Below, piece by piece: positions 1-53,719 of a stretch of 53,719 bases of DNA. A model generated the notes under the pieces. The model had not been told where the DNA came from. It did not search any database and worked only from the letters and a program-made list of their open reading frames with translations. Each line of letters opens with the position of its first letter. Position 1 is the stretch's first letter. This stretch comes from an uncultured Clostridia bacterium (GTDB lineage: Bacteria > Bacillota > Clostridia > Oscillospirales > UBA644), in NCBI GenBank assembly GCA_947305805.1, contig CAMZEM010000003.1, positions 1 to 53,719 on the forward strand. The letters are read 5' to 3'. The translations under genes were made by a program, and so were the position numbers.

Positions 1-1
1 A

Positions 2-604
2 GCGACCGCCGAAGGCAGATTCGTCCGTCAGTCCGGCGGCAAAGGTCAGTACGGCGACTGTATCATCACCATCGAACCCAACGAAAAGGGCGCCGGTTTT
101 GAGTTTATAGACAACGTAAAGAACGGCGATATACCCAACGAATTCATCCCTGCCGTGGAAGAAGGCGTCAAGGGCGCCATGCTTTCGGGCGTGGTGGCGG
201 GTTACAACGTGGTGGACGTAAAAGTTACTTTGGAAGGCGGCTCGTATCACGAAGTCGACTCTTCCGAAATGGCGTTTAAGATTGCCGGCTCCATGGCGTT
301 TAAAGATGCTATGAAAAAGGCAAATCCCGTTATTATGGAACCGATAATGAAAGTTGTTGTAACAACTCCCGACGAATATCTCGGCGACGTTATCGGAGAT
401 CTTAACGCCCGCAGAGGACAGATTCAGAGTCTGGACGTTATAACGGGCGGACAGCAGGTTACGGCAAACGTACCTCTCGGCGAAATGTTCGGTTATGCCA
501 CCGATATGCGTTCCAAAACACAGGGACGCGGCTCCTACACTATGGAACCGAGCCATTATGCGGAAGTTCCAAAGAGCGTTCAGGAAGCAATAATGAAAAA
601 ATAA
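2..604 (+). CDS. fusA: Elongation factor G, C-terminal part (5' end outside window)
   Basis: Frame is open from base 2: [20 protein letters not shown]...[14 protein letters not shown]...[13 protein letters not shown] (domains IV-V); directly upstream of tuf. Confidence 0.97.
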
Positions 605-641
605 ATTAAAATAATCTTATCAAACAGGAGGAATCAATCTA

Positions 642-1844
<1,203 letters not shown>

Positions 1845-1862
1845 TCGGAAATTCTTTCAAAC

Positions 1863-1894
1863 AAAAAAGCAGGAGACTTACTCCTGCTTTTTTT
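1863..1894. terminator. Intrinsic terminator after tuf
   Basis: aaaaaagcaggag-actta-ctcctgctttttt perfect stem with T tail. Confidence 0.9.
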
Positions 1895-1899
1895 GCTAC

Positions 1900-1928
1900 T
1901 TGACAAAAAGCGGCAATCGGTATATAAT
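1900..1928 (+). promoter_or_regulatory. Sigma-A promoter of nadE
   Basis: TTGACA (1900-1905), 17 bp, TATAAT (1923-1928). Confidence 0.85.
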
Positions 1929-1968
1929 AATATATATTTTTATTTGTCCTCAACGAAAGGAATCATAT

Positions 1969-3525
1969 ATGAAAATCGTAACGTCCGTGTTTGTGGTATC
2001 CCTCGGCTATCCGAAAGAAAACGCAAAAAAGATGACGGAAATAATGGAACAGAACGAAGGGGATATTTATCTTTTCCCCGCATACTCATTAACGGGCTCT
2101 TCGGCAGGAGAACTCTATGAATTTCCGGAATTTAAAGAACAGACCGAAGCGGCGCTCGACAGTCTTTGCGAATTTTCCGAAAAAACGGGCAAAATAATCG
2201 TTACTTCCGTTCCGTATCACGAAAACGTGATTATAAAAGACGGAATTCTTGCGGGAAAGAGTCATTTTGAACTTGAAGGCAAGACTGTTGCGGTTTCCGA
2301 AAACGGAAACGAAAATTTTGACGTCCTTCTTCTGCCTACGATCATGCCGGGCTATCCCTGCATTCAAAACGACATTATCGAATACTGTATGCGCGCTTCC
2401 GCAGTAAAAAACTGCGTTGTTGCCGTTGCAAACGGCGGTTTCGGCGAGAGCTCCGCGGATAACGTATACAAGGGCTTTTGCGGTGTTTTCAATAAAGGCA
2501 TAACGGTATCTTTTACCTCGCAGGATGCGCCCGAAACGGTAGTTTCATCAGCCGACCACACAAAAGACACGGGACTTATCTATACAAGACAGAAAGTTGC
2601 CGATTACAAAATACCGTATTACGGCAAAAACGATAAAAAACGCTATCTCGAAGAGCTCTTTTCATTGCAGACGCAGGCGCTTTACATGCGGCTTGTAAAT
2701 ACGGGCATAAAAAAAACCGTTATAAACGTTTCGGGAGGACTTGACTCCACAATGGCTCTGCTTGTTGCCGAAAATACGTTTAAAATGCTCGGATATCCCG
2801 TTTCGGACATTACCGCGCTTACACTTCCGTGCTTTTCCACGTCGTCAAGAACGAATACAAACGCAAAAAAACTTATGGAGCTTCTCGGTGTTACCGCGAG
2901 AGAGATAAACATTAAAGAATCTGTTCTTCTGCACCTGAAAGAAATAGGTCACGACGGCGTAACCGACGACGTTACGTATGAAAATTCACAGGCAAGAGAA
3001 CGCGCGCAGATACTTTTTGACGTTGCAAATCAGCAAAACGCGCTTGCGCTCGGCACGGGGGATCTTTCGGAGGCGGCTCTCGGTTTTGCAACTTACGCCG
3101 GAGATACTCTCTGCCACTACAACGTAAACGCAACCGTTCCCAAAACCGTTATGCGCGACCTTGTAACTCAGATTGCGAAAAAACGCGGCGGCGAGCTTGA
3201 AAAAACGCTTCTCGACATTGTTGACACGCCCGTTTCTCCCGAACTTAAAGACGGACAGAAAACCGAAGACATCCTCGGTCCGTACATACTGCACGATTTT
3301 ATTATCTACTACTTTGCAAAACATAAATTCCCCCGCCCGGAAATACAGAAATATATGTTTGCAACTTTTGACGAATACGACGACGATACCATAAACGCCG
3401 CGCTCGACACTTTCTATTCAAGATATTACAAAAACCAGTTCAAACGCTCTTCCGCATGCGAAGGCGCAAACCTTATCGGATTTACTCTTCCGTATATGCC
3501 CGCGGATATGAAACCGCTGGGATAA
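1969..3525 (+). CDS. nadE: NAD+ synthetase with a shortened, degenerate N-terminal glutaminase domain
   Basis: SGGLDS, ENSQARER and GTGDLSE synthetase motifs. Start set at ATG 1969 after RBS AAAGGA; the 1336 start in the ORF track overlaps tuf. Confidence 0.92.
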   Translation: MKIVTSVFVVSLGYPKENAKKMTEIMEQNEGDIYLFPAYSLTGSSAGELYEFPEFKEQTEAALDSLCEFSEKTGKIIVTSVPYHENVIIKDGILAGKSHFELEGKTVAVSENGNENFDVLLLPTIMPGYPCIQNDIIEYCMRASAVKNCVVAVANGGFGESSADNVYKGFCGVFNKGITVSFTSQDAPETVVSSADHTKDTGLIYTRQKVADYKIPYYGKNDKKRYLEELFSLQTQALYMRLVNTGIKKTVINVSGGLDSTMALLVAENTFKMLGYPVSDITALTLPCFSTSSRTNTNAKKLMELLGVTAREINIKESVLLHLKEIGHDGVTDDVTYENSQARERAQILFDVANQQNALALGTGDLSEAALGFATYAGDTLCHYNVNATVPKTVMRDLVTQIAKKRGGELEKTLLDIVDTPVSPELKDGQKTEDILGPYILHDFIIYYFAKHKFPRPEIQKYMFATFDEYDDDTINAALDTFYSRYYKNQFKRSSACEGANLIGFTLPYMPADMKPLG

Positions 3526-3540
3526 AAATAATAAACCGAA

Positions 3541-3580
3541 AAAAATCTCCCTTGCGAAAAACCGCAGGGGAGATATTTTT
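3541..3580. terminator. Bidirectional terminator between convergent nadE and GDPD
   Basis: atctcccttgcg / cgcaggggagat stem flanked by A and T runs. Confidence 0.85.
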
Positions 3581-3619
3581 AATTTCAAACTATGCGCGGT
3601 ACGCGCAATTAATTCCGGG

Positions 3620-4450
3620 TTACTTTCTGTATCTTCTTCCTGTTTTTTCGAGGAAGAGGCGGAGAGCGAGGGTCCAGTCGGTCTGAATAATATCAAAATT
3701 TCTGTCCGCAAGCCAGCCCCAGCCCTTTTCGGGGTCGTATGCGATTGCGGTATCATCGGAATGGCGCGCGGAAAGCTGAGCGTGCCAGTCGTAAATAATC
3801 GAGTTTACCCATACGAGTTTTCCGTCGGCATGCATTTTTTCGATGAATTCCTCACTGCAAAGCTCGCTTTGTTCGTCCGAAAAAAGCACCTCCGCGCCGA
3901 TATAGTTGATTTTGCGTTTTTTCAGCTCTTCGTGGGTGCCGTCATTTTTCGAAATAAGCGCAAGATACGCGATATCCGGAGCATACTGCTCTATGATATC
4001 GAGCATTTCTTTTGAAGGACCTGTTTTTACTACTATCTGATCCTTCATATCGTGTTTTCTTATAAGTTCGGAGATTTTCTGAGGATGGTCCCAGAATTTA
4101 TCAACGTTTATAAAGCATTTGTTTTTATAGCGTTCAAAAATCTCGTCGAGAGTGCAAAGTCCCCACTCCGTATGCGCGCGGTCGTAGTTTACGTAGCGCA
4201 GCTGCCTTATTTCGTCGTCGTGCATTTCGGGGATACGGCAGTTTTTGCCGAGATGCGCACCTTCCATGCAGGGGTGGAAGCTGAAAAGCGTGCCGTCCGC
4301 GCTCATGCTCGCGTCAATTTCTATCATATCCGCGCCGTGAGCAACGGCGGCATCGTATGCCGCAATCGTGTTGCAGGGAATATTACCGCCGCTTACTCCG
4401 CGGTGTGCGGTGATTATTATTCTCTCCTGAGCCGCCTGATATAAATCCAT
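3620..4450 (-). CDS. Glycerophosphodiester phosphodiesterase family protein
   Basis: HRG...NT...GADMIEID...H pattern and DIIQTD; start at ATG 4450 after RBS AAAGGTGA. Confidence 0.85.
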   Translation of the reverse strand: MDLYQAAQERIIITAHRGVSGGNIPCNTIAAYDAAVAHGADMIEIDASMSADGTLFSFHPCMEGAHLGKNCRIPEMHDDEIRQLRYVNYDRAHTEWGLCTLDEIFERYKNKCFINVDKFWDHPQKISELIRKHDMKDQIVVKTGPSKEMLDIIEQYAPDIAYLALISKNDGTHEELKKRKINYIGAEVLFSDEQSELCSEEFIEKMHADGKLVWVNSIIYDWHAQLSARHSDDTAIAYDPEKGWGWLADRNFDIIQTDWTLALRLFLEKTGRRYRK

Positions 4451-4469
4451 AGCCACATTGTCACCTTTC

Positions 4470-4500
4470 TGAAAACAGACCGACATAAAGCCGGTCTGTC
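4470..4500 (-). terminator. Possible terminator after the EF-G paralogue
   Basis: Minus strand gacagaccgg-ctttatg-tcggtctgtt followed by a short T run. Confidence 0.55.
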
Positions 4501-4509
4501 TGATTTTTA

Positions 4510-6531
4510 TTATTCTTCTTCTGCGTCTTTCTTTGCGTCTTCTATAATCTGCTGAGCAACGTTATCGGGTGCGATCTGATAGGAATCAAATTCAAGATCA
4601 AACGAGCCGCGGCCTCTTGTCATCGAACGAAGGTCCGTAGCGTAAGACGCCATTTCGGACATCGGAACGGTAGCCTGAACTTCCTGCATTCCTCTTTCCT
4701 CTGACGGTGTCATACCGATGATTGCGCCTCTGCGTTTGCTTATATCACCCATGATATCGCCCATGAGGCTGTCGGGAATTAATACTTTGAGCTTTCCGAT
4801 CGGTTCAAGGATAGTCGGCTGAGCCTGTTTAAGACCTTCCTTGTATGCGATGGAAGCGGCCATTTTAAAGGACATTTCCGAAGAGTCAACGGGGTGGTAG
4901 GAACCGTCAACGAGGGTTGCTTTAAGTCCTACAACGGGATATCCCGCAAGAACGCCCTTGTTTGCGCATTCACGGAGACCTTTTTCAACTGCCGGGAAGA
5001 AGTTTCTCGGAACAGCGCCGCCGAATACGTTTTCTTCGAAAAGAAGTTCGTCGCCGTCATACGGTTCAAATTCTATCCAGACGTCGCCGTACTGTCCGTG
5101 TCCGCCGGACTGTTTCTTATGTTTACCCTGAACTCTTACTTTCTTGCGGATTGCCTCTCTGTAGGGAACTCTGGGTTCTTTAAGATCAACGCCTACGTTG
5201 AATTTGGATTTAAGTTTGCTTACGATAACATCGAGGTGAGTATCGCCCATACCGCTTATAACCTGTTCGTGGGTTTCGGCATTGTTAACGTATGAGAACG
5301 TGGGATCTTCCTCTGCGAGTCTCTGAAGACCGAGGGAGATTTTTTCTTCGTCGCCCTTTGCCTTGGGAAGAATTGCTCTTGAGAAGCAGGGCTTCGGATA
5401 TTCTATGGGTTTAACTTCCACGTTTGCGCCTGCGGTGCAAAGAACGTCTCCCGTACCGGTTGAAACGAGTTTGTTTACAACGCCTATATCGCCGCAGCAA
5501 AGACCGTCAACTTCGGTCTGAGTTTTGCCTTTGATTGTAAAGATACGGCCGAGTTTTTCGTTTGAGCCCGAGCGCGGATTGGAAAGAGTGATACCTGCGC
5601 TGATGTTGCCCGAGAGAACTTTGAAGAAAGACATTTTTCCGACGAACGGGTCGGCAATTGTCTTAAATACGAAAAGCGCGGGATCGGCGGAGGAATCATC
5701 CTTGGGAGCGGGAACGTAATGAGCGATAAAGTCGAGAAGCGAGGGGATGCCTTCGAACGTTACGGAAGAACCGCAGAGAACGGGAACGAGTGTTTCGCCT
5801 TTAAGTCCGAGTTCAACACCTTTTCTGATTTCGTCCTTGGTGAATTCTTCGCCTTCGAAGAATTTCTCCATCAGTTCGTCGTCGGTAGCGGCGATTGCTT
5901 CGTTAAGAACGTCTTTAAGTTTGGATATTTCCGCCTGAGCATCGCCGGGAACGGGAGCGTCAACGAGCTTGCCGCCTTCGGACTTGCGGCATACTTCGTC
6001 GATAAGGTTGTAATAACCTGCCGCCTTGCCGTTGCTGACAAGAGGAATATTAACGGCGCAAAGACCTGTGCCGAATTTTTCCTGAAGCTCTTCGAAAACT
6101 CTGTCGAAGTTTGCGTTTTCTTCGTCAGCCTTTGTTATAAAGAACATTACGGGAACGCCTTTTGCCTTTGCAAGCTTAAAAGCTTTCTCTGTTCCTACAT
6201 TAACGCCGTCTTTTGCGGAAACAACGATAAGAGCTGTTTCAACCGCGCTGAGTGCCTGACGTACTTCGCCTTCAAAATCGAAATAGCCCGGGGTGTCGAG
6301 AATATTGATTTTTGTGTTTTTCCATTCAACGGGCGCAACTGCGGTAGAAATAGATATCTTTCTCTTGATTTCTTCCGGGTCGAAGTCGCAGACGGTGTTT
6401 CCGTCGGCAGTCTTTCCGAGACGGTCGGTACCTTTCGTGAAGAAAAGCAGGGCTTCGGCAAGCGAAGTCTTTCCGTCTCCGCCGTGACCCATAAGACAAA
6501 TATTTCTGATCTGAGATGCGGTATATTGCAT
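4510..6531 (-). CDS. Elongation factor G-like protein (EF-G2 type paralogue)
   Basis: GHGGDGKT, RKISI, DTPGYFDF, HKKQSGGHGQY and SYHPVDSS; 673 aa; RBS AAAGGAG. Confidence 0.92.
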   Translation of the reverse strand: MQYTASQIRNICLMGHGGDGKTSLAEALLFFTKGTDRLGKTADGNTVCDFDPEEIKRKISISTAVAPVEWKNTKINILDTPGYFDFEGEVRQALSAVETALIVVSAKDGVNVGTEKAFKLAKAKGVPVMFFITKADEENANFDRVFEELQEKFGTGLCAVNIPLVSNGKAAGYYNLIDEVCRKSEGGKLVDAPVPGDAQAEISKLKDVLNEAIAATDDELMEKFFEGEEFTKDEIRKGVELGLKGETLVPVLCGSSVTFEGIPSLLDFIAHYVPAPKDDSSADPALFVFKTIADPFVGKMSFFKVLSGNISAGITLSNPRSGSNEKLGRIFTIKGKTQTEVDGLCCGDIGVVNKLVSTGTGDVLCTAGANVEVKPIEYPKPCFSRAILPKAKGDEEKISLGLQRLAEEDPTFSYVNNAETHEQVISGMGDTHLDVIVSKLKSKFNVGVDLKEPRVPYREAIRKKVRVQGKHKKQSGGHGQYGDVWIEFEPYDGDELLFEENVFGGAVPRNFFPAVEKGLRECANKGVLAGYPVVGLKATLVDGSYHPVDSSEMSFKMAASIAYKEGLKQAQPTILEPIGKLKVLIPDSLMGDIMGDISKRRGAIIGMTPSEERGMQEVQATVPMSEMASYATDLRSMTRGRGSFDLEFDSYQIAPDNVAQQIIEDAKKDAEEE

Positions 6532-6607
6532 TTTATCTATATCTCCTTTCGCCCGAGTTTTCCCGAGCTTATAATTTTCATTTATTGCGGCAGAATGCTA
6601 CTTTATA

Positions 6608-6636
6608 ATTATATACCAAATTGAATTAAAAAGCAA
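6608..6636 (-). promoter_or_regulatory. Sigma-A promoter of the EF-G paralogue
   Basis: Minus strand TTGCTT, 17 bp, TATAAT. Confidence 0.65.
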
Positions 6637-6689
6637 TACTAAAAATACAAAAAAATCCGATTTTCGTTAATTTTTTTTGAACTTATGCA

Positions 6690-9314
6690 TTATTCGGGCA
6701 AAATTCCCCGCATATTTCCGTCGTCGGCATAACTTGCTTCTCCGTCAACGTAGCGTCTGATATATTTTATATTCATTCCGTCGAAAGCGGTTGTAAGATT
6801 GTTTGTAATATTGCCGAGCAGGAACGCTCCGCCCGAGGAGGCCTCAACGTGATACGTGCAGTTATTGTCAAGAAGCATTGATCCGATTACGGAAATATAC
6901 GCTCCGTCTGTAAGTATTGCGCTTCTTCCGAGACTGTTGAAAACCGAGGACTGCACGGATACCGTGCCGCTTCTTACAAAAATACCGTCCGTAACCTCGC
7001 CCGAACCCAGAAGATTGTAAACGTTTACCTTGCCTCTGTTGCCGTAAAACGTGGTGATATGGTATGCGTTTGTAGAAAAAATCTTCGGGCGCGACACAAC
7101 GTTTATAAGCGATGCATACGGATATTTGCTTATCGCTGCGGTTGCGTAAACATCTCTTGAAAATACGTTAAGAGCGCAAAAAACGGGGTCGAGAGGGACT
7201 ATTGGAACTTCGGGAGCTTCGATATTAAGCACATAGTCCGCGGTTTTTGCCGAAACGTTGCGGAAAACGGTGCTTTCTCCTCCGATAATATGTATGCCCG
7301 AATAGTGCGACTGCAAATACGTTATCAGTTCGTCCGAGGTTGCAAATTCATCCGAAAAAGAGATGTTTTCGGCGTATACGTCGGCGCAGGAGTCAAGTTT
7401 CACGCCGTTTACCATCGTTGTGCCTCTGATTTTTTCCAGTATCACGGAAGTGCATTCCGTTAAAGAAATTCCGTAAGCGGGTCTTACGATGCAGACGTCG
7501 CGGATCATTACGTTTTTTCTGTTTGCCGCATATACCGCAACGCCCGCAGGCGCTTCCTCGGCGGACAAATCAGGCATGCGGTAATAATAAAACGTTACGC
7601 CGCAGATTTCCGTTGAATCTTCAAGCGTAAAATATGCCGACGCATCTCCGGCGTTTTTCTCTGTGATAAATACGGTTGAGATTATCGGGTCTGTGCCCGC
7701 GCCGGCGCCCATTACGCGAACGCCTTCCTTAACGGTAACCTCGTTGCTGAGTCTGTACTGACCCGCAGGGATGAAAACCGTGCCTCCGCCGTTCATATAC
7801 GCGTAGTTTATTGCGGACTGTACGGCGTTGTAGTTATCCGCATTCGATTCCGAAAGTCCGTAATCTTTTGCGTAAAAAATCCTGTCCTTTATTTCGGGGG
7901 CAACCGCAAAAGAGCCGACATATTTTTTCTCGATAACGTCAAAATCGTATTCGTTTTCGGTGGAAATAACGAAAAGCGCGCTTTCCTCTTCCGATTCACC
8001 CGAAGCAAGAGAACACGAGGCGAGCATGCCGACCGATTTTTCGGAAAGCGAAACGGGTTCTTTACCCGCATTGAACGAAGTGTTCGCAGCGGTGAATATT
8101 ATATCCGAAACGCTGAGCGCGGCGTTGCGCCATCCTACAAACTTGCAGTTAACAAACGAAAGTCTTCCGCGTCCTTCACTTTTTACCGAATAAGACGGCT
8201 GTCCGGGGAACGTGCAGGTGTTAAACGTTATAGCCGAGTCGAAAGCGCTGCTGATTTTTACGGCAGAAGAATTGAGAAGATTGGACGTGCCAAACGTACA
8301 GAGAGCAAAAGCCGCTCCGCAGCCCGGAATATTGGCTATAGATACGGGCGTAAAAGTATTTGAAACGTTAAGCAGCGATATCAGAGGCGATTTGTCGCTT
8401 TCGCCCGTAATATCAATATGAAGTCCGACGTGAGCCGTATCGATGCTGATATCCGTAAGCGACATATCGCACGGACATTGCAGCATTATTGCGGTAAGCT
8501 TTTCGTATATTGCGTTATTAAGCGCGGAAATATCGAAATTTTCGGGCTTTACGGTCATTTCGTCGTTTATCCAGTAAACAGGTGATACCGAAAGACCGCT
8601 TACCGTAAGCTTTTGAGAACAGTTCAGCACTCTCAGCGCATTGTTGAAAGAGGTAATGTATACGTTTTCAACCAGAAAAGTTTCACAGTCGGACGAATCC
8701 GCGGTAATTCCGTTGTATGCGTTTAAAATCGCAATGTTGGTAACTGCTGCGCTTTTGCCCGAAGCGTGGCGGATAGTATATGCGTATTTGCTCAGATCCT
8801 CAAAAGACTGCTCTTCGTACCACACGGTAAGATCCGAAACGGAAGAATTGTCGTGAAGAATAAAAAGCGAGGCGTCGCGAAGCATATCAGAGCCTTCAAC
8901 AACTATTACCGTCCCCTCCGAAACGCCCTTTTTGGACGTGGGAGAAACGAAATCGCCTATAAGCGATACGTTGTCCGGTATATTCAGCGGACGCGAGACT
9001 CTGTATTTGCCTTTGGCAATATATACTTTGCCTCCGCCTGCCGCAGCGGCCTTGTCAAGAGCCGCCTGAATGGCAAAAGAGTCGTCGTATACGCCGTCGG
9101 CAGCGGCTCCGGAAAGAGAAACAAAGTAGTTTACCGCATTGTATTCGGACTCTCTGTATAGGCTTTTTACCGCAGACCATTCGCCGTTTACAAACGTCTT
9201 CGGCTCTTCTGCGGGCCTTTCCGGGGTTTGCGGTTTATTGTCGTTCCGGCGGTACGGTGCGCACGCCGAAAGAAGTAAAAGAAACGCAAGTGCAACTAAA
9301 ACGAACTTTTTCAT
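6690..9314 (-). CDS. Lipoprotein with two pectin-lyase-like beta-helix modules (putative glycan-acting enzyme)
   Basis: Signal peptide with lipobox LSAC; two Pectate_lyase_3-type caps (DGVYDDSFAIQAALDKAAAAGGGKVYIAKGKY and DNYNAVQSAINYAYMNGGGTVFIPAGQY). Confidence 0.75.
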   Translation of the reverse strand: MKKFVLVALAFLLLLSACAPYRRNDNKPQTPERPAEEPKTFVNGEWSAVKSLYRESEYNAVNYFVSLSGAAADGVYDDSFAIQAALDKAAAAGGGKVYIAKGKYRVSRPLNIPDNVSLIGDFVSPTSKKGVSEGTVIVVEGSDMLRDASLFILHDNSSVSDLTVWYEEQSFEDLSKYAYTIRHASGKSAAVTNIAILNAYNGITADSSDCETFLVENVYITSFNNALRVLNCSQKLTVSGLSVSPVYWINDEMTVKPENFDISALNNAIYEKLTAIMLQCPCDMSLTDISIDTAHVGLHIDITGESDKSPLISLLNVSNTFTPVSIANIPGCGAAFALCTFGTSNLLNSSAVKISSAFDSAITFNTCTFPGQPSYSVKSEGRGRLSFVNCKFVGWRNAALSVSDIIFTAANTSFNAGKEPVSLSEKSVGMLASCSLASGESEEESALFVISTENEYDFDVIEKKYVGSFAVAPEIKDRIFYAKDYGLSESNADNYNAVQSAINYAYMNGGGTVFIPAGQYRLSNEVTVKEGVRVMGAGAGTDPIISTVFITEKNAGDASAYFTLEDSTEICGVTFYYYRMPDLSAEEAPAGVAVYAANRKNVMIRDVCIVRPAYGISLTECTSVILEKIRGTTMVNGVKLDSCADVYAENISFSDEFATSDELITYLQSHYSGIHIIGGESTVFRNVSAKTADYVLNIEAPEVPIVPLDPVFCALNVFSRDVYATAAISKYPYASLINVVSRPKIFSTNAYHITTFYGNRGKVNVYNLLGSGEVTDGIFVRSGTVSVQSSVFNSLGRSAILTDGAYISVIGSMLLDNNCTYHVEASSGGAFLLGNITNNLTTAFDGMNIKYIRRYVDGEASYADDGNMRGILPE

Positions 9315-9323
9315 AACGTTTAA

Positions 9324-10942
<1,619 letters not shown>

Positions 10943-10962
10943 ATATTACACCTCTTCCTGAA

Positions 10963-11274
10963 TTATTTAACAACGGCTGTTACCGTGATCTTTGTGTAGG
11001 GCTGTCTGTGGCCGCCTCTTCTGCGGTAACCCTTCTTGGATTTGTACTTGAAGATCCTTATCTTCGTTCCTTTTCCGTTCTTTTCTGCTTTAGCTTCTAC
11101 TTTTGCGCCTTTAACGAAAGGATCGCCAACGGTAACATTTCCGTCGTCACCGATGAGAAGAACTTCATCGAAAGTAACGGCAGAACCTGCCTCAACGTCA
11201 AGCTTTTCGATAAAAAGAACGTCGCCTTCGGACGCCTTATACTGCTTGCCGCCGGTTGTGAATACTGCGTACAT
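10963..11274 (-). CDS. rplU: 50S ribosomal protein L21
   Basis: MYAVFTTGGKQYK...GHRQPYT. Confidence 0.99.
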   Translation of the reverse strand: MYAVFTTGGKQYKASEGDVLFIEKLDVEAGSAVTFDEVLLIGDDGNVTVGDPFVKGAKVEAKAEKNGKGTKIRIFKYKSKKGYRRRGGHRQPYTKITVTAVVK

Positions 11275-11289
11275 TTTTATACCTCTTTT

Positions 11290-11348
11290 ATAAGTCTCGC
11301 TATCAAGGCAACGGTCGAACCGTTTTAGGGGGCCTTTTTTATGCGGCT
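11290..11348 (-). ncRNA. Possible L21-leader-like cis-regulatory RNA
   Basis: About 70-nt leader between promoter and RBS with hairpin aacgg-ttcga-ccgtt and GCGAGAC just before the RBS. Position matches the L21 leader; not tested against a covariance model. Confidence 0.4.
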
Positions 11349-11352
11349 ATTC

Positions 11353-11381
11353 AATATACCACAAAACACTTATAATGTCAA
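11353..11381 (-). promoter_or_regulatory. Sigma-A promoter of rplU-rpmA
   Basis: Minus strand TTGACA, 17 bp, TATATT with extended TG. Confidence 0.8.
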
Positions 11382-11420
11382 CAAAAAAAGTGAATTGTTC
11401 AATAAAAGTTCAAATCCGTT

Positions 11421-13457
11421 TCACGTTACCGTCGTTTTTCCGAACAGCCGAACAACCGCGCGGGCAACGGGAGCGTATTCGGGCAGAGAATACCAGTCTT
11501 TCTGAGACGTTATTTCCGCGGCAATGTTCTGCGCGTCGGTTACCGACGGCATATCGGCGAGAGAAGCGAGTTTAAGCCCCGTTAGTCCGTGCTGACGCGC
11601 TCCGAAAAGGTCGCCGGGGCCGCGCAGTTCGAGGTCCTGTCTGCTTATTTCGAAACCGTCGGTAGTTTTGCAGAAGTTTTCAAGCCGTGAAAGCGTTGCG
11701 CCCTGCATATCCGTAACGAGAAAACACCAGCTTTTATGTTTGCCCCTGCCGACGCGTCCGCGCAGCTGATGAAGCTGTGAAAGACCGAATTTCTCTGCGT
11801 TTTCAACTATCATCACAGTAGCGTTGGGCACGTTTATGCCCACTTCTATAACCGTGGTTGACACAAGCACGCTTATTTCGCCCGAGGCAAAGCGGGAAAG
11901 GACGTCGTCTTTTTCCTTTGACGGCATTTTGCCGTGAAGATACGCAATATTTATATACCGGAGATATTTTTCGGCAAGCTCTTCGGAAAATTCCACAACC
12001 GAGAGCATTTCGCTCTCGTCGTTTTCTTCAATGAGCGGACATACCACGTATGCCTGCCGCCCTTTCAGCACCTCTTCGCGCAGAAAAGCGTACATTCTTT
12101 CGTGCGCCGCCGAATTTACGACAAAAGATGATATTTTCTGCCGTCCCGCGGGAAGTTCGTCGATAAGCGAAACGTCAAGGTCGCCGTAAAGTATCAGCGC
12201 CATCGTGCGCGGTATCGGCGTTGCGGACATGATCATCGTATGAGGATTTTCGCCTTTTTCTCCGAGCGACGAACGCTGATTTACCCCGAAACGGTGCTGT
12301 TCGTCAACGATAACGAGAGAAAGGTTTTTAAAAGAAACGTCCTTCTGAATTATAGCGTGCGTGCCTATAAGCACGTCCGTTTCGCCGTTTTCGGTCTCTT
12401 CTTTTATTCTCCGTCTTTCCGCGGCTCCGCAGGAACCCGTAAGCAGGGCGACCTTGACGCCGAGCTTTTCAAAAAGAGGGGAAAGAGACTGATAATGCTG
12501 CATTGCAAGCACTTCCGTAGGCGCCATCATTGCGGACTGTCTGCCGCACTTTGCCGCATAATAAATCGCCGCCGCGGCAACGGCGGTTTTTCCGCTGCCT
12601 ACGTCGCCCTGAACAAGTCTTGCCATTGCGGCGGGACGTTTCATATCGGAAATACATTCGTTTATTACCCTTTTCTGCGCGCCGGTAAGCTCGTAGGGCA
12701 GAGCGCGGTAAAAAACGGACATATCAACATTTCCGTCAAGCGGTGCGGACACGCGTTTTCTGTTTTTTCTTTTAAGCACGCTCAAACCGAGAATAAATTC
12801 GAGAAGCTCTTCAACAACAAATCTTCTGCGCGCGTTTTTCGCCTCTTCGGCATTGGCCGGAAAATGTATTTTTTCGTATGCTTCTTTAAGAGTGTAAAGA
12901 CCGTATTTTTCAAGTATTTTTTCGGGAAGAGTCTCTTTTATTTCGGAAGAAAATCCGTCAAGCGCCGAGCGGACGCACGCGCGCAGCATTTTCTGCGTTA
13001 CGCTTGCGCTTAAAGGATAAACGGGAAAGACCGCTGCGTTCTGAACCGGCTCTATAACGGGATTTTTAACCGTTTTGAAAAAACCTATCGCCTCGCCTTT
13101 GCCGTAAAAAACGTATTCCCGCCCTTTTTCAAGCTTTTCAGCGGCGTATTTGCGGTTGAAAAGCGTTATTTTCATCGTGTCTTTTCCGTCGGACGCAAGA
13201 AAAGAGTAAACGGTAAGCTTTCCGCCGCTGCCCGTGCGTTTTGAACTGATATCCGTTGTTACCTCGGCGCGAACGCAAACCTGCGCTCCGTCCTCGATAT
13301 CGCTTATAGCGACCGTATTGCTTAAATCGGCGTATGCCCTCGGATAGTAAGAGAGAATATCGCCGACGGTATTTATTCCGAGCTTTTTAAGGGTCTCGGC
13401 CCTTTTGGGACCGACACCCTTTAAATATGTTATATCGCTGTTCAGATTTTTTTCCAT
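11421..13457 (-). CDS. recG: ATP-dependent DNA helicase RecG
   Basis: QGDVGSGKT, DEQH, SATPIPR and QLRGRVGR. Confidence 0.97.
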   Translation of the reverse strand: MEKNLNSDITYLKGVGPKRAETLKKLGINTVGDILSYYPRAYADLSNTVAISDIEDGAQVCVRAEVTTDISSKRTGSGGKLTVYSFLASDGKDTMKITLFNRKYAAEKLEKGREYVFYGKGEAIGFFKTVKNPVIEPVQNAAVFPVYPLSASVTQKMLRACVRSALDGFSSEIKETLPEKILEKYGLYTLKEAYEKIHFPANAEEAKNARRRFVVEELLEFILGLSVLKRKNRKRVSAPLDGNVDMSVFYRALPYELTGAQKRVINECISDMKRPAAMARLVQGDVGSGKTAVAAAAIYYAAKCGRQSAMMAPTEVLAMQHYQSLSPLFEKLGVKVALLTGSCGAAERRRIKEETENGETDVLIGTHAIIQKDVSFKNLSLVIVDEQHRFGVNQRSSLGEKGENPHTMIMSATPIPRTMALILYGDLDVSLIDELPAGRQKISSFVVNSAAHERMYAFLREEVLKGRQAYVVCPLIEENDESEMLSVVEFSEELAEKYLRYINIAYLHGKMPSKEKDDVLSRFASGEISVLVSTTVIEVGINVPNATVMIVENAEKFGLSQLHQLRGRVGRGKHKSWCFLVTDMQGATLSRLENFCKTTDGFEISRQDLELRGPGDLFGARQHGLTGLKLASLADMPSVTDAQNIAAEITSQKDWYSLPEYAPVARAVVRLFGKTTVT

Positions 13458-14851
13458 TTTACTCCGTCTTTTGTGTCTTCCAGAATGATTCCGCGCGCTT
13501 TAAGACTGTCACGGATTTCGTCTGCCCGCGCAAAATTGCGTTCTTTCCGCGCCTGCTGACGCTCTTTGATAAGATTCTCTATCTCCTCTTCAAGTCCACC
13601 GCTCTTTTTCTCGTATAAAAGACCGAGCGCGGATGCGAGAACGGTAAAGCGATTTTTAAGTTCGAGATAAAATGCCTTTGAGTATTTTTCGCCCGAAACC
13701 GTAATGTTTATCTCTTTTGCAAACTCGAAAAGTACGGAAAGCGCGTTTGCAGTATTAAGGTCGTCATCCATAAACTCCTCAAAGCGGACTCTGAAAACGT
13801 CGAATTTTGCAAGAAGTTCGTTTTCGCTTTCGGAAATAGGCGTTTCGGGAGCGGAAGATGCGAGAAAATCAAGATTTTCCGCGCAGTTGTAAAGTCTTTC
13901 AAGCGATGCTTTCGCCTGTTCTATAAGCTCCGGCTCGTAGTTTATGGGCGTTCTGTAATGCGCCGAAATAACGAAATACCGAAGCGGTTCGTAGCCGTAC
14001 GCCGCGGCAAGATCGCGAACGGTAAAGAAATTGTTTTTGGACTTGCTCATTTTTTCGTTGTTTACGTTTACGAAACCGACGTGGAACCACATTTTAGAGA
14101 AAGTGCATCCGTTTGCGCATTCAGACTGAGCAATCTCGTTTTCGTGATGCGGAAATCTGAGGTCGCTGCCGCCGCAGTGAATATCTATCGTATCGCCCAG
14201 ATATCTCTTTGCCATTGCGCTGCATTCTATATGCCAGCCTGGTCTGCCGTTTCCCCAAGGCGAAGGCCAGGACGGTTCGCCCTCTTTTGCGGACTTCCAG
14301 AGCGCAAAGTCAAGCGCGTCCTCCTTGCGTTCGTCAACGCTTATTCTTGCGCCGGACGAGAGATCGTCTATCGACTGTCCGAGAAGCTTGCCGTATTCGG
14401 GAAAACTGCGCACGCGGAAATAGACGTCACCGTCAAGAACGTAGGCGTGGTCCTTTTCAACAAGCGTTTTTACTAGGTCTATTATCTGACCGATGTTTTC
14501 CGTTGCATGCGGATGAACGGTTGCGCGCATTATATTCAGCCCGTCCGCATCGGTGAAATACTCTTTTATGTATTTTTCGGAAATATCCGTAAAGGCAACG
14601 CCTTCCGCATTCGCTCTGTTTATGATTTTATCGTCTATATCGGTGAAATTCTGGACGAATCTTACGTCGTAGCCCTTATAGGTGAGATAGCGGCGAAGAA
14701 CGTCGTAAACGGTAAACGCCCTTCCGTTGCCGATATGAAAATAATTGTAAACCGTAGGTCCGCATGCGTAAATGCGAACAACGCCGTCGGTTGAAGGTAC
14801 GGGCTCTTTTCTGCCCGTCATTGAGTTGAAAAGCTGCATATTTTTCTCCAT
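13442..14851 (-). CDS. cysS: Cysteine--tRNA ligase
   Basis: CGPTVY, HIGN, WHIECS and KMSKS; start may be ATG 14839. Confidence 0.98.
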   Translation of the reverse strand: MEKNMQLFNSMTGRKEPVPSTDGVVRIYACGPTVYNYFHIGNGRAFTVYDVLRRYLTYKGYDVRFVQNFTDIDDKIINRANAEGVAFTDISEKYIKEYFTDADGLNIMRATVHPHATENIGQIIDLVKTLVEKDHAYVLDGDVYFRVRSFPEYGKLLGQSIDDLSSGARISVDERKEDALDFALWKSAKEGEPSWPSPWGNGRPGWHIECSAMAKRYLGDTIDIHCGGSDLRFPHHENEIAQSECANGCTFSKMWFHVGFVNVNNEKMSKSKNNFFTVRDLAAAYGYEPLRYFVISAHYRTPINYEPELIEQAKASLERLYNCAENLDFLASSAPETPISESENELLAKFDVFRVRFEEFMDDDLNTANALSVLFEFAKEINITVSGEKYSKAFYLELKNRFTVLASALGLLYEKKSGGLEEEIENLIKERQQARKERNFARADEIRDSLKARGIILEDTKDGVKWKKI

Positions 14852-14854
14852 TTA

Positions 14855-15460
14855 TCAGTCTTTTATATACTGTTTCATTGCGTTGTAGTAAGGGATTGCC
14901 GAGATGGCGGTATATATTGCCGTTATCCAGAGCAGTATCTGCGGTATAAGAAGCAGACAGACCTGCTGACCGCATATTTCGGACGGTACGGAAAACAGGT
15001 TTTCGGGTAAAAGCGCAACGAAAACGAACATAATGCCTATTGTTATGCCCTGCATTGTGGTTTTAATCTTGCCCCAGTAGTTTGCCGCCACAACAACGCC
15101 TTTGCCCGCGGCGCCCAGACGCAGACCGGTAACCACAAGCTCTCTGCAAAGGATGATTAAAACGGGAACGGACGAAAGAGCGCCGAGCTCGACAAACGCG
15201 ATAAGCACGCTTAAAACGAGGAATTTATCCGCTATTGGGTCGAGAAATTTGCCGAAATTTGTTACGGCATCGTATTTTCTCGCAATTTTGCCGTCTATAA
15301 GGTCCGAAAAAATGGCAACGCCGAAAGCTATTCCGCTTATAAGGAACCTCGTTTTTACAGAAAGTCCCGCAGAAACGGGGTTTTCAAGCAGAAAAAGAAG
15401 TATAAACGGAACGAGAAGCATTCTTATCCAGCAGATGATATTCGGCAGTTTTTTTACCAT
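14855..15460 (-). CDS. pgsA: CDP-diacylglycerol--glycerol-3-phosphate 3-phosphatidyltransferase
   Basis: DLIDGKIARK...FGKFLDPIADK CDP-alcohol phosphotransferase motif. Confidence 0.95.
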   Translation of the reverse strand: MVKKLPNIICWIRMLLVPFILLFLLENPVSAGLSVKTRFLISGIAFGVAIFSDLIDGKIARKYDAVTNFGKFLDPIADKFLVLSVLIAFVELGALSSVPVLIILCRELVVTGLRLGAAGKGVVVAANYWGKIKTTMQGITIGIMFVFVALLPENLFSVPSEICGQQVCLLLIPQILLWITAIYTAISAIPYYNAMKQYIKD

Positions 15461-15461
15461 T

Positions 15462-16772
15462 TCACATTACCGCCTTTCCGTAAAAATCGTATGAATCGTA
15501 AACATCGAGCCGCACTCTGTAAAATGCGCCCTCCTCGGCGGGATCTTCCGAAGAAAAGTAGATTTTTCCGTCAACGTCGGGCGCCTGAAAATACGCGCGT
15601 CCGCAGAAAAGCTCTTTTTCTTCGTCGTATCCTTCGCAGAGGACGTCGAGCGTTTTGCCGATAAAATCTTTGTTTACGCTTTCAAGAAGCGTATTTTGTA
15701 TACCCATTATTATATCCGCCCTGCGGCGCTTTGTTTCTTCGTCAGTCTGACCGCGCATTCTGCCCGCTTTGGTGCCGTCTTCGCGCGAATACGTGAAAAC
15801 GCCGAGATTGTTAAACCGCGCGTCTTTCACGAAATTGCAGAGAATCTCGAAATCCTCCTCCGTTTCGTGCGGAAAGCCGGCGATAAACGTGGTTCGCAGC
15901 GATACGCCCGCAATGCGTGAGCGAAGCTTTAAAATCAGAGCTTTAAGCTCGCCGTCGCTCATAGGCCTGTTCATAAGTTTAAGAACGTGCTCCGAAGCGT
16001 GCTGAAGCGGAATATCCATATATTTTACAAGCTTTTCCTCGGTTGCGAAAAGATTTATGATTTCGTCCGTAAGCTCTTCGGGACGGCAGTAGAGAATACG
16101 TATCCACTTTACCGTTTCTATTTTCGCTATGCGTCTTACAAGTCTGCAAAGATCGGGATATGCGGTAGTGTCCTGCGCGATGAGATTTATTTCAACCGCT
16201 CCGTTTGCCGCAAGAGCTTCCGCCTCGGCAACCACTTCCGCGAATTTTCTGGGCATAAATTCTCCGCGAAGAGACGGAATTACGCAATACGAGCAGTGGT
16301 TTGAGCATCCCTCTGCGATTTTGAGATATACTGAATAGTTCGGCGACGACAGCACTCTCTGTCCCGCAGGCGACGCTTTGTCGAGCGAACGGTAATGCTC
16401 GTATTTTTTTCCGTCGCTCTTATTTATCGCTTCTGTTATTTTATCGTAGCTTTTCGTACCCAATACGGCGTCTACCTCGGGTATGGACTGCGTTATCTCG
16501 TTTCTGTATCTTTCGGCAAGACAGCCCGTAACGATAAGCTTTTTGCATTTACCCGTTTTTTTCTGCTCTGCTGCGGCGAGAATATTCTCAATGCTCTCTT
16601 CTTTCGCGCTGTCTATAAACGCGCAGGTATGAACTATTATAACGTCGCATTCGCTTTCTTCCGCGCAGATTTCAAACCCGCTGTTTTCAAGCGACGCGAG
16701 CATTATTTCGGCGTCTATTCTGTTTTTTTCGCAGCCGAGCGCGATAAGCCCGACTTTAAGGTTTTCCGTCAC
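15462..16772 (-). CDS. rimO: Ribosomal protein S12 methylthiotransferase
   Basis: LGCEKN, CSNHCSYC radical-SAM motif and TRAM end GRAYFQAPDVDG; GTG start at 16772 after GAGGA. Confidence 0.95.
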   Translation of the reverse strand: MTENLKVGLIALGCEKNRIDAEIMLASLENSGFEICAEESECDVIIVHTCAFIDSAKEESIENILAAAEQKKTGKCKKLIVTGCLAERYRNEITQSIPEVDAVLGTKSYDKITEAINKSDGKKYEHYRSLDKASPAGQRVLSSPNYSVYLKIAEGCSNHCSYCVIPSLRGEFMPRKFAEVVAEAEALAANGAVEINLIAQDTTAYPDLCRLVRRIAKIETVKWIRILYCRPEELTDEIINLFATEEKLVKYMDIPLQHASEHVLKLMNRPMSDGELKALILKLRSRIAGVSLRTTFIAGFPHETEEDFEILCNFVKDARFNNLGVFTYSREDGTKAGRMRGQTDEETKRRRADIIMGIQNTLLESVNKDFIGKTLDVLCEGYDEEKELFCGRAYFQAPDVDGKIYFSSEDPAEEGAFYRVRLDVYDSYDFYGKAVM

Positions 16773-16776
16773 TGAG

Positions 16777-17400
16777 TTATTCCTCGTTTTCACAGTATTT
16801 TTCAAATGCCGCACGAACGGTTTCGTAGTCGAAGCCTTTGGCGATAAAACGGTTGAAAAGCTTTTTCTGGGCAAGTCTGTCTTCGGGAATTTCGCCTTTG
16901 AGTATTCTTTTCATTTCCCTTAAAACGGCGCTGATTCCGTCTTCTTCGGAATATGTTTCCGAAAGCGCGTTTTCAGCGTCCTCCTCCGATATTCCGGCGC
17001 GTTTAAGCTCGAAAAGAAGCTGTTTTCTGCCGGCTCTGCCCTTCTTTTTTTCAATCATCAGTTCTGCGTAACGCCCGTCGTTGATATATCCGCGGCTTTC
17101 GATGTATTCCGCGGCGGACATTGCGTCCGACGGGTCGTACCCCTTCGTTTCAAGGCGTTTTGCAAGCTCTTTTTTCGAAAAATCGCGGTGCTCGAGAAGA
17201 AACAGAGAGTGACGGACGGCTTTACGGACGTCCGCCGCTTTTTTCAGATTTTCAAGTTCCGCATCACCGAGCTTTCTGCCGACGAAAACGTCGTTATCGG
17301 CAATAAACGAAGCGTCTGCGGAAAAAGCGTATTCTCCGTTTACGAAAACGGAAAGAAGACTGCCTTTTTTCTGAGGGGAAATTTCCGTTATTTCAAACAT
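16777..17400 (-). CDS. recX: Regulatory protein RecX
   Basis: Downstream of recA; RDFSKKEL, GYINDGRYA and KGFDYE repeats. Confidence 0.9.
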   Translation of the reverse strand: MFEITEISPQKKGSLLSVFVNGEYAFSADASFIADNDVFVGRKLGDAELENLKKAADVRKAVRHSLFLLEHRDFSKKELAKRLETKGYDPSDAMSAAEYIESRGYINDGRYAELMIEKKKGRAGRKQLLFELKRAGISEEDAENALSETYSEEDGISAVLREMKRILKGEIPEDRLAQKKLFNRFIAKGFDYETVRAAFEKYCENEE

Positions 17401-17414
17401 TTTTTGGGATTATC

Positions 17415-18491
17415 TTATTCAAAATCGTCCGCAGAAACGTCTATCGAGGGTTTTGCAGCGGGGGTGACGGGCTTCGTTTTTACTATATCCGAAAGATCTT
17501 CGCCGTTGTTTTTGAGCGTTGCCGTTATTTTGTTTTCAAGCTCGGCGCGAAGCTCCGCGTTGTTTTTTATAAGTTCGCGGCAGTTGTCTCTGCCCTGACC
17601 GAGACGTGTTCCCTCATAAGAGAACCATGCGCCGGATTTCTGTATGATATCGAGTTTTACGGCTATATCGAGTATTTCGCCGTCGCGTGAAATGCCCTTG
17701 CCGTAAAGAATATCGAACTCCGCTTCCTTAAACGGAGGCGCTACTTTGTTTTTAACTACTTTTACGCGGGTTCTCGAACCGATTACGTCGCCGCCCGATT
17801 TGAGATTTTCTATTCTTCTTACGTCAAGACGGACCGACGAATAGAATTTAAGCGCTCTGCCGCCCGTTGTGGTTTCGGGGTTTCCGTATACGATGCCTAC
17901 TTTTTCGCGAAGCTGGTTTATAAACACAACCACGCACATTGATTTTGATATTGCGCCTGCGAGTTTTCTGAGCGCCTGAGACATAAGTCTCGCCTGAAGT
18001 CCCACGTGGCTGTCGCCCATGTCGCCTTCGATTTCCTGACGGGGGACGAGCGCGGCAACGGAGTCGATTATAATTATATCAATCGCGCCGGAACGGACGA
18101 GCGTTTCGGTTATTTCAAGCGCCTGCTCGCCGTTGTCGGGCTGAGAAACAAGAAGCGAATCGATATCGACGCCGAGATTTTTTGCGTATTCCGGGTCAAG
18201 CGCATGCTCTGCGTCTATAAACGCCGCCGTGCCGCCCGCTTTCTGGCTTTCGGCTACCATATGAAGGGCAACCGTTGTTTTGCCCGAGCTTTCGGGGCCG
18301 AATATCTCAACTATTCTGCCCTTCGGTACGCCGCCTATGCCGAGCGCCATATCAAGAGAAAAAGAACCCGTCGATATTGAATCAACGTTCATTGCGGCGT
18401 TTTGCCCGAGAAGCATGACCGAGCCCTTGCCGTACTGTTTTTCTATCTGCGCAAGCGCCGTATCAAGAGCCTTTTTTTTGCTGTCGTCCAT
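17415..18491 (-). CDS. recA: Recombinase RecA
   Basis: [17 protein letters not shown] and [12 protein letters not shown]; ATG 18491 after GGAGG preferred over GTG 18503. Confidence 0.99.
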
Positions 18492-18549
18492 AAATTCCTC
18501 CACTGTATATACATCTGTTTTTTTTCGGATTATTTTAATCTCCGCTGTA

Positions 18550-18578
18550 ATTATATTTCATTTTCCGTGAAATGTCAA
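18550..18578 (-). promoter_or_regulatory. Sigma-A promoter of recA
   Basis: Minus strand TTGACA, 17 bp, TATAAT. Confidence 0.85.
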
Positions 18579-18606
18579 TAGGTTTTATCAAAAATCGTGA
18601 TATTTT

Positions 18607-19236
18607 TCAGATATTCACGCACGTTATTCCGTTAAGCAGCATGTTGTATGCCGAAAACGTCTGAAAATCCTCGGCGTTGTGCGATTCCGCGGAAAAAGTG
18701 CGGCATGCGTTTATAACAACTATTATTCTCGGCTTTAAGTCTCTCTCGTTGAAATACGAACGAAGCGACAGCGCAAGCTGCATAACGTCTATATCGGTAA
18801 GCGCGCCTGCGATGATATAATTGTCAAGCGTATCGGTATTTGCGGCAAACCATCTTAAAAAATCGGTTGAAAACATTGCGTTCGCGCAGTTTTTAACGAC
18901 TATTTCGGCGTTTGAGGCAAATCTGTCGAGCTCGGCAAGAATCTGACATTCGTCGTATTCAACGCAGTGTTCGGGAAAAATGCGCAGCTCCGCGCTTTTT
19001 TTTGTGTGATAATCAACCGCAAAAATGCGTCTGGCGTGAAGAAGATATTCGTTTACCCTCACAAGCTGCGGTATTGCCGAGGCAAACTGCGGCGACCAGA
19101 GCCCGCCCTTGCGGAAAAAGCCCTCGGAAGTGTTTATGTTTATAATTGCCGTGCGGTCGGGATCGAGAAGAAGCTTTCTGATATTCAGCGTTCTTTCTGA
19201 AACGATCCTTTCAAAATTGCCGGTAAAAATTCCCAT
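18607..19236 (-). CDS. Isochorismatase/nicotinamidase-fold protein with altered catalytic residues
   Basis: DYH...FPEHC metal motif, VKN, GALTDIDVMQ and IIVVINAC match the cysteine-hydrolase fold. Confidence 0.8.
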   Translation of the reverse strand: MGIFTGNFERIVSERTLNIRKLLLDPDRTAIININTSEGFFRKGGLWSPQFASAIPQLVRVNEYLLHARRIFAVDYHTKKSAELRIFPEHCVEYDECQILAELDRFASNAEIVVKNCANAMFSTDFLRWFAANTDTLDNYIIAGALTDIDVMQLALSLRSYFNERDLKPRIIVVINACRTFSAESHNAEDFQTFSAYNMLLNGITCVNI

Positions 19237-19237
19237 A

Positions 19238-20662
19238 TCAGCCCTTGCACCTGTCTATAAACGCATTTCTGTCCTTTTCACGGAAGACACTCGTGCCCAA
19301 AACGGCAAGCGTTACGCCGGAAGACGAAACAAGCCCGATATTGGAAGCGGTGATGCCTCCGTCTGCCTCTATGTCAACGCGAAGAGCGCGTCTTCTCAGC
19401 TCACCGCGAAGTTTTCTTGCCTTTTCAAGACAGCTTTCTATCAGCGGCTGACCGCCGAAACCGGGTTCCACCGTCATTACCAGCACCGCGGAAAGTCTGT
19501 CGAGATAGGGATAAACGACTTCTGCGGGAGTTTTGGGTTTTATTGCAATTGCAGGTTTTACGTGGAAAGATTCCATAAGCGTTATGAGCTTTGAAATATC
19601 CTCGTCTACCTCGTAATGAACGCTGATAAGTTCCGCGCCCGCCTTTGCAAACGGTTCTATAAAACGCGACGGGTTTGACACCATGAGATGAACGTCGAGA
19701 GGAACTTCGGTTATTCTGTGCACCGCCGCCGCCACCGGAACGCCGAAAGTAATATTCGGCACGAAGTGCCCGTCCATAACGTCGATATGTATGTAATCCG
19801 AATGCGAAACGGAGGTTACCTCGTCTTCAAGGCGCGCCGCGTTGCAGGAAAGAAGCGAAACGGATATTTTAATATTCTTTTTTACCGCATAAAACTCATC
19901 GGGAACGCTGCCCTGAGATGAGAAAAGAGACGGCTCCGCCTGCAAAAGCTTTGCCGTAAAAGCGGCGCAGCGTTCCGCGTCAACTATAAGACATTCGCTT
20001 TCGGCAAAAACGCCTTTGTGCGCAATTCCCTTTGAAAGAAGCGGTTCTTCGAGTTTGCCGTAGTTTTCCGAAACGTCGCCGCGGGAGCTGTAATGGCGTT
20101 TTATGTTTCTGTCTTCGCAGCGGCCGTCGGGCATAATTATTTTAACGGGAAGTACGTCGGGAGAAAGTCTGTCGGGAACCCCCGCCCATTCCTCCGTACC
20201 GCGGATGAAAGACGACCCTTTGAGTCCGCAGCCGATAAAGAGCAGTTTTGCATGATAATCGACAAGCCTGCCTATACATCCGTTTCTCGGACACGGAGTT
20301 TCCGCTCCGTCGTCGCATCTTACGTATTCAGCCGCTTTTTTGCCGAGCGCGGCAACCGAAAATGTCGGATGAAGCGAGCGCAGAACGCCTTCCCGCCTTA
20401 AAAAGAGCTGAGAAAAAAGTCCGCTGCACGTATCTTCGGTTTCGGGATCGAAAAGGAAATGGTCGCCGTTTACCGTTTTCCACGTGTGCGTCGGAAAAAC
20501 GAGAAGTCCGTCGGAAAAATATTCGCATACGGCGTCAAGAGCGGCGCTTATACCGCCTTCGATATCACCGTTTATTCCGTCGGCAGCGACAAAAACCGTA
20601 TCCCACGGGAAAAAATTCATTTCGGCAAGTTGCCTTTTCAGATCGTCTTTGTTAAACATCAC
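19238..20662 (-). CDS. rpe: Fusion of an AAC(3)-family acetyltransferase-like domain and ribulose-phosphate 3-epimerase
   Basis: N-terminal half: PTHTW, RSLHPT, LLFIG. C-terminal half: HIDVMDGHFVPN, DVHLM, MTVEPGFGGQ, ADGGI. One uninterrupted 474-aa frame. Confidence 0.88.
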   Translation of the reverse strand: MMFNKDDLKRQLAEMNFFPWDTVFVAADGINGDIEGGISAALDAVCEYFSDGLLVFPTHTWKTVNGDHFLFDPETEDTCSGLFSQLFLRREGVLRSLHPTFSVAALGKKAAEYVRCDDGAETPCPRNGCIGRLVDYHAKLLFIGCGLKGSSFIRGTEEWAGVPDRLSPDVLPVKIIMPDGRCEDRNIKRHYSSRGDVSENYGKLEEPLLSKGIAHKGVFAESECLIVDAERCAAFTAKLLQAEPSLFSSQGSVPDEFYAVKKNIKISVSLLSCNAARLEDEVTSVSHSDYIHIDVMDGHFVPNITFGVPVAAAVHRITEVPLDVHLMVSNPSRFIEPFAKAGAELISVHYEVDEDISKLITLMESFHVKPAIAIKPKTPAEVVYPYLDRLSAVLVMTVEPGFGGQPLIESCLEKARKLRGELRRRALRVDIEADGGITASNIGLVSSSGVTLAVLGTSVFREKDRNAFIDRCKG

Positions 20663-21408
20663 AGCTTTATCCTTACGATTTGTTTGTTTTCTGTATCAGC
20701 ATACACGGCGTTTATTTCGGGCGAAACGTCCTCCTGCTCGAGCGGAACGAACTCGCGCGTCATAAACCTTGCGATTGCCTGATTTTTCTTTGCGCCGAGA
20801 ACCGATTCGGAAGAGCCCGTCATTCCAACGTCGGTTATATACGCCGTTCCTTCGGGCAAAAACCGCTCGTCGGCGGTCTGAACATGGGTATGAGTTCCGA
20901 AAACGCAGCCGACTCTGCCGTCAAGATAATACCCCAGAGCTTTTTTCTCGCTCGTTGCCTCGGCATGGAAATCTATTATGATAAAAGTGTCTTTGTATTC
21001 GTTTACTATTTTGTCCGCGGCATAAAACGCATTGTCGGCAGGATCGAGATTCACCTGCCCCGCAAGCGACACCACCGTAACGTCGCCTTTCGGGGTTCTG
21101 ACCGTCACGGCGCCTTTTCCGGGACTGCGGGACGGATAGTTTGCCGGCCGGACTATATACGGACAGTCGTCGAGAAATCCGTATATGCTTTGCTGGCGGA
21201 ACGCGTGATTTCCGAGAGTTATTACGTCAACTCCCGCAAAATGAAGCGATTCCGCCTCCGCAGGCGTTATTCCGTTTTTAGGGTTGACGTTTTCGGCGTT
21301 TGCAACAACGATATCGCTCGGATACTCCGAAACGAGCTTTTTCATATTCGCTTTAAGCCGGTCCGCGCCGGCTCTGCCGACGATATCTCCGATAAACAGT
21401 ACTTTCAT
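20659..21408 (-). CDS. ymdB: YmdB-family metallophosphoesterase
   Basis: FIGDIVG, NAEN, TLGNH, DFHAEATSEK, GTHTHVQTAD and TDVGMTG. Confidence 0.93.
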   Translation of the reverse strand: MKVLFIGDIVGRAGADRLKANMKKLVSEYPSDIVVANAENVNPKNGITPAEAESLHFAGVDVITLGNHAFRQQSIYGFLDDCPYIVRPANYPSRSPGKGAVTVRTPKGDVTVVSLAGQVNLDPADNAFYAADKIVNEYKDTFIIIDFHAEATSEKKALGYYLDGRVGCVFGTHTHVQTADERFLPEGTAYITDVGMTGSSESVLGAKKNQAIARFMTREFVPLEQEDVSPEINAVYADTENKQIVRIKL

Positions 21409-21474
21409 ATGATTCCCGAAACGGATTTCTCCGTAAATAATGTGAATTTTAGCCGTTTATTCCGTCTTTTATAT

Positions 21475-21503
21475 ATTATACACTACTTTTAACGAAAAAT
21501 CAA
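21475..21503 (-). promoter_or_regulatory. Sigma-A promoter of the ymdB operon
   Basis: Minus strand TTGATT, 17 bp, TATAAT. Confidence 0.65.
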
Positions 21504-21513
21504 GGACTAACTA

Positions 21514-21541
21514 TTGACAAATAAAAAAAATTCCGTATAAT
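21514..21541 (+). promoter_or_regulatory. Sigma-A promoter of ispD
   Basis: TTGACA, 16 bp, TATAAT. Confidence 0.75.
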
Positions 21542-21572
21542 ATTATTATATTTTAATTATCTATATGAGAGG

Positions 21573-22271
21573 ATGGTTTGTTTGCCCGAAAACGGAGGAA
21601 TTGCCGCGGTAATTGTTGCAGCCGGCTCGTCGGAGCGTTTCGGCAAAGACAAGACGGAGGCGCTTATCTGCGGAATGCAGTGCATAGTTCACACTCTTTT
21701 TGCCTTCGAAAAATCCGAACAGACCGTTCAGACGGTTGTTGTGACGAAAAAAGAGAAAATCGGCTCAATACTCTCGCTGAAAGAACAGTACGGATTCAAA
21801 AAACTTGCCGCGGTTGTTGAAGGCGGAAGCAGCAGACAGGAATCTGCGGCGAAAGGTTTTGCCGCCGCCGGCCCTTCCGTTAAATACATTGCGGTCCACG
21901 ACGCCGCAAGGCCGCTGATAAAGCCCGAAGACATAGACAGAGTTGCTCTCGAAGCATATAAATACGGCGCGGCAATAGCCGCTCTTCGCCAGGTTAACAC
22001 CGTAAAACTCGTTGAGGACGGATTTGTAAAAACGACCGTTTCGCGCGACCGGACCGTTTCCGCGGCAACTCCGCAGATTTTTTCGAGAGAGATTTACGAA
22101 AGAATGATGAGAGAGTTTTACGGCGGTTTTTCCGCTTTTACGGACGATTCTTCAATGGCGGAAAAGCTCGGAATAAAAGTGAAAGCCGTAATCTGTGACG
22201 ATACGAATATAAAAATCACTTCACCGTCGGATATTCTTATTGCAAATGCGATTTTTGCCGAAAGAATGTAA
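21573..22271 (+). CDS. ispD: 2-C-methyl-D-erythritol 4-phosphate cytidylyltransferase
   Basis: AAGS..RFG.DK, GGSSRQES, VHDAARP, TPQIF, TDDSS and NIKIT. Confidence 0.92.
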   Translation: MVCLPENGGIAAVIVAAGSSERFGKDKTEALICGMQCIVHTLFAFEKSEQTVQTVVVTKKEKIGSILSLKEQYGFKKLAAVVEGGSSRQESAAKGFAAAGPSVKYIAVHDAARPLIKPEDIDRVALEAYKYGAAIAALRQVNTVKLVEDGFVKTTVSRDRTVSAATPQIFSREIYERMMREFYGGFSAFTDDSSMAEKLGIKVKAVICDDTNIKITSPSDILIANAIFAERM

Positions 22272-22464
22272 CAGGTCTGTTTCAGCCGTCTGAATTATGT
22301 CTTAAACGGCGAATTTTTGTTTAAAATGCACAAAATTCCGTTCGTTTTTTATGTAAAATATCTAAAAAATCTTCAAACCCCTTTTCAAACGGATAAAAAT
22401 GTGGTATACTGTAATGTATACTTGAATTATTATATTAAACAATCGTTTTTAAGAGAGACGGAAT

Positions 22465-23307
22465 ATGAAAAACAACGCACCGAAAGGTAAAACAACGGGA
22501 AGAAATCCCGCAAGAAAGAAATTTGACGCTCCGCGTCCCGAAAGAAGGCGGGAAGAGCCGAAAAACGAAGACAGCGAAAACATGGTTTACGGAAGAAATT
22601 CCGTTATGGAAACGATTCGTTCGGGCAGAACGGTAGACAAGCTTTTCGTTGCAAAGGGCGAAAGGGAAGGCTCTATAGTCCGCGTAATAGCGATGGCAAG
22701 GGAAAAGGGTATAACGGTTGTTGAAGCGGAAAAGGCGAAGCTTGACAGCATGACGAGATCGTCGTCGCACCAGGGCGTTGTTGCAATAACAACCGAATTT
22801 TCCTACTGCGAGCCGGAGGACATTATCGCATACGCCGAAGAAAAGGGCGAAAAGCCGTTTTTGCTTGTTATAGACGGCATTAACGATCCGCGAAACCTCG
22901 GAGCGATAATAAGAACGGCCGATGCGGCGGGAGTTCACGGCATAATTCTTCCTAAAAGAGGCGCATGCGGACTGACGGCAACCGTATACAAAACCTCCGC
23001 GGGCGCATGCGAGTATATGAAAATTGCGCGGGTTGTGAATATTCCCTCTGCAATCGAGTTTCTTAAAGAAAAAAACATCTGGATCTACGGCACGGACGGA
23101 GACGCTCCCGAAGATATCTACTCAACCGATCTTACCGGAGCGGCGGCGATTGTTATGGGCGACGAGGGCACGGGGCTTTCGAGACTTGTAAAGGAAAGAT
23201 GCGACCGTCTTATTAAAATTCCGATGGCGGGGAATATAACGTCGCTCAATATTTCGGTTGCGGCAGCAGTTGCAATGTATGAAAAAGTCCGACAGGACCG
23301 CAAGTAA
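22465..23307 (+). CDS. rlmB: 23S rRNA (guanosine-2'-O)-methyltransferase, TrmH family
   Basis: HQGVVA, DPRNLGAIIRTA, GDEGTG and SLNISVA SPOUT motifs. Confidence 0.92.
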   Translation: MKNNAPKGKTTGRNPARKKFDAPRPERRREEPKNEDSENMVYGRNSVMETIRSGRTVDKLFVAKGEREGSIVRVIAMAREKGITVVEAEKAKLDSMTRSSSHQGVVAITTEFSYCEPEDIIAYAEEKGEKPFLLVIDGINDPRNLGAIIRTADAAGVHGIILPKRGACGLTATVYKTSAGACEYMKIARVVNIPSAIEFLKEKNIWIYGTDGDAPEDIYSTDLTGAAAIVMGDEGTGLSRLVKERCDRLIKIPMAGNITSLNISVAAAVAMYEKVRQDRK

Positions 23308-23345
23308 AAGACAGAAACATCACAAAATAATCTGATCAGCCGGAG

Positions 23346-24992
23346 TTGTTTATTTTGAAAGACAGTTATTATATCGAGCAGAACAATATAGCTCAGTCGT
23401 CCAAAGACGCGTTTCTCGTTAAAACGCTCGTTGCGGCTTTTTCCGCGTTGCTTACCGCCGTGCTTGCAGCCGTCGGTCTTTCTCCGCTTGTAAACGGAAT
23501 AGTCGGAATCGTTTTGTCGGTAACCGTTTTCGTCTTCTGTGTGCAGGAAATGGCGGACGGACTTGTTTCCGTTTTCAGAATGCATCCGTCAAACGATTCG
23601 TTCTCGTCGGTGGCGCTGATAGCGGCGGCAGTTCATTCGCTTACGCTTATTATCGCAAGACCGGAGGGAACGCTGAGGATTTTCACGCCCGTGATATTTG
23701 CCTCGGTTGCCGTGTCAATGTTTATGAAATACCTTTTCATCTGCGAAATCATAAAAAATCTGGATCTTATAAGGGACAATAAAACGTACGTTGTAAACAC
23801 AGGCGAGGTTGACCTTCAGAAGAGGCTTATAGACCGCATTTGCGTTGTAAATCCCGTTATACGCTTCCCCAACGTTGTGGAAACGACGTATTCGGGAGAC
23901 CCTTCCGAGGAAAAAATACGCGTTTTCGTTCCCGTGGCGTGCGGCGCGATACTTTTTGTATCGGTAATAATCGGCATCTTTTCCGGCTTTACCGCATTTG
24001 CCGCATCGCTTGCCGCGCTTTTTGCGACAGCCGCTTCCTTTACCGCGGAAATGGCGTTTGTGCTGCCTTACGTTGCAGAGCAGAGACGGCTGAGAAAGCT
24101 CGGAAGCGTACTTTTAGGATACCATTCGATAGACGTTATGCGCGACGTTTCAACCCTCGTTGTTTCGGACAAAGATCTTTTCCCCGGCAAATACACGAAA
24201 ATGGAGCGTTTCCGTTTTCGCAACAAGGAGCTTATGGCGGACGCCGTTGAGTTTACCGCGGCTCTTCTTCTTGCCGCCGAAACCCCGTTTGCAAAAACGT
24301 ATGCCGCATCAACCGGGTGCGACATTTCACGTCTGCCCGAAGTTGACGACTGGCATTATATGAAAAATTACGGCATTCAGGGCCATATTTACGGCGACGA
24401 AGTGCTTGTGGGCAACAGAAACATGCTTCTTTCATACGAAATTCTTCCTCTTCCGCAGGAAACCGAGGCGTCGCTCACTTCAACAAACAGAAGTATTCTT
24501 TATACCGCAATAAACGGAGTGCTCGTTTCGTATACCGTTTTCAGCTATATGTGCGATCCCGAAATGAAGCGCGCCGCCGAAACCGTAGGCGAGGATTTTT
24601 CGATAATTGCGCTCACAAACGACTGCAACATCACCGAAACCGCAGTTCAGAAGCTTTACGGACTTCACAACACAAAAATACTAATTCCCGACGAAAACGA
24701 GAAGGACAGAATCGCGGAAGCCACAAAGTCCGCAGACGAGGCCGCAGAGCTGCCGGATATGATAACAACGAAAAACGCAATCGGAATTCTTTCTTCGGTA
24801 AGAAAAGCGAAAAAGCTTGCGGCAGCCGTAAATATAAGCGTTCTTTTAAAAACGGCGTCGATAATTCTCGGCCTTGTTCTCACCGCCGCGGCGTTTTTCA
24901 TAAATCCGTCGCTCCCCGGCGCGCTCTGGGTATTCCTTTTCAATCTTATCTGGACTTTGCCGGTGCTGTTTATAACTTTTGTTAAAAAATAA
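23346..24992 (+). CDS. Polytopic membrane protein resembling a degenerate P1B-type ATPase
   Basis: N- and C-terminal TM clusters; GIQGHIYGDEVLVGNRNML resembles the N-domain; canonical catalytic motifs are absent. TTG start at 23346 or 23355 (GGAG favours 23355). Confidence 0.65.
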   Translation: MFILKDSYYIEQNNIAQSSKDAFLVKTLVAAFSALLTAVLAAVGLSPLVNGIVGIVLSVTVFVFCVQEMADGLVSVFRMHPSNDSFSSVALIAAAVHSLTLIIARPEGTLRIFTPVIFASVAVSMFMKYLFICEIIKNLDLIRDNKTYVVNTGEVDLQKRLIDRICVVNPVIRFPNVVETTYSGDPSEEKIRVFVPVACGAILFVSVIIGIFSGFTAFAASLAALFATAASFTAEMAFVLPYVAEQRRLRKLGSVLLGYHSIDVMRDVSTLVVSDKDLFPGKYTKMERFRFRNKELMADAVEFTAALLLAAETPFAKTYAASTGCDISRLPEVDDWHYMKNYGIQGHIYGDEVLVGNRNMLLSYEILPLPQETEASLTSTNRSILYTAINGVLVSYTVFSYMCDPEMKRAAETVGEDFSIIALTNDCNITETAVQKLYGLHNTKILIPDENEKDRIAEATKSADEAAELPDMITTKNAIGILSSVRKAKKLAAAVNISVLLKTASIILGLVLTAAAFFINPSLPGALWVFLFNLIWTLPVLFITFVKK

Positions 24993-25017
24993 AAATGCAA
25001 TGCCGCAGGCATTGCAT
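24985..25017 (-). terminator. Hairpin whose T tail is on the minus strand only
   Basis: atgcaatgcc-gca-ggcattgcat perfect 10-bp stem preceded by an A-rich run. Confidence 0.5.
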
Positions 25018-25063
25018 AACATCAATTCAGTCAATCAGATTATTCTATATTCGGAGGTTATTT

Positions 25064-25789
25064 ATGTCAGGTCATTCCAAATGGAAAAACATTATGCATA
25101 AAAAGGAGAAGACGGATAAACAGAGAGCCGGAATCTTCACAAAAATAGGCAGAGAGATAGTTCTTGCCGTTAAAGCCGGAGGCCCCGATCCCGAATCGAA
25201 CGGAAGGCTCAAAGACGTTATTTTAAAGGCGAAGGCAAACAACGTTCCCAACGACAATATCGAAAGAAGCATAAAGAAAGCCGCAGGCGACGAAGAAAAC
25301 GTAAACTACGAAGAGATAACTTACGAGGGCTACGGTCCCGCGGGAATCGCCGTAATCGTTGAAGCGGTAACTGAAAACAGAAACAGAACCGCAGCCGACG
25401 TCCGCCACTATTTCGATAAATACGGCGGAAATCTCGGTCAGACCGGCTCTGTAAACTGGCAGTTTACGAAAAAGGGCGTTATAGTTATAGACAAGGAAGA
25501 GTATTCCGAAGACAAGCTCATGGAAGACGTTCTCGACCTTGACGTTGAAGACTACGCCGTTGAGGAAGAGGTATACGAAATATATACCGCGCCCGATATG
25601 CTCAGCCCCGTATGCGAAGCGCTTGAAAAGAAGGGATACTCCTTCCTTTCTGCGGAAGTTGAACAGGTTCCGTCCACGTATATCACGCTTACGGACGAGG
25701 AACAGATAAAGAATATGCAGAAGCTTCTCGAACATCTCGAAGATAACGACGACGTTCAGAACGTTTGGCATAACTGGGACGAACAGTGA
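25064..25789 (+). CDS. YebC/PmpR-family protein
   Basis: MSGHSKWKNI, YEGYGPAG and DDVQNVWHN; ATG 25064 after GGAGG. Confidence 0.96.
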   Translation: MSGHSKWKNIMHKKEKTDKQRAGIFTKIGREIVLAVKAGGPDPESNGRLKDVILKAKANNVPNDNIERSIKKAAGDEENVNYEEITYEGYGPAGIAVIVEAVTENRNRTAADVRHYFDKYGGNLGQTGSVNWQFTKKGVIVIDKEEYSEDKLMEDVLDLDVEDYAVEEEVYEIYTAPDMLSPVCEALEKKGYSFLSAEVEQVPSTYITLTDEEQIKNMQKLLEHLEDNDDVQNVWHNWDEQ

Positions 25790-26410
25790 TTGTATCCGAA
25801 TACAAATTATAAAATGAAAACAGAAAATCCCGTAAAAACAGTACTCGCTTCGGCGTCACCGAGAAGAAAAGAGCTTCTTGAAAAGCTCGGGGTCGATTTT
25901 GAAATCGTAGTATCGGACGCCGACGAAACGAGCGATATCTCCTCGCCCGACGAGCTTGTGCGTTTTCTTTCGTTAAAGAAAGCGGAAAGCGTAAGAAAAC
26001 TTCGCCCCGACGCGGTTGTGATTGCCGCCGATACGGTAGTCTGGCTTGAAGGCGAAGGCATTATGGGCAAGCCGAAAGACAAAGCGGACGCATACCGCAT
26101 GGTTTCCGCGCTTTCGGCCAACGTAAACGAGGTATACACGGGGGTAACCGTTGCGGACAGCGGCGGAACGGAGACTTTTTCCGTTAAAACTCTCGTTTAT
26201 TTCAAGTCGCTTACGGAAGAAGAGATACGCGAATACGTTGAAAGCGAAGAATGCTCAGACAAAGCGGGCGCCTACGCAATTCAGGGCAGGGCGTGCGTTT
26301 TTATCGACAGAATAGAGGGCGACTATTTCAACGTGGTGGGACTTCCCCTCTCACCGCTTTACGACATACTTAAAAGGAAGGGGGTAACGTTTTGGGCGCA
26401 TACGACATAG
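25790..26410 (+). CDS. maf: Maf nucleoside-triphosphate pyrophosphatase
   Basis: ASASPRRKELL, AADT, DKAGAYAIQG and NVVGLP; start is TTG 25790 or ATG 25814. Confidence 0.95.
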   Translation: MYPNTNYKMKTENPVKTVLASASPRRKELLEKLGVDFEIVVSDADETSDISSPDELVRFLSLKKAESVRKLRPDAVVIAADTVVWLEGEGIMGKPKDKADAYRMVSALSANVNEVYTGVTVADSGGTETFSVKTLVYFKSLTEEEIREYVESEECSDKAGAYAIQGRACVFIDRIEGDYFNVVGLPLSPLYDILKRKGVTFWAHTT

Positions 26411-27390
26411 GTATAGACCTCGGCACGAGCAATACCCGTTTTTACAGCAAATCAAAAGGTTTTCTGCTTAAAGAGCCTTCCGTTATCGCCATGGAAAGCT
26501 TTTCAAACAAGCTTATGGCGGTAGGCGAAGAGGCAAGGCAGATGCTCGGCCGCACTCCCGATACCGTAACCGCCATCCGCCCGCTTGCGGAAGGCGTAAT
26601 AGCCAATTTTGAAAGAACGTCCATAATGCTGAACGCCTTCATAAGCAGAATAAAGCGGCCGTTTACCCCGATACGCGCCGTTGTAACCGTGCCGTACCGC
26701 ACAACCGCGGTTGAAAGACGCGCCGTTGAAGACGCTGTATCGTCCGCAAAAGTAAAAAAAGTTCATCTTATAGACGATCCGCTCGCCGCGGCAATAGGGC
26801 TTAACCTCCCGCTTTTCGAACCGAGCGGACATATGATAGTTGATATAGGCGGCGGCACAACGGAAATATCCGTAGTATCGCTCGGTGGCATAGTTGCATC
26901 TACAACGTGCCAGTTCAGCGGCACGCAGATGGACAAGGACATAGTATCGTATGTAAGAAAAACATACAATATTCTCATAGGCGACCAAATAGCCGAGGAG
27001 ATAAAAATTAAGCTCGGCTCCGCAGTTGAAAGAGAAACCGTTGATTTTATGACGGTAAGCGGACGCGACCTGATAGACGGTCTTCCGCTCAATCTCACAA
27101 TTTCGTCGGACGAGGTTTACATTGCCATAAAAGATTCGCTTGACGGCATAATCGACGCGATAAAAACAACTCTTGAACGCGTAGACCCCGAACTTGCGGC
27201 GGATATCATCCAGAACGGAATTACGCTTATAGGCGGCGGTTCGCAGCTGCCGGGCTGGAGCGAATTTGTATATACGGAAACGGGAGTTTCCTCCGATGTT
27301 GCCGTAAACGCTCTCGACTGCGTTGCGATCGGCGCGGGCAGAGCGGCGGGAATGCTTGACAAGCTTAAAATTTCCGCAACAATAGACTGA
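26392..27390 (+). CDS. mreB: Rod shape-determining actin homologue MreB
   Basis: GIDLGTSN, DIGGGTTE and GGGSQL; heads mreBCD. Confidence 0.93.
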   Translation: MGAYDIGIDLGTSNTRFYSKSKGFLLKEPSVIAMESFSNKLMAVGEEARQMLGRTPDTVTAIRPLAEGVIANFERTSIMLNAFISRIKRPFTPIRAVVTVPYRTTAVERRAVEDAVSSAKVKKVHLIDDPLAAAIGLNLPLFEPSGHMIVDIGGGTTEISVVSLGGIVASTTCQFSGTQMDKDIVSYVRKTYNILIGDQIAEEIKIKLGSAVERETVDFMTVSGRDLIDGLPLNLTISSDEVYIAIKDSLDGIIDAIKTTLERVDPELAADIIQNGITLIGGGSQLPGWSEFVYTETGVSSDVAVNALDCVAIGAGRAAGMLDKLKISATID

Positions 27391-27428
27391 TTGCAATTTT
27401 TTCATTATAACTGAACGGAGGTGCCTTT

Positions 27429-28265
27429 ATGCGCGACTTTTTCCGCGGAAAATTTTTTATAACGCTCGTTTTTATTGCCGCGTTTTTGCTCGGATTTATG
27501 CTCAACATGATTCTTGACGGCGGAATTACGGCGCCAAGAGACCTTATAGGCATTATATCGTCTCCGTTCGCATCTTTCGGCACCTGGGTAAAAAACGGCG
27601 TTACGGATTTTTTTGAGACTTTTTCCGAGTATTCCTCTCTCAAAAAAGAAAACGAACAGCTTATAAAAAGAATAACGGAGCTTGAAACGTCGCTTGCTGA
27701 CACGTACAACGAAAAAGTTGAAGCGGAACGTCTTCGCGGCCTTGCCTCCGTTACCGAAACCGCGCCCGAGCTTCATTTTATCGCAGCGGACGTCGTTTTG
27801 ACGGCTGCGGACGGCTACGGCTCCACTTTTTCGGTAAACAAAGGCACTCTTGACGGCATAACGCTTAATTCCGTAGCTGTAGCGGCGGGCGGTCTTGTGG
27901 GAAAAGTTACCGCGGTAGGTCTTAACTGGGCTACCGTTACGGCAATAACCGATCCTTCCATGTCTGTGGGAGCTACCGTAAAAAGAAGCGAAGCTACGGG
28001 TGTTACCGAGGGCGAAACCGCTCTTCGCGCAAACGGATGCTGCCGTCTTTCGTATCTTACTCCCGATGCTTCGGTAGTAAGGGGAGACCTTGTATTCACG
28101 TCGGGGCTCGGCGGCGTTTTTCCCGCGGGCATATTTATCGGCACGGTATCTCAGGTTGAATCGGAAGAAAACGGGCTTGCGCAGAACGCCACAATTGAAG
28201 TGGGGGCGGATCTTACCTCTCTTCGCCGCATTTACATAACGGACGGAGCGTGGAACGGCGAATGA
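27429..28265 (+). CDS. mreC: Rod shape-determining protein MreC
   Basis: N-terminal TM, coiled coil LKKENEQL, and TSGLGGVFPAGI. Confidence 0.95.
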   Translation: MRDFFRGKFFITLVFIAAFLLGFMLNMILDGGITAPRDLIGIISSPFASFGTWVKNGVTDFFETFSEYSSLKKENEQLIKRITELETSLADTYNEKVEAERLRGLASVTETAPELHFIAADVVLTAADGYGSTFSVNKGTLDGITLNSVAVAAGGLVGKVTAVGLNWATVTAITDPSMSVGATVKRSEATGVTEGETALRANGCCRLSYLTPDASVVRGDLVFTSGLGGVFPAGIFIGTVSQVESEENGLAQNATIEVGADLTSLRRIYITDGAWNGE

Positions 28266-28771
28266 GAAGCAGAATAATAGGTTATTCGCTCGTTTTTATC
28301 GTTTTTCTGTTTTTTGATGCGGTTTTCGTTCCCGTAAGAATATTCGGCGTAGGACCGTGCATTCTGCTTTCCGCAACGGTCTGTCTCGGTATTTTCGAAA
28401 AAGAGCGTTTCGGTGCGATTTACGGGCTTGTTTTCGGTCTTTTTCTCGATTTTGCAACGTCCGCGGTTTTCGGCGTCAATGCTCTTGCGTTTATGATTAT
28501 CGGTTTTGTTGCCGGCGTATTTGCGCAGAGCAGACTTTCCGTATCGTTTTTCGGCGCAGTGCTTTTAACCGCGGTTTCCGCAGCCGTTTACACGGTATCG
28601 GTATCGCTTCTTTATTCGTTTTTCGAGTCGCAGGCGCTTGCGGACGTGCTTTTGTATGCAACGCTCCCGAGATTTGCGCTTACCGTGCCTGCCGTTATTG
28701 TCACATATCCGCTCACTAAGCTGCTCAGCAAACTGTTTGCGCGCCGTGAAGAAAGGCGGAACGTATGGTAG
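28250..28771 (+). CDS. mreD: Rod shape-determining protein MreD
   Basis: Hydrophobic 173-aa protein with GAIYGLVFGLFLD, between mreC and the PBP gene; start may be ATG 28262. Confidence 0.88.
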   Translation: MERRMRSRIIGYSLVFIVFLFFDAVFVPVRIFGVGPCILLSATVCLGIFEKERFGAIYGLVFGLFLDFATSAVFGVNALAFMIIGFVAGVFAQSRLSVSFFGAVLLTAVSAAVYTVSVSLLYSFFESQALADVLLYATLPRFALTVPAVIVTYPLTKLLSKLFARREERRNVW

Positions 28772-30792
28772 AAAAAACTCCGCGTATCGTAAAAATATTC
28801 GCGTTTTTCCTTATAATAATCGGGTTTTTTACGCTTCAGCTTATAAAACTGCAGCTTATTGACGGCAGTGATTACCTTGAAGCGTCTAAAAACAGCGTTA
28901 TCACAAAAACGAGAGTCCGCGCGTCGAGAGGCGAAATTCTCGACAGATTCTGCCGTCCGATAGTTCAGAACAGTTCGGTTATGGACGTTGAGTTTAACAG
29001 AAGTCTTATAAAGGACATGAACAAAACGGTTGACGCCGTAATCGAAATTTTCGAAAAGTGCGGCGACAGCTACAACGATTCGTTCCCGATTTCCAAAACC
29101 GAGCCGTATATCTATTATGAAGACTATCTTGCCTCGCAGTCAAGTGTTTCCGCGTTTTCCTCGTGGCTGAAAAACAAGAGAATAGCTCAGAATATGACTG
29201 CGGAAGATACTCTTGCGGCGCTTGTAAAGTATTATAAACTCGCGGACTATCCGCTCGAAAGAGCAAGAAACATTATCGCGGTCCGCTACGAGGCGGAAAA
29301 AAACGGTTCGGGCTACTTTTTCACTTTTGCGGATAACGTAAGTCTCGAAGCGGTTACGATGGTAAAGGAAAGAAGCTCGGAGCTTCCCGGCGTAACGGTT
29401 GAAATGGACAGCGAACGTTCGTTTGTTTACGAGCGTTTCGCCTCGCATATTATCGGTTATACGGGCAGGATTTCCGCAGAGGAATACGAGGCGAGAAAAG
29501 ACAGCGGATATTACATAAACGACACACTCGGCAAGGAAGGCATAGAAAGAATAGCCGAGGAATGGCTTCGCGGCACGGACGGTTACAAATACGCGCAGAC
29601 CGATAAATCGGGAAACGTTGTAGACATAATAAAAGATATAGAGCCGCAGTCGGGCTACGACGTAATAATAACGCTCGACACGGATATGCAGAAGATAACG
29701 GAGGCCTCTCTCGAAAAAGTTATCCGCGAACTTAAAGCGCAAAACGGCGAAGAGGCGGCAAATTCCGGCGCGGCGATTTTTATGGACATTCATTCGGGAG
29801 AAATACTCTCGATGGCGTCTTACCCCACATACAACCTCGCAACTTACAACCGCGATTTTCCAACCCTCGTAAACGACCCTTCGAAGCCTTACGTAAACAG
29901 GGCGATTTCTGGTCTTTTCCCGCCCGGATCGACTTATAAAATGGTAACGGGCGTTGCGGGGCTCGAAGAAGGGGTTATCACAACAAAAACAACGTACCGC
30001 TGCACGGGCTTTTACACTTATTACGAAACGTATCAGCCCTCGTGCTTTGCAAATACGGCGCACGGCAACGTAAATATATATACCGCGTTAAAACGCTCCT
30101 GCAACGGATTTTTCTTTGACGTCGGAAGGATTTTAACGATAGACAGACTGAGCAAATACGGCGCGCTTTTCGGATTCGGTCAGAAAACGGGAATAGATCT
30201 TCCCGGAGAAAGCCGCGGTACTCTTGCAAACAAGGAATATCTTCAGTCTATGGGCGAAACGTGGCAGGCTGCGGATACGATACTTACCGCTATCGGACAG
30301 TCATACACCACGGCAACGCCGCTGCAGCTTGTAAATTACGTTGCAACTCTCGCAAACGGCGGCACACGGTATCAGCCGCACATAATCAAAGCTGTAAGAA
30401 ACAAAACGACGGGCGAAGTAATAAGCGAAACGCAAAAAACGATACTTCAGAGGTTTGAACTCAATCCGTCAACCGTTAAGGCGATACTCGAAGGTATGCG
30501 CATGGCGGCTATGGAACAGGGCGGTTCGGCGTATGCGGGCTTTGAAAATTTCAGCGTAACAACGCTTGCGGTAAAAACGGGAACAGCCGAAACGACGGGC
30601 ATCCCCACGTCGCTGATGATAGGCGTGGCGCCTGCCGAAGACCCGCAGATTGCCTTTGCGGTAGTAATTGAAAACGGCGGACTCAGCGCCTCGCCGATAA
30701 ATGCGGAACTCGTAAAAGACGTTTTAACGTATTATTTTTCACACGAAGAGCGGTTTATAGCCGCAAACAGCGAAGGGGAGCTTATAAGCTGA
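28765..30792 (+). CDS. mrdA: Class B penicillin-binding protein 2
   Basis: RGEILDR, GSTYK (SxxK), SCN and KTGT. Confidence 0.92.
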   Translation: MVEKTPRIVKIFAFFLIIIGFFTLQLIKLQLIDGSDYLEASKNSVITKTRVRASRGEILDRFCRPIVQNSSVMDVEFNRSLIKDMNKTVDAVIEIFEKCGDSYNDSFPISKTEPYIYYEDYLASQSSVSAFSSWLKNKRIAQNMTAEDTLAALVKYYKLADYPLERARNIIAVRYEAEKNGSGYFFTFADNVSLEAVTMVKERSSELPGVTVEMDSERSFVYERFASHIIGYTGRISAEEYEARKDSGYYINDTLGKEGIERIAEEWLRGTDGYKYAQTDKSGNVVDIIKDIEPQSGYDVIITLDTDMQKITEASLEKVIRELKAQNGEEAANSGAAIFMDIHSGEILSMASYPTYNLATYNRDFPTLVNDPSKPYVNRAISGLFPPGSTYKMVTGVAGLEEGVITTKTTYRCTGFYTYYETYQPSCFANTAHGNVNIYTALKRSCNGFFFDVGRILTIDRLSKYGALFGFGQKTGIDLPGESRGTLANKEYLQSMGETWQAADTILTAIGQSYTTATPLQLVNYVATLANGGTRYQPHIIKAVRNKTTGEVISETQKTILQRFELNPSTVKAILEGMRMAAMEQGGSAYAGFENFSVTTLAVKTGTAETTGIPTSLMIGVAPAEDPQIAFAVVIENGGLSASPINAELVKDVLTYYFSHEERFIAANSEGELIS

Positions 30793-30805
30793 AGGAGACA
30801 CATTT

Positions 30806-31558
30806 ATGAGCAGACTGACAGTTGTTGCGTCGGGCAAGGGCGGCGTCGGGAAAACGACGCTGGCGGCAAATCTTGCGGCATGCCTTGCCAAAAGAGGTAA
30901 AAAGGTAATTGCCTTTGACTGCGACATTTATTTAAAAAACCTCGATATCGTATTCGGGGTTCAGAACAGTCATATCTGGGATATAGGCGACGTTTTCGAG
31001 GGCAGATGCAAACTCGAAGACGCCGTGATAAAAGCAGGCGACAGCGATAATCTCTTTCTTGTTGCGGGACCGCTTCGCGCAACGGAAAACCCGCAGGGAC
31101 TTACGGATTTTATACTCAAAACGGCAAAAGAGTTTCTTGCAAACGGCGAATACGACCATATAATCCTCGACTGTCCGTCAGGCGCGGGACACGGAATCGA
31201 AGAGTATTTTATAAGGGGTTCGCACGTTATTGTGGTTGCAACGCCAGATCTTACTTCGATTCACGATGCGCAGGTTACCGCAGCTGCGGCGTATGCGGCG
31301 GGAGCGGACGTGTCGCTCGTTGTAAACAGAATCAGGGCAAAATCGGTTGAAGACGGCACGTCTCCCGATATGGACGAGATAATAGACAGCGTGGGAATAA
31401 AGCTTCTCGGGCTTATTCCCGAAGACGGCAAAACCTCCGAGGCGCTCAATGCGGGAAAGCTTATTACCGACATAAAACGTTCGCGTTCGAAAAAATCCTA
31501 TGCGAATATCGCCGCAAGAGTTGACGGCGAGTTTACGGAACTTTACAGGTTCTGGTAA
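30806..31558 (+). CDS. minD: MinD-family ATPase
   Basis: SGKGGVGKTT, DCD, DCPSG and VNR. Confidence 0.88.
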   Translation: MSRLTVVASGKGGVGKTTLAANLAACLAKRGKKVIAFDCDIYLKNLDIVFGVQNSHIWDIGDVFEGRCKLEDAVIKAGDSDNLFLVAGPLRATENPQGLTDFILKTAKEFLANGEYDHIILDCPSGAGHGIEEYFIRGSHVIVVATPDLTSIHDAQVTAAAAYAAGADVSLVVNRIRAKSVEDGTSPDMDEIIDSVGIKLLGLIPEDGKTSEALNAGKLITDIKRSRSKKSYANIAARVDGEFTELYRFW

Positions 31559-31582
31559 TTACGGGGAGAAAGGAATTTTATT

Positions 31583-32014
31583 ATGAATATAGCATTTATG
31601 GCGCACGACAAACGCAAGGAGCTGCTCGTACAGTTCTGCGTTGAAAACTGCGGCATTCTGGCGGAACACAAGCTTTGCGCCACCGCCGCAACGGGCAAGC
31701 TCATAGCGGATGCGACGGGGCTTGAAATACAGCGGCTTATGAGCGGAGGCCACGGCGGAGATCAGCAGATTGCCGCGCGTATATCAAACAGGGAAATAGA
31801 TCTTCTTTTCTTCTTCCGTTATCCTATATACAACGAAAGCGAAAGGACGGATGAAGCCGCCCTGCTGCGGCTTTGCGATTTATACAACATCCCCGTTGCA
31901 ACAAACATAAAAACTGCGGAAATCATTATAAAAACGCTCGAAAGAGGCGATTTTGAATGGAAAGATCCGAACGTTGCTTCGGCAAGACGCAGAAAAAACA
32001 GCGTTATTTATTAA
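31583..32014 (+). CDS. mgsA: Methylglyoxal synthase homologue with altered catalytic residues
   Basis: AHD, GGDQQI and LLRLCDLYNIPVATN; conserved position after minD. Confidence 0.88.
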   Translation: MNIAFMAHDKRKELLVQFCVENCGILAEHKLCATAATGKLIADATGLEIQRLMSGGHGGDQQIAARISNREIDLLFFFRYPIYNESERTDEAALLRLCDLYNIPVATNIKTAEIIIKTLERGDFEWKDPNVASARRRKNSVIY

Positions 32015-32035
32015 TTTTTTACAGGAGAAACAGAA

Positions 32036-33301
32036 ATGGCAATTATTAAAGCGCCGAGAGGAACAAACGACGTTTTACCGCAGGATTCCTTTAAATGGCG
32101 CTATATCGAGGCGGTAGCGGATAAAACCGCGGAAACCGCGGGATATAAAGAAATACGCTTCCCCACTTTTGAGGAAACGGAGCTTTTCACCCGCGGCGTA
32201 GGCGACACTACCGATATAGTTCAGAAAGAAATGTATACTTTTGAGGACAAGGGCGGCAGGTCTATGACTCTTCGCCCCGAAGGCACCGCTTCGGCAGTCC
32301 GTCTTTCTCTTGAAAACGGACTTCTGGGCGGAGCGCTGCCCCTCAAACTTTACTATAAAATCAACGTTTTCCGTTACGACAAGCCGCAGGCGGGCCGTTA
32401 CAGGGAATTCAATCAGATCGGCATGGAGCTTTACGGCGCAACGTCGCCTTATGCCGATGCGGAGCTTATATCTCTCGCAAAGCTTTTTCTTGAAAATCTC
32501 GGTATCGAAGGCACCGTGCTTAAAATAAACTCCATCGGCTGTCCGGAATGCCGCGCGGATTATCAGAATGCGCTCAGAGAATATTTTACCGCTCATTTTG
32601 ACGAGCTTTGCGATACCTGCAAGGGCAGACTTCAGAGAAATCCGATGAGAATACTCGACTGCAAGAGTCCGCAGGATATTGCTCTGGCAAAAAACGCGCC
32701 TAAAATAACGGATTATCTTTGCGAAGAGTGCAGAGAGCATTATTCCGCCGTAAAAGCCGCGCTTGACTCCGTGGGAATCGCATACGAAGAGGACAGCGGG
32801 CTTGTAAGAGGGCTTGACTATTACACAAAAACCGTTTTTGAGTTTATCGATACAAATTCATCCCTTGCCGTTGCGGCGGGCGGACGATATGACGGACTTA
32901 TAGAGGAGCTCGGAGGAAAACCGACTCCCGGTATCGGATTTGCGTGTGGAGTTGAAAGACTTTTTCCGCTTATCCCCGATTTCGGCAAAGACAGCGCGCC
33001 GGATATCTACATAGCGTCAATGGGTCCCGAAGCGGCGAAAGCGGCGTTTGAAACGGCTTTCGCTCTGAGAAAAAACGGAATAAAAGCGGAAACGGATCTT
33101 ATGTCGCGCTCGTTAAAGGCGCAGATGAAATACGCAGACAAAACGGGAGCGAGATTTACCGCTGTATTAGGCGACGAAGAGCTTGAAAAGGGCGAGTCGG
33201 ATATCCGAAATATGGAAAACGGCGAAATCGTAAAATCGGATTTCCGCAATATTTCCGAATTGACCGCTATATTGAAAAACGAAATTCACATTTGTGACTA
33301 A
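32036..33301 (+). CDS. hisS: Histidine--tRNA ligase
   Basis: PRGTND, LRPEGTA, LVRGLDYY and GGRYDGL. Confidence 0.98.
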   Translation: MAIIKAPRGTNDVLPQDSFKWRYIEAVADKTAETAGYKEIRFPTFEETELFTRGVGDTTDIVQKEMYTFEDKGGRSMTLRPEGTASAVRLSLENGLLGGALPLKLYYKINVFRYDKPQAGRYREFNQIGMELYGATSPYADAELISLAKLFLENLGIEGTVLKINSIGCPECRADYQNALREYFTAHFDELCDTCKGRLQRNPMRILDCKSPQDIALAKNAPKITDYLCEECREHYSAVKAALDSVGIAYEEDSGLVRGLDYYTKTVFEFIDTNSSLAVAAGGRYDGLIEELGGKPTPGIGFACGVERLFPLIPDFGKDSAPDIYIASMGPEAAKAAFETAFALRKNGIKAETDLMSRSLKAQMKYADKTGARFTAVLGDEELEKGESDIRNMENGEIVKSDFRNISELTAILKNEIHICD

Positions 33302-33346
33302 TAAACATTTTAAAATATATAAAGAACGATACAGAAGGTAAAAGCT

Positions 33347-35113
33347 ATGTATATCAACAGAACAGACTATTGCGGAAATTTCGGCATAAAGGATGCCGGA
33401 AAAACAATAACCGTTGCCGGCTGGGTTCAGAGACGCCGCGTTCTCGGAGGACTTATTTTTATAGACCTGAGAGACAGAACGGGCTTTTTGCAGCTGACTT
33501 TTGACGAACAGAAATCAAAAGAGCTTTTTGACGTTGCCTACACCCTGCGCTCCGAAGACGTTATCTGCGCTACGGGCACCGTTTGCCCGAGAGGCGAAAA
33601 CGCCGTAAACAAAAATCTTGCAACGGGCGAAATAGAAGTTGCCGTAAGCGAGCTTAAAATACTCGGCAAAAGCGAAACTCCGCCGTTTGAAATAGTAAGA
33701 AATTCAAACGTTAACGAAGAACTGCGCCTAAAATACAGATATCTCGATCTTCGCCGTCCCGACCTGATGAGCAATCTGCTTTTCAGAAACAAGGTTGCGA
33801 AAATAACGAGAGACTATTTTTACGAAAACGGATTTATCGAAATAGAAACTCCGATGCTAATAAAATCAACTCCCGAAGGCGCAAGAGACTATCTTGTTCC
33901 GTCAAGAGTTCATCCCGGCAATTTCTACGCGCTTCCACAGTCGCCGCAGCTTTACAAGCAGCTTTCCATGGTTGCGGGATTTGACCGCTATATTCAGATT
34001 GCCCGCTGCTTCAGGGACGAGGACCTCAGAGCGGACAGACAGCCGGAATTTACGCAGATAGATATGGAAATGTCTTTCGTTGACGTTGAAGACGTGCTGA
34101 AAGTCGGCGAAGGATTTATGCAGAGAATTTTCAAAGAAACGCTCGGCGTTGATATTCCTCTGCCCTTAAAGAGACTCACGTATGCGGAAGCTATGTCAAG
34201 ATACGGCTCTGATAAGCCCGACACCCGTTTCGGCATGGAAATACACGATCTTTCGTCCGTTGTTGAAAAATGCGGTTTTTCCGTATTTTCCGGCGCGGTT
34301 GCCGGCGGCGGCAGCGTAAGAGCCATAAACGCCGAAAACTCCGCGCATAAGCTCACGAGAAAAGAAATAGACAAGCTTACCGAATACGCAAAGGGCTGCG
34401 GCGCAAAAGGACTTGCGTGGATACGTCTTACCGAAGAGGGAACGGCATGTTCGTTTGCGAAATTTATGACCGAAGACGAAATGAACGCGATTCTTGCCGA
34501 AATGAACGCAAAAACGGGCGACGTAATACTTATTATCGCAGACACCAATACGTCCCACGTGCTTTCACAGCTCGGTATGCTCAGAACGGAAACCGCAAAG
34601 CGCCTCGGCATTAAGCCCGAAGGCTGGGATCTTATGTGGATTACCGAAATGCCGTTTTTCGAATACGACGAAGAACTCGGCACTTTCGTGGCAATGCACC
34701 ATCCGTTCACAGCTCCGCTCGACGAATGTCTCGAATATCTCGAAACGGATAAGGCAAAGGTAAGAGCAAAGGCGTATGACCTTGTATTAAACGGCATAGA
34801 GCTTTCAAGCGGTTCTATAAGAATAACCGACCCCGTATTGCAGAAGAGAATTTTTGCGCTTCTCGGTCTTTCGGATGAAGAGGCATACAGAAAATTCGGT
34901 TATCTTACCGACGCTTTCAAATACGGCGCGCCTCCGCACGGCGGCATGGGCCTCGGTCTTGACAGACTTGTAATGCAGCTTCTCGGAGCGGACAGTCTGA
35001 GAGACGTTATAGCGTTCCCGAAAGTACAGAACGCTTCTGAGCTTATGACGGACTGCCCGTCTGCAGCGGATACAAAACAGCTTGACGAGCTGCATCTTAA
35101 AATTGTTGAATGA
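33347..35113 (+). CDS. aspS: Aspartate--tRNA ligase
   Basis: PEGARDY, LPQSPQ, FRDEDLRADRQPEFTQ and PPHGG. Confidence 0.98.
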   Translation: MYINRTDYCGNFGIKDAGKTITVAGWVQRRRVLGGLIFIDLRDRTGFLQLTFDEQKSKELFDVAYTLRSEDVICATGTVCPRGENAVNKNLATGEIEVAVSELKILGKSETPPFEIVRNSNVNEELRLKYRYLDLRRPDLMSNLLFRNKVAKITRDYFYENGFIEIETPMLIKSTPEGARDYLVPSRVHPGNFYALPQSPQLYKQLSMVAGFDRYIQIARCFRDEDLRADRQPEFTQIDMEMSFVDVEDVLKVGEGFMQRIFKETLGVDIPLPLKRLTYAEAMSRYGSDKPDTRFGMEIHDLSSVVEKCGFSVFSGAVAGGGSVRAINAENSAHKLTRKEIDKLTEYAKGCGAKGLAWIRLTEEGTACSFAKFMTEDEMNAILAEMNAKTGDVILIIADTNTSHVLSQLGMLRTETAKRLGIKPEGWDLMWITEMPFFEYDEELGTFVAMHHPFTAPLDECLEYLETDKAKVRAKAYDLVLNGIELSSGSIRITDPVLQKRIFALLGLSDEEAYRKFGYLTDAFKYGAPPHGGMGLGLDRLVMQLLGADSLRDVIAFPKVQNASELMTDCPSAADTKQLDELHLKIVE

Positions 35114-35142
35114 TATTTAATAAATAATAAAGGGAGTTTACC

Positions 35143-36228
35143 ATGATAACGGTTTCGGGTTTAACGAAGCGTTACGGAGACAAGGTTGCCGTAAACAACA
35201 TAAGCTTCACGATAAACCAGGGCGACATAGTCGGTATTCTCGGCCCCAACGGAGCGGGAAAAACCACAACGATGAATATGATTACCGGCTATATATCGTC
35301 ACATGCGGGTAAAATCATTATAGACGGACACGATCTTCTCGAAGAGCCGTCAAAAGCGAAGGCGAGCATAGGATATCTTCCCGAAATTCCGCCTCTTTAC
35401 CACGACATGACGGTTAAGGAATACCTTAGTTTTGTTTACAACCTCAAGGGATGCGCGAAAAAGGAAAACATCAAGAAAAAGAAAGAGCACATTGCCGAAG
35501 TTTGCGAAGTAGTCAGGATAACGGGCGTATACAACCGTCTTATCAAAAACCTTTCAAAGGGTTACAAACAGCGTGTCGGACTTGCGCAGGCGCTGCTGGG
35601 CGACCCTCCGATACTTATTCTTGACGAACCTACCGCCGGTCTTGACCCGAAAGAGATAGTTGAGATACGAAATCTTATCAAACGTCTCGGCACGAGAAGA
35701 ACGATACTTCTCTCGTCGCATATTCTTTCCGAAGTGCAGGCGATCTGCGAGCGTATTATAATAATGAACGAAGGATTTATCGTTATGGACGCTCTTGCGG
35801 ACGACCTTACCATGCGTATGGGCGCAAACACCCGTTACGGCGTCCGTCTTGCCGCTCTCGACGACGCGGACGTTATAGGCGTTCTCGGCGCGCTGCCCGG
35901 CGTTGCGAAGATAGAATACGTAGGTTCGTTTGAAAAAGGCACGATAGACTTTATTATCGAAGCGGAAAAGAAAACCGATATACGCAGACTCCTTTTTGAC
36001 GAATGCGCAAAGAGAAACTGGTATATTTTAATGATAACTCCTCTCGGTATGTCGCTTGAAGACATATTTATCCAGCTTGTTGCGCAAAACGACGAACAGC
36101 GCGCGCTGGAAGCAAAAAACAGAGAGAAAGGCAAAAAAGAAAAGCAGCACCCCGAAAAGTCTGAAGAAAAAGACGCGGATAGGCAGGGCGAAGAAAAGGA
36201 CGGTGATAACAGTGACGGCAATAATTAA
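35143..36228 (+). CDS. ABC transporter ATP-binding protein (GldA-like)
   Basis: GPNGAGKT, LSKGYKQR and ILDEPT; charged C-terminal tail. Confidence 0.93.
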   Translation: MITVSGLTKRYGDKVAVNNISFTINQGDIVGILGPNGAGKTTTMNMITGYISSHAGKIIIDGHDLLEEPSKAKASIGYLPEIPPLYHDMTVKEYLSFVYNLKGCAKKENIKKKKEHIAEVCEVVRITGVYNRLIKNLSKGYKQRVGLAQALLGDPPILILDEPTAGLDPKEIVEIRNLIKRLGTRRTILLSSHILSEVQAICERIIIMNEGFIVMDALADDLTMRMGANTRYGVRLAALDDADVIGVLGALPGVAKIEYVGSFEKGTIDFIIEAEKKTDIRRLLFDECAKRNWYILMITPLGMSLEDIFIQLVAQNDEQRALEAKNREKGKKEKQHPEKSEEKDADRQGEEKDGDNSDGNN

Positions 36229-36916
36229 AAGAGAACTCGTCTCCTTTTTCAAAAACCCGATCGGCTGGTTTGTAATAGCGATTTACACGTTCCTTTCAGC
36301 CATACTCTTCACCCTTTTCGTAATATGGCAGAATACGAGCTATCTCGGCGATTATTTCGGTTTCTGGCTGTTTTTCGTTGATATGATAGTAGTGGGAATT
36401 CTCTCGATGAGATTTTTCTCCGAAGAAAAGAAAAACAAAACCGATCAGCTCCTTTTAACGTCCCCGATTTCTCTTTATCAACTTGTTTTGGGCAAGTTTT
36501 TCGGCGCGCTTATAATTTTTCTCACCTGCACGTGCGTAAACTTCGTATACGTTCTGATAATAGACATTTTCGGCACGGTTGACTACGGCTGTCTTTTAAC
36601 AAATCTTATCGGAACGGTGCTTGTGCTCTCCTCGATGATAGCTATCGGCCTTTTTGTTTCCGCGCTGACAGAGTCCACGATAGCGGCGGCCGCCGCAACG
36701 ATAGCGATACTGTTTTTTATGTTTGTTATCGACTTTTTTGCAATGTTCTTCCCTACGTGGCTTGCCGATATTTTAATGCACGGCAACATCTATGCGCAGT
36801 TTGACGATTTTACAAACGGCATACTCAATCTTCCCCCGGTTGTCTACTATCTTTCCGTTACCGTTATATTCCTTTTCCTTGCGGTAAGAATGATAGAAAG
36901 ACGCCGCTGGAGCTGA
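36212..36916 (+). CDS. ABC-2 type permease (GldF-like)
   Basis: TAIIKREL...FSEEKKNKTDQLLLTSP...GKF; GTG start at 36212 inferred. Confidence 0.88.
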   Translation: MTAIIKRELVSFFKNPIGWFVIAIYTFLSAILFTLFVIWQNTSYLGDYFGFWLFFVDMIVVGILSMRFFSEEKKNKTDQLLLTSPISLYQLVLGKFFGALIIFLTCTCVNFVYVLIIDIFGTVDYGCLLTNLIGTVLVLSSMIAIGLFVSALTESTIAAAAATIAILFFMFVIDFFAMFFPTWLADILMHGNIYAQFDDFTNGILNLPPVVYYLSVTVIFLFLAVRMIERRRWS

Positions 36917-36929
36917 GGAGGTGTGAAAA

Positions 36930-38693
36930 ATGACCGAAGAAAAAGATTTTATAAACAATCAGTCCGAAACGAACGAAAATGAAGCCGAAAAAACCGTAAC
37001 GGAAGAAGCGGCTGAGGAAAAAACCGAAACCGCAGAGGCGGAAGAAGTCTCTGCCGAAGAAGCCGTTTTTGACGAAGAAGGACAGACCGTTGAAGAGGTT
37101 GCGGAAAACGAAGCCGCTGCCGGACAGTCCGGATATGCGGCGCTGGGCGGACACGTATCGTCGGCAAAAGTTCCCCGCATAAACAAAAACAGAGTGAAAT
37201 TCGGCTCGCTGTCGCTGCTTTTCACAATTCTTTTCATTGCGATAGTAATTGCGATAAACGTAGTTGTAACTCTTGCGGCGCAGAGGTTTAACCTGAAAGT
37301 CGACCTTACAAGCGAGAAGGTGTTTACACTCGATCAGGAAACAAAGGATTTTCTTGCTGAGCTGAAATCTCCCGTTGAGGTAATAATTCTCGGCGACGAA
37401 ACAACGTACCGCTCTGCAACCTCCACTTCCGGAGCAATCGCGCCTACGAGATACGTTGTTGAAACCGTGGACAACTACGTCCGCGAAAGCGAATACGTTA
37501 CCGTTCATTTCGTAGACCCGAGATACAACCCGAATTTCTTTAAATCAAGGAACATCACTCTTGACGACGGCACGGATACCGCGGATAACATTTTCCTCGT
37601 TGTTTATTCTCCCGAAACTCAGCGTTACCGTTTTATAAAAGATACGATATTCGAAAACCTTATGTACGTCGGTCTTGAAAGACGTCTTACCGCGGGGATG
37701 CTTTATACCACTGTTGAAGATATACAGACCGTTGCCATAATAAAAGGTCACGGCGAGGGCTCTCTGCCGTATTTTCAGGAAACGCTGAAAGACAACGGCT
37801 TTGACGTTAAATACATAACCATACAGGATTTTGACGAAATACCCGATTTTGTGTCGGTGCTCGTTATAAACAATCCCACAAGAAATTACAGCGACGACGA
37901 TATAAACAAGATTGACGCCTGGCTTTCAAACAACGAGGATCTGGGCCATCATCTTATGATATTCACAGACCTCAATATGCCTAAAAACCCGAAGCTTGAA
38001 GATTATCTCGTTGAGTGGGGTCTCGCGCTGGGTACCGAAAACATTTTTGACTATTCAAACAGTTATGCGTTTACAAACGCCTCATACCCGCTTTTGAAAG
38101 TTAAATATGCCGACGACGCAAAAACACTTGCGGAAGACCTTTCGAGAGAAGGGTATTACCAGTTTGTTCAGCTCGGCGCCGCCCGCGCGGTATACCGTCT
38201 TTTCGACAGCAAGGATACGAGAAAAACATACGGCGTAATAGACACTTTTTCAACTGCGTTTTCACGCTTTACCGCATCAACCACGCTTGCCCCGACGGAC
38301 TGGAAAAATTTCACCTATGACGAAGAAAACGACACCGTAGGTCCGTTTTATCTCAGCGCAATTTCACGTCAGACGAGATACGAGGGAATGACGGAATTTT
38401 CATCGAGCGTTTATCTTTGCGGTTCAACGTCGTTTGTAGACGACTATTTCGTAAGCAACATAGACGGCAACAACCAGCAGACCGCGGAATTTATGATAAA
38501 GCTCTGCAAATTCCTCGTAGCGTCCAAAAAATCGTACGATACCGATATTCTTCCCGCGCAGCTCATATTCGACACGCTCGCATTTGAAACCACAACGCAG
38601 GTTGTTGTAACGGTTCTCGGCATAGTCCTCGTTCTTCCGCTGATATTCTCGGTTATCGGAATAATCGTTTGGAGGAAGCGTAAGTTCTTATGA
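36930..38693 (+). CDS. GldG-like ABC auxiliary membrane protein with an acidic N-terminal extension
   Basis: TM segment, DLTSEKVFTL, GHGE and a C-terminal TM followed by WRKRK. Confidence 0.8.
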   Translation: MTEEKDFINNQSETNENEAEKTVTEEAAEEKTETAEAEEVSAEEAVFDEEGQTVEEVAENEAAAGQSGYAALGGHVSSAKVPRINKNRVKFGSLSLLFTILFIAIVIAINVVVTLAAQRFNLKVDLTSEKVFTLDQETKDFLAELKSPVEVIILGDETTYRSATSTSGAIAPTRYVVETVDNYVRESEYVTVHFVDPRYNPNFFKSRNITLDDGTDTADNIFLVVYSPETQRYRFIKDTIFENLMYVGLERRLTAGMLYTTVEDIQTVAIIKGHGEGSLPYFQETLKDNGFDVKYITIQDFDEIPDFVSVLVINNPTRNYSDDDINKIDAWLSNNEDLGHHLMIFTDLNMPKNPKLEDYLVEWGLALGTENIFDYSNSYAFTNASYPLLKVKYADDAKTLAEDLSREGYYQFVQLGAARAVYRLFDSKDTRKTYGVIDTFSTAFSRFTASTTLAPTDWKNFTYDEENDTVGPFYLSAISRQTRYEGMTEFSSSVYLCGSTSFVDDYFVSNIDGNNQQTAEFMIKLCKFLVASKKSYDTDILPAQLIFDTLAFETTTQVVVTVLGIVLVLPLIFSVIGIIVWRKRKFL

Positions 38694-40195
38694 CGAAAAA
38701 AAGAATTATCGGCATTATCGTTGCCGTGCTCGTTGTTGCGGCGGTTATCGGCGCGGCGCTGTTTATAATGAACTTCGATCTTCTTCCCGAAGAAAAAGAG
38801 CCGTCAACGGACCTGAATATCAAATACGCAAGAGAAAGTCTCGTTATTTATTCGTGCGTGCTTGACGATCTTAAAGATATTCACGTCACAAACCCGACGG
38901 GCGAGTTTACCATAAGCCGCGACGAAGACGGCAACCTCAATTTCCTCGGCAGAGAGGGAGCTCCGCTTTTGCCGTATTCTTCGGAAGGTCTTTATACGAG
39001 CGTGGCAAAAGTAACCTGCGACGCGCTTATAGAAACCGATACCGAGCATCTTGAATATTACGGACTTGACGACCCGCAGGTTCACGTATACATCGAGAAA
39101 AAGGACGGAAGCGTAACGGAGCTTCAGATAGGTGACGCGGCGCCTCAGGGCGGCGGATATTACATAAGAAACGCCTCGAATACGGACGTATTTCTCGCGC
39201 AGACGTATTTTTCGGAAAGATTTCTGAGAAATCACGTTCAGTATTACCAGAAAACCATAAGCAAACAGTTCCTTTATACGGGATTTCAGTCGCTTCTTAT
39301 AGACTACCCGGAAGATTCCGAAAAAGAGGATATTTACGTTCGGCAGACTACCGACGAAGAGGCGAAAGATATAAGATTTGCCGGCGGCATGGTGCTTGAA
39401 GAGCCGTTTTTATGGGGCGGAGATTCAACCCCCATACAGGGCATAGTTGAAATTCTCGCCTCGCTCGAAGCCGACGACATCATAACCGATACGCTCGATG
39501 AGTCGCTGCAGCAGCAGTACGGATTCGGAAACCCCACAAAAGTGGTTATAGAGGCCTGGGTTGATACTCAAAACTACGTAAGCGAGGTTACCGGCCTTGA
39601 AAACCCGTATTACGGCGCAACCGAAGACGGCTCGGATCTGCTTGTCAGAAGCGAATATCTGCTGGGCAACATAGACGGACGCACGCTTTACGTTATGTAC
39701 GACGGCGAACCCGTAATTTACGGCGTTGATATGGACCAGTTTGCGTTTACCGATTTCTCGATAGACGTTTACTGTCAGCGCACGATAAATCTGCGGTATA
39801 TAAACGACCTTAACGGCCTTACGGTTGAATCCAACGGCGATATATACGATTTTGCGATTGCCGATCCCGACAAGGGAGAGGAAATGGTTGTAACGCTTAA
39901 CGGCGAAACGCAGATAGACCCCACGCTTTTCAGAAGCTTTTACGTAACGATAATAAGCGTTACAAACGACGGCATGGCATACGAGCCTGACGAAAACGCC
40001 GAAACGGAGCTTAAAATCACGTATCACGCAATTGACGGCGACGACATGGTTATAGAATTCATTCCCATAGAGTCGAGAAAATACGTATTCAAGCTTGACG
40101 GCGAAGGACGGTTTTTTGTATACGTAACAAAAGTAAATAAAATCAAATCCGATCTCGGCAAGCTTTTAAACGGCGAAGAGATCAGAAATTACTGA
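38690..40195 (+). CDS. DUF4340-like membrane-anchored extracytoplasmic protein
   Basis: N-terminal anchor; repeated YGL/YGFxxP and IGDxAPxGGGYY motifs; ATGA overlap with the upstream gene. Confidence 0.7.
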   Translation: MTKKRIIGIIVAVLVVAAVIGAALFIMNFDLLPEEKEPSTDLNIKYARESLVIYSCVLDDLKDIHVTNPTGEFTISRDEDGNLNFLGREGAPLLPYSSEGLYTSVAKVTCDALIETDTEHLEYYGLDDPQVHVYIEKKDGSVTELQIGDAAPQGGGYYIRNASNTDVFLAQTYFSERFLRNHVQYYQKTISKQFLYTGFQSLLIDYPEDSEKEDIYVRQTTDEEAKDIRFAGGMVLEEPFLWGGDSTPIQGIVEILASLEADDIITDTLDESLQQQYGFGNPTKVVIEAWVDTQNYVSEVTGLENPYYGATEDGSDLLVRSEYLLGNIDGRTLYVMYDGEPVIYGVDMDQFAFTDFSIDVYCQRTINLRYINDLNGLTVESNGDIYDFAIADPDKGEEMVVTLNGETQIDPTLFRSFYVTIISVTNDGMAYEPDENAETELKITYHAIDGDDMVIEFIPIESRKYVFKLDGEGRFFVYVTKVNKIKSDLGKLLNGEEIRNY

Positions 40196-40222
40196 TATAA
40201 ACCCCAAAAAGGAGAAGGTATT

Positions 40223-41980
40223 GTGAAAATAGAAAATCTTGAAGAGATGAAGGTATTCTGGCATACCACGTCCCATATTCTTGCGCAGGCGGTAAAAAGA
40301 CTTTACCCGTCCGTAAAGCTTACGATAGGCCCCGCAATAGAAAACGGCTTTTACTACGATTTTGACAGCGACGTAACTTTTACGCCCGAAATTCTCGAAA
40401 AAATCGAGGCGGAAATGAAGAAAATCGTAAAGGAAAACCTTAAAATCGAACGTTTCGTTCTTCCGAGAAACGAAGCTCTCGAGCTTATGAAGGACGAACC
40501 GTATAAAATCGAGCTTATAAACGAACTCCCCGAAGGCGAAGAGATTAGTTTTTACAAACAGGGCGAATTTGTTGACCTTTGCGCAGGTCCGCATCTCAAC
40601 TACGTTTCAAAAGTTAAGGCGTTTAAGCTCACAAGCGCTACCGGCGCATACTGGAGAGGCGACTCAACAAAGAAAATGCTTCAGCGTATCTACGGTATCT
40701 CGTTTCCGAACGCAACGCTGCTTGAACAGTATCTTGCAGACGTTGAAGAGGCGAAAAAACGCGACCACAACAAGCTGGGCAGAGAGCTTGAGCTTTTCAC
40801 CACCGCAGACGTTATCGGTCAGGGACTGCCAATTCTTCTGCCGAAAGGCGCAAGAATAATTCAGCTGCTTCAGCGTTTTGTTGAGGACGAGGAGCAGAAG
40901 AGGGGCTGGCAGCTCACGAAAACGCCGTATATGGCAAAAAGCGATCTTTACAAAATTTCCGGTCACTGGGATCATTACAGAGACGGCATGTTCGTTCTGG
41001 GCGACCCCGAAAAGGACGACGAGGTTTTCGCTCTCCGTCCGATGACGTGTCCGTTCCAGTATCAGGCATATCTTAACAGAGCGCGTTCATACAGAGATCT
41101 TCCGCTTCGCTACAACGAAACTTCAACGCTTTTCAGAAACGAAGCTTCGGGCGAAATGCACGGACTTATCCGCGTCCGTCAGTTTACTATTTCCGAAGGT
41201 CACCTCATGTGTCTGCCCGAACAGCTCGAAGACGAATTCAGGGGCTGTCTTGAACTTGCAATCTACATGCTCAAAACGCTCGGCCTTTACGAGGACGTTT
41301 CATACAGATTCTCGCAGTGGGATCCCAACGACAGAGATAAATATATCGGCACCGAAGAACAGTGGGACGAAGCTCAGGGCACGATGAAAAAGATACTCGA
41401 TCACCTTGAAATTCCCTATAAGATCGGCATTGGCGAAGCGGCGTTCTACGGTCCGAAACTCGATATTCAGATAAGAAACGTATTCGGCAAGGAAGATACG
41501 CTCATTACTATTCAGATAGACCAGATGCTCGCGAAAAACTTCGGCATGGAATACGTTGACAGAGACGGAACGAAGAAAAACCCGTATATCATTCACAGAA
41601 CGTCTATCGGCTGCTACGAAAGAACGCTTGCTCTGCTTATAGAAAAATACGCAGGCGCATTCCCCACGTGGCTCGCTCCCGTTCAGGTTAAAATTCTTCC
41701 GATTGCGGACAGACATCACGATTACGCCTTTGAAGTTAAGAAAGAGCTCGAAAAACACGGTCTGCGCGTAGAAGTAGACGACAGAAGCGAAAAAGTAGGC
41801 TACAAGATCCGCGAAGCTCAGATGGAAAAAGTTCCCTTTATGCTCGTAGCGGGCGACAAGGAAAAAGAGGAAGGCACCGTTTCCGTTCGCGCGCGCAAAG
41901 AGGGCGACAGGGGCTCAATGCCGCTTGCGGACTTCATCGCGCTTATCAAAGAGCACGTTGATACAAAGATGATTGACTGA
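40223..41980 (+). CDS. thrS: Threonine--tRNA ligase lacking the N-terminal TGS domain
   Basis: WHTTSH, DLCAGPH, LRPMTCP, GLIRVRQF, AFYGPKLD and IHR; GTG start after AGGAG. Confidence 0.97.
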   Translation: MKIENLEEMKVFWHTTSHILAQAVKRLYPSVKLTIGPAIENGFYYDFDSDVTFTPEILEKIEAEMKKIVKENLKIERFVLPRNEALELMKDEPYKIELINELPEGEEISFYKQGEFVDLCAGPHLNYVSKVKAFKLTSATGAYWRGDSTKKMLQRIYGISFPNATLLEQYLADVEEAKKRDHNKLGRELELFTTADVIGQGLPILLPKGARIIQLLQRFVEDEEQKRGWQLTKTPYMAKSDLYKISGHWDHYRDGMFVLGDPEKDDEVFALRPMTCPFQYQAYLNRARSYRDLPLRYNETSTLFRNEASGEMHGLIRVRQFTISEGHLMCLPEQLEDEFRGCLELAIYMLKTLGLYEDVSYRFSQWDPNDRDKYIGTEEQWDEAQGTMKKILDHLEIPYKIGIGEAAFYGPKLDIQIRNVFGKEDTLITIQIDQMLAKNFGMEYVDRDGTKKNPYIIHRTSIGCYERTLALLIEKYAGAFPTWLAPVQVKILPIADRHHDYAFEVKKELEKHGLRVEVDDRSEKVGYKIREAQMEKVPFMLVAGDKEKEEGTVSVRARKEGDRGSMPLADFIALIKEHVDTKMID

Positions 41981-42010
41981 CTCATATTTAATTAACGGCG
42001 AAATATTCAT

Positions 42011-42052
42011 AAAAAACAAGCTGGAAATATTATATTCTCAGCTTGTATTTTT
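42011..42052. terminator. Bidirectional terminator between thrS and the lipoprotein gene
   Basis: acaagctg...cagcttgt stem flanked by A6 and T-rich runs. Confidence 0.75.
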
Positions 42053-42076
42053 ATATAAAATTTATTTGCAGGTGCG

Positions 42077-43843
42077 TTAATCCTCGGTGAGCGTCGAAAG
42101 CAGATATCCGTCGCCGTCTTTTTTAAGCGTTGCGGTAAGATTTACGGTATTGCCGTCAGGGGTTTTTACTTCGAATTTAACGGTTGTTTCGCTTTCCTTT
42201 TTGCAAACAACGTCCGCTGCGGGTCCCGCATAGCCGAACGGAGCGCGGTTTACCGGCGTTGGTTCACCCTCCGCAGGTCTTGTTTCACAAACAGACATAT
42301 CTTTGCAAAGTGTATCAAGCGTAAAAAAATCACCTTTTTTAAGCGCAGAGGTTATAAGATCGGTGAGAAGTTCCTCCGAAAAGCTTCCGTTCAGCGTTTT
42401 TTCATCGGGGACTATACGGAAATCTTCCGTATACGGGAAAAGACTGTAATCTTCCGCCGTGCATTCCGCAAACTCAAATGCGTATTTTGCCGTTGCAACC
42501 ATAACGAAACGGTCCCCCGTGTCGCGGATATAGCAGGTATATCCGATGCAATTTCCCTCGCGTACAAAATATACGTCGCTGTCTTTTACCGCCTGCGAAA
42601 CAATAAAACCGTCTTCCGTTTCAATTACCCTTGTTATTCCGTCAATTTCGGAATACGGGTCGGTTTCAAGGACAGGATCTGCCTGCGTTTCGCTGAAAAG
42701 TTCTTTTCCGTATAAAAGATTTAATGCCTCGGCATCGCCTTCACAAAGAGCTTTTATATACAAGCCAACAAATTCTTTCGGGTCTGCGGTGTTTACTTCA
42801 TCAACTACATCGTCAGCATTCGACCCTTCAGAATTGTTTTTTAAAGAAATGCGGTATGTCTGCTTCAAATACGCGGGATTAAGCTCGCTTTCATAGTTTG
42901 AATACTCAACCACAATTGCGTAGTGTAGCTCGGCAGATGATATATCGTTTATAAAAAAGTCGTAAACATCATCGTCAAAACTTGTTTTTACGCTTATTAC
43001 GCTCCCGTCATCTTCGTATGCGAGGGCGGCTTTCTTTTTCTCCGCTTTTTCTTTCAGTCCTGCAAGGTTTACTCCGTGAGCCGCAAGGTACTCCCCTTTA
43101 TTTATAACGGTATCATTTTCCGTATCGTAAAGGTAAGAACCCCAGCCGTAAAGAAATTCATGTCCGGAAGATTTCAGGAAGACCGACAGGATTTTTCCTT
43201 CAGCGATATTCACGTCAACTTCACAGTCAGCCATATTGCTCAGATCAACAGATGCGTTGGCAAGCGCAGCGTCTTCCGAACGGTTTTTGAGCAAGGGAAC
43301 GGCTCCGTGGACTCTCGGTCTGTTTTTGATTCGTTCAACATAAATACCATTTTCGTTTACTGTTTTCCATTCAACGGCGGCGTCCATTTTTGCGAGAATT
43401 GAATAAAAATCGTCAAACACCGGATATGAAAGAGCAGATCCCTCTTCAACGAAAACCTCTTTTATAAATCCGTCGGGATCATCCGAAAGAAAAGAATAAA
43501 GATTTTCCGTTTCTTTCGTATTTTCGTTTACAACGTCAAAAACCTTCTTTCCGCCTGTATAAAGCTGAGATTTTTCAAAGCTGTAAACGTTTCCGTTTTT
43601 AACGAAAAGAATCTCTTTTTCGGCTGCTGCAGAAATTGTATCCGCTATCCACATGTTTTTTGAAACGGACGACGTAAGTTCGTCAGGATATTCTACTTCT
43701 GTTTTAATATACGTTCTTTCTTCGAAAATCAGTGCGTTTTCTTCCGTTTTCTTTCCATTGTTGTTATTCCGCATATCACATGAGGCGAAAAGCATTGTTA
43801 AGGCAATTAAAACAACTAAAATCGGAATCCGCAAGTATTTCAT
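42077..43843 (-). CDS. Lipoprotein of unknown function
   Basis: 588 aa; signal peptide with lipobox FASC; RBS AAAGGAGG; no family recognised. Confidence 0.85.
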   Translation of the reverse strand: MKYLRIPILVVLIALTMLFASCDMRNNNNGKKTEENALIFEERTYIKTEVEYPDELTSSVSKNMWIADTISAAAEKEILFVKNGNVYSFEKSQLYTGGKKVFDVVNENTKETENLYSFLSDDPDGFIKEVFVEEGSALSYPVFDDFYSILAKMDAAVEWKTVNENGIYVERIKNRPRVHGAVPLLKNRSEDAALANASVDLSNMADCEVDVNIAEGKILSVFLKSSGHEFLYGWGSYLYDTENDTVINKGEYLAAHGVNLAGLKEKAEKKKAALAYEDDGSVISVKTSFDDDVYDFFINDISSAELHYAIVVEYSNYESELNPAYLKQTYRISLKNNSEGSNADDVVDEVNTADPKEFVGLYIKALCEGDAEALNLLYGKELFSETQADPVLETDPYSEIDGITRVIETEDGFIVSQAVKDSDVYFVREGNCIGYTCYIRDTGDRFVMVATAKYAFEFAECTAEDYSLFPYTEDFRIVPDEKTLNGSFSEELLTDLITSALKKGDFFTLDTLCKDMSVCETRPAEGEPTPVNRAPFGYAGPAADVVCKKESETTVKFEVKTPDGNTVNLTATLKKDGDGYLLSTLTED

Positions 43844-43859
43844 GGGTGAGCCCTCCTTT

Positions 43860-43961
43860 CTACGGTTTCAAAATATAAACGTTTATTGTAGCAATGTTTA
43901 ACGGATAGTTTAACCTATTATCAGTATGACATGTATAACACCGTATCAATTTCTTTTTCAT
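43860..43961 (-). CDS. Small ORF, 33 aa (MKKKLIRCYTCHTDNRLNYPLNIATINVYILKP)
   Basis: RBS AAAGGAG 6 nt before ATG; its TAG abuts the RBS of the lipoprotein gene. Too short for the ORF track. Confidence 0.45.
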   Translation of the reverse strand: MKKKLIRCYTCHTDNRLNYPLNIATINVYILKP

Positions 43962-44024
43962 AAGCTCTCCTTTCGTGTAAACGGTTTTTGTGGATTCGGG
44001 AAAGAGTGTTTTATTTACAATATA

Positions 44025-44056
44025 ATTATATCATAAAAACGGGGGGGGGGTGTCAA
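44025..44056 (-). promoter_or_regulatory. Sigma-A promoter with a C10 tract in a 20-bp spacer
   Basis: Minus strand TTGACA-CCCCCCCCCC-GTTTTTATGA-TATAAT, including an extended TGn. Confidence 0.75.
44041..44050. repeat. G10 homopolymer
   Basis: Ten consecutive G; I saw no comparable G or C run elsewhere in the window. Confidence 0.9.
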
Positions 44057-44128
44057 GAGGAACGGAAAACGGAAATTGTATGATGCAATAAATATGCGGT
44101 AAGCTGCAAAATTCAATGGGTGAACCGC

Positions 44129-44161
44129 AAAAAAAAATGCGGAATCGGCAACCGATTCCGC
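44129..44161 (-). terminator. Terminator after rsmG
   Basis: gcggaatcgg-ttg-ccgattccgc followed by a T9 run on the minus strand. Confidence 0.9.
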
Positions 44162-44169
44162 CTTGCGCA

Positions 44170-44865
44170 TTATTTTATCGGGGATGAAGCCGCTTTTCCC
44201 GCCCGTCTCGGATATTTTGCGGGCGTCGGGGAAAGCTTTTTTATTATTATAAGATTCCGCTCTGCCGTGCCGTAAATTTCCGCATCTCCGCCGCCGAGCA
44301 GAATAATTGCGTTTTTTGCCTCTTCAAGCTCTTCTTTTGCCATCAAGGATTTGAAAGCCGCCGTTTTTCCTCCTGTTTTCACGAGAGGCAGGCAAAGCTC
44401 GGCAAGCGTTGCCATTCTTGCAACGGCGCGGGCAAAAACTATATCAAACCGTTCGCGGTATTCGCCTCTCGCCGCATCTTCGGACCGCATTTTTGCCGTG
44501 CGGCAGTTTTTAAGCCCCGTTTGCGCGATTACGGCATCGAGAAAATCAACGCGTTTTCCGAGCGATTCTATAAGCGTCATTTCAATATCCGGCCGCATGA
44601 TCGCAAGCGGAATACCGGGAAAACCGGCGCCCGAGCCGACGTCCGCGCAGTCCGCGCCCGAAAACAGAATGCCGCTTTTTTGCGGAAGAAGACTTTCTAT
44701 AAAATGCCTTGATACCGTTTCCTCTTCCGTTTTTACGGCGGTAAGATTTATTTTTTCGGACCATGTTTTAAGCATATCAAGATAAACGGAAAACATTTCC
44801 GCCTGTTTTCCGTTTATTTCAATGCCTGCCGCAAAAAATTTTTCTGTTATCGTTTCTTTATTCAT
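44170..44865 (-). CDS. rsmG: 16S rRNA m7G527 methyltransferase
   Basis: NLTA, RHFIES, DVGSGAGFPGIPL, ARAVA and KYPRRAG. Confidence 0.96.
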   Translation of the reverse strand: MNKETITEKFFAAGIEINGKQAEMFSVYLDMLKTWSEKINLTAVKTEEETVSRHFIESLLPQKSGILFSGADCADVGSGAGFPGIPLAIMRPDIEMTLIESLGKRVDFLDAVIAQTGLKNCRTAKMRSEDAARGEYRERFDIVFARAVARMATLAELCLPLVKTGGKTAAFKSLMAKEELEEAKNAIILLGGGDAEIYGTAERNLIIIKKLSPTPAKYPRRAGKAASSPIK

Positions 44866-45475
44866 GGCTGTCGGGTTTTATGTATTCTTCAACGGTTTTT
44901 ACTATTTCGTCGGGTTCTTTTTTAAATACATGGCCGTGAATGCCGAGTTTTTCGGCGGTTTCGACGTTTATTTCAACGTCGTCGAAAAACAGGCACTCGT
45001 CCGCGTTAAGTCCGAATTTTTCAAGCAGACGAAGATATATTCCTGGTTCGGGTTTCAGCAGATGCTCTTCGGACGAAACTACAATGCCGTCCATAAGGTC
45101 GAATGCGGGACTGTTTTGCCTGTATTTATGAATTTTCAGCGATGCGTTTGTGAGCATATACAGCTTAAATCCGCGCTCTTTAAGCGAAATAAGCTGCTCA
45201 TACGTGCCGTCAACGGGCAGGAAATAATCCTCCCAGCCGCCCATAACGCGTTTGCAAAGTTCATGATATTTTACAGGCGTCCGCGAAAGAATGCTTTCGA
45301 TTGCCTCTTCTTCGGTAATAACTCCGCGGTCAAGCAAAAGCCATTCTTTGTTTGAAAAAACTTCGCTGCAAAGAAAATCCAGCTCTTCGGGGTCCTGCGT
45401 GAAAAACGAGGCAATTCTTCTCGGGGTGTAGTCTAAAACCACGTTGCCCATATCAAAAATAAGATTTTTTATCAT
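44858..45475 (-). CDS. HAD-superfamily phosphatase
   Basis: FDMGNV, LTN, KPEPGIY and FFDD. Confidence 0.9.
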   Translation of the reverse strand: MIKNLIFDMGNVVLDYTPRRIASFFTQDPEELDFLCSEVFSNKEWLLLDRGVITEEEAIESILSRTPVKYHELCKRVMGGWEDYFLPVDGTYEQLISLKERGFKLYMLTNASLKIHKYRQNSPAFDLMDGIVVSSEEHLLKPEPGIYLRLLEKFGLNADECLFFDDVEINVETAEKLGIHGHVFKKEPDEIVKTVEEYIKPDSHE

Positions 45476-45476
45476 T

Positions 45477-48212
45477 TTATGCGTTCTTTCCGTGGCAGTT
45501 TTTATATTTTTTGCCGCTTCCGCAGGGGCACGGATCGTTTCTTCCCACTTTTTCGGAAGCTTTTTTAACTATCGGTTTCGGTTTTTCGCCGCCTGCGTTC
45601 ACGTTTTTAGCCTCGTCTATCGTTGCAACGCGCTCGCGTTTGATTTCTCTGTTTACAAGGCGGACGCGCAGACAGTCGCGAACGGTATCGTATTTAATAA
45701 GATTGACCATTTCGTCAAACATATCAAAGCTTTCGAATTTATACTCCGTAAGCGGATTTCTGTTGCCGTAAGAGCGCAGAGAAACGCCCTGCCTGAGATC
45801 GTCCATGGCGTCAAGATGGTCCATCCAGTATCTGTCAACCGTGCGAAGAAGGATAAACCGCTCGATTTCGCGCATTTTTTCGGGCGTGTTTTCCGCTTCG
45901 CTTCTTGCATAGCGCTCGTTGAGTCTTTCGGTAAGAAGCGAGATGATATCCTGCTTTTTCAGTCTGTCAAAGTCCGCGGGAGTATACGCAAGATCGTCTT
46001 TTGAAAGAAGCATTCCGTCAAAACGTTCGTGAAGCCCTTCGTAATCCCAGTTATCGGCAACTTCCGCAGCAAGGCACTGCTCCGCGGCATTCTGAATAAT
46101 ATCGTCGCCCATTTTGAGGATATACGAGCGCAGATCTTCACCGTCAAGCACTTTTCTTCTCTGATCGTAAATAATCGTTCTCTGCTGATTTATTACGTCG
46201 TCGTATTCAAGGGTGCGTTTGCGGCGCTGGAAGTTTACGCTTTCAACCTTTTTCTGCGCGTTTTCTATCGTATTTGAAAGAATTTTCGCGTCTATCGGCT
46301 GATCCTCGGGAATATTGAGCATTTCGGCAATCGAAGCAATTCTTTCGCCGCCGAAAAGACGCATAAGGTCGTCTTCGAGCGACAGATAAAAACGGCTTTC
46401 GCCGACGTCGCCCTGACGTCCCGCACGTCCGCGAAGCTGATTGTCTATTCGTCTTGATTCGTGACGTTCGGTGCCGAGAATGAAAAGTCCGCCCGCCGCT
46501 TTAACCTCTTCGGCCTCTCTGTCCGTTTCGGGCTTATACTGACTGTAAAGCTCGGCGTATCTCTTTTTTGCGGCGATAACGTTTTCGTCGTCCGTTTCGG
46601 AAAATCCCGTTGACGCGGCGATATATTCGCGGTCTATTCCCTCTTTTGCCATCTGCGCCTTCGCCATATACTCAGCGTTGCCGCCCAGAATAATATCGGT
46701 ACCGCGGCCAGCCATGTTCGTTGAAATTGTTACGGCGCCCTTTTTGCCCGCCTGAGCTACTATCATTGCCTCTTTATCGTGGAATTTCGCGTTCAGCACG
46801 TTGTGCGTTATTCCCTCGCGTTTTAAAAGCTTGCTTAAAAGCTCCGATTTTTCAATCGTTATCGTACCTACAAGCACGGGCTGTCCTTTTTCGTGGCATT
46901 CCTTTATCTGACGGATAACGGCCGCGAATTTGCCCGCCTCGGTTTTATAGATCGAATCGTTGTGGTCCTTTCTTATCATAGGAAGGTTTGTGGGTATTTC
47001 TATTACGTCAAGATGATAAATATCGTTGAATTCCTGCTCTTCGGTAATCGCGGTACCCGTCATACCCGAAAGCTTGGAGTATATTCTGAAATAATTCTGG
47101 AAAGTAATTGTGGCAAGCGTTTTCGACTCGTTTTCTACCTTTACGCCCTCTTTTGCCTCGATGGACTGATGAAGACCGTTTGAATAGCGGCGGCCGTACA
47201 TAAGTCTTCCGGTAAACTCGTCAACTATGATTACCTCGCCGTCTTTTACAACGTAGTCAACGTCTCGCTGCATAGTGCCCCACGCCTTGAGCGCCTGGTT
47301 TACAAAATGCTGAAGTTCAACGTTTTCGGGGTCCGCCCAGTTTTCAACGCCAAACGCTCTTTGCGCCTTTTCCATACCGCTGTTTGTTAAAACGGCGTTT
47401 TTATGCTTTTCTTCAACGATGTAGTCTGCGTCAACATCGTCGTAGCTTTCTTTCGATTCCATTTCCTTTACCTTGAAAGGACGCAGTCTTGAAACGAAAG
47501 CGGACGCCTTTTCGTACATCTCGCCGCTTTCCTCGCCGTGGCCGGAAATAATGAGCGGCGTTCTCGCCTCGTCGATAAGTATGGAGTCCACCTCGTCTAC
47601 GATTGCAAAGTTATGGCCGCGCTGCACCATTTCCTCTTTGTAAAGAACCATGTTGTCGCGCAGATAGTCAAAGCCGAACTCGTTGTTCGTGCCGTACGTG
47701 ATATCGCAAAGATACGCTTCTTTTCTGTCTTTCGGTTCAACCTCGTGAGCGATAAGTCCTACCGAAAGGCCCATAAAGCGGTGTATTTTACCCATCCATT
47801 CGCTGTCTCGGCGAGCAAGATAGTCGTTTACCGTAACAACGTGAACGCCTTTTCCGGTAAGCGCGTTTAAATAAGACGGAAATACTGCGGCAAGCGTTTT
47901 TCCTTCGCCGGTTTTCATTTCCGCGATTCTTCCCTGATGAAGAACCGTGCCGCCGATAAGCTGCGTGTCAAAAGCGCGCTGACCTATAACCCTTACAGCC
48001 GCTTCCCTTACCGCAGCAAACGCTTCGCAGTGTATGCCGTCAAGCGTTTCACCGTTTTCGAGACGTTTTTTGAATTCGTCAGTCTTTGCTCTCAGCTCGC
48101 TGTCGCTCAGCGATTTCATATATGGCTCGAGCTCGTTTATTTTAGCTATTTTTGCGTTTATTTTTTTCAGCTCTTTCTGACTGTACGAACCGAAAATATC
48201 AAAAAGACCCAT
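45477..48212 (-). CDS. secA: Preprotein translocase ATPase SecA
   Basis: [35 protein letters not shown] and SEC-C motif [12 protein letters not shown]; ATG 48212 after GGAGG. Confidence 0.99.
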
Positions 48213-48375
48213 CTGTCTCCTCCGTATATACGTAAGTAATAATAAACCATATTGTACCATTATATATTATTATAGCACATTTTTTTTAAAAAAGCTATAT
48301 TTATCTTCAATAACTCTTGAATTCTTTGTGATTTTGTTGTAAAATAAGAAAAAGAATTCAAACGGGGGATAAACA

Positions 48376-49911
48376 ATGGTAACAAAAATCAGCAGTGTCG
48401 GGCTCTGGGGCATTGACGGATACAAGGTTGAAATAGAAACAGACTCCCGTCCCGCGCAGGACCCCGAAATAGATATCGTCGGTCTGCCTGACACTGCCAT
48501 AAAAGAAGCGAAAGACAGAATAGTTTCCGCCGTAGCAAACAGCGGATACAGAATTCCCTCGGCAAATATTATAATGAACCTTGCCCCCGCGGACGTTAAA
48601 AAAGAGGGAACGATGTTTGATCTGCCTATGCTTCTGGGCATTCTTTCCTCAACGGGACAGATAGCGGTTCCCGACGAAAACACGGCGTTTTTCGGCGAAC
48701 TTTCACTTTCGGGCGAGATACGCCGCGGAAGAGGCGTTTTGGCTGCGGTAATAGCGGCAAAAGAACTCGGTTTCAAAGCGATATTCGTCCCCGAAAAAAA
48801 CGCGGCGGAAGGCGCGGTTGTTGAAGGAATAGACGTTTACGCCGCAAGAGACGTAATTTCCGTAATTTCACATATAGAAGGCAAATTTCCGCTTCGCCCC
48901 GTTAAAAAATCGCTTAACGAACTGATAAAAAAGGATGGCGCAGACACAAACGACTTTGCGTATATCGTAGGTCAGCAGACGGCGAAACGCGCAAGCGAAA
49001 TTGCCGCGGCGGGCGGGCACAATATTCTTTTTATCGGCCCTCCCGGCTCGGGCAAAAGCATGATGGCAAAATCTTTGCCGTCAATTCTTCCCGATATGAC
49101 GTTTGACGAGATAATAGAAACCTCAAAAATATATTCGATAGCAGGCAAACTCACCGAAAAAGAGCCGCTTTGCGTAAAAAGGCCGTTTGTCCGCTCAACG
49201 CAAAACGTTTCGATCCCCGGCCTTATGGGCGGCGGCACAACTCCCGCCCCGGGACTAATAACCCTGGCAAACAACGGCGTGCTTTTTCTTGACGAGGTGG
49301 CCGAGTTTTCGCAACGGACGCTCGAATCGCTGCGCCAGCCGCTCGAAGACAACATAATAACCGTAAACAGAGTTAAAAAAAGCCTCGTTTTTCCGGCGTC
49401 TTTCATGCTTGTTTGCGCAATGAATCCGTGTCCGTGCGGCTATTACGGACATCCGACCGTGCCGTGCAGGTGCAAGGATGCGCAGATCGAAAAATATTTA
49501 AGCAAAATTTCGGGACCGCTTCTTGACAGAATAGATCTTCAGGTTGCGCTTCCGCCCGTTACCGTAACGGATATTTCGGAAAACAGAAAACTCGCAGAAT
49601 CATCCGCAGAAATAAAAAAACGCGTTGACGCCGCAAGAAAAAGGCAGACGGAAAGAATCGGCGCCTACGGTTTTACCTGCAACGCCAAGCTATCGCCTAA
49701 AGCTATAAGAGAGCTTTGCGTCCTTTCGCCCGAAGCCACCGCCGCGCTGAATAAAATAATGGAAAAAACGTCCGTTTCGATGCGTTCATACGATAAAATA
49801 ATCAAAATTGCGCAGACGATTGCGGACCTTGCGGCAAGCGACGTAATCCTTCCGCAGCACATTATGGAGGCCTCTTATTTCCGCACTCTCGATAAAAAAT
49901 ACCAAAAGTGA
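48376..49911 (+). CDS. comM: YifB/ComM-family Mg-chelatase-like AAA+ ATPase
   Basis: VGLPD, NLAPAD, GPPGSGKS, LFLDE, MNPCPCG and ISGPLLDRID. Confidence 0.92.
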   Translation: MVTKISSVGLWGIDGYKVEIETDSRPAQDPEIDIVGLPDTAIKEAKDRIVSAVANSGYRIPSANIIMNLAPADVKKEGTMFDLPMLLGILSSTGQIAVPDENTAFFGELSLSGEIRRGRGVLAAVIAAKELGFKAIFVPEKNAAEGAVVEGIDVYAARDVISVISHIEGKFPLRPVKKSLNELIKKDGADTNDFAYIVGQQTAKRASEIAAAGGHNILFIGPPGSGKSMMAKSLPSILPDMTFDEIIETSKIYSIAGKLTEKEPLCVKRPFVRSTQNVSIPGLMGGGTTPAPGLITLANNGVLFLDEVAEFSQRTLESLRQPLEDNIITVNRVKKSLVFPASFMLVCAMNPCPCGYYGHPTVPCRCKDAQIEKYLSKISGPLLDRIDLQVALPPVTVTDISENRKLAESSAEIKKRVDAARKRQTERIGAYGFTCNAKLSPKAIRELCVLSPEATAALNKIMEKTSVSMRSYDKIIKIAQTIADLAASDVILPQHIMEASYFRTLDKKYQK

Positions 49912-49942
49912 TAAACTGATTTTTTTCACTTTTTAACCGTAC

Positions 49943-49986
49943 TTTTCCACAGAAACTGTGGAAAACCCTGTTGAAAACGTTGAAAA
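49943..49986. promoter_or_regulatory. Cluster of DnaA-box-like 9-mers
   Basis: TTTTCCACA (49943), inverted TGTGGAAAA (49957), TGTTGAAAA (49969) and CGTTGAAAA (49978). Confidence 0.55.
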
Positions 49987-50102
49987 CTCCGATAATTTCG
50001 CCGTTTTTCCCCCTGTTTATAATTTTTGAGGGCAAAAAAACGCATTTGTTGCTTTTATATAAATATCGGTTTTTTTAACATAAAATTTTTGGAGCGTATA
50101 AA

Positions 50103-51575
50103 ATGACACTGTCAAAAATCGCCGAAATTTTGTCGGAAAATAAATTATTACAAAATTCCACGCCAGAACAAAGCCGTGATTTATCACTTACGGGGAAAAT
50201 TTCATGCGACTCGCGAAACGTAGAAAAAAACTCCCTCTTTTTTGTTAAAGGCGTTAATTTCAAACGCGAATTTCTGCTTTCCGCAATCGAAAAAGGGGCT
50301 GGGGCATACGTTTCGGAAAAGGACCTTGAAGCTGATATTCCGCTTTTACTCGTTTCCGACGTACGCAAAGCCATGTCCGCCGTCGCGCGTGCAGTTTACG
50401 GTGATTTTTCAGAGAGCTTTCCGCTTATCGGAATAACGGGGACGAAGGGCAAAACTTCAACTCTTTATATGCTTGAAAGCATTCTGAGAGAAAAATACGG
50501 CAAAACAGGCATAATTTCCACAAACGAAGCGAGATGCGGAGAAAAAACGTGGCAAAAGACGGGCACAACGCCCGAAGCGCTCGAGCTTTTTTCCATTCTC
50601 GACGGTTTCAGACGGGAAAACGCGGGGGCGGCGGTTATGGAAGTGTCGTCGCAGGCGCTGAAATACGACCGTGTAAGCGGACTTACGTTTTCCGTCGGCG
50701 CATTTTTAAATCTTTCGCCAGACCATATAAGCCCGACGGAGCATTCCTCTTTCGAAGACTACAAAGAGGCGAAAAAGAAGCTTTTTTCGCTCTGCAAAAA
50801 AGCGGTTTTTAATCTTGACGGCGAGTATTCAATAGAATTTCTCGCTTCCGCAAAGTCCGCCGAAACGGTTACGTTTTCTCTTACGCCCGCGGGAGATATT
50901 TACGCTTACGGAATATCGCAGGACAGATACGGCTCGTCGTTTTCGATAGGCGGAAAGATAACCGCTGAAAATGTCCGTATAAATATGCCCGGCAGATTTA
51001 ACGTTTCAAACGCTCTTTGCGCCGCGGCGTGCGCATTTGCCGTCGGGATTTCGCCCGAAGATATCCGTGCGGGTCTTGAAAAGGCCTCGGCGGGCGGACG
51101 CCTTGAAATATACGAAAAAAACGGAATTACGGTGCTTGTTGACTACGCTCACAACAAATCGTCTTTTGAAGCGCTTTTTGAATACGCAAAAACGTTCTAT
51201 CCAAACTCGAAAATAATCTTCCTTTTCGGCTGCATAGGAGACAGAGCGCTTGACCGCCGCGCGGAAATTCCCGAAGTTGCGGCAAAAAACGCCGATTTTA
51301 TCGTTTACACAACCGACGACCCCGGGACCGAAACGCCCGAAAAGATTTTTAAGGAGATAGAGCCCGAATTTAAAAAGCATAAAACGCCTTACACGTTTAT
51401 TGAGGACAGGCAGAAAGCCGTTGATTTTGCCATCGAAACCGCCAAAAACGGCGATCTCGTTATTCTTGCCGGAAAAGGCGGAGAGACCACACAGCTTGTA
51501 AACGGCAGATACGTTCCCTATATCGGCGATATGCCCGCCGCGAAAGCGAAACTCGGACAGAGGGAAACAGAATGA
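50103..51575 (+). CDS. murE: UDP-MurNAc-tripeptide synthetase, probably L-Lys type
   Basis: GITGTKGKT, MEVSS, NLSPDHISPTEH, VDYAHN, DDPG and LAGKG. Confidence 0.9.
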   Translation: MTLSKIAEILSENKLLQNSTPEQSRDLSLTGKISCDSRNVEKNSLFFVKGVNFKREFLLSAIEKGAGAYVSEKDLEADIPLLLVSDVRKAMSAVARAVYGDFSESFPLIGITGTKGKTSTLYMLESILREKYGKTGIISTNEARCGEKTWQKTGTTPEALELFSILDGFRRENAGAAVMEVSSQALKYDRVSGLTFSVGAFLNLSPDHISPTEHSSFEDYKEAKKKLFSLCKKAVFNLDGEYSIEFLASAKSAETVTFSLTPAGDIYAYGISQDRYGSSFSIGGKITAENVRINMPGRFNVSNALCAAACAFAVGISPEDIRAGLEKASAGGRLEIYEKNGITVLVDYAHNKSSFEALFEYAKTFYPNSKIIFLFGCIGDRALDRRAEIPEVAAKNADFIVYTTDDPGTETPEKIFKEIEPEFKKHKTPYTFIEDRQKAVDFAIETAKNGDLVILAGKGGETTQLVNGRYVPYIGDMPAAKAKLGQRETE

Positions 51576-51870
51576 AACGCGAATAAAAACGGCTGATAGA
51601 AGAAAAAACATCTGAATCCGCCAAGATTATAATTCCGTACGCGACGCGAATATTTACAGAAAAAAAGACCGTGCTTTAGGTAGTAAAATACGTCTGTTCG
51701 GATTTTTCCATATTTCATTAATTAAAAACTTGACAACAAAATAATAGGTTATGCTGAAAAGGGAAAAATAAAGGAACAAGGTACATCAGACATTATAAGA
51801 GCAACGATGAGTACATTATAGTGCTCATAGATTGCGATTAATGCGCACATCTTGATGTTGGCGATAATAT

Positions 51871-51910
51871 ATTTGCGGGACTGTCCAGTGAACAGTCCCG
51901 CAAATCTTTA
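51871..51910 (+). terminator. Strong hairpin, terminator-like
   Basis: atttgcgggactgt / acagtcccgcaaat perfect 14-bp stem followed by ctttat. Confidence 0.7.
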
Positions 51911-51914
51911 TGTA

Positions 51915-52072
51915 ACGTGAAAACTGAAAAAAGTAGTTTGCTTGTCAGCTAATTCAGTTGTCACGTATGCAGGGTCAAGGGATGCAGGCCATTGTCCGGG
52001 TGCCGGGGTGAAACTTCCGGCGCGGGTCGAGGGTAAGACCCCGCCCAGTTAAGTGATGGGTATCGTCACTTA
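51915..52072. other. Array of stem-loops; unassigned structured RNA or mobile-element remnant
   Basis: Four further hairpins within about 160 nt (see findings). Confidence 0.4.
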
Positions 52073-52118
52073 GATTATATAAATTCGTTTGTCCGGCAAA
52101 AAAAATTAAACTTCGGAC

Positions 52119-52147
52119 TTGACTTGTAAGCCGTTTTGTGATATTAT
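52119..52147 (+). promoter_or_regulatory. Sigma-A promoter of the metF-like/etf operon
   Basis: TTGACT, 17 bp, TATTAT with extended TG. Confidence 0.75.
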
Positions 52148-52191
52148 ACCTATAAATCCGATAGGTCAAATAGGTAATAAGAGAGGTAAAA

Positions 52192-52998
52192 ATGGAAAGA
52201 CACAAAATCAAACAGGGCTTTCACGTTGAGATCATTCCGCCTAAACAGGACTCTGTTAAGCTAGAAGAAGATCTTGCTTTGTTTGCCTCAAAGTTTGAAA
52301 GGATCATGGCAAGCGGGTTTACCGCATCCATAACGGACAACGCCATGGGACTTCTGGCATTTCAGGGGCACGAGTGTATCGAAGAACTGGGGCTCATCCC
52401 GCGCCCCGGACAGGTTTTGATACATTTAAATACGTTCCATACTAAACAGGCGCTGTGCGGGATACTCGATTCATGCGAGAGGCTCGGCATAAAGTCGGTC
52501 TTAGCGATAAGCGGAGACGGATCTCCGCGTCTGCCGAAGCTGAAGCCGAAAGACGTTGAGGCGGAGGGAACCGCGTCAGTCACGTCGGTAGAGCTTACGC
52601 GGTTCATACGTAAACATTATCCGGAGTTTACCGTCGGTGTGGCGTTCAACCCGTACGAGCCGGAGGAGCACGAGTTTGAAAAACTGAAAAGAAAGCTTGA
52701 CGCCGGCGCTTCTTTCGTCATAACGCAGCCGATAATACAGCAAAACAAAGTAACGGACAGACTTTTAAGCGAATATCCCGGCCTGCCCGTAATCGTTGAA
52801 GCGTGGATGTCAAAAAAGCTGTATCTGTTATCGGACGTCGTAGGTTATCCGATACCGGAAGACGCGGAGTTCGATCCGATAGAAACCCTGAAAAAGCTGA
52901 AAGAGCTTTATCCCTGCTGCGGCTTGTATCTTTCGCTCCTCGGGTTCAAAACGCAGTATGAAACAATAGAACAATTGGCGAAAGGGGACGAAAAATGA
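52192..52998 (+). CDS. Methylenetetrahydrofolate reductase-like flavoprotein (MetF family)
   Basis: VEIIPPK, ITDN, HLN, LAISGD and KLKRKLDAGASFVITQ. Confidence 0.8.
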   Translation: MERHKIKQGFHVEIIPPKQDSVKLEEDLALFASKFERIMASGFTASITDNAMGLLAFQGHECIEELGLIPRPGQVLIHLNTFHTKQALCGILDSCERLGIKSVLAISGDGSPRLPKLKPKDVEAEGTASVTSVELTRFIRKHYPEFTVGVAFNPYEPEEHEFEKLKRKLDAGASFVITQPIIQQNKVTDRLLSEYPGLPVIVEAWMSKKLYLLSDVVGYPIPEDAEFDPIETLKKLKELYPCCGLYLSLLGFKTQYETIEQLAKGDEK

Positions 52999-53719
52999 AA
53001 ATAGTCGTATGCATAAAACAAGTACCCTCTACCACGGATGCAAAAATCGACCCGGAGACCAAAAGGATAATAAGAGAGGGAACGAAAGCGGTTATGAATC
53101 CTTTTGATCTTTATGCCGTTGAGGAAGCGGTGCGCATAAAAGAACTGCTCGGCGGGGAAGTCACGGCGCTTTCAATGGGGCCGGAGAGCGCAAAAATGTC
53201 TTTGATAGAAGCGCTTTCCATGGGCGCGGATAAAGCCGTGTTGCTGTGCGACAGAGCGTTTGCCGGATCCGACACGTGGGCGACGAGCTACGCGCTTGCA
53301 AAAGCTATTGAAAAAATCGGCGGCGTCGATCTTGTGATCTGCGGCAAACAGGCCGTTGACGGAGATACGGCGCAGGTCGGTCCGGGCATCGCCGCAAAGC
53401 TCGATATAATACAGGCGGCAAACGTATCAAAGGTCGAAGAAGTCTCGGATGACGTCATAACGGTAAGCAGAATGAACGAGACCGGCTTTGATCTTTTAAA
53501 GCTCAGACTTCCCGCGCTCATCACGGTCATAAAAGACATAAACGAGCCGCGCATACCCACCTTGAAAAACGCACGCAAAGCGAGAAATACGGAAATCCCT
53601 ATATGGAAACCGGACGATATAGGCGCGGAGGCGGATAAAATAGGCTTGAACGCCTCTCCTACGCGCGTTGTCAAAACAGAGCCGCCGGCGACGAGGAACA
53701 CCGTCACGAAGAAGATAGA
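52995..53719 (+). CDS. etfB: Electron transfer flavoprotein beta subunit (3' end outside window)
   Basis: MKIVVCIKQVP, MNPFDLYAVEEA, GSDTWAT, CGKQAVDGDTAQVGP, EPRIP and SPTRV. Missing from the ORF track because there is no stop in the window. Confidence 0.95.
   Translation, partial: MKIVVCIKQVPSTTDAKIDPETKRIIREGTKAVMNPFDLYAVEEAVRIKELLGGEVTALSMGPESAKMSLIEALSMGADKAVLLCDRAFAGSDTWATSYALAKAIEKIGGVDLVICGKQAVDGDTAQVGPGIAAKLDIIQAANVSKVEEVSDDVITVSRMNETGFDLLKLRLPALITVIKDINEPRIPTLKNARKARNTEIPIWKPDDIGAEADKIGLNASPTRVVKTEPPATRNTVTKKI

What the first reader, a model, noticed from the sequence alone, without database searches (positions are those of the whole stretch)
19238..20662. In-frame fusion of a degenerate AAC(3)-like domain to ribulose-phosphate 3-epimerase
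Seen: about 260 aa of AAC(3)-like sequence runs without a stop into a complete Rpe (EFYAVKKNIKISVS junction). There is no in-frame ATG at the junction; the nearby ATG reads M-R-stop. The acetyltransferase half has AAD for the family HSS, HPTFS for HPTHS, and SFIRGTEE for TxxHxxE. Established: the TxxHxxE His is the proposed catalytic residue in the YokD/BA2930/FrbF family, and Rpe is normally single-domain. Inference: a non-catalytic acyl-CoA or ligand-binding module may regulate a pentose-phosphate enzyme. I know of no described fusion of this kind.
Basis: partly seen in the sequence, partly recalled or inferred. Interest (0 to 1): 0.7.

Follow-up and report, generated by a model that had tools for sequence, protein, structure and literature searches.

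The report
Dead acetyltransferase domain fused to Rpe
In one group of uncultured ruminant-gut Clostridia, the cell's only ribulose-phosphate 3-epimerase carries an N-terminal aminoglycoside-acetyltransferase-fold domain; in this genome's lineage that domain has lost its active site but is still kept intact by selection.

Summary
Window 19238-20659 (- strand, 473 aa from the ATG) is one open frame. It holds an Antibiotic_NAT domain (Pfam E 8e-37), a 3-residue linker (KKN) and a complete Rpe (TIGR01163 above cut-off).

- **Not an artefact.** Contigs from three independent studies cross the junction without indels. Eleven orthologues (52-92% identity) have the same architecture and synteny.
- **Role.** It is the only Rpe and the only Antibiotic_NAT in the genome.
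- **Origin.** The fusion arose once, inside one genus, by insertion of a NAT gene exactly between ymdB and rpe. Seven of 16 species in the genus and all other genera keep a stand-alone rpe there.
- **Decay is derived.** Early-branching fusion lineages keep HSS, HPTHS and the catalytic His. Only the window's subclade lost them: HSSMK became xAD-x, and His became Arg twice independently.
- **Selection.** The NAT half is not neutral there (omega 0.12, against 0.03 in intact lineages and 0.05 for Rpe). The relaxation is concentrated on former active-site positions.
- **Translation.** The former rpe start codon and ribosome-binding site are gone.

Best reading: a catalytically dead relic domain locked onto an essential enzyme. 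A regulatory ligand-sensing role is possible but unsupported. The architecture appears undescribed; interest is moderate.

The parts
19238..20659 (-). Whole fusion gene (473 codons plus stop), NAT-linker-Rpe. The start ATG at 20659 overlaps the ymdB stop (TGATG).
19883..20659 (-). Antibiotic_NAT (AAC(3)-fold) domain, residues 1-259. It ends at EFYAV, where stand-alone homologues end.
   Evidence: Pfam PF02522 E 8e-37. AF2 pLDDT above 90 and Foldseek 6mmz TMt 0.82. Alignment A1.
20576..20590 (-). VAADG, which replaces the family-invariant VHSSMK loop (one-residue deletion, Lys lost, Asp gained).
20357..20371 (-). HPTFS in place of HPTHS (second His to Phe, codon TTT).
20189..20212 (-). SFIRGTEE in place of TxΦHΦxE. 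The catalytic His is Arg153 (CGC, 20201-20203); the Glu is kept; Thr is Ser.
   Evidence: motif role from PMC8956665 and PMC5884680
19874..19882 (-). Three-residue basic linker KKN (RRK in other lineages). It is probably the translated remnant of the purine-rich rpe ribosome-binding region.
   Evidence: inference for the origin
19871..19873 (-). Ile263 (ATT) at the position of the ancestral rpe start codon. ATG is still present in three clade-B species.
19241..19873 (-). Complete ribulose-phosphate 3-epimerase domain, residues 263-473. The HxD, DVHLM, MTVEPGFGGQ, EADGG and GTS motifs are intact.
20659..21408 (-). Upstream ymdB-type metallophosphoesterase. In species without the fusion it directly precedes rpe.
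18607..19236 (-). Downstream isochorismatase-like gene, a conserved operon partner in every relative examined.

Best explanation
The gene encodes one polypeptide. An N-terminal Antibiotic_NAT-fold domain (residues 1-259) is joined by three residues to the organism's only, catalytically complete ribulose-phosphate 3-epimerase.

History (shown): in an ancestor within this genus of ruminant-gut Clostridia, a NAT gene landed between ymdB and rpe in the conserved ymdB-rpe-isochorismatase-like-recA cluster. It lost its stop codon and became fused to rpe. Early-branching fusion lineages still carry a canonical NAT domain that is very strongly constrained.

On the branch leading to the window's subclade, the NAT active site was abandoned. 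The HSSMK loop was rebuilt with a deletion. HPTHS, an EE pair, a Trp and the oxyanion Thr changed. The catalytic His was replaced by Arg at least twice independently. These positions now evolve faster than any other class of site in the domain.

Mechanism (inferred): in the window's organism the domain is a pseudoenzyme that no longer transfers acetyl groups. It is kept folded and full-length because it is entrenched:
- Rpe has lost its own start codon and ribosome-binding site, so the NAT 5' end supplies translation initiation, coupled to ymdB.
- A misfolding or truncated N-terminal half would damage an essential single-copy enzyme.

On this reading Rpe works as an ordinary metal-dependent epimerase, and the NAT part is a passenger or scaffold rather than a switch.
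For: - **Real and conserved.** Both domains score well above their curated cut-offs. Independent contigs from three studies cross the junction without indels. Eleven fused orthologues at 52-92% identity share identical synteny.
- **Sole copy.** There is one PF00834 hit and one PF02522 hit in the 90.8%-complete genome, and transketolase and RpiB are present.
- **Single origin inside the genus.** 9 of 16 species of the genus are fused. The other 7, and all other genera, have ymdB directly followed by a stand-alone rpe with its own SD and ATG. The fused Rpe sequences are monophyletic at 98/97 and the fused NAT domains at 100/100.
- **Decay is derived.** P0010, clade B and P0006 keep HSS, HPTHS and FxHGxEE; only clade A lost them. 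The NAT stem branch of clade A is 0.58 substitutions per site, against about 0.1 on the equivalent branch for Rpe.
- **Parallel loss of the His.** CAC became CGC in L002 and separately in L005/L006, while L003 and L004 keep His.
- **Selection.** NAT omega is 0.116 in clade A, against 0.032 in clade B and 0.051 for Rpe. Fisher tests of pN against pS give p below 1e-20. Within clade A, the 27 formerly conserved but changed sites have pN 0.279, against 0.024 for the same sites in clade B. Family-variable sites are unchanged (0.127 against 0.136). 53 core sites are invariant.
- **Domain integrity.** There is no length erosion: 473 aa in all of clade A.
- **No separate Rpe translation.** The ancestral Met is ATT or ATA in clade A, GCG in L102 and CTT in L104. 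There is no SD-like motif or in-frame start near the junction.
- **Role of the lost residues.** His-to-Ala mutants are catalytically inactive, and Thr, His or Glu mutants retain 3-5% activity (PMC8956665, PMC5884680).
- **No link to rpe elsewhere.** Stand-alone homologues sit in unrelated, variable neighbourhoods.
Against: - Purifying selection on the scaffold cannot by itself separate 'must stay folded' from 'has a new job'.
- Some replacements are fixed across clade A (Ala26, Asp116-Asp117 for Glu-Glu, Glu220-Ser221). The acidic pair keeps its charge, which could mean that an amine-binding pocket survives.
- Arg replaced the catalytic His twice, which might be adaptive rather than neutral.
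- In clade B the intact NAT domain (omega 0.03) is more constrained than Rpe itself. The fusion may therefore have had a real bifunctional rationale that I cannot identify.
- The set of 'lost' sites was chosen from the same alignment, so its high within-clade rate is partly an ascertainment effect.
- No protein-level, RNA-level or biochemical data exist. Domain packing in the AF2 model is uncertain (pTM 0.59).
Confidence: 0.6

Rival explanations
1. Regulatory module. The inactivated NAT domain still binds acetyl-CoA, another acyl-CoA or a small amine, and allosterically tunes the fused Rpe. This would couple pentose-phosphate flux to acyl-CoA or amine status.
For: - The domain is retained full-length under purifying selection (omega 0.12).
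- Several clade-specific replacements are fixed, and the acidic pair is conserved in charge (EE to DD).
- The linker is very short and conserved in length, so the two domains are held close together.
- Other Rpe fusions with a regulatory domain exist, for example Rpe-CBS in P0259.
Against: - The family-invariant HSSMK loop is destroyed by a deletion, loss of Lys and gain of Asp.
- Former active-site positions are now the most variable in the domain within clade A (pN 0.279), the opposite of what a conserved sensor pocket predicts.
- Stand-alone homologues show no gene-neighbourhood link to rpe or the pentose-phosphate pathway.
- In Rpe TIM barrels the N-terminus lies at the face opposite the active site. 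This is general structural knowledge and was not tested here.
Confidence: 0.2
2. Still an enzyme. The NAT domain of clade A has shifted to a different chemistry or substrate that does not need the His/Glu dyad, for example substrate-assisted catalysis or a different acyl donor.
For: - Glu156, a Ser at the oxyanion Thr position and 53 other conserved residues are retained.
- Two clade-A species (L003, L004) still have the His.
- Family members such as FrbF, YokD and BA2930 act on non-aminoglycoside substrates or have unknown substrates (PMC8956665).
Against: - Several independent catalytic or cofactor motifs were lost together, and they continue to vary among close relatives: A/T/S/V at position 25, F/Y/H at 100, R/H at 153, H/R/F/Y at 189.
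- An enzyme with a new fixed mechanism would show a new conserved constellation of residues.
- In studied members, mutants at this His are inactive, and Thr, His or Glu mutants keep 3-5% activity.
Confidence: 0.1
3. Made as one chain but processed. The dibasic linker (KK or RR) is cleaved after translation, so the cell actually contains a free Rpe and a free NAT-fold protein.
For: A basic di- or tri-peptide is conserved at the junction in all lineages: KKN/S/T, RRK, RKP.
Against: - No protease or precedent is known for this.
- The basic residues are more simply explained as the translated purine-rich former ribosome-binding site.
- If the NAT part were released and useless, selection on its fold would be weaker than observed.
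Confidence: 0.05
4. Artefact: an assembly chimera or sequencing frameshift has merged two separate genes.
For: None was found. The source is a metagenome-assembled genome, so this had to be checked.
Against: - Independent assemblies from three studies are collinear across the junction.
- The same frame is kept in 11 lineages down to 52% identity, with codon-level purifying selection on both halves.
Confidence: 0.01

Closest known systems
BA2930 (B. anthracis, PDB 3E4F) and YokD (B. subtilis, 2NYG): Antibiotic_NAT-fold proteins without aminoglycoside activity
   Same: These are the closest solved sequence relatives of the intact homologues of this domain. They share the fold (Foldseek TMt about 0.8) and are likewise not aminoglycoside-resistance enzymes (PMC8956665).
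   Different: They are stand-alone proteins with intact HSS and TxxHxxE motifs. The window's domain lacks both and is fused to Rpe.
AAC(3) aminoglycoside 3-N-acetyltransferases (e.g. meta-AAC0038 6MMZ/6MN0, AAC(3)-VIa, -IIIb, -IVa)
   Same: Same Pfam family (PF02522) and same fold. The motif positions can be aligned residue by residue.
   Different: NCBIfam AAC_3 scores 53 bits against a cut-off of 270. The catalytic His is Arg and the HSS loop is lost. Nothing suggests a resistance function.
Canonical bacterial ribulose-phosphate 3-epimerase (e.g. S. pyogenes 2FLI, N. gonorrhoeae 5UMF)
   Same: The C-terminal 211 residues are a full-length Rpe TIM barrel with all metal and catalytic motifs. 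It occupies the same genomic slot as the stand-alone rpe of sister species.
   Different: It has no start codon of its own and carries a 262-residue N-terminal extension. The first strand is altered (ISVSLLSCNAA against IAPSILSADFA). It scores only just above the TIGR01163 cut-off.
Other Rpe domain fusions in the protein databases (6PGL/Glucosamine_iso-Rpe P0238, RuvX-Rpe P0172, Rpe-CBS P0259)
   Same: They show that Rpe is occasionally found fused to a second domain.
   Different: The partner domains are different and the proteins are unrelated. Among the 150 best matches in a scan of 1.84 billion cluster representatives, only one other representative (P0004, same clade) spans NAT plus Rpe.
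Pseudoenzyme domains retained within multidomain enzymes (general concept)
   Same: A recognisable catalytic fold has lost its catalytic residues but stays under purifying selection.
   Different: Here the whole trajectory is preserved among living species of one genus: no fusion, then fusion with an intact domain, then fusion with a dead domain.

Membership tests
Ribulose-phosphate 3-epimerase (PF00834 / TIGR01163) | Profile score above the curated cut-offs over the full model length | tested here: met
   PF00834 scores 207 bits (cut-off 21) over model positions 1-198 of 198. TIGR01163 scores 222.9 against 212.6.
Ribulose-phosphate 3-epimerase (PF00834 / TIGR01163) | TIM-barrel fold superposable on solved Rpe | tested here: met
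   Foldseek 2fli gives E 3e-20 and TM (target) 0.86-0.88. pLDDT of this half is mostly 85-97 but 65-79 in the first 50 residues.
Ribulose-phosphate 3-epimerase (PF00834 / TIGR01163) | Metal-binding and acid-base residues (His-x-Asp, His of DxHLM, Asp of xDGG) and the phosphate-binding GGQ and G(S/T) loops | tested here: met
   HIDVMDGHFVPN, DVHLM, MTVEPGFGGQ, EADGG and GTSVF align with 5UMF and 1H1Y.
Ribulose-phosphate 3-epimerase (PF00834 / TIGR01163) | Ru5P/Xu5P epimerase activity | not testable with these tools
   Indirect only: it is the sole PF00834 gene in a genome that has transketolase and RpiB.
Antibiotic_NAT (PF02522) | Profile score above the gathering cut-off, and the family fold | tested here: met
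   127 bits against 25. Foldseek 6mmz TMt 0.82 and 3e4f 0.80. pLDDT is above 90 across the domain.
Antibiotic_NAT (PF02522) | Catalytic His of the TxΦHΦxE motif (completely conserved in the family; the His-to-Ala mutant is inactive) | tested here: not met
   Arg153 (CGC) aligns with the His. Role from PMC8956665.
Antibiotic_NAT (PF02522) | Glu of the dyad, and the Thr that stabilises the oxyanion | tested here: inconclusive
   Glu156 is kept. Thr is Ser150 (Ala in some clade-A species). One characterised family member also has Ser here.
Antibiotic_NAT (PF02522) | N-terminal (V/I)HSS(M/L)(K/S) loop after strand 1 | tested here: not met
   The window has VAAD-G with a one-residue deletion. H, S, S and K are each 100% conserved and M 93% in 41 intact homologues, and the loop is present in BA2930. 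Its role in CoA binding rests on my recollection and was not verified here.
AAC(3) aminoglycoside-resistance enzymes (NCBIfam NF033082 and subtypes) | Score above the curated equivalog cut-off | tested here: not met
   AAC_3 scores 53.3 bits against a cut-off of 270. AAC_3_IV scores 43.7 against 420.
AAC(3) aminoglycoside-resistance enzymes (NCBIfam NF033082 and subtypes) | Acetylation of aminoglycosides / resistance phenotype | not testable with these tools
   Judged unlikely, because the closest solved relatives (BA2930, YokD) lack this activity and the catalytic His is absent.

The most novel reading that the evidence does not exclude
The inactivated NAT domain has been repurposed as a ligand sensor, for a CoA thioester or a cationic amine held by the conserved acidic pair. 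It would allosterically control the cell's only Rpe, and so be a previously unknown regulatory input into the non-oxidative pentose-phosphate pathway. The intact-NAT lineages would represent a bifunctional precursor.
Probability: 0.15. Interest if true: 0.7.

Novelty: new variant of a known kind. Interest (0 to 1): 0.42.

Why it matters
Both domains belong to well-known families, so no new biochemistry is demonstrated. Three points give it some value.

- **Annotation.** The NAT-Rpe architecture appears undescribed and confined to one genus of rumen Clostridia. Pipelines may mislabel it as an aminoglycoside-resistance gene, which it almost certainly is not.
- **A full evolutionary series.** Living species preserve every stage: stand-alone rpe, then a fusion with an intact and strongly constrained acetyltransferase, then a fusion with a dead but conserved domain. 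The catalytic His was lost in parallel. This makes a compact natural test case for how pseudoenzyme domains arise and become entrenched on essential enzymes.
- **Cheap to test.** Regulation versus relic can be settled with an E. coli rpe-deletion complementation and ligand-binding assays.

Tried and rejected
- **Assembly or frameshift artefact.** Rejected. Contigs from three independent studies are collinear across the junction and the frame is conserved in 11 lineages.
- **Neutral decay of the N-terminal half.** Rejected. Omega is about 0.1 and Fisher p is below 1e-20.
- **Separate internal translation of Rpe.** Rejected for clade A. There is no in-frame ATG, GTG or TTG and no SD-like motif from -15 to +45 nt. 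The GGAGGA noted by another reader in the 478-aa orthologue lies 27 nt upstream and has no start codon at a suitable distance.
- **A widespread functional link between this NAT subfamily and rpe.** Not found. The neighbourhoods of three stand-alone homologues are unrelated to each other and to pentose metabolism.
- **A second, independent NAT-Rpe fusion elsewhere.** Not found among the 150 best matches of the exhaustive representative scan, and all fused hits of the word-index search belong to this clade.
- **Transcript evidence.** No RNA run holding the sequence was found.
- **Literature on the fusion.** Nothing relevant turned up.
- **The FrbF structure paper (PMC3195558)**, wanted for CoA-contact residues, is not held. 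The two AAC(3) papers I read do not list the contacts of the HSS loop.
- **3D mapping of the changed sites.** I could not map the changed residues in 3D or inspect inter-domain confidence: the scripting machine holds sequences only, and the fold tool returns no coordinates or inter-domain error.
Full report
**What is there.** The minus strand of window 19238-20662 is one uninterrupted frame.
- The first in-frame ATG, at 20659, is the likely start. It overlaps the stop of the upstream ymdB-type gene as TGATG, has AAGGA 9-10 nt upstream, and is the start in all orthologues. The product is 473 aa.
- Pfam places Antibiotic_NAT on residues 32-240 (E 8e-37) and Ribul_P_3_epim on 265-460 (E 2e-61).
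- NCBIfam's equivalog model for rpe is passed (222.9 against 212.6). The AAC(3) resistance models fall far below their cut-offs (53 against 270).
- An AlphaFold2 model has pLDDT above 90 throughout the NAT half. Foldseek matches the two halves to solved AAC(3)-fold proteins (6MMZ TM 0.82, BA2930 0.80) and to Rpe (2FLI TM 0.86-0.88).
VAADG replaces VHSSMK, with one residue deleted. HPTFS replaces HPTHS. In SFIRGTEE, Arg153 (CGC, 20201-20203) aligns with the catalytic His.
- The Rpe motifs HxD, DVHLM, MTVEPGFGGQ, EADGG and GTS all align with solved enzymes.

**It is not an artefact.** Contigs assembled independently from three public bovine or other gut metagenome runs of different studies cover 19411-20662, 19238-19936 and 19279-20606. 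They show only point differences and no indel. None of the differences touches codon 153. The same 471-478-aa architecture is found in nine protein clusters at 52-100% identity, in eight other species of the same genus, and on contigs carrying P0006 and P0010.

**Genomic and phylogenetic setting.**
- The organism is an uncultured Clostridia lineage from ruminant guts. Relatives are titled goat omasum, 'Oscillospiraceae' and similar.
- The fused gene is the only Rpe and the only Antibiotic_NAT in the 1.92-Mb, 90.8%-complete genome. That genome also has transketolase and RpiB.
- The order ispD | ymdB - rpe - isochorismatase-like - recA is conserved throughout the family.
- In 7 of 16 species of the genus, and in all other genera examined, ymdB is followed after 16-50 nt by a stand-alone rpe with a GGAG-type ribosome-binding site and an ATG (M-K/L/Q-V/I-A/S-P-S-L-L-S-C-D-F).
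- In 9 of 16 species, about 780 nt of NAT coding sequence sits exactly in that gap, in frame with rpe.
- The NAT part ends (EFYAV) where stand-alone homologues end. Three or four basic residues follow (KKN, RRK). Then comes the position of the old rpe Met, which is ATG in three species but ATT or ATA, GCG or CTT in the others.
- I infer that the basic linker is the translated remnant of the purine-rich rpe ribosome-binding region.
- Trees of the Rpe part (fusion clade 98/97) and of the NAT part (100/100, nested among stand-alone homologues from other organisms) indicate a single acquisition and a single fusion.
- Among the 150 best matches in a scan of 1.84 billion cluster representatives, only one other representative, from the same clade, spans both domains. 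A literature search found no description.

**The degeneracy is late and lineage-specific.** In the Rpe tree the branching order is P0010, then clade B (L007-L010), then P0006, then clade A (the window plus four species). All but clade A have canonical VHSSMK, HPTHS and TF(I/V)HGxEE.
- I took the 82 positions that are at least 85% conserved in nine intact fusions plus 32 stand-alone homologues.
- Clade A keeps 54 of them unchanged. These include FPTH, RSxHPT, TPCPxxGCxG and EEW..P.R.
- Clade A has changed 28. These are the whole HSSMK loop, His100, Glu116-Glu117 (to Asp-Asp), Trp129, Thr150, His153, His189 and Gly-Asp-Ala 219-221.
- The NAT stem branch of clade A is 0.58 substitutions per site, against about 0.1 for the corresponding Rpe branch.
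- His153 became Arg by the same CAC-to-CGC change in the window's species and separately in L005/L006. L003 (92% identical to the window) and L004 still have His.

**Selection.**

| Measure | Clade A (dead NAT) | Clade B (intact NAT) |
|---|---|---|
| NAT omega (GY+F3X4) | 0.116 | 0.032 |
| Rpe omega | 0.051 | 0.104 |
| pN at the 27 formerly conserved, changed sites (pS 0.58 in clade A) | 0.279 | 0.024 |
| pN at family-variable sites | 0.127 | 0.136 |
| pN at the 53 retained sites | 0.002 | 0.023 |

- Pairwise Nei-Gojobori values for unsaturated pairs give NAT dN/dS of 0.083 (window against L003, dS 0.63) and 0.073 (L005 against L006). Rpe gives about 0.05.
- Synonymous differences exceed non-synonymous ones, with Fisher p below 1e-20. 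The 'neutral N-terminal half' refutation criterion is therefore not met.
- The relaxation is localised. Constraint on the former active site has collapsed, while constraint on the rest of the fold is unchanged.
- One caveat applies: the 'changed' class was defined on the same alignment, which inflates its rate somewhat.
- No length erosion has occurred in clade A.

**Interpretation.**
- Published work shows that the His/Glu dyad and the Thr of TxΦHΦxE carry catalysis. His-to-Ala mutants are used as inactive enzymes, and single mutants keep 3-5% activity (PMC8956665, PMC5884680). Together with the loss of the invariant HSSMK loop, this makes the window's NAT domain very probably catalytically dead.
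- The domain persists, in my reading, because it is entrenched. Rpe no longer has a start codon, an SD-like motif or any in-frame alternative start near the junction. Its translation therefore depends on the NAT 5' end, which is coupled to ymdB. A destabilised N-terminal half would also compromise a single-copy enzyme of central metabolism.
- This explains a conserved scaffold with a free-running former active site.
Fixed clade-specific replacements, a conserved acidic pair, the very short linker and the parallel His-to-Arg change could all fit a repurposed pocket.
- It has no positive support, however. Neighbourhoods of stand-alone homologues give no link to rpe.
- Why the intact NAT of clade B is even more constrained than Rpe is unexplained.

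**Comparison with known systems.**
- The C-terminal half is a member of the Rpe family by every testable criterion.
- The N-terminal half is a member of the Antibiotic_NAT fold family by profile and by structure, but it fails the catalytic-His and HSS tests. It should be called an Antibiotic_NAT-like pseudoenzyme domain, not an AAC(3).
- Its closest solved relatives are BA2930 and YokD, which have no aminoglycoside activity.
- Rpe fusions with other partners exist in the databases: 6PGL-Rpe, RuvX-Rpe and Rpe-CBS. 'Rpe is normally single-domain' is therefore true only as a rule.

**Verdict.** This is a real, conserved, lineage-restricted and apparently undescribed domain architecture. It is a new variant of known kinds, with a well-resolved evolutionary history and a probable pseudoenzyme relic. 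Interest is moderate, mainly as a model of fusion-driven entrenchment and as a caution for resistance-gene annotation.

Noticed in passing
window 18607-19236 (-), and L002-L021, L102, L104: In the isochorismatase-like gene just downstream of the fusion, the nucleophile position (TDIxV) is Asp in all fusion-bearing species and in two stand-alone-rpe species of the genus. In the other stand-alone-rpe relatives it is Cys or Ser. The first motif is NT (INT, LNT, MNT or VNT) in all but two relatives, which have VD or ID. This gene may be another family-wide non-canonical or pseudo-enzyme in the same operon.
   Followed up: partly
window 20657-20661: The ymdB stop and the fusion gene's start overlap as TGATG, which suggests translational coupling. 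In species without the fusion, rpe is separated from ymdB by 16-50 nt and has its own SD.
   Followed up: partly
window 19844-19873 (Rpe first strand): The fused Rpe has ISVSLLSCNAA where stand-alone relatives have I(A/S)PSLLSCDFA. The Pro, conserved in all 11 stand-alone relatives and both aligned solved Rpe, is Val or Thr (Ile in P0006), and DF is NA. This change is shared with P0006, so it predates the NAT decay.
   Followed up: no
protein P0038 (438 aa, ENA metagenome): This homologue of the NAT subfamily is fused at its N-terminus to a GrpB domain (PF04229). It is a different fusion partner for the same acetyltransferase subfamily.
   Followed up: no
proteins P0238, P0172, P0259: Other Rpe fusions are present in the databases: Glucosamine_iso/6PGL-Rpe (472 aa), RuvX-Rpe (362 aa) and Rpe-CBS pair (376 aa).
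   Followed up: no
NAT domain residues C78, H97, C123, C128 (window about 20273-20428): The invariant residues Cys78, His58/His97, TPCP and GC(W/I)G are retained in all homologues, including the degenerate clade. They might form a structural metal site. This was not examined in the model.
   Followed up: no
G001, G003, G004 (same genus, other contigs): Three species of the genus with a stand-alone rpe carry a separate, distant Antibiotic_NAT gene elsewhere (31-35% identity to the window's domain). It is a different paralogue, not the donor of the fused domain.
   Followed up: no

Follow-up and report, generated by a model that had tools for sequence, protein, structure and literature searches.

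Can the length of a homopolymeric tract within one promoter set how much of a surface lipoprotein is made by an uncultured rumen Clostridia bacterium? In host-adapted pathogens, among them Neisseria, Mycoplasma and Treponema, promoters with a homopolymer in the spacer are a textbook device, and most discussion of phase variation in gut and rumen Clostridia concerns invertible DNA; a search of the literature found no report of homopolymer-spacer promoters in rumen or gut Clostridia. The organism studied here is known from metagenome-assembled genomes (MAGs) only, and its relatives in the genus are rumen MAGs (Tb.RUG, RGIG 'Goat_Omasum' and RUG12846 'Ruminococcaceae'). In the window, by which we mean the whole stretch of 53,719 nucleotides that was analysed, a sequence-only reading had drawn attention to a minus-strand promoter with a poly-C tract between its hexamers and had proposed that this tract is phase-variable. 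In this study, we revisited this promoter and examined its anatomy, its rarity in the genome, its alleles in related strains and its counterparts in the genus.

Results

Anatomy and position of the promoter

Direct reading of the minus strand of the window gives ctcTTGACA-CCCCCCCCCC-GTTTTTATGA-TATAATtatattg. A perfect consensus -35 hexamer, TTGACA (44056-44051), which is the same in all relatives that have the promoter, is followed by a tract of ten cytosines (C10, or G10 on the plus strand; 44050-44041), by the remainder of the spacer, GTTTTTATGA (44040-44031), and by a perfect consensus -10 hexamer, TATAAT (44030-44025). The tract lies in the spacer, touches the -35 box and is the variable element of the promoter. 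The string that had been described earlier, with two perfect hexamers separated by a spacer of 20 bp, proved to be exact.

The part of the spacer next to the -10 box holds an extended -10 element, TATG-A-TATAAT at 44035-44025, in which the TG of the TGn motif is at 44033-44032 and the TATG of the TRTG motif at 44035-44032. tTATGaTATAAT fits the TRTG-n-TATAAT pattern, the '-16' motif of Bacillota, and the tttaTGaTATAAT core is also found in other promoters of the genus, all with a 17-bp spacer. The TGn element on which the sequence-only reading had based its suggestion of a rheostat rather than a switch is real, and the suggestion itself is reasonable. A second -10-like hexamer, TATGAT (44035-44030), overlaps the spacer and lies 15 bp from the -35 box in the C10 allele.

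The promoter is located in a gap of 326 bp, with rsmG and a strong terminator on one side and a 33-codon ORF on the other. The housekeeping gene rsmG (GidB; 44170-44865, minus strand; Pfam GidB, E = 3.7e-45) is the upstream neighbour and lies outside the unit, and its terminator (44129-44161, minus strand), which consists of a 10-bp stem (44161-44139) followed by nine T residues (44129-44137), insulates the promoter from upstream transcription. On the other side, the predicted 5' leader (43962-44018, minus strand) would start at a G at about position 44018, 7 nt past the -10 box, as judged from the sequence, and a ribosome-binding site, AAAGGAGAG, is found within it at 43973-43965. We considered a riboswitch or attenuator in this leader and rejected it: an Rfam scan from the promoter to the genes found no family near threshold, and the putative leader forms no stable structure, folding less readily than shuffled sequence (z = +2.06). 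A G-quadruplex or i-motif was also rejected, by reasoning, since one run cannot make an intramolecular four-run structure. No second good promoter was found before the lipoprotein gene, the sole other match being one of 9/12 at 43900-43872.

Rarity of the tract and of its spacing

The genome assembly comprises 1.92 Mb in 169 contigs (minimum 2.5 kb, median 7.4 kb) and looks short-read. The C10 tract, with a length beyond the 7 or so residues from which a tract was counted as long enough to slip, is the longest G/C run among these contigs. Base composition by itself would predict 0.77 G/C runs of this exact length in 1.92 Mb, so that the existence of the run is not significant under this naive model. 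Observed and expected numbers of runs are 49 and 301 at length 6, 3 and 68 at length 7, 2 and 15 at length 8, and 0 and 3.4 at length 9; the genome strongly avoids long G/C runs, and when this empirical decay in run length is extrapolated, about 0.0007 runs are expected at length 10.

A census of perfect TTGACA-N(12-24)-TGNTATAAT sites across the whole genome (n = 76) gave a spacer of 17 bp at 65 sites, 16 bp at five, 18 bp at five and 20 bp at a single site, which is the lipoprotein promoter. The tract therefore lies inside a spacer, that of TTGACA-C10-GTTTTTATGA-TATAAT, for which the norm is 17 bp, and the earlier remark that this spacing is out of line with other promoters extends to the genome. 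It follows from the census that the longest G/C run of the genome coincides with its sole perfect out-of-range promoter. The shortening to C7 that had been suggested as restorative would indeed give 17 bp.

Tract length in related strains

Further alleles were sampled from other assemblies through exact-protein look-ups, and the series that follows consists of consensus sequences, which are blind to mixtures within a population. The tract is C10 in the window, C9 in L094 (a contig of ERZ14210012) and C8 in five records of a sister lineage (L014, L015, L016, L028 and L032; GCA_017614415.1, GCA_017561485.1, ERZ27257290, ERZ28653431 and SRR12529213), and the flanks are identical throughout. An invariant length in related genomes had been named beforehand as the result that would speak against phase variation, and three lengths were found instead. 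The C7 (17-bp) allele was absent from all seven records. The five C8 records represent at least three strains, which are 0.5-1.1% apart and all have C8 and hence an 18-bp spacer; because the length is the same in all three, the tract is either fairly stable at the consensus level or held by selection.

Over 1,425 bp, L094 shows no mismatch to the window and differs only by the change from C10 to C9 and by a change from T9 to T8. Over 3,021 aligned bp, 51 substitutions separate the window from L014, together with two indels only, one in the tract (C10/C8) and one in the tail of the rsmG terminator (T9/T8). Within the promoter and leader (43962-44138, 177 bp), by comparison, there is no substitution between the window and the sister lineage where 6.5 would be expected (P = 0.0016), an expectation derived from the 3.65% difference at third codon positions of the neighbouring genes. 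Lengths of 8, 9 and 10 on such a frozen background are the signature expected of slippage. Since the C9 contig has a coverage of only 2.2x and the T-run also differs, the difference between C9 and C10 could be a homopolymer calling error. A long-read homopolymer artefact, the other objection that the sequence-only reading had raised against itself, is unlikely because the assembly looks short-read and the relatives are MEGAHIT or SPAdes contigs, though an uncertainty of +/-1 in the length of the tract remains even for an assembly of this type.

Whenever the C-tract differs, so does the T-run of the rsmG terminator, which is T9 in the window and T8 in both L094 and the sister lineage; it is either a second slippery run or a sign of a +1 homopolymer bias in the assembly of the window. 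Scans for the exact flanks gave no match in JGI metagenome contigs or GTDB representative genomes, and for the lipoprotein, RsmG and HAD hydrolase of the window no record came up in exact-protein look-ups.

The amidase remnant and the lipoprotein gene

The 33-codon ORF that follows the promoter (43961-43860, minus strand) begins with MKKKLI, which is joined in frame to the C-terminal 28 residues of an Amidase_6 protein. Its residues 6-33 are identical at 23 of 28 positions to the C-terminus of the intact 372-aa Amidase_6 of L017 (BLASTP, E = 1e-15), and the Amidase_6 domain itself (PF12671; residues 195-363 of P0012) is deleted. Judged from this alignment, the ORF is an in-frame deletion remnant and not a gene in its own right. 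The earlier statement that the promoter points at a 33-aa ORF and a 588-aa lipoprotein holds for the lipoprotein, whose ORF is present, and has to be amended for the smaller ORF. In L017 and G010, an intact Amidase_6 gene immediately precedes the lipoprotein gene. In the C8 lineage, the promoter sits directly before the lipoprotein gene, and the first 18 nt of the remnant (the six codons of MKKKLI) are the same DNA as the start of the lipoprotein gene in L014. The stop codon of the remnant overlaps the ribosome-binding site of the lipoprotein gene; both ORFs probably share a transcript, and their translation may be coupled.

The amidase gene has been lost independently in two lineages, in each of which start codons are joined to the tail, as MKKKLI+RCYTCH...ILKP* in the window and as MKNTKY* in G013/L013; the latter deletion stands behind an unrelated upstream region of 565 bp that includes a T9-containing promoter. 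The loci concerned are window 43860-43961, L017:1867-2985, L003:34-1227 and L002 at about 3320-3340. In G010, G009 and G008, the amidase is followed by a shorter lipoprotein that corresponds to the C-terminal domain alone (residues 351-588). From this arrangement, the C-terminal domain of the lipoprotein may be the functional partner of the amidase, perhaps as an inhibitor or immunity protein.

The lipoprotein gene (43843-42077, minus strand) encodes 588 aa with a signal peptide, MKYLRIPILVVLIALTMLFAS|C, that ends in the lipobox LFAS|C, from which we infer surface exposure, and with two domains (about 35-340 and 350-588). The protein has no Pfam match, and its family, which is fast-moving and restricted to this lineage, counts only 10 relatives among 1.84 billion representative proteins. 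With an AlphaFold2 model (pLDDT 68), no fold match in the PDB was found below E 0.001, and there were weak NTF2/cystatin-like hints only. The ORF is intact with a dN/dS of 0.3-0.5, and by this measure the gene is under purifying selection. Between the window and G013, dS is 0.18 for the lipoprotein gene (88% aa identity) and 1.47 for the adjacent rsmG, which argues that the lipoprotein gene has been exchanged horizontally between species. Comparison of the window with L002, L013 and L017 also indicates recent horizontal exchange of a lipoprotein cassette at the same chromosomal site, and the signal peptides of the exchanged cassettes are of three unrelated types that are all equally long (Cys at position 22).

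G/C runs in the genus and mismatch repair

G/C runs of 9 or more are present in 11 of the 16 genomes of the genus, nearly always in AT-rich promoter DNA. Eight of the 21 distinct runs of this length lie no more than 250 nt upstream of lipoprotein genes (binomial P = 2e-6 to 3e-4, with a base rate of lipobox ORFs of about 4.4%); of the remainder, some precede genes for secreted or membrane proteins and one lies within a glycosyltransferase ORF. The products behind these tracts include GH43, GDSL hydrolase, solute-binding and beta-helix proteins. G013 has another tract within a spacer, TTGA-C10-ACGTTTTTTGGTATAAT. The beta-helix lipoproteins form a family (G001, G003 and G004; L074-L091; e.g. G003:C17:21315-26112) with 15-16 paralogues per genome of roughly 725-785 aa, and the promoters of many of these paralogues read gaaattttC-Gn-TAGACA-17-TATAAT with n = 6, 7, 8, 8, 8, 9 and 9, so that here the G-run adjoins the -35 box on its upstream side. 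In one tandem pair of beta-helix genes (G003:C17:21315 and 23884), the 150-bp promoters are identical except for G9 versus G8. An exact look-up of a beta-helix lipoprotein of the genus, made for more alleles, matched its own genome only.

Some further runs were noted in passing. In the window's genome, three of the six G/C runs of 7 or more adjoin lipoprotein genes. At G000 C165:2284-2290, a G7 run makes up a Shine-Dalgarno-like stretch, with the GTG start codon of a lipoprotein gene 8 nt further on, and the G7 run at G000 C49:3379-3385 lies 45 nt upstream of another such gene. At G000 C18:111-118, a G8 run is found where the conserved region of hsdS meets the next target-recognition domain (Methylase_S, E = 1.6e-29); the conserved region contains (TAEL)x3-like repeats and ends in ...QYEYYRDQLLSFDKIGGGGT*, the first frame stopping right after the G8. 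A change of 1 nt would fuse the two halves, which makes this gene a candidate for a phase-variable specificity subunit of a type I restriction-modification system. G005 carries a repeat, attagggctatgcccgaaactgaaat-C(6-11)-gttttacGGGGGGatatttatt, at contig ends (G005:C14:28-37; G005:C17:42973-42983, L040 and L059; and upstream of L083), in which the C-run is accompanied by a complementary G6 and is 6, 10 or 11 long according to the copy.

Loss of mismatch repair was considered as a cause of tract variation and rejected. MutL is present in the window's genome, where mutL starts about 150 nt from one end of contig C162 (3,009 bp), and MutS1 (MutS_I domain), which was not found in this fragmented assembly, is present in 11 of the 16 genomes of the genus. 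The repair pathway is thus probably intact and would dampen slippage. The same genome encodes four MutS_V-only paralogues of roughly 510 aa, in two tandem pairs (C2 and C53).

Discussion

On a slight balance of probability, we favour the view that the C-tract acts as a slippage-driven promoter dial for the expression of the lipoprotein. From the sequence we infer that the promoter is used, that tract length affects expression, and that the changes are reversible and of adaptive value. According to this model, the promoter is of the sigma-A/sigma-70 type, and a poly-C tract that is prone to slippage would set the distance between its -35 and -10 boxes. During replication, slipped-strand mispairing would add cytosines to the tract or remove them, and each such change would shift TTGACA by 1 bp, or about 35 degrees, relative to TGnTATAAT. 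As predicted from the spacer census, C7 would give the optimal spacer of 17 bp, and C8, the allele of the sister lineage, one of 18 bp that should still be usable. C9 would give 19 bp, and both C9 and C10 would leave the -35 box 2-3 bp, or roughly 70-100 degrees, out of register. Because 17 bp is so overwhelmingly the norm of this genome, the 20-bp allele presumably cannot use its two boxes together; at C10, sigma would be unable to hold both, and the extended -10 element (TRTG/TGn) alone would support low but non-zero transcription, so that the device would be a dimmer and not a clean on/off switch. Through the overlapping TATGAT hexamer, which would reach a distance of 17 bp from the -35 box at C12, alleles of C11-C13 may be active again, and activity may in this way be periodic in tract length. 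The transcript would comprise a short unstructured leader, the 33-codon amidase remnant and then the lipoprotein gene. The extended -10 element also counts against the dial, since in its presence the -35 box, and with it the spacing, may be of little consequence.

The most serious alternative, which we consider rather unlikely, is that slippage here is non-adaptive and accompanies decay, so that an ordinary constitutive promoter with C7-C8 has undergone a one-way, neutral or mildly harmful expansion to C9-C10. The locus does decay, the amidase having been deleted, and the expansion is confined to the lineage that has the rearranged locus and the amidase remnant; the independent loss of the amidase in G013/L013, the fixation of C8 in three strains as far as 0.5-1.1% apart and the lack of the ON (17-bp) allele among the seven records would all fit such a history. 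A decaying region should not, however, be free of substitutions in its promoter and leader where 6.5 were expected, and the lipoprotein ORF, at a dN/dS of 0.3-0.5, has kept all of its 588 codons intact. Moreover, even the supposedly ordinary C7-C8 state would make the tract one of the six longest in a genome where G/C runs are strongly avoided, and the same design, with variable lengths, recurs at many lipoprotein promoters of the genus.

It is improbable, in our estimation, that all strains share one true length and that C8, C9 and C10 are errors of sequencing or assembly. The low coverage of the C9 contig would suit this explanation, as would the shift between T9 and T8, which goes in the same direction in both comparisons, as would be expected if the window's assembly systematically overcalled homopolymers by one residue. 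However, the five records of the sister lineage, which come from at least three distinct strains and from more than one assembler, agree on C8 without any scatter, the gap between C8 and C10 amounts to 2 bp, and the assemblies are short-read ones, as their contig names show (k141 for MEGAHIT, NODE for SPAdes), and not long-read ones. Slightly less credible still is a role of the run that is independent of its length, as a fixed structural or protein-binding element beside the -35 box, such as a site for a regulator or a stiff segment that excludes an UP element, with incidental variation. Many runs of the genus lie directly upstream of the -35 box in the conserved context gaaattttC-Gn-TAGACA, where their length would leave the -35/-10 spacing unchanged, and these are in keeping with such a role. 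The run in the window, by contrast, is inside the spacer, so that its length must alter the geometry of the promoter; it comes with neither a candidate regulator nor a palindrome, and run lengths that range over 6-10 in the promoters of orthologues and paralogues are hard to reconcile with a fixed binding site.

If the tract does dial expression, uncultured commensals that degrade fibre would generate clonal diversity in their surface lipoproteins, with phage or host pressure or bet-hedging on substrates as plausible drivers, and functionally different subpopulations would be hidden by the consensus sequences of MAGs. The window provides a clean case, with an allelic series of C8, C9 and C10 on an otherwise invariant background. 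More tentatively, and with rather more doubt than confidence, we suggest that the genus, and perhaps gut and rumen Clostridia at large, may possess a 'phasome' in which G/C runs at the edge of the -35 box, either in the spacer or abutting the box from upstream, stochastically dial surface lipoproteins, the targets including glycan-degrading enzymes (GH43, GDSL and the beta-helix family) as well as solute-binding proteins. Should this be true, a contingency-locus strategy that has so far been described for pathogens would be at work in commensal fibre-degrading monoderms.

Relation to known systems

The variable surface lipoproteins (vlp) of Mycoplasma hyorhinis, as Citti and Wise reportedly found in 1995, are controlled by a homopolymer in the promoter spacer. 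The window resembles this system in the spacer homopolymer, in belonging to a Bacillota-related lineage and in the recurrence of the design at several lipoprotein genes. The vlp tract is poly-A and not poly-C/G, however, and vlp is a clustered family of antigens with internal repeats, whereas the window has a single lineage-restricted lipoprotein beside rsmG. In Treponema pallidum, poly-G tracts at or near the -35 box of tpr subfamily II and of TP0126 are said, after the work of Giacani and colleagues in 2007 and 2015, to modulate the transcription of surface proteins; a poly-G at the -35 box resembles the Gn-TAGACA layout seen across our genus, but the phylum and the gene families are different and the tract in the window lies strictly within the spacer.

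In Neisseria meningitidis and Neisseria gonorrhoeae, the precedent is given by the fetA promoter, with poly-C between the -10 and -35 boxes, by opc, also with poly-C, and by porA, with poly-G (PMC5320596, citing Carson 2000 and van der Ende 1995); in these promoters, the spacing and, through it, the graded level of transcription depend on the length of the tract. The window shares with porA, opc and fetA a G/C homopolymer between the -35 and -10 boxes of a sigma-70 promoter, a surface-protein gene behind it and alleles that differ by 1-2 nt between strains. It differs from them in its host, an uncultured, monoderm and commensal rumen Clostridia bacterium and not a Gram-negative pathogen, and in having a perfect extended -10 element, on account of which its off-register state is probably leaky.

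This last feature links the promoter to another class. Promoters with an extended -10 element can be active even when their -35 box is poor or out of place, and the TRTG '-16 region' promoters of Bacillota were reportedly described by Voskuil and Chambliss in 1998. That class has no variable element; to its extended -10 architecture, the window adds a perfect -35 box that is out of register.

Follow-up and report, generated by a model that had tools for sequence, protein, structure and literature searches.

The window, by which we mean the whole 53,719-nucleotide stretch of DNA analysed, ends inside an operon whose first gene, here called metFL, encodes a MetF-like protein. A first-pass annotation had described this gene as a 268-residue ORF translationally coupled to etfB, and the sequence bears this out: the metFL stop codon TGA (52996-52998) overlaps the etfB start codon ATG (52995-52997) as ATGA. 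The same annotation had placed metFL first in its operon, in agreement with the terminator-like hairpin and promoter that we find upstream. The hairpin at 51871-51905 closes the preceding transcription unit, so that metFL begins a new one, and the promoter stretch is the sole upstream part conserved in the closest relative (locus L007; 80% over 81 nt). The features of the operon, within the window and beyond it, are as follows.

51871..51905, + strand: terminator-like hairpin, a 14-pair stem with 7 G-C pairs, then a T-rich tail
52119..52147, + strand: sigma-70-like promoter (TTGACT, 17 nt, TG-TATTAT; 10 of 12 matches, extended -10 TG)
52180..52186, + strand: ribosome-binding site of metFL, AGAGAGG, ending 5 nt before the ATG at 52192; read from sequence
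52192..52998, + strand: metFL (MetF-like, MTHFR-fold), 268-aa ORF, proposed catalytic subunit for the methyl-/methylene-THF couple
52995..53719, + strand: etfB, first 241 of 262 codons; the remainder is on contig C81 (L003:1-116)
L003:133-1152, outside the window: etfA, 339-aa EtfA
L003:1166-1975, outside the window: methyl-THF:corrinoid methyltransferase (MT2), 269 aa, pterin-binding
L003 near 2100, outside the window: terminator-like hairpin

The contig of the window ends within etfB, and contig C81, the only other contig carrying the 55-base word at that end, starts with those last 55 bases. Joining the two gives a full 262-residue EtfB, a 339-residue EtfA and a 269-residue pterin-binding methyltransferase, and the gene order metFL-etfB-etfA-methyltransferase is the same in close relatives. 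The operon metFL-etfB-etfA-mt2 is therefore to be read as a reconstruction across the contig break (window contig plus C81/L003). Beyond position 53719 come etfA and then the methyl-THF:corrinoid methyltransferase, with no acyl-CoA or lactate dehydrogenase.

Other signals around the gene were considered and set aside. Rfam, searched with 51500-52300 at E<=1, gave no riboswitch or leader 5' of metFL. The G+C-rich stretch 51965-52075 is a poor candidate for a structured leader: its predicted folding is no more stable than that of shuffled sequences (z -1.4 and -0.9), it is located 5' of the promoter, and it lacks conservation even in a 90%-identical relative. As a signal of horizontal transfer, the G+C content of the operon (49%, against 45% for the genome) is unremarkable.

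Fold and sequence type of MetFL and EtfAB

Against Pfam MTHFR (PF02219) MetFL scores 54.4 bits (cut-off 24), with the match confined to residues 7-185. Against TIGR00676, the equivalog of E. coli-type NAD(P)H-dependent MetF (type I/type 2), it reaches 45.2 bits where the cut-off is 293.7, and its scores lie far under every NCBIfam equivalog cut-off. The AF2 model is a TIM barrel (pLDDT 87, pTM 0.86) whose best Foldseek match is a Thermus MTHFR (TM 0.69), and every one of the 22 top-ranked matches is an MTHFR or an MTHFR-like protein. Aligning MetFL to E. coli MetF confirms the residues listed as kept by the first-pass annotation: Glu13, Asp109 (in SGD) and Gln179 (in TQ) of MetFL correspond to E28, D120 and Q183 of the E. 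coli enzyme, which we take to be its catalytic residues. All three are invariant in 16 MetFL family members, and the K/R-K-x-D-A-G flavin region is invariant across the family. Model and alignment show MetFL to be a TIM barrel of the MTHFR fold in which the catalytic Glu, Asp and Gln are retained. Its HLN, SGD and KRKxDAGA stretches point to a possible flavin site; FAD-free MTHFRs occur among the fold matches.

The alignment also agrees with the two departures noted earlier, namely that the Arg of LRGD is Ser (SGD for RGD, along with TDN for TYG) and that the C-terminal third is shortened and divergent. Motifs TDN, SGD and NPF/Y are common to MetFL and the MetVF-type MetF of two carrier genomes (L105 and L106), and the Arg-to-Ser exchange is better read as an anaerobic MetVF-type motif than as a defect. 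Only the motifs place MetFL nearer to the MetVF type; its similarity to that type by hhalign is remote (E=1.7e-10; 31% identity within the C-terminal 147 columns), and in profile comparisons it scores about equally, and remotely, against the MetVF and E. coli types. The confined Pfam match, the missed equivalog cut-offs and the remodelled C-terminal third, together with the presence among the fold matches of 3ijd, an MTHFR-like Clostridium thermocellum protein that binds 5-methyl-THF, would also fit an MTHFR-fold protein whose substrate is a different pterin or flavin, or one that binds folate as a non-catalytic subunit. We consider this reading very unlikely in view of the invariant catalytic residues and flavin region, of neighbouring genes for makers and users of methyl-THF and methylene-THF, and of the 12 out of 24 carrier genomes, two of them with acetyl-CoA synthase, that have no other MTHFR.

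The predicted partner of MetFL matches Pfam ETF with E=2e-45 (EtfB) and, as the first-pass annotation had recognised, carries a motif of bifurcating-type ETFs, GKQAVDGDTAQVGP, which keeps the Gly invariant in bifurcating ETFs. This residue, G123 (Gly123 in A. fermentans numbering), sits in VDGDTAQVGP; being small, it leaves space for the second FAD in bifurcating (group 2) EtfB (PMC12630350). The diagnostic Gly is kept in 77 of 77 EtfB partners examined, and the DGDTAQVG motif in all. The best PDB matches of EtfB are LctB 7qh2_B (215 bits), CarD, 5ol2_B, 7koe_A and 4kpu_B. Against proven bifurcating ETFs EtfB scores 205-215 bits, compared with about 110 against canonical ETF (human), and EtfA 220-306 bits, compared with about 130. 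Since both are closer to bifurcating ETFs and the Gly is kept, we class the ETF as bifurcating-type, and it is shown, at the level of sequence, to be of the two-FAD, bifurcating type. Bifurcation itself does not follow from this sequence type. In Fusobacterium a close relative acts as a canonical ETF (PMC12630350); there the diagnostic Gly is lost, whereas here it is kept.

Linkage of metFL to ETF genes across anaerobes

Besides this organism, MetFL occurs in about 80 other anaerobe species, and the 81 loci span Bacillota, termite Treponema, Atribacterota, Limnochordia and others. The subfamily is compact, with 21 representative clusters below 1e-30 among 1.84 billion. One carrier is in culture, Pseudoclostridium thermosuccinogenes (P0093, L004), whose metFL-etfB-etfA trio is 66% identical to the present one. 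When neighbouring genes were mapped by tblastn, etfB was found directly after metFL in 73 of 74 testable loci and etfA followed in 67 of 68; one locus, L058, reads MetFL-Fhs-FocA and has no ETF within 7 kb. Natural fusions of two kinds also occur, MetFL::EtfB (12 clusters) and EtfA::MetFL (about 35 clusters, one with 372 member sequences). Three loci of independent assemblies translate exactly to fused proteins, and fusions to EtfB or EtfA are found in two lineages. An apparent MetFL-EtfB-pterin triple fusion (P0283, 735 residues) was not counted; its out-of-frame stretches point to an assembly or frameshift artefact. The linkage, the two kinds of fusion, the sole ETF of this genome and the ETF type together support the earlier proposal that the MetF-like protein has ETF for its redox partner.

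Bifurcating ETFs of clostridia mostly work with Bcd or Ldh, and acyl-CoA dehydrogenase or FAD-oxidase_C enzymes are encoded by 9 of the 24 carrier genomes, which could be taken to mean that metFL and etfB are neighbours by coincidence and that the true partner of the ETF is an acyl-CoA or lactate dehydrogenase encoded at another site. Such a coincidence is scarcely credible, with the linkage found in 73 of 74 loci and reinforced by two kinds of gene fusion, with neither dehydrogenase family encoded by this genome (no Acyl-CoA_dh_1 or FAD-oxidase_C homologue) or by 14 others, and with one ETF only in this genome. The first-pass annotation had itself allowed for a linkage that is not conserved, an ETF serving a downstream acyl-CoA or lactate dehydrogenase and a MetF working alone with NADH. 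That scenario fails, because the linkage is conserved, MT2 lies downstream, acyl-CoA and FAD-type lactate dehydrogenases were not found in the 91%-complete genome and there is one ETF.

The electron-transfer subunit MetV is not part of the system. The annotation had seen no metV upstream of metFL, and the MetV family PF12225 has no match anywhere in this genome; 21 of the 24 carrier genomes, this one included, lack it, and it never stands beside MetFL. In the three remaining carriers each PF12225 match lies beside a second, ordinary MetVF-type MetF, which indicates that the search for MetV works. A second, ordinary MTHFR is present in half of the 24 carrier genomes. The others include two Treponema MAGs with acetyl-CoA synthase in which no MTHFR homologue besides MetFL was found; acetyl-CoA synthase is missing from most carriers. 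Within the order of the present organism, 2 of 151 sampled genomes carry MetFL, and it is lacking in one genome of the same genus and in six others of the same family. Given these absences and the second MTHFR in half of the carriers, MetFL is not a housekeeping gene.

Methyl-transfer genes of the host

Elsewhere the gene neighbourhoods of metFL are rich in C1 functions. A pterin-binding methyltransferase lies within 7 kb of metFL at 60 of 81 loci, Fhs at 23 and a formate transporter at 15, and FolD, FchA, a corrinoid protein, RACo activase, UroD-type methyltransferases and MFS transporters are also found near metFL at other loci. In the present genome, which is 91% complete, MetFL is the sole PF02219 match. 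Fhs (formyl-THF ligase), FolD, Rnf and PFOR are all present; acetyl-CoA synthase was not found in this genome. All parts of a corrinoid O-demethylase-like set occur together: MT1 (UroD family), a corrinoid protein, MT2 and a reductive activase. About 17 UroD/MtaA-family (PF01208) paralogues are dispersed among housekeeping and sugar-use genes, the one corrinoid protein is MtgC/MtbC-like (C116:3147-3842), and the RACo-like activase (C54:7194-8741) adjoins rnfA/rnfB.

The MT2 of the operon is the single methyl-THF:corrinoid transferase homologue in the genome (tblastn, two queries) and scores 291 bits against a cut-off of 259. With structures 4o0q/4o1e/4o1f, those of the Desulfitobacterium hafniense O-demethylase MT2, it scores 251 bits, compared with 130 for acetogen MeTr and 65 for MetH. 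The same structures serve as the methylcorrinoid:THF transferase reference (PMC13222342). These scores place the operon's methyltransferase nearest to the O-demethylase type rather than to MetH. In described corrinoid O-demethylase systems, methyl-THF feeds into the Wood-Ljungdahl pathway by way of MetVF-type enzymes. The present set resembles these three-component systems in its MT2, which is closest to theirs, and in having the other three parts in the genome; it differs in that MT2 shares one operon with MetFL-EtfAB and that acetyl-CoA synthase was not found.

An alternative is that the operon is anabolic housekeeping, supplying methyl-THF for methionine via a split MetH, with the ETF merely a local electron donor. 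This split MetH would consist of a homocysteine-binding protein, a corrinoid protein and the operon's pterin-binding methyltransferase, and the genome does encode two stand-alone homocysteine S-methyltransferase-domain proteins alongside its one corrinoid protein, its single MT2 homologue and its only MTHFR, MetFL. We nevertheless regard the anabolic account as quite unlikely: the module is absent from 149 of 151 genomes sampled from the order, from one genome of the same genus and from six others of the same family; an ordinary MTHFR accompanies it in half of the carriers; the neighbours at other loci are catabolic (Fhs, FchA, FolD, formate transporter, UroD-type methyltransferases, MFS transporters, RACo); and MT2 is of the O-demethylase rather than the MetH kind. 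Anabolic and catabolic roles of the operon are not exclusive.

A predicted ETF-dependent methylene-THF reductase

Taken together, these data make it likely that metFL-etfB-etfA-mt2 encodes a three-subunit ETF-dependent methylene-THF reductase/methyl-THF dehydrogenase and a methyltransferase linking methyl-THF to a corrinoid protein. The best reading of the genes is that the predicted MetFL-EtfAB complex converts methyl-THF and methylene-THF into each other, using NADH and, probably, ferredoxin. MetFL would take the place held by Bcd, CarC or Ldh in known EtfAB complexes, with electrons passing between the MetFL flavin and the alpha-FAD of EtfA, and the beta-FAD of EtfB would couple MetFL electrons to NAD(H) and ferredoxin. 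The overall reaction would be 2 NADH + Fd(ox) + CH2-THF <-> 2 NAD+ + Fd(red) + CH3-THF. Potentials are -200 mV for CH2-/CH3-THF, -190 mV for pyruvate/lactate and -320 mV for NAD (PMC5861303); because the first two are almost equal, the chemistry would be directly analogous to that of confurcating Ldh-EtfAB.

The host is a non-acetogenic fermenter, probably from the rumen, and the direction here would most likely be oxidation of methyl groups towards formate. MtaA/UroD-type methyltransferases may move methyl groups from methylated substrates onto the single corrinoid protein, and the operon's methyltransferase would hand the corrinoid-bound methyls to THF. MetFL-EtfAB would then oxidise methyl-THF at the cost of PFOR-derived reduced ferredoxin, and FolD and formyl-THF ligase would take the C1 unit on to formate and ATP; the same MetFL-EtfAB in reverse could supply methyl-THF for methionine. 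Genomes alone do not reveal which way the reaction runs: in the two Treponema MAGs with acetyl-CoA synthase, where MetFL is likewise the sole MTHFR, the reductive direction would be required.

Among known systems LctBCD (Ldh-EtfAB of Acetobacterium woodii, PDB 7qh2; PMC9232219) is close in several respects. It likewise joins a bifurcating-type EtfAB to a flavoprotein dehydrogenase partner, its LctB is the best solved match of EtfB, its substrate couple (-190 mV) compares with -200 mV for CH2-/CH3-THF, and its reaction (substrate + reduced ferredoxin + 2 NAD+ <-> product + ferredoxin + 2 NADH) is of the kind proposed here. The LctBCD partner, however, is an FAD-oxidase-type Ldh and not an MTHFR-fold TIM barrel, and LctC has an N-terminal ferredoxin domain that is lacking in the present EtfA, which aligns with LctC only from residue 66 of the latter onwards. 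Bcd-EtfAB (C. difficile 5ol2, A. fermentans 4kpu), CarCDE (6fah) and EtfABCX (T. maritima 7koe) have the same type of EtfA and EtfB (205-306 bits) and a dehydrogenase gene beside etfBA, as metFL is here, and the plain EtfA resembles that of Bcd-EtfAB and EtfABCX. Their high-potential acceptor is enoyl-CoA or quinone, whereas here methylene-THF is proposed, and the partner family is unrelated to the acyl-CoA dehydrogenase or FAD-oxidase partners of the Bcd, CarC and Ldh types.

MetVF types II-IV catalyse the reaction proposed for MetFL, also in anaerobic C1 metabolism (PMC8760232, PMC8515935), and like MetFL need an added electron-transfer module; this is MetV alone, MetV+RnfC2 or MetV+HdrABC-MvhD in the MetVF types and EtfAB with MetFL. 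The type 4 S6MTHFR of Sphingobium lignivorans SYK-6 (PMC11868366) resembles MetFL in that an MTHFR-family gene stands beside that of a demethylation enzyme making methyl-THF, and both would work oxidatively. S6MTHFR is a stand-alone aerobic enzyme acting with LigM-type corrinoid-independent demethylases, whereas MetFL is tied to EtfAB and corrinoid-dependent transfer, and no S6MTHFR chain is among the PDB profile matches of the MetFL family at E<=0.01.

While linkage and fusions show partnership, they do not show bifurcation, and EtfAB could simply be an NADH input module for MetFL, like RnfC2 for MetVF in Acetobacterium woodii, with no bifurcation and no ferredoxin. Non-bifurcating NADH-dependent MTHFRs with an added NADH module are known (type III, PMC8760232), and an ETF may act canonically in anaerobes (PMC12630350). 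This explanation is unlikely given that all EtfB partners keep DGDTAQVG and the Gly of the second FAD, that every one of the nearest ETFs of known structure is a bifurcating one, with scores about twice those of canonical ETFs, and that known bifurcating EtfAB complexes are tightly coupled. Moreover, oxidation of methyl-THF by NAD+ alone is endergonic (-200 vs. -320 mV), and most carriers, being without acetyl-CoA synthase, look like methyl oxidisers. Returning to the bifurcating reading, we see about an even chance that MetFL-EtfAB represents both a fifth MTHFR type and a new EtfAB-based bifurcating/confurcating class with the 2 NADH:1 ferredoxin stoichiometry given above (2 NADH + ferredoxin(ox) + CH2-THF <-> 2 NAD+ + ferredoxin(red) + CH3-THF).

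Which electron partner MTHFR uses is the chief question still unsettled in the bioenergetics of the Wood-Ljungdahl pathway and of methyl oxidation by anaerobes. Reviews list four acetogen MTHFR types, none with Etf (PMC8760232, PMC8515935), and four is still the number given in a paper of July 2026. Coupling of MTHFR to EtfAB has long been hypothesised, but the genomic linkage was not found in C. ljungdahlii (PMC8515935); the literature that we searched holds no description of an Etf-coupled MTHFR and, in line with the first-pass annotation, no characterised MetF-ETF complex. The MetFL operon family supplies the missing EtfAB linkage, which is conserved across phyla and sealed by gene fusions, and three recombinant proteins are thus enough to test the EtfAB-MTHFR hypothesis. 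It is also a marker for the conversion of methylated compounds into formate without acetogenesis, a route widespread among bacteria of the rumen, the termite gut, digesters and the subsurface, and one that bears on the formate and hydrogen supply of methanogens. If our reading is true, non-acetogenic fermenters would oxidise the methyl groups of methylated plant compounds to formate, with reduced ferredoxin overcoming the uphill step, and in termite-gut Treponema with acetyl-CoA synthase the same enzyme would be the ferredoxin-reducing, energy-conserving reductase that acetogen bioenergetics has postulated and never found.

The metFL operon across a contig break

The source genome comprises 1.92 Mb in 169 contigs (estimated 91% complete), and the window is one entire contig (C3). 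Near its 3' end lies metFL, which encodes an MTHFR-fold protein that we call MetFL. The features of the operon are as follows, C81 (locus L003) being the contig on which it continues:

51871-51905, terminator-like hairpin 5' of metFL
52119-52147, promoter match (10/12, extended -10) 5' of metFL
52192-52998, metFL ORF, 268 aa; Pfam MTHFR 54.4 bits (cut-off 24), over residues 7-185 only
C81, after etfB: EtfA, 339 aa, own ribosome-binding site
C81, after etfA: pterin-binding methyltransferase (MT2), 269 aa, own ribosome-binding site
C81, 3' of the methyltransferase gene: terminator-like hairpin

The hairpin and promoter upstream of metFL are preceded by a MurE-like ligase gene, and metFL therefore heads its own operon, as the first-pass annotation had proposed; the translational overlap it described is confirmed, the metFL stop and etfB start sharing ATGA. 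Between the upstream terminator and the promoter lies a G+C-rich stretch of ~110 nt (51965-52075); Rfam gave no match for it, its folding is not significant, and a 90%-identical relative does not conserve it. The window contig stops within etfB. Its last 55 bases (53665-53719) are identical to bases 1-55 of C81, the only other contig of the genome containing this word. Exactly one common 55-base word is typical of a de Bruijn graph break, and the operon is thus divided between two contigs. The join is supported by close relatives, in which the order metFL-etfB-etfA-methyltransferase is identical. The joined EtfB is complete (262 aa) and aligns over nearly its full length (residues 2-260 with LctB, 1-262 with 4kpu_B), and reading on past position 53719 gives etfA, the methyl-THF:corrinoid methyltransferase gene and the closing hairpin.

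MetFL and the type of its ETF

MetFL falls far under every NCBIfam MTHFR equivalog cut-off (TIGR00676, 45 bits vs 294), and the top match of its sequence profile in the PDB reaches E=1e-9 only. Its AF2 model is a TIM barrel (pLDDT 87, pTM 0.86), for which the best 22 Foldseek matches are all MTHFRs or MTHFR-like, led by Thermus MTHFR (TM 0.69, 23% identity). Ranks 14 and 21 belong to PDB 3ijd (Cthe_2304 of Clostridium thermocellum), an uncharacterised protein of MTHFR-like fold with two 5-methyl-THF bound, a further orphan MTHFR-like lineage in cellulolytic clostridia. The MetFL family is compact and sharply set apart: 21 clusters score below 1e-30 among 1.84 billion representative proteins, and ordinary MTHFRs turn up only above ~1e-8. 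Sixteen members with 62-85% identity have invariant EIxPPK, TDNAMG, HLN, SGDGSxRLP, VTSVEL, AFNPYEP, RKxxxG, TQP and KLxLLSD motifs. Alignment with E. coli MetF bears out every residue claim made earlier: E13, D109 and Q179 align with E28, D120 and Q183, Ser replaces the Arg of LRGD, and the C-terminal third is shorter and divergent. Because a joint alignment finds TDN, SGD and NPF/Y in both MetFL and two MetVF-type MetF proteins from MetFL-encoding genomes (hereafter carriers), with the E. coli type differing, we read the Arg to Ser change as an anaerobe-type flavin-site motif and not a lesion. Compared profile to profile, MetFL is equally far from the MetVF-type and E. coli-type branches (E about 1e-10).

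Among solved structures, the five closest to EtfB, at 205-215 bits, are LctB (7qh2), CarD (6fah), C. difficile EtfB (5ol2), T. maritima EtfABCX (7koe) and A. fermentans EtfB (4kpu), compared with 110 and 89 bits for the canonical human and Paracoccus ETFs. EtfA likewise scores 220-306 bits to the same group vs ~130 for canonical ETFs; unlike CarE and LctC, it has no N-terminal ferredoxin domain. A 2025 study (PMC12630350) finds Gly123 (A. fermentans numbering) without exception in bifurcating ETFs, and a bulky residue in its place in a canonical ETF of clostridial type. This Gly is kept in EtfB, inside GKQAVDGDTAQVGP, and in all 77 partner EtfBs examined, so that together with the solved relatives the bifurcating-type assignment holds.

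Linkage to ETF across carriers

We assembled 80 loci by back-translated pattern search (one genome per species) and one from Clostridium thermosuccinogenes-type genomes, and located neighbour genes by tblastn. EtfB lies immediately 3' of MetFL in 73 of the 74 loci that extend 500 bp or more downstream, and EtfA is next in 67 of the 68 that extend 1600 bp or more, so the adjacency seen in the window is conserved across the clade. The sole exception with room and no ETF is L058 of the Clostridiaceae MAG G023 (MetFL-Fhs-formate transporter, 6944-10755); G023 also encodes an ordinary MetF, acyl-CoA dehydrogenase and FAD-oxidase genes. As labelled in sequence records, carriers are chiefly uncultured Clostridia of rumen and digesters, with Oscillospiraceae, termite-gut Treponema, Atribacterota, Limnochordia, one Erysipelotrichaceae MAG and one Deltaproteobacteria MAG. 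A search with a concatenated MetFL-EtfB query returned 12 clusters in which MetFL is fused to EtfB (MetFL::EtfB; 525-542 aa, coverage 97-100%) and ~35 further clusters with MTHFR, ETF and ETF_alpha domains, one of 372 sequences. The sequences of this second kind are EtfA::MetFL, the reverse order with the other ETF subunit. Translated genes of three loci from independent assemblies match fused proteins exactly. Fusion in two independent topologies argues strongly, in Rosetta-stone fashion, that MetFL acts in physical contact with EtfAB. Linkage and fusions together support the earlier proposal that ETF is the redox partner of MetFL, which we consider very probable.

The 735-aa protein P0283 (MTHFR, ETF and Pterin_bind domains) was rejected as a true triple fusion, since out-of-frame stretches were seen; its appearance is that of an MT2-MetFL-EtfB operon read through with frameshifts. 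In L033 (Firmicutes bacterium ADurb.Bin193; G004:C12:73288-74103 (-) and 75239-75781 (+)), an ordinary E. coli-type MetF, divergently oriented, adjoins an MT2-MetFL-EtfB-EtfA operon, placing both MTHFR kinds within 2 kb.

The ETF might instead serve a downstream acyl-CoA or lactate dehydrogenase, as was noted at the outset. This is contradicted by the gene content of the source genome, where the operon's EtfAB is the sole ETF, MetFL is the sole MTHFR homologue, and neither an acyl-CoA dehydrogenase nor a FAD-oxidase-type dehydrogenase was found. No MetV (in line with its reported absence upstream of metFL), acetyl-CoA synthase or MttB was found in this 91% complete genome. Of the 24 carriers compared, 15 lack both known classes of dehydrogenase that partner ETFs. 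Twelve have no MTHFR besides MetFL, including both Treponema MAGs, which are among the four carriers with acetyl-CoA synthase; in the remaining 12, MetFL is accompanied by an ordinary MetF, by a MetVF pair or by a 600-aa ORF sized like a bifunctional homocysteine-methyltransferase/MTHFR. MetV occurs in three only, always adjoining a second MetF. Within the order of the source organism MetFL is present in 2/151 sampled genomes, from different families; one genome of the same genus and six others of the same family lack it. The module is accessory and patchy, not housekeeping, and this distribution suggests lateral spread among rumen Clostridia.

One-carbon context and proposed reaction

MT2 passes the NCBIfam methyl-THF:corrinoid methyltransferase model (291 bits, cut-off 259). 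Its nearest PDB entries are 4o0q/4o1e/4o1f (251 bits; acetogen MeTr 130, MetH 65), which are MT2 of the Desulfitobacterium hafniense O-demethylase. A 2026 paper (PMC13222342) takes 4O1E and 4O1F, with methyl-THF and THF bound respectively, as its reference for the enzyme that passes methyl groups from corrinoid to THF in a demethylating system. Within 7 kb of MetFL, a pterin-binding methyltransferase is found in 60/81 loci, formyl-THF ligase in 23, a formate/nitrite-family transporter in 15, FolD in 5, and FchA and a corrinoid protein in 4 each, with identities confirmed by Pfam; Atribacterota loci add the corrinoid reductive activase RACo. The module is thus embedded among methyl-corrinoid to methyl-THF and methylene-THF to formate genes. 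Around fused loci are UroD-family methyltransferases (MT1), corrinoid proteins, MFS transporters, a MetH-type reactivation domain and RACo. In L107:1-11499, an EtfA::MetFL fusion is surrounded by three UroD genes, a corrinoid protein and a MetH-type reactivation domain, along with two MFS/sugar transporters and rhamnose mutarotase (rhaM), neighbours which hint that substrates could include methylated sugars besides aromatic methyl ethers.

The source genome encodes Fhs, FolD, PFOR, two stand-alone homocysteine-methyltransferase-domain proteins and the following:

C116:3147-3842 (-), its one MtgC/MtbC-like corrinoid protein
C54:7194-8741 (-), RACo-like activase, N-terminal 2Fe-2S domain and ASKHA domain
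C67:625-1725, C47:3543-4571, C15:14924-16093, C78:5510-6508, C17:13416-14492 and C17:15922-17061, examples of UroD paralogues

The RACo-like gene lies directly 3' of rnfB and rnfA (C54:8899-9792 and 9832-10416), an arrangement suggestive of co-transcription with the genes of the Rnf complex. The corrinoid gene adjoins a 597-aa ORF resembling, by eye only, a GH35-type beta-galactosidase; its 5.3-kb contig has no methyltransferase gene. Of the ~17 UroD-family (PF01208) paralogues in this 1.9-Mb genome, the best resemble MtaA/CmuA corrinoid methyltransferases, though under all equivalog cut-offs; the paralogues are dispersed singly among housekeeping and sugar-use genes, against a single corrinoid protein.

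The CH2-/CH3-THF couple (-200 mV) is close to pyruvate/lactate (-190 mV; PMC5861303), and confurcating Ldh-EtfAB solves for lactate the same problem as methyl-THF oxidation with NAD+. On these grounds we propose that MetFL would sit where the dehydrogenase does on a bifurcating EtfAB and would catalyse 2 NADH + Fd(ox) + CH2-THF <-> 2 NAD+ + Fd(red) + CH3-THF. Bifurcation with ferredoxin is plausible, perhaps slightly favoured, and unproven. The likeliest net flow in the source organism would be from methylated substrate via methyl-corrinoid, methyl-THF, methylene-THF and formyl-THF to formate and ATP, given the lack of acetyl-CoA synthase, the many MT1-like genes, the O-demethylase-type MT2 and the presence of PFOR and Rnf; this oxidative direction is a best guess with about even chances. 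Reverse flow could supply methionine, and in acetyl-CoA-synthase-bearing Treponema the same enzyme may run reductively.

EtfAB-MTHFR coupling was raised for C. ljungdahlii and then set aside, each etfAB there having its own dehydrogenase (PMC8515935). The four-type scheme of acetogen MTHFRs includes no Etf, and NADH-dependent reduction of ferredoxin with methylene-THF 'has never been detected', according to its authors (PMC8760232); a July 2026 paper still lists four acetogen types. A 2025 phylogeny distinguishes eukaryotic, bacterial, Fe-S-subunit and S6MTHFR types (PMC11868366), and reviews of bifurcating enzymes name Bcd, CarC, Ldh and FixCX as Etf partners (including PMC5861303). Full-text searches of the literature turned up neither an operon nor a complex of MetF with Etf, and absence from the texts searched is not proof of absence elsewhere. 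MetFL-EtfAB would be built of known parts, and opens a long-standing bioenergetic question to direct test.
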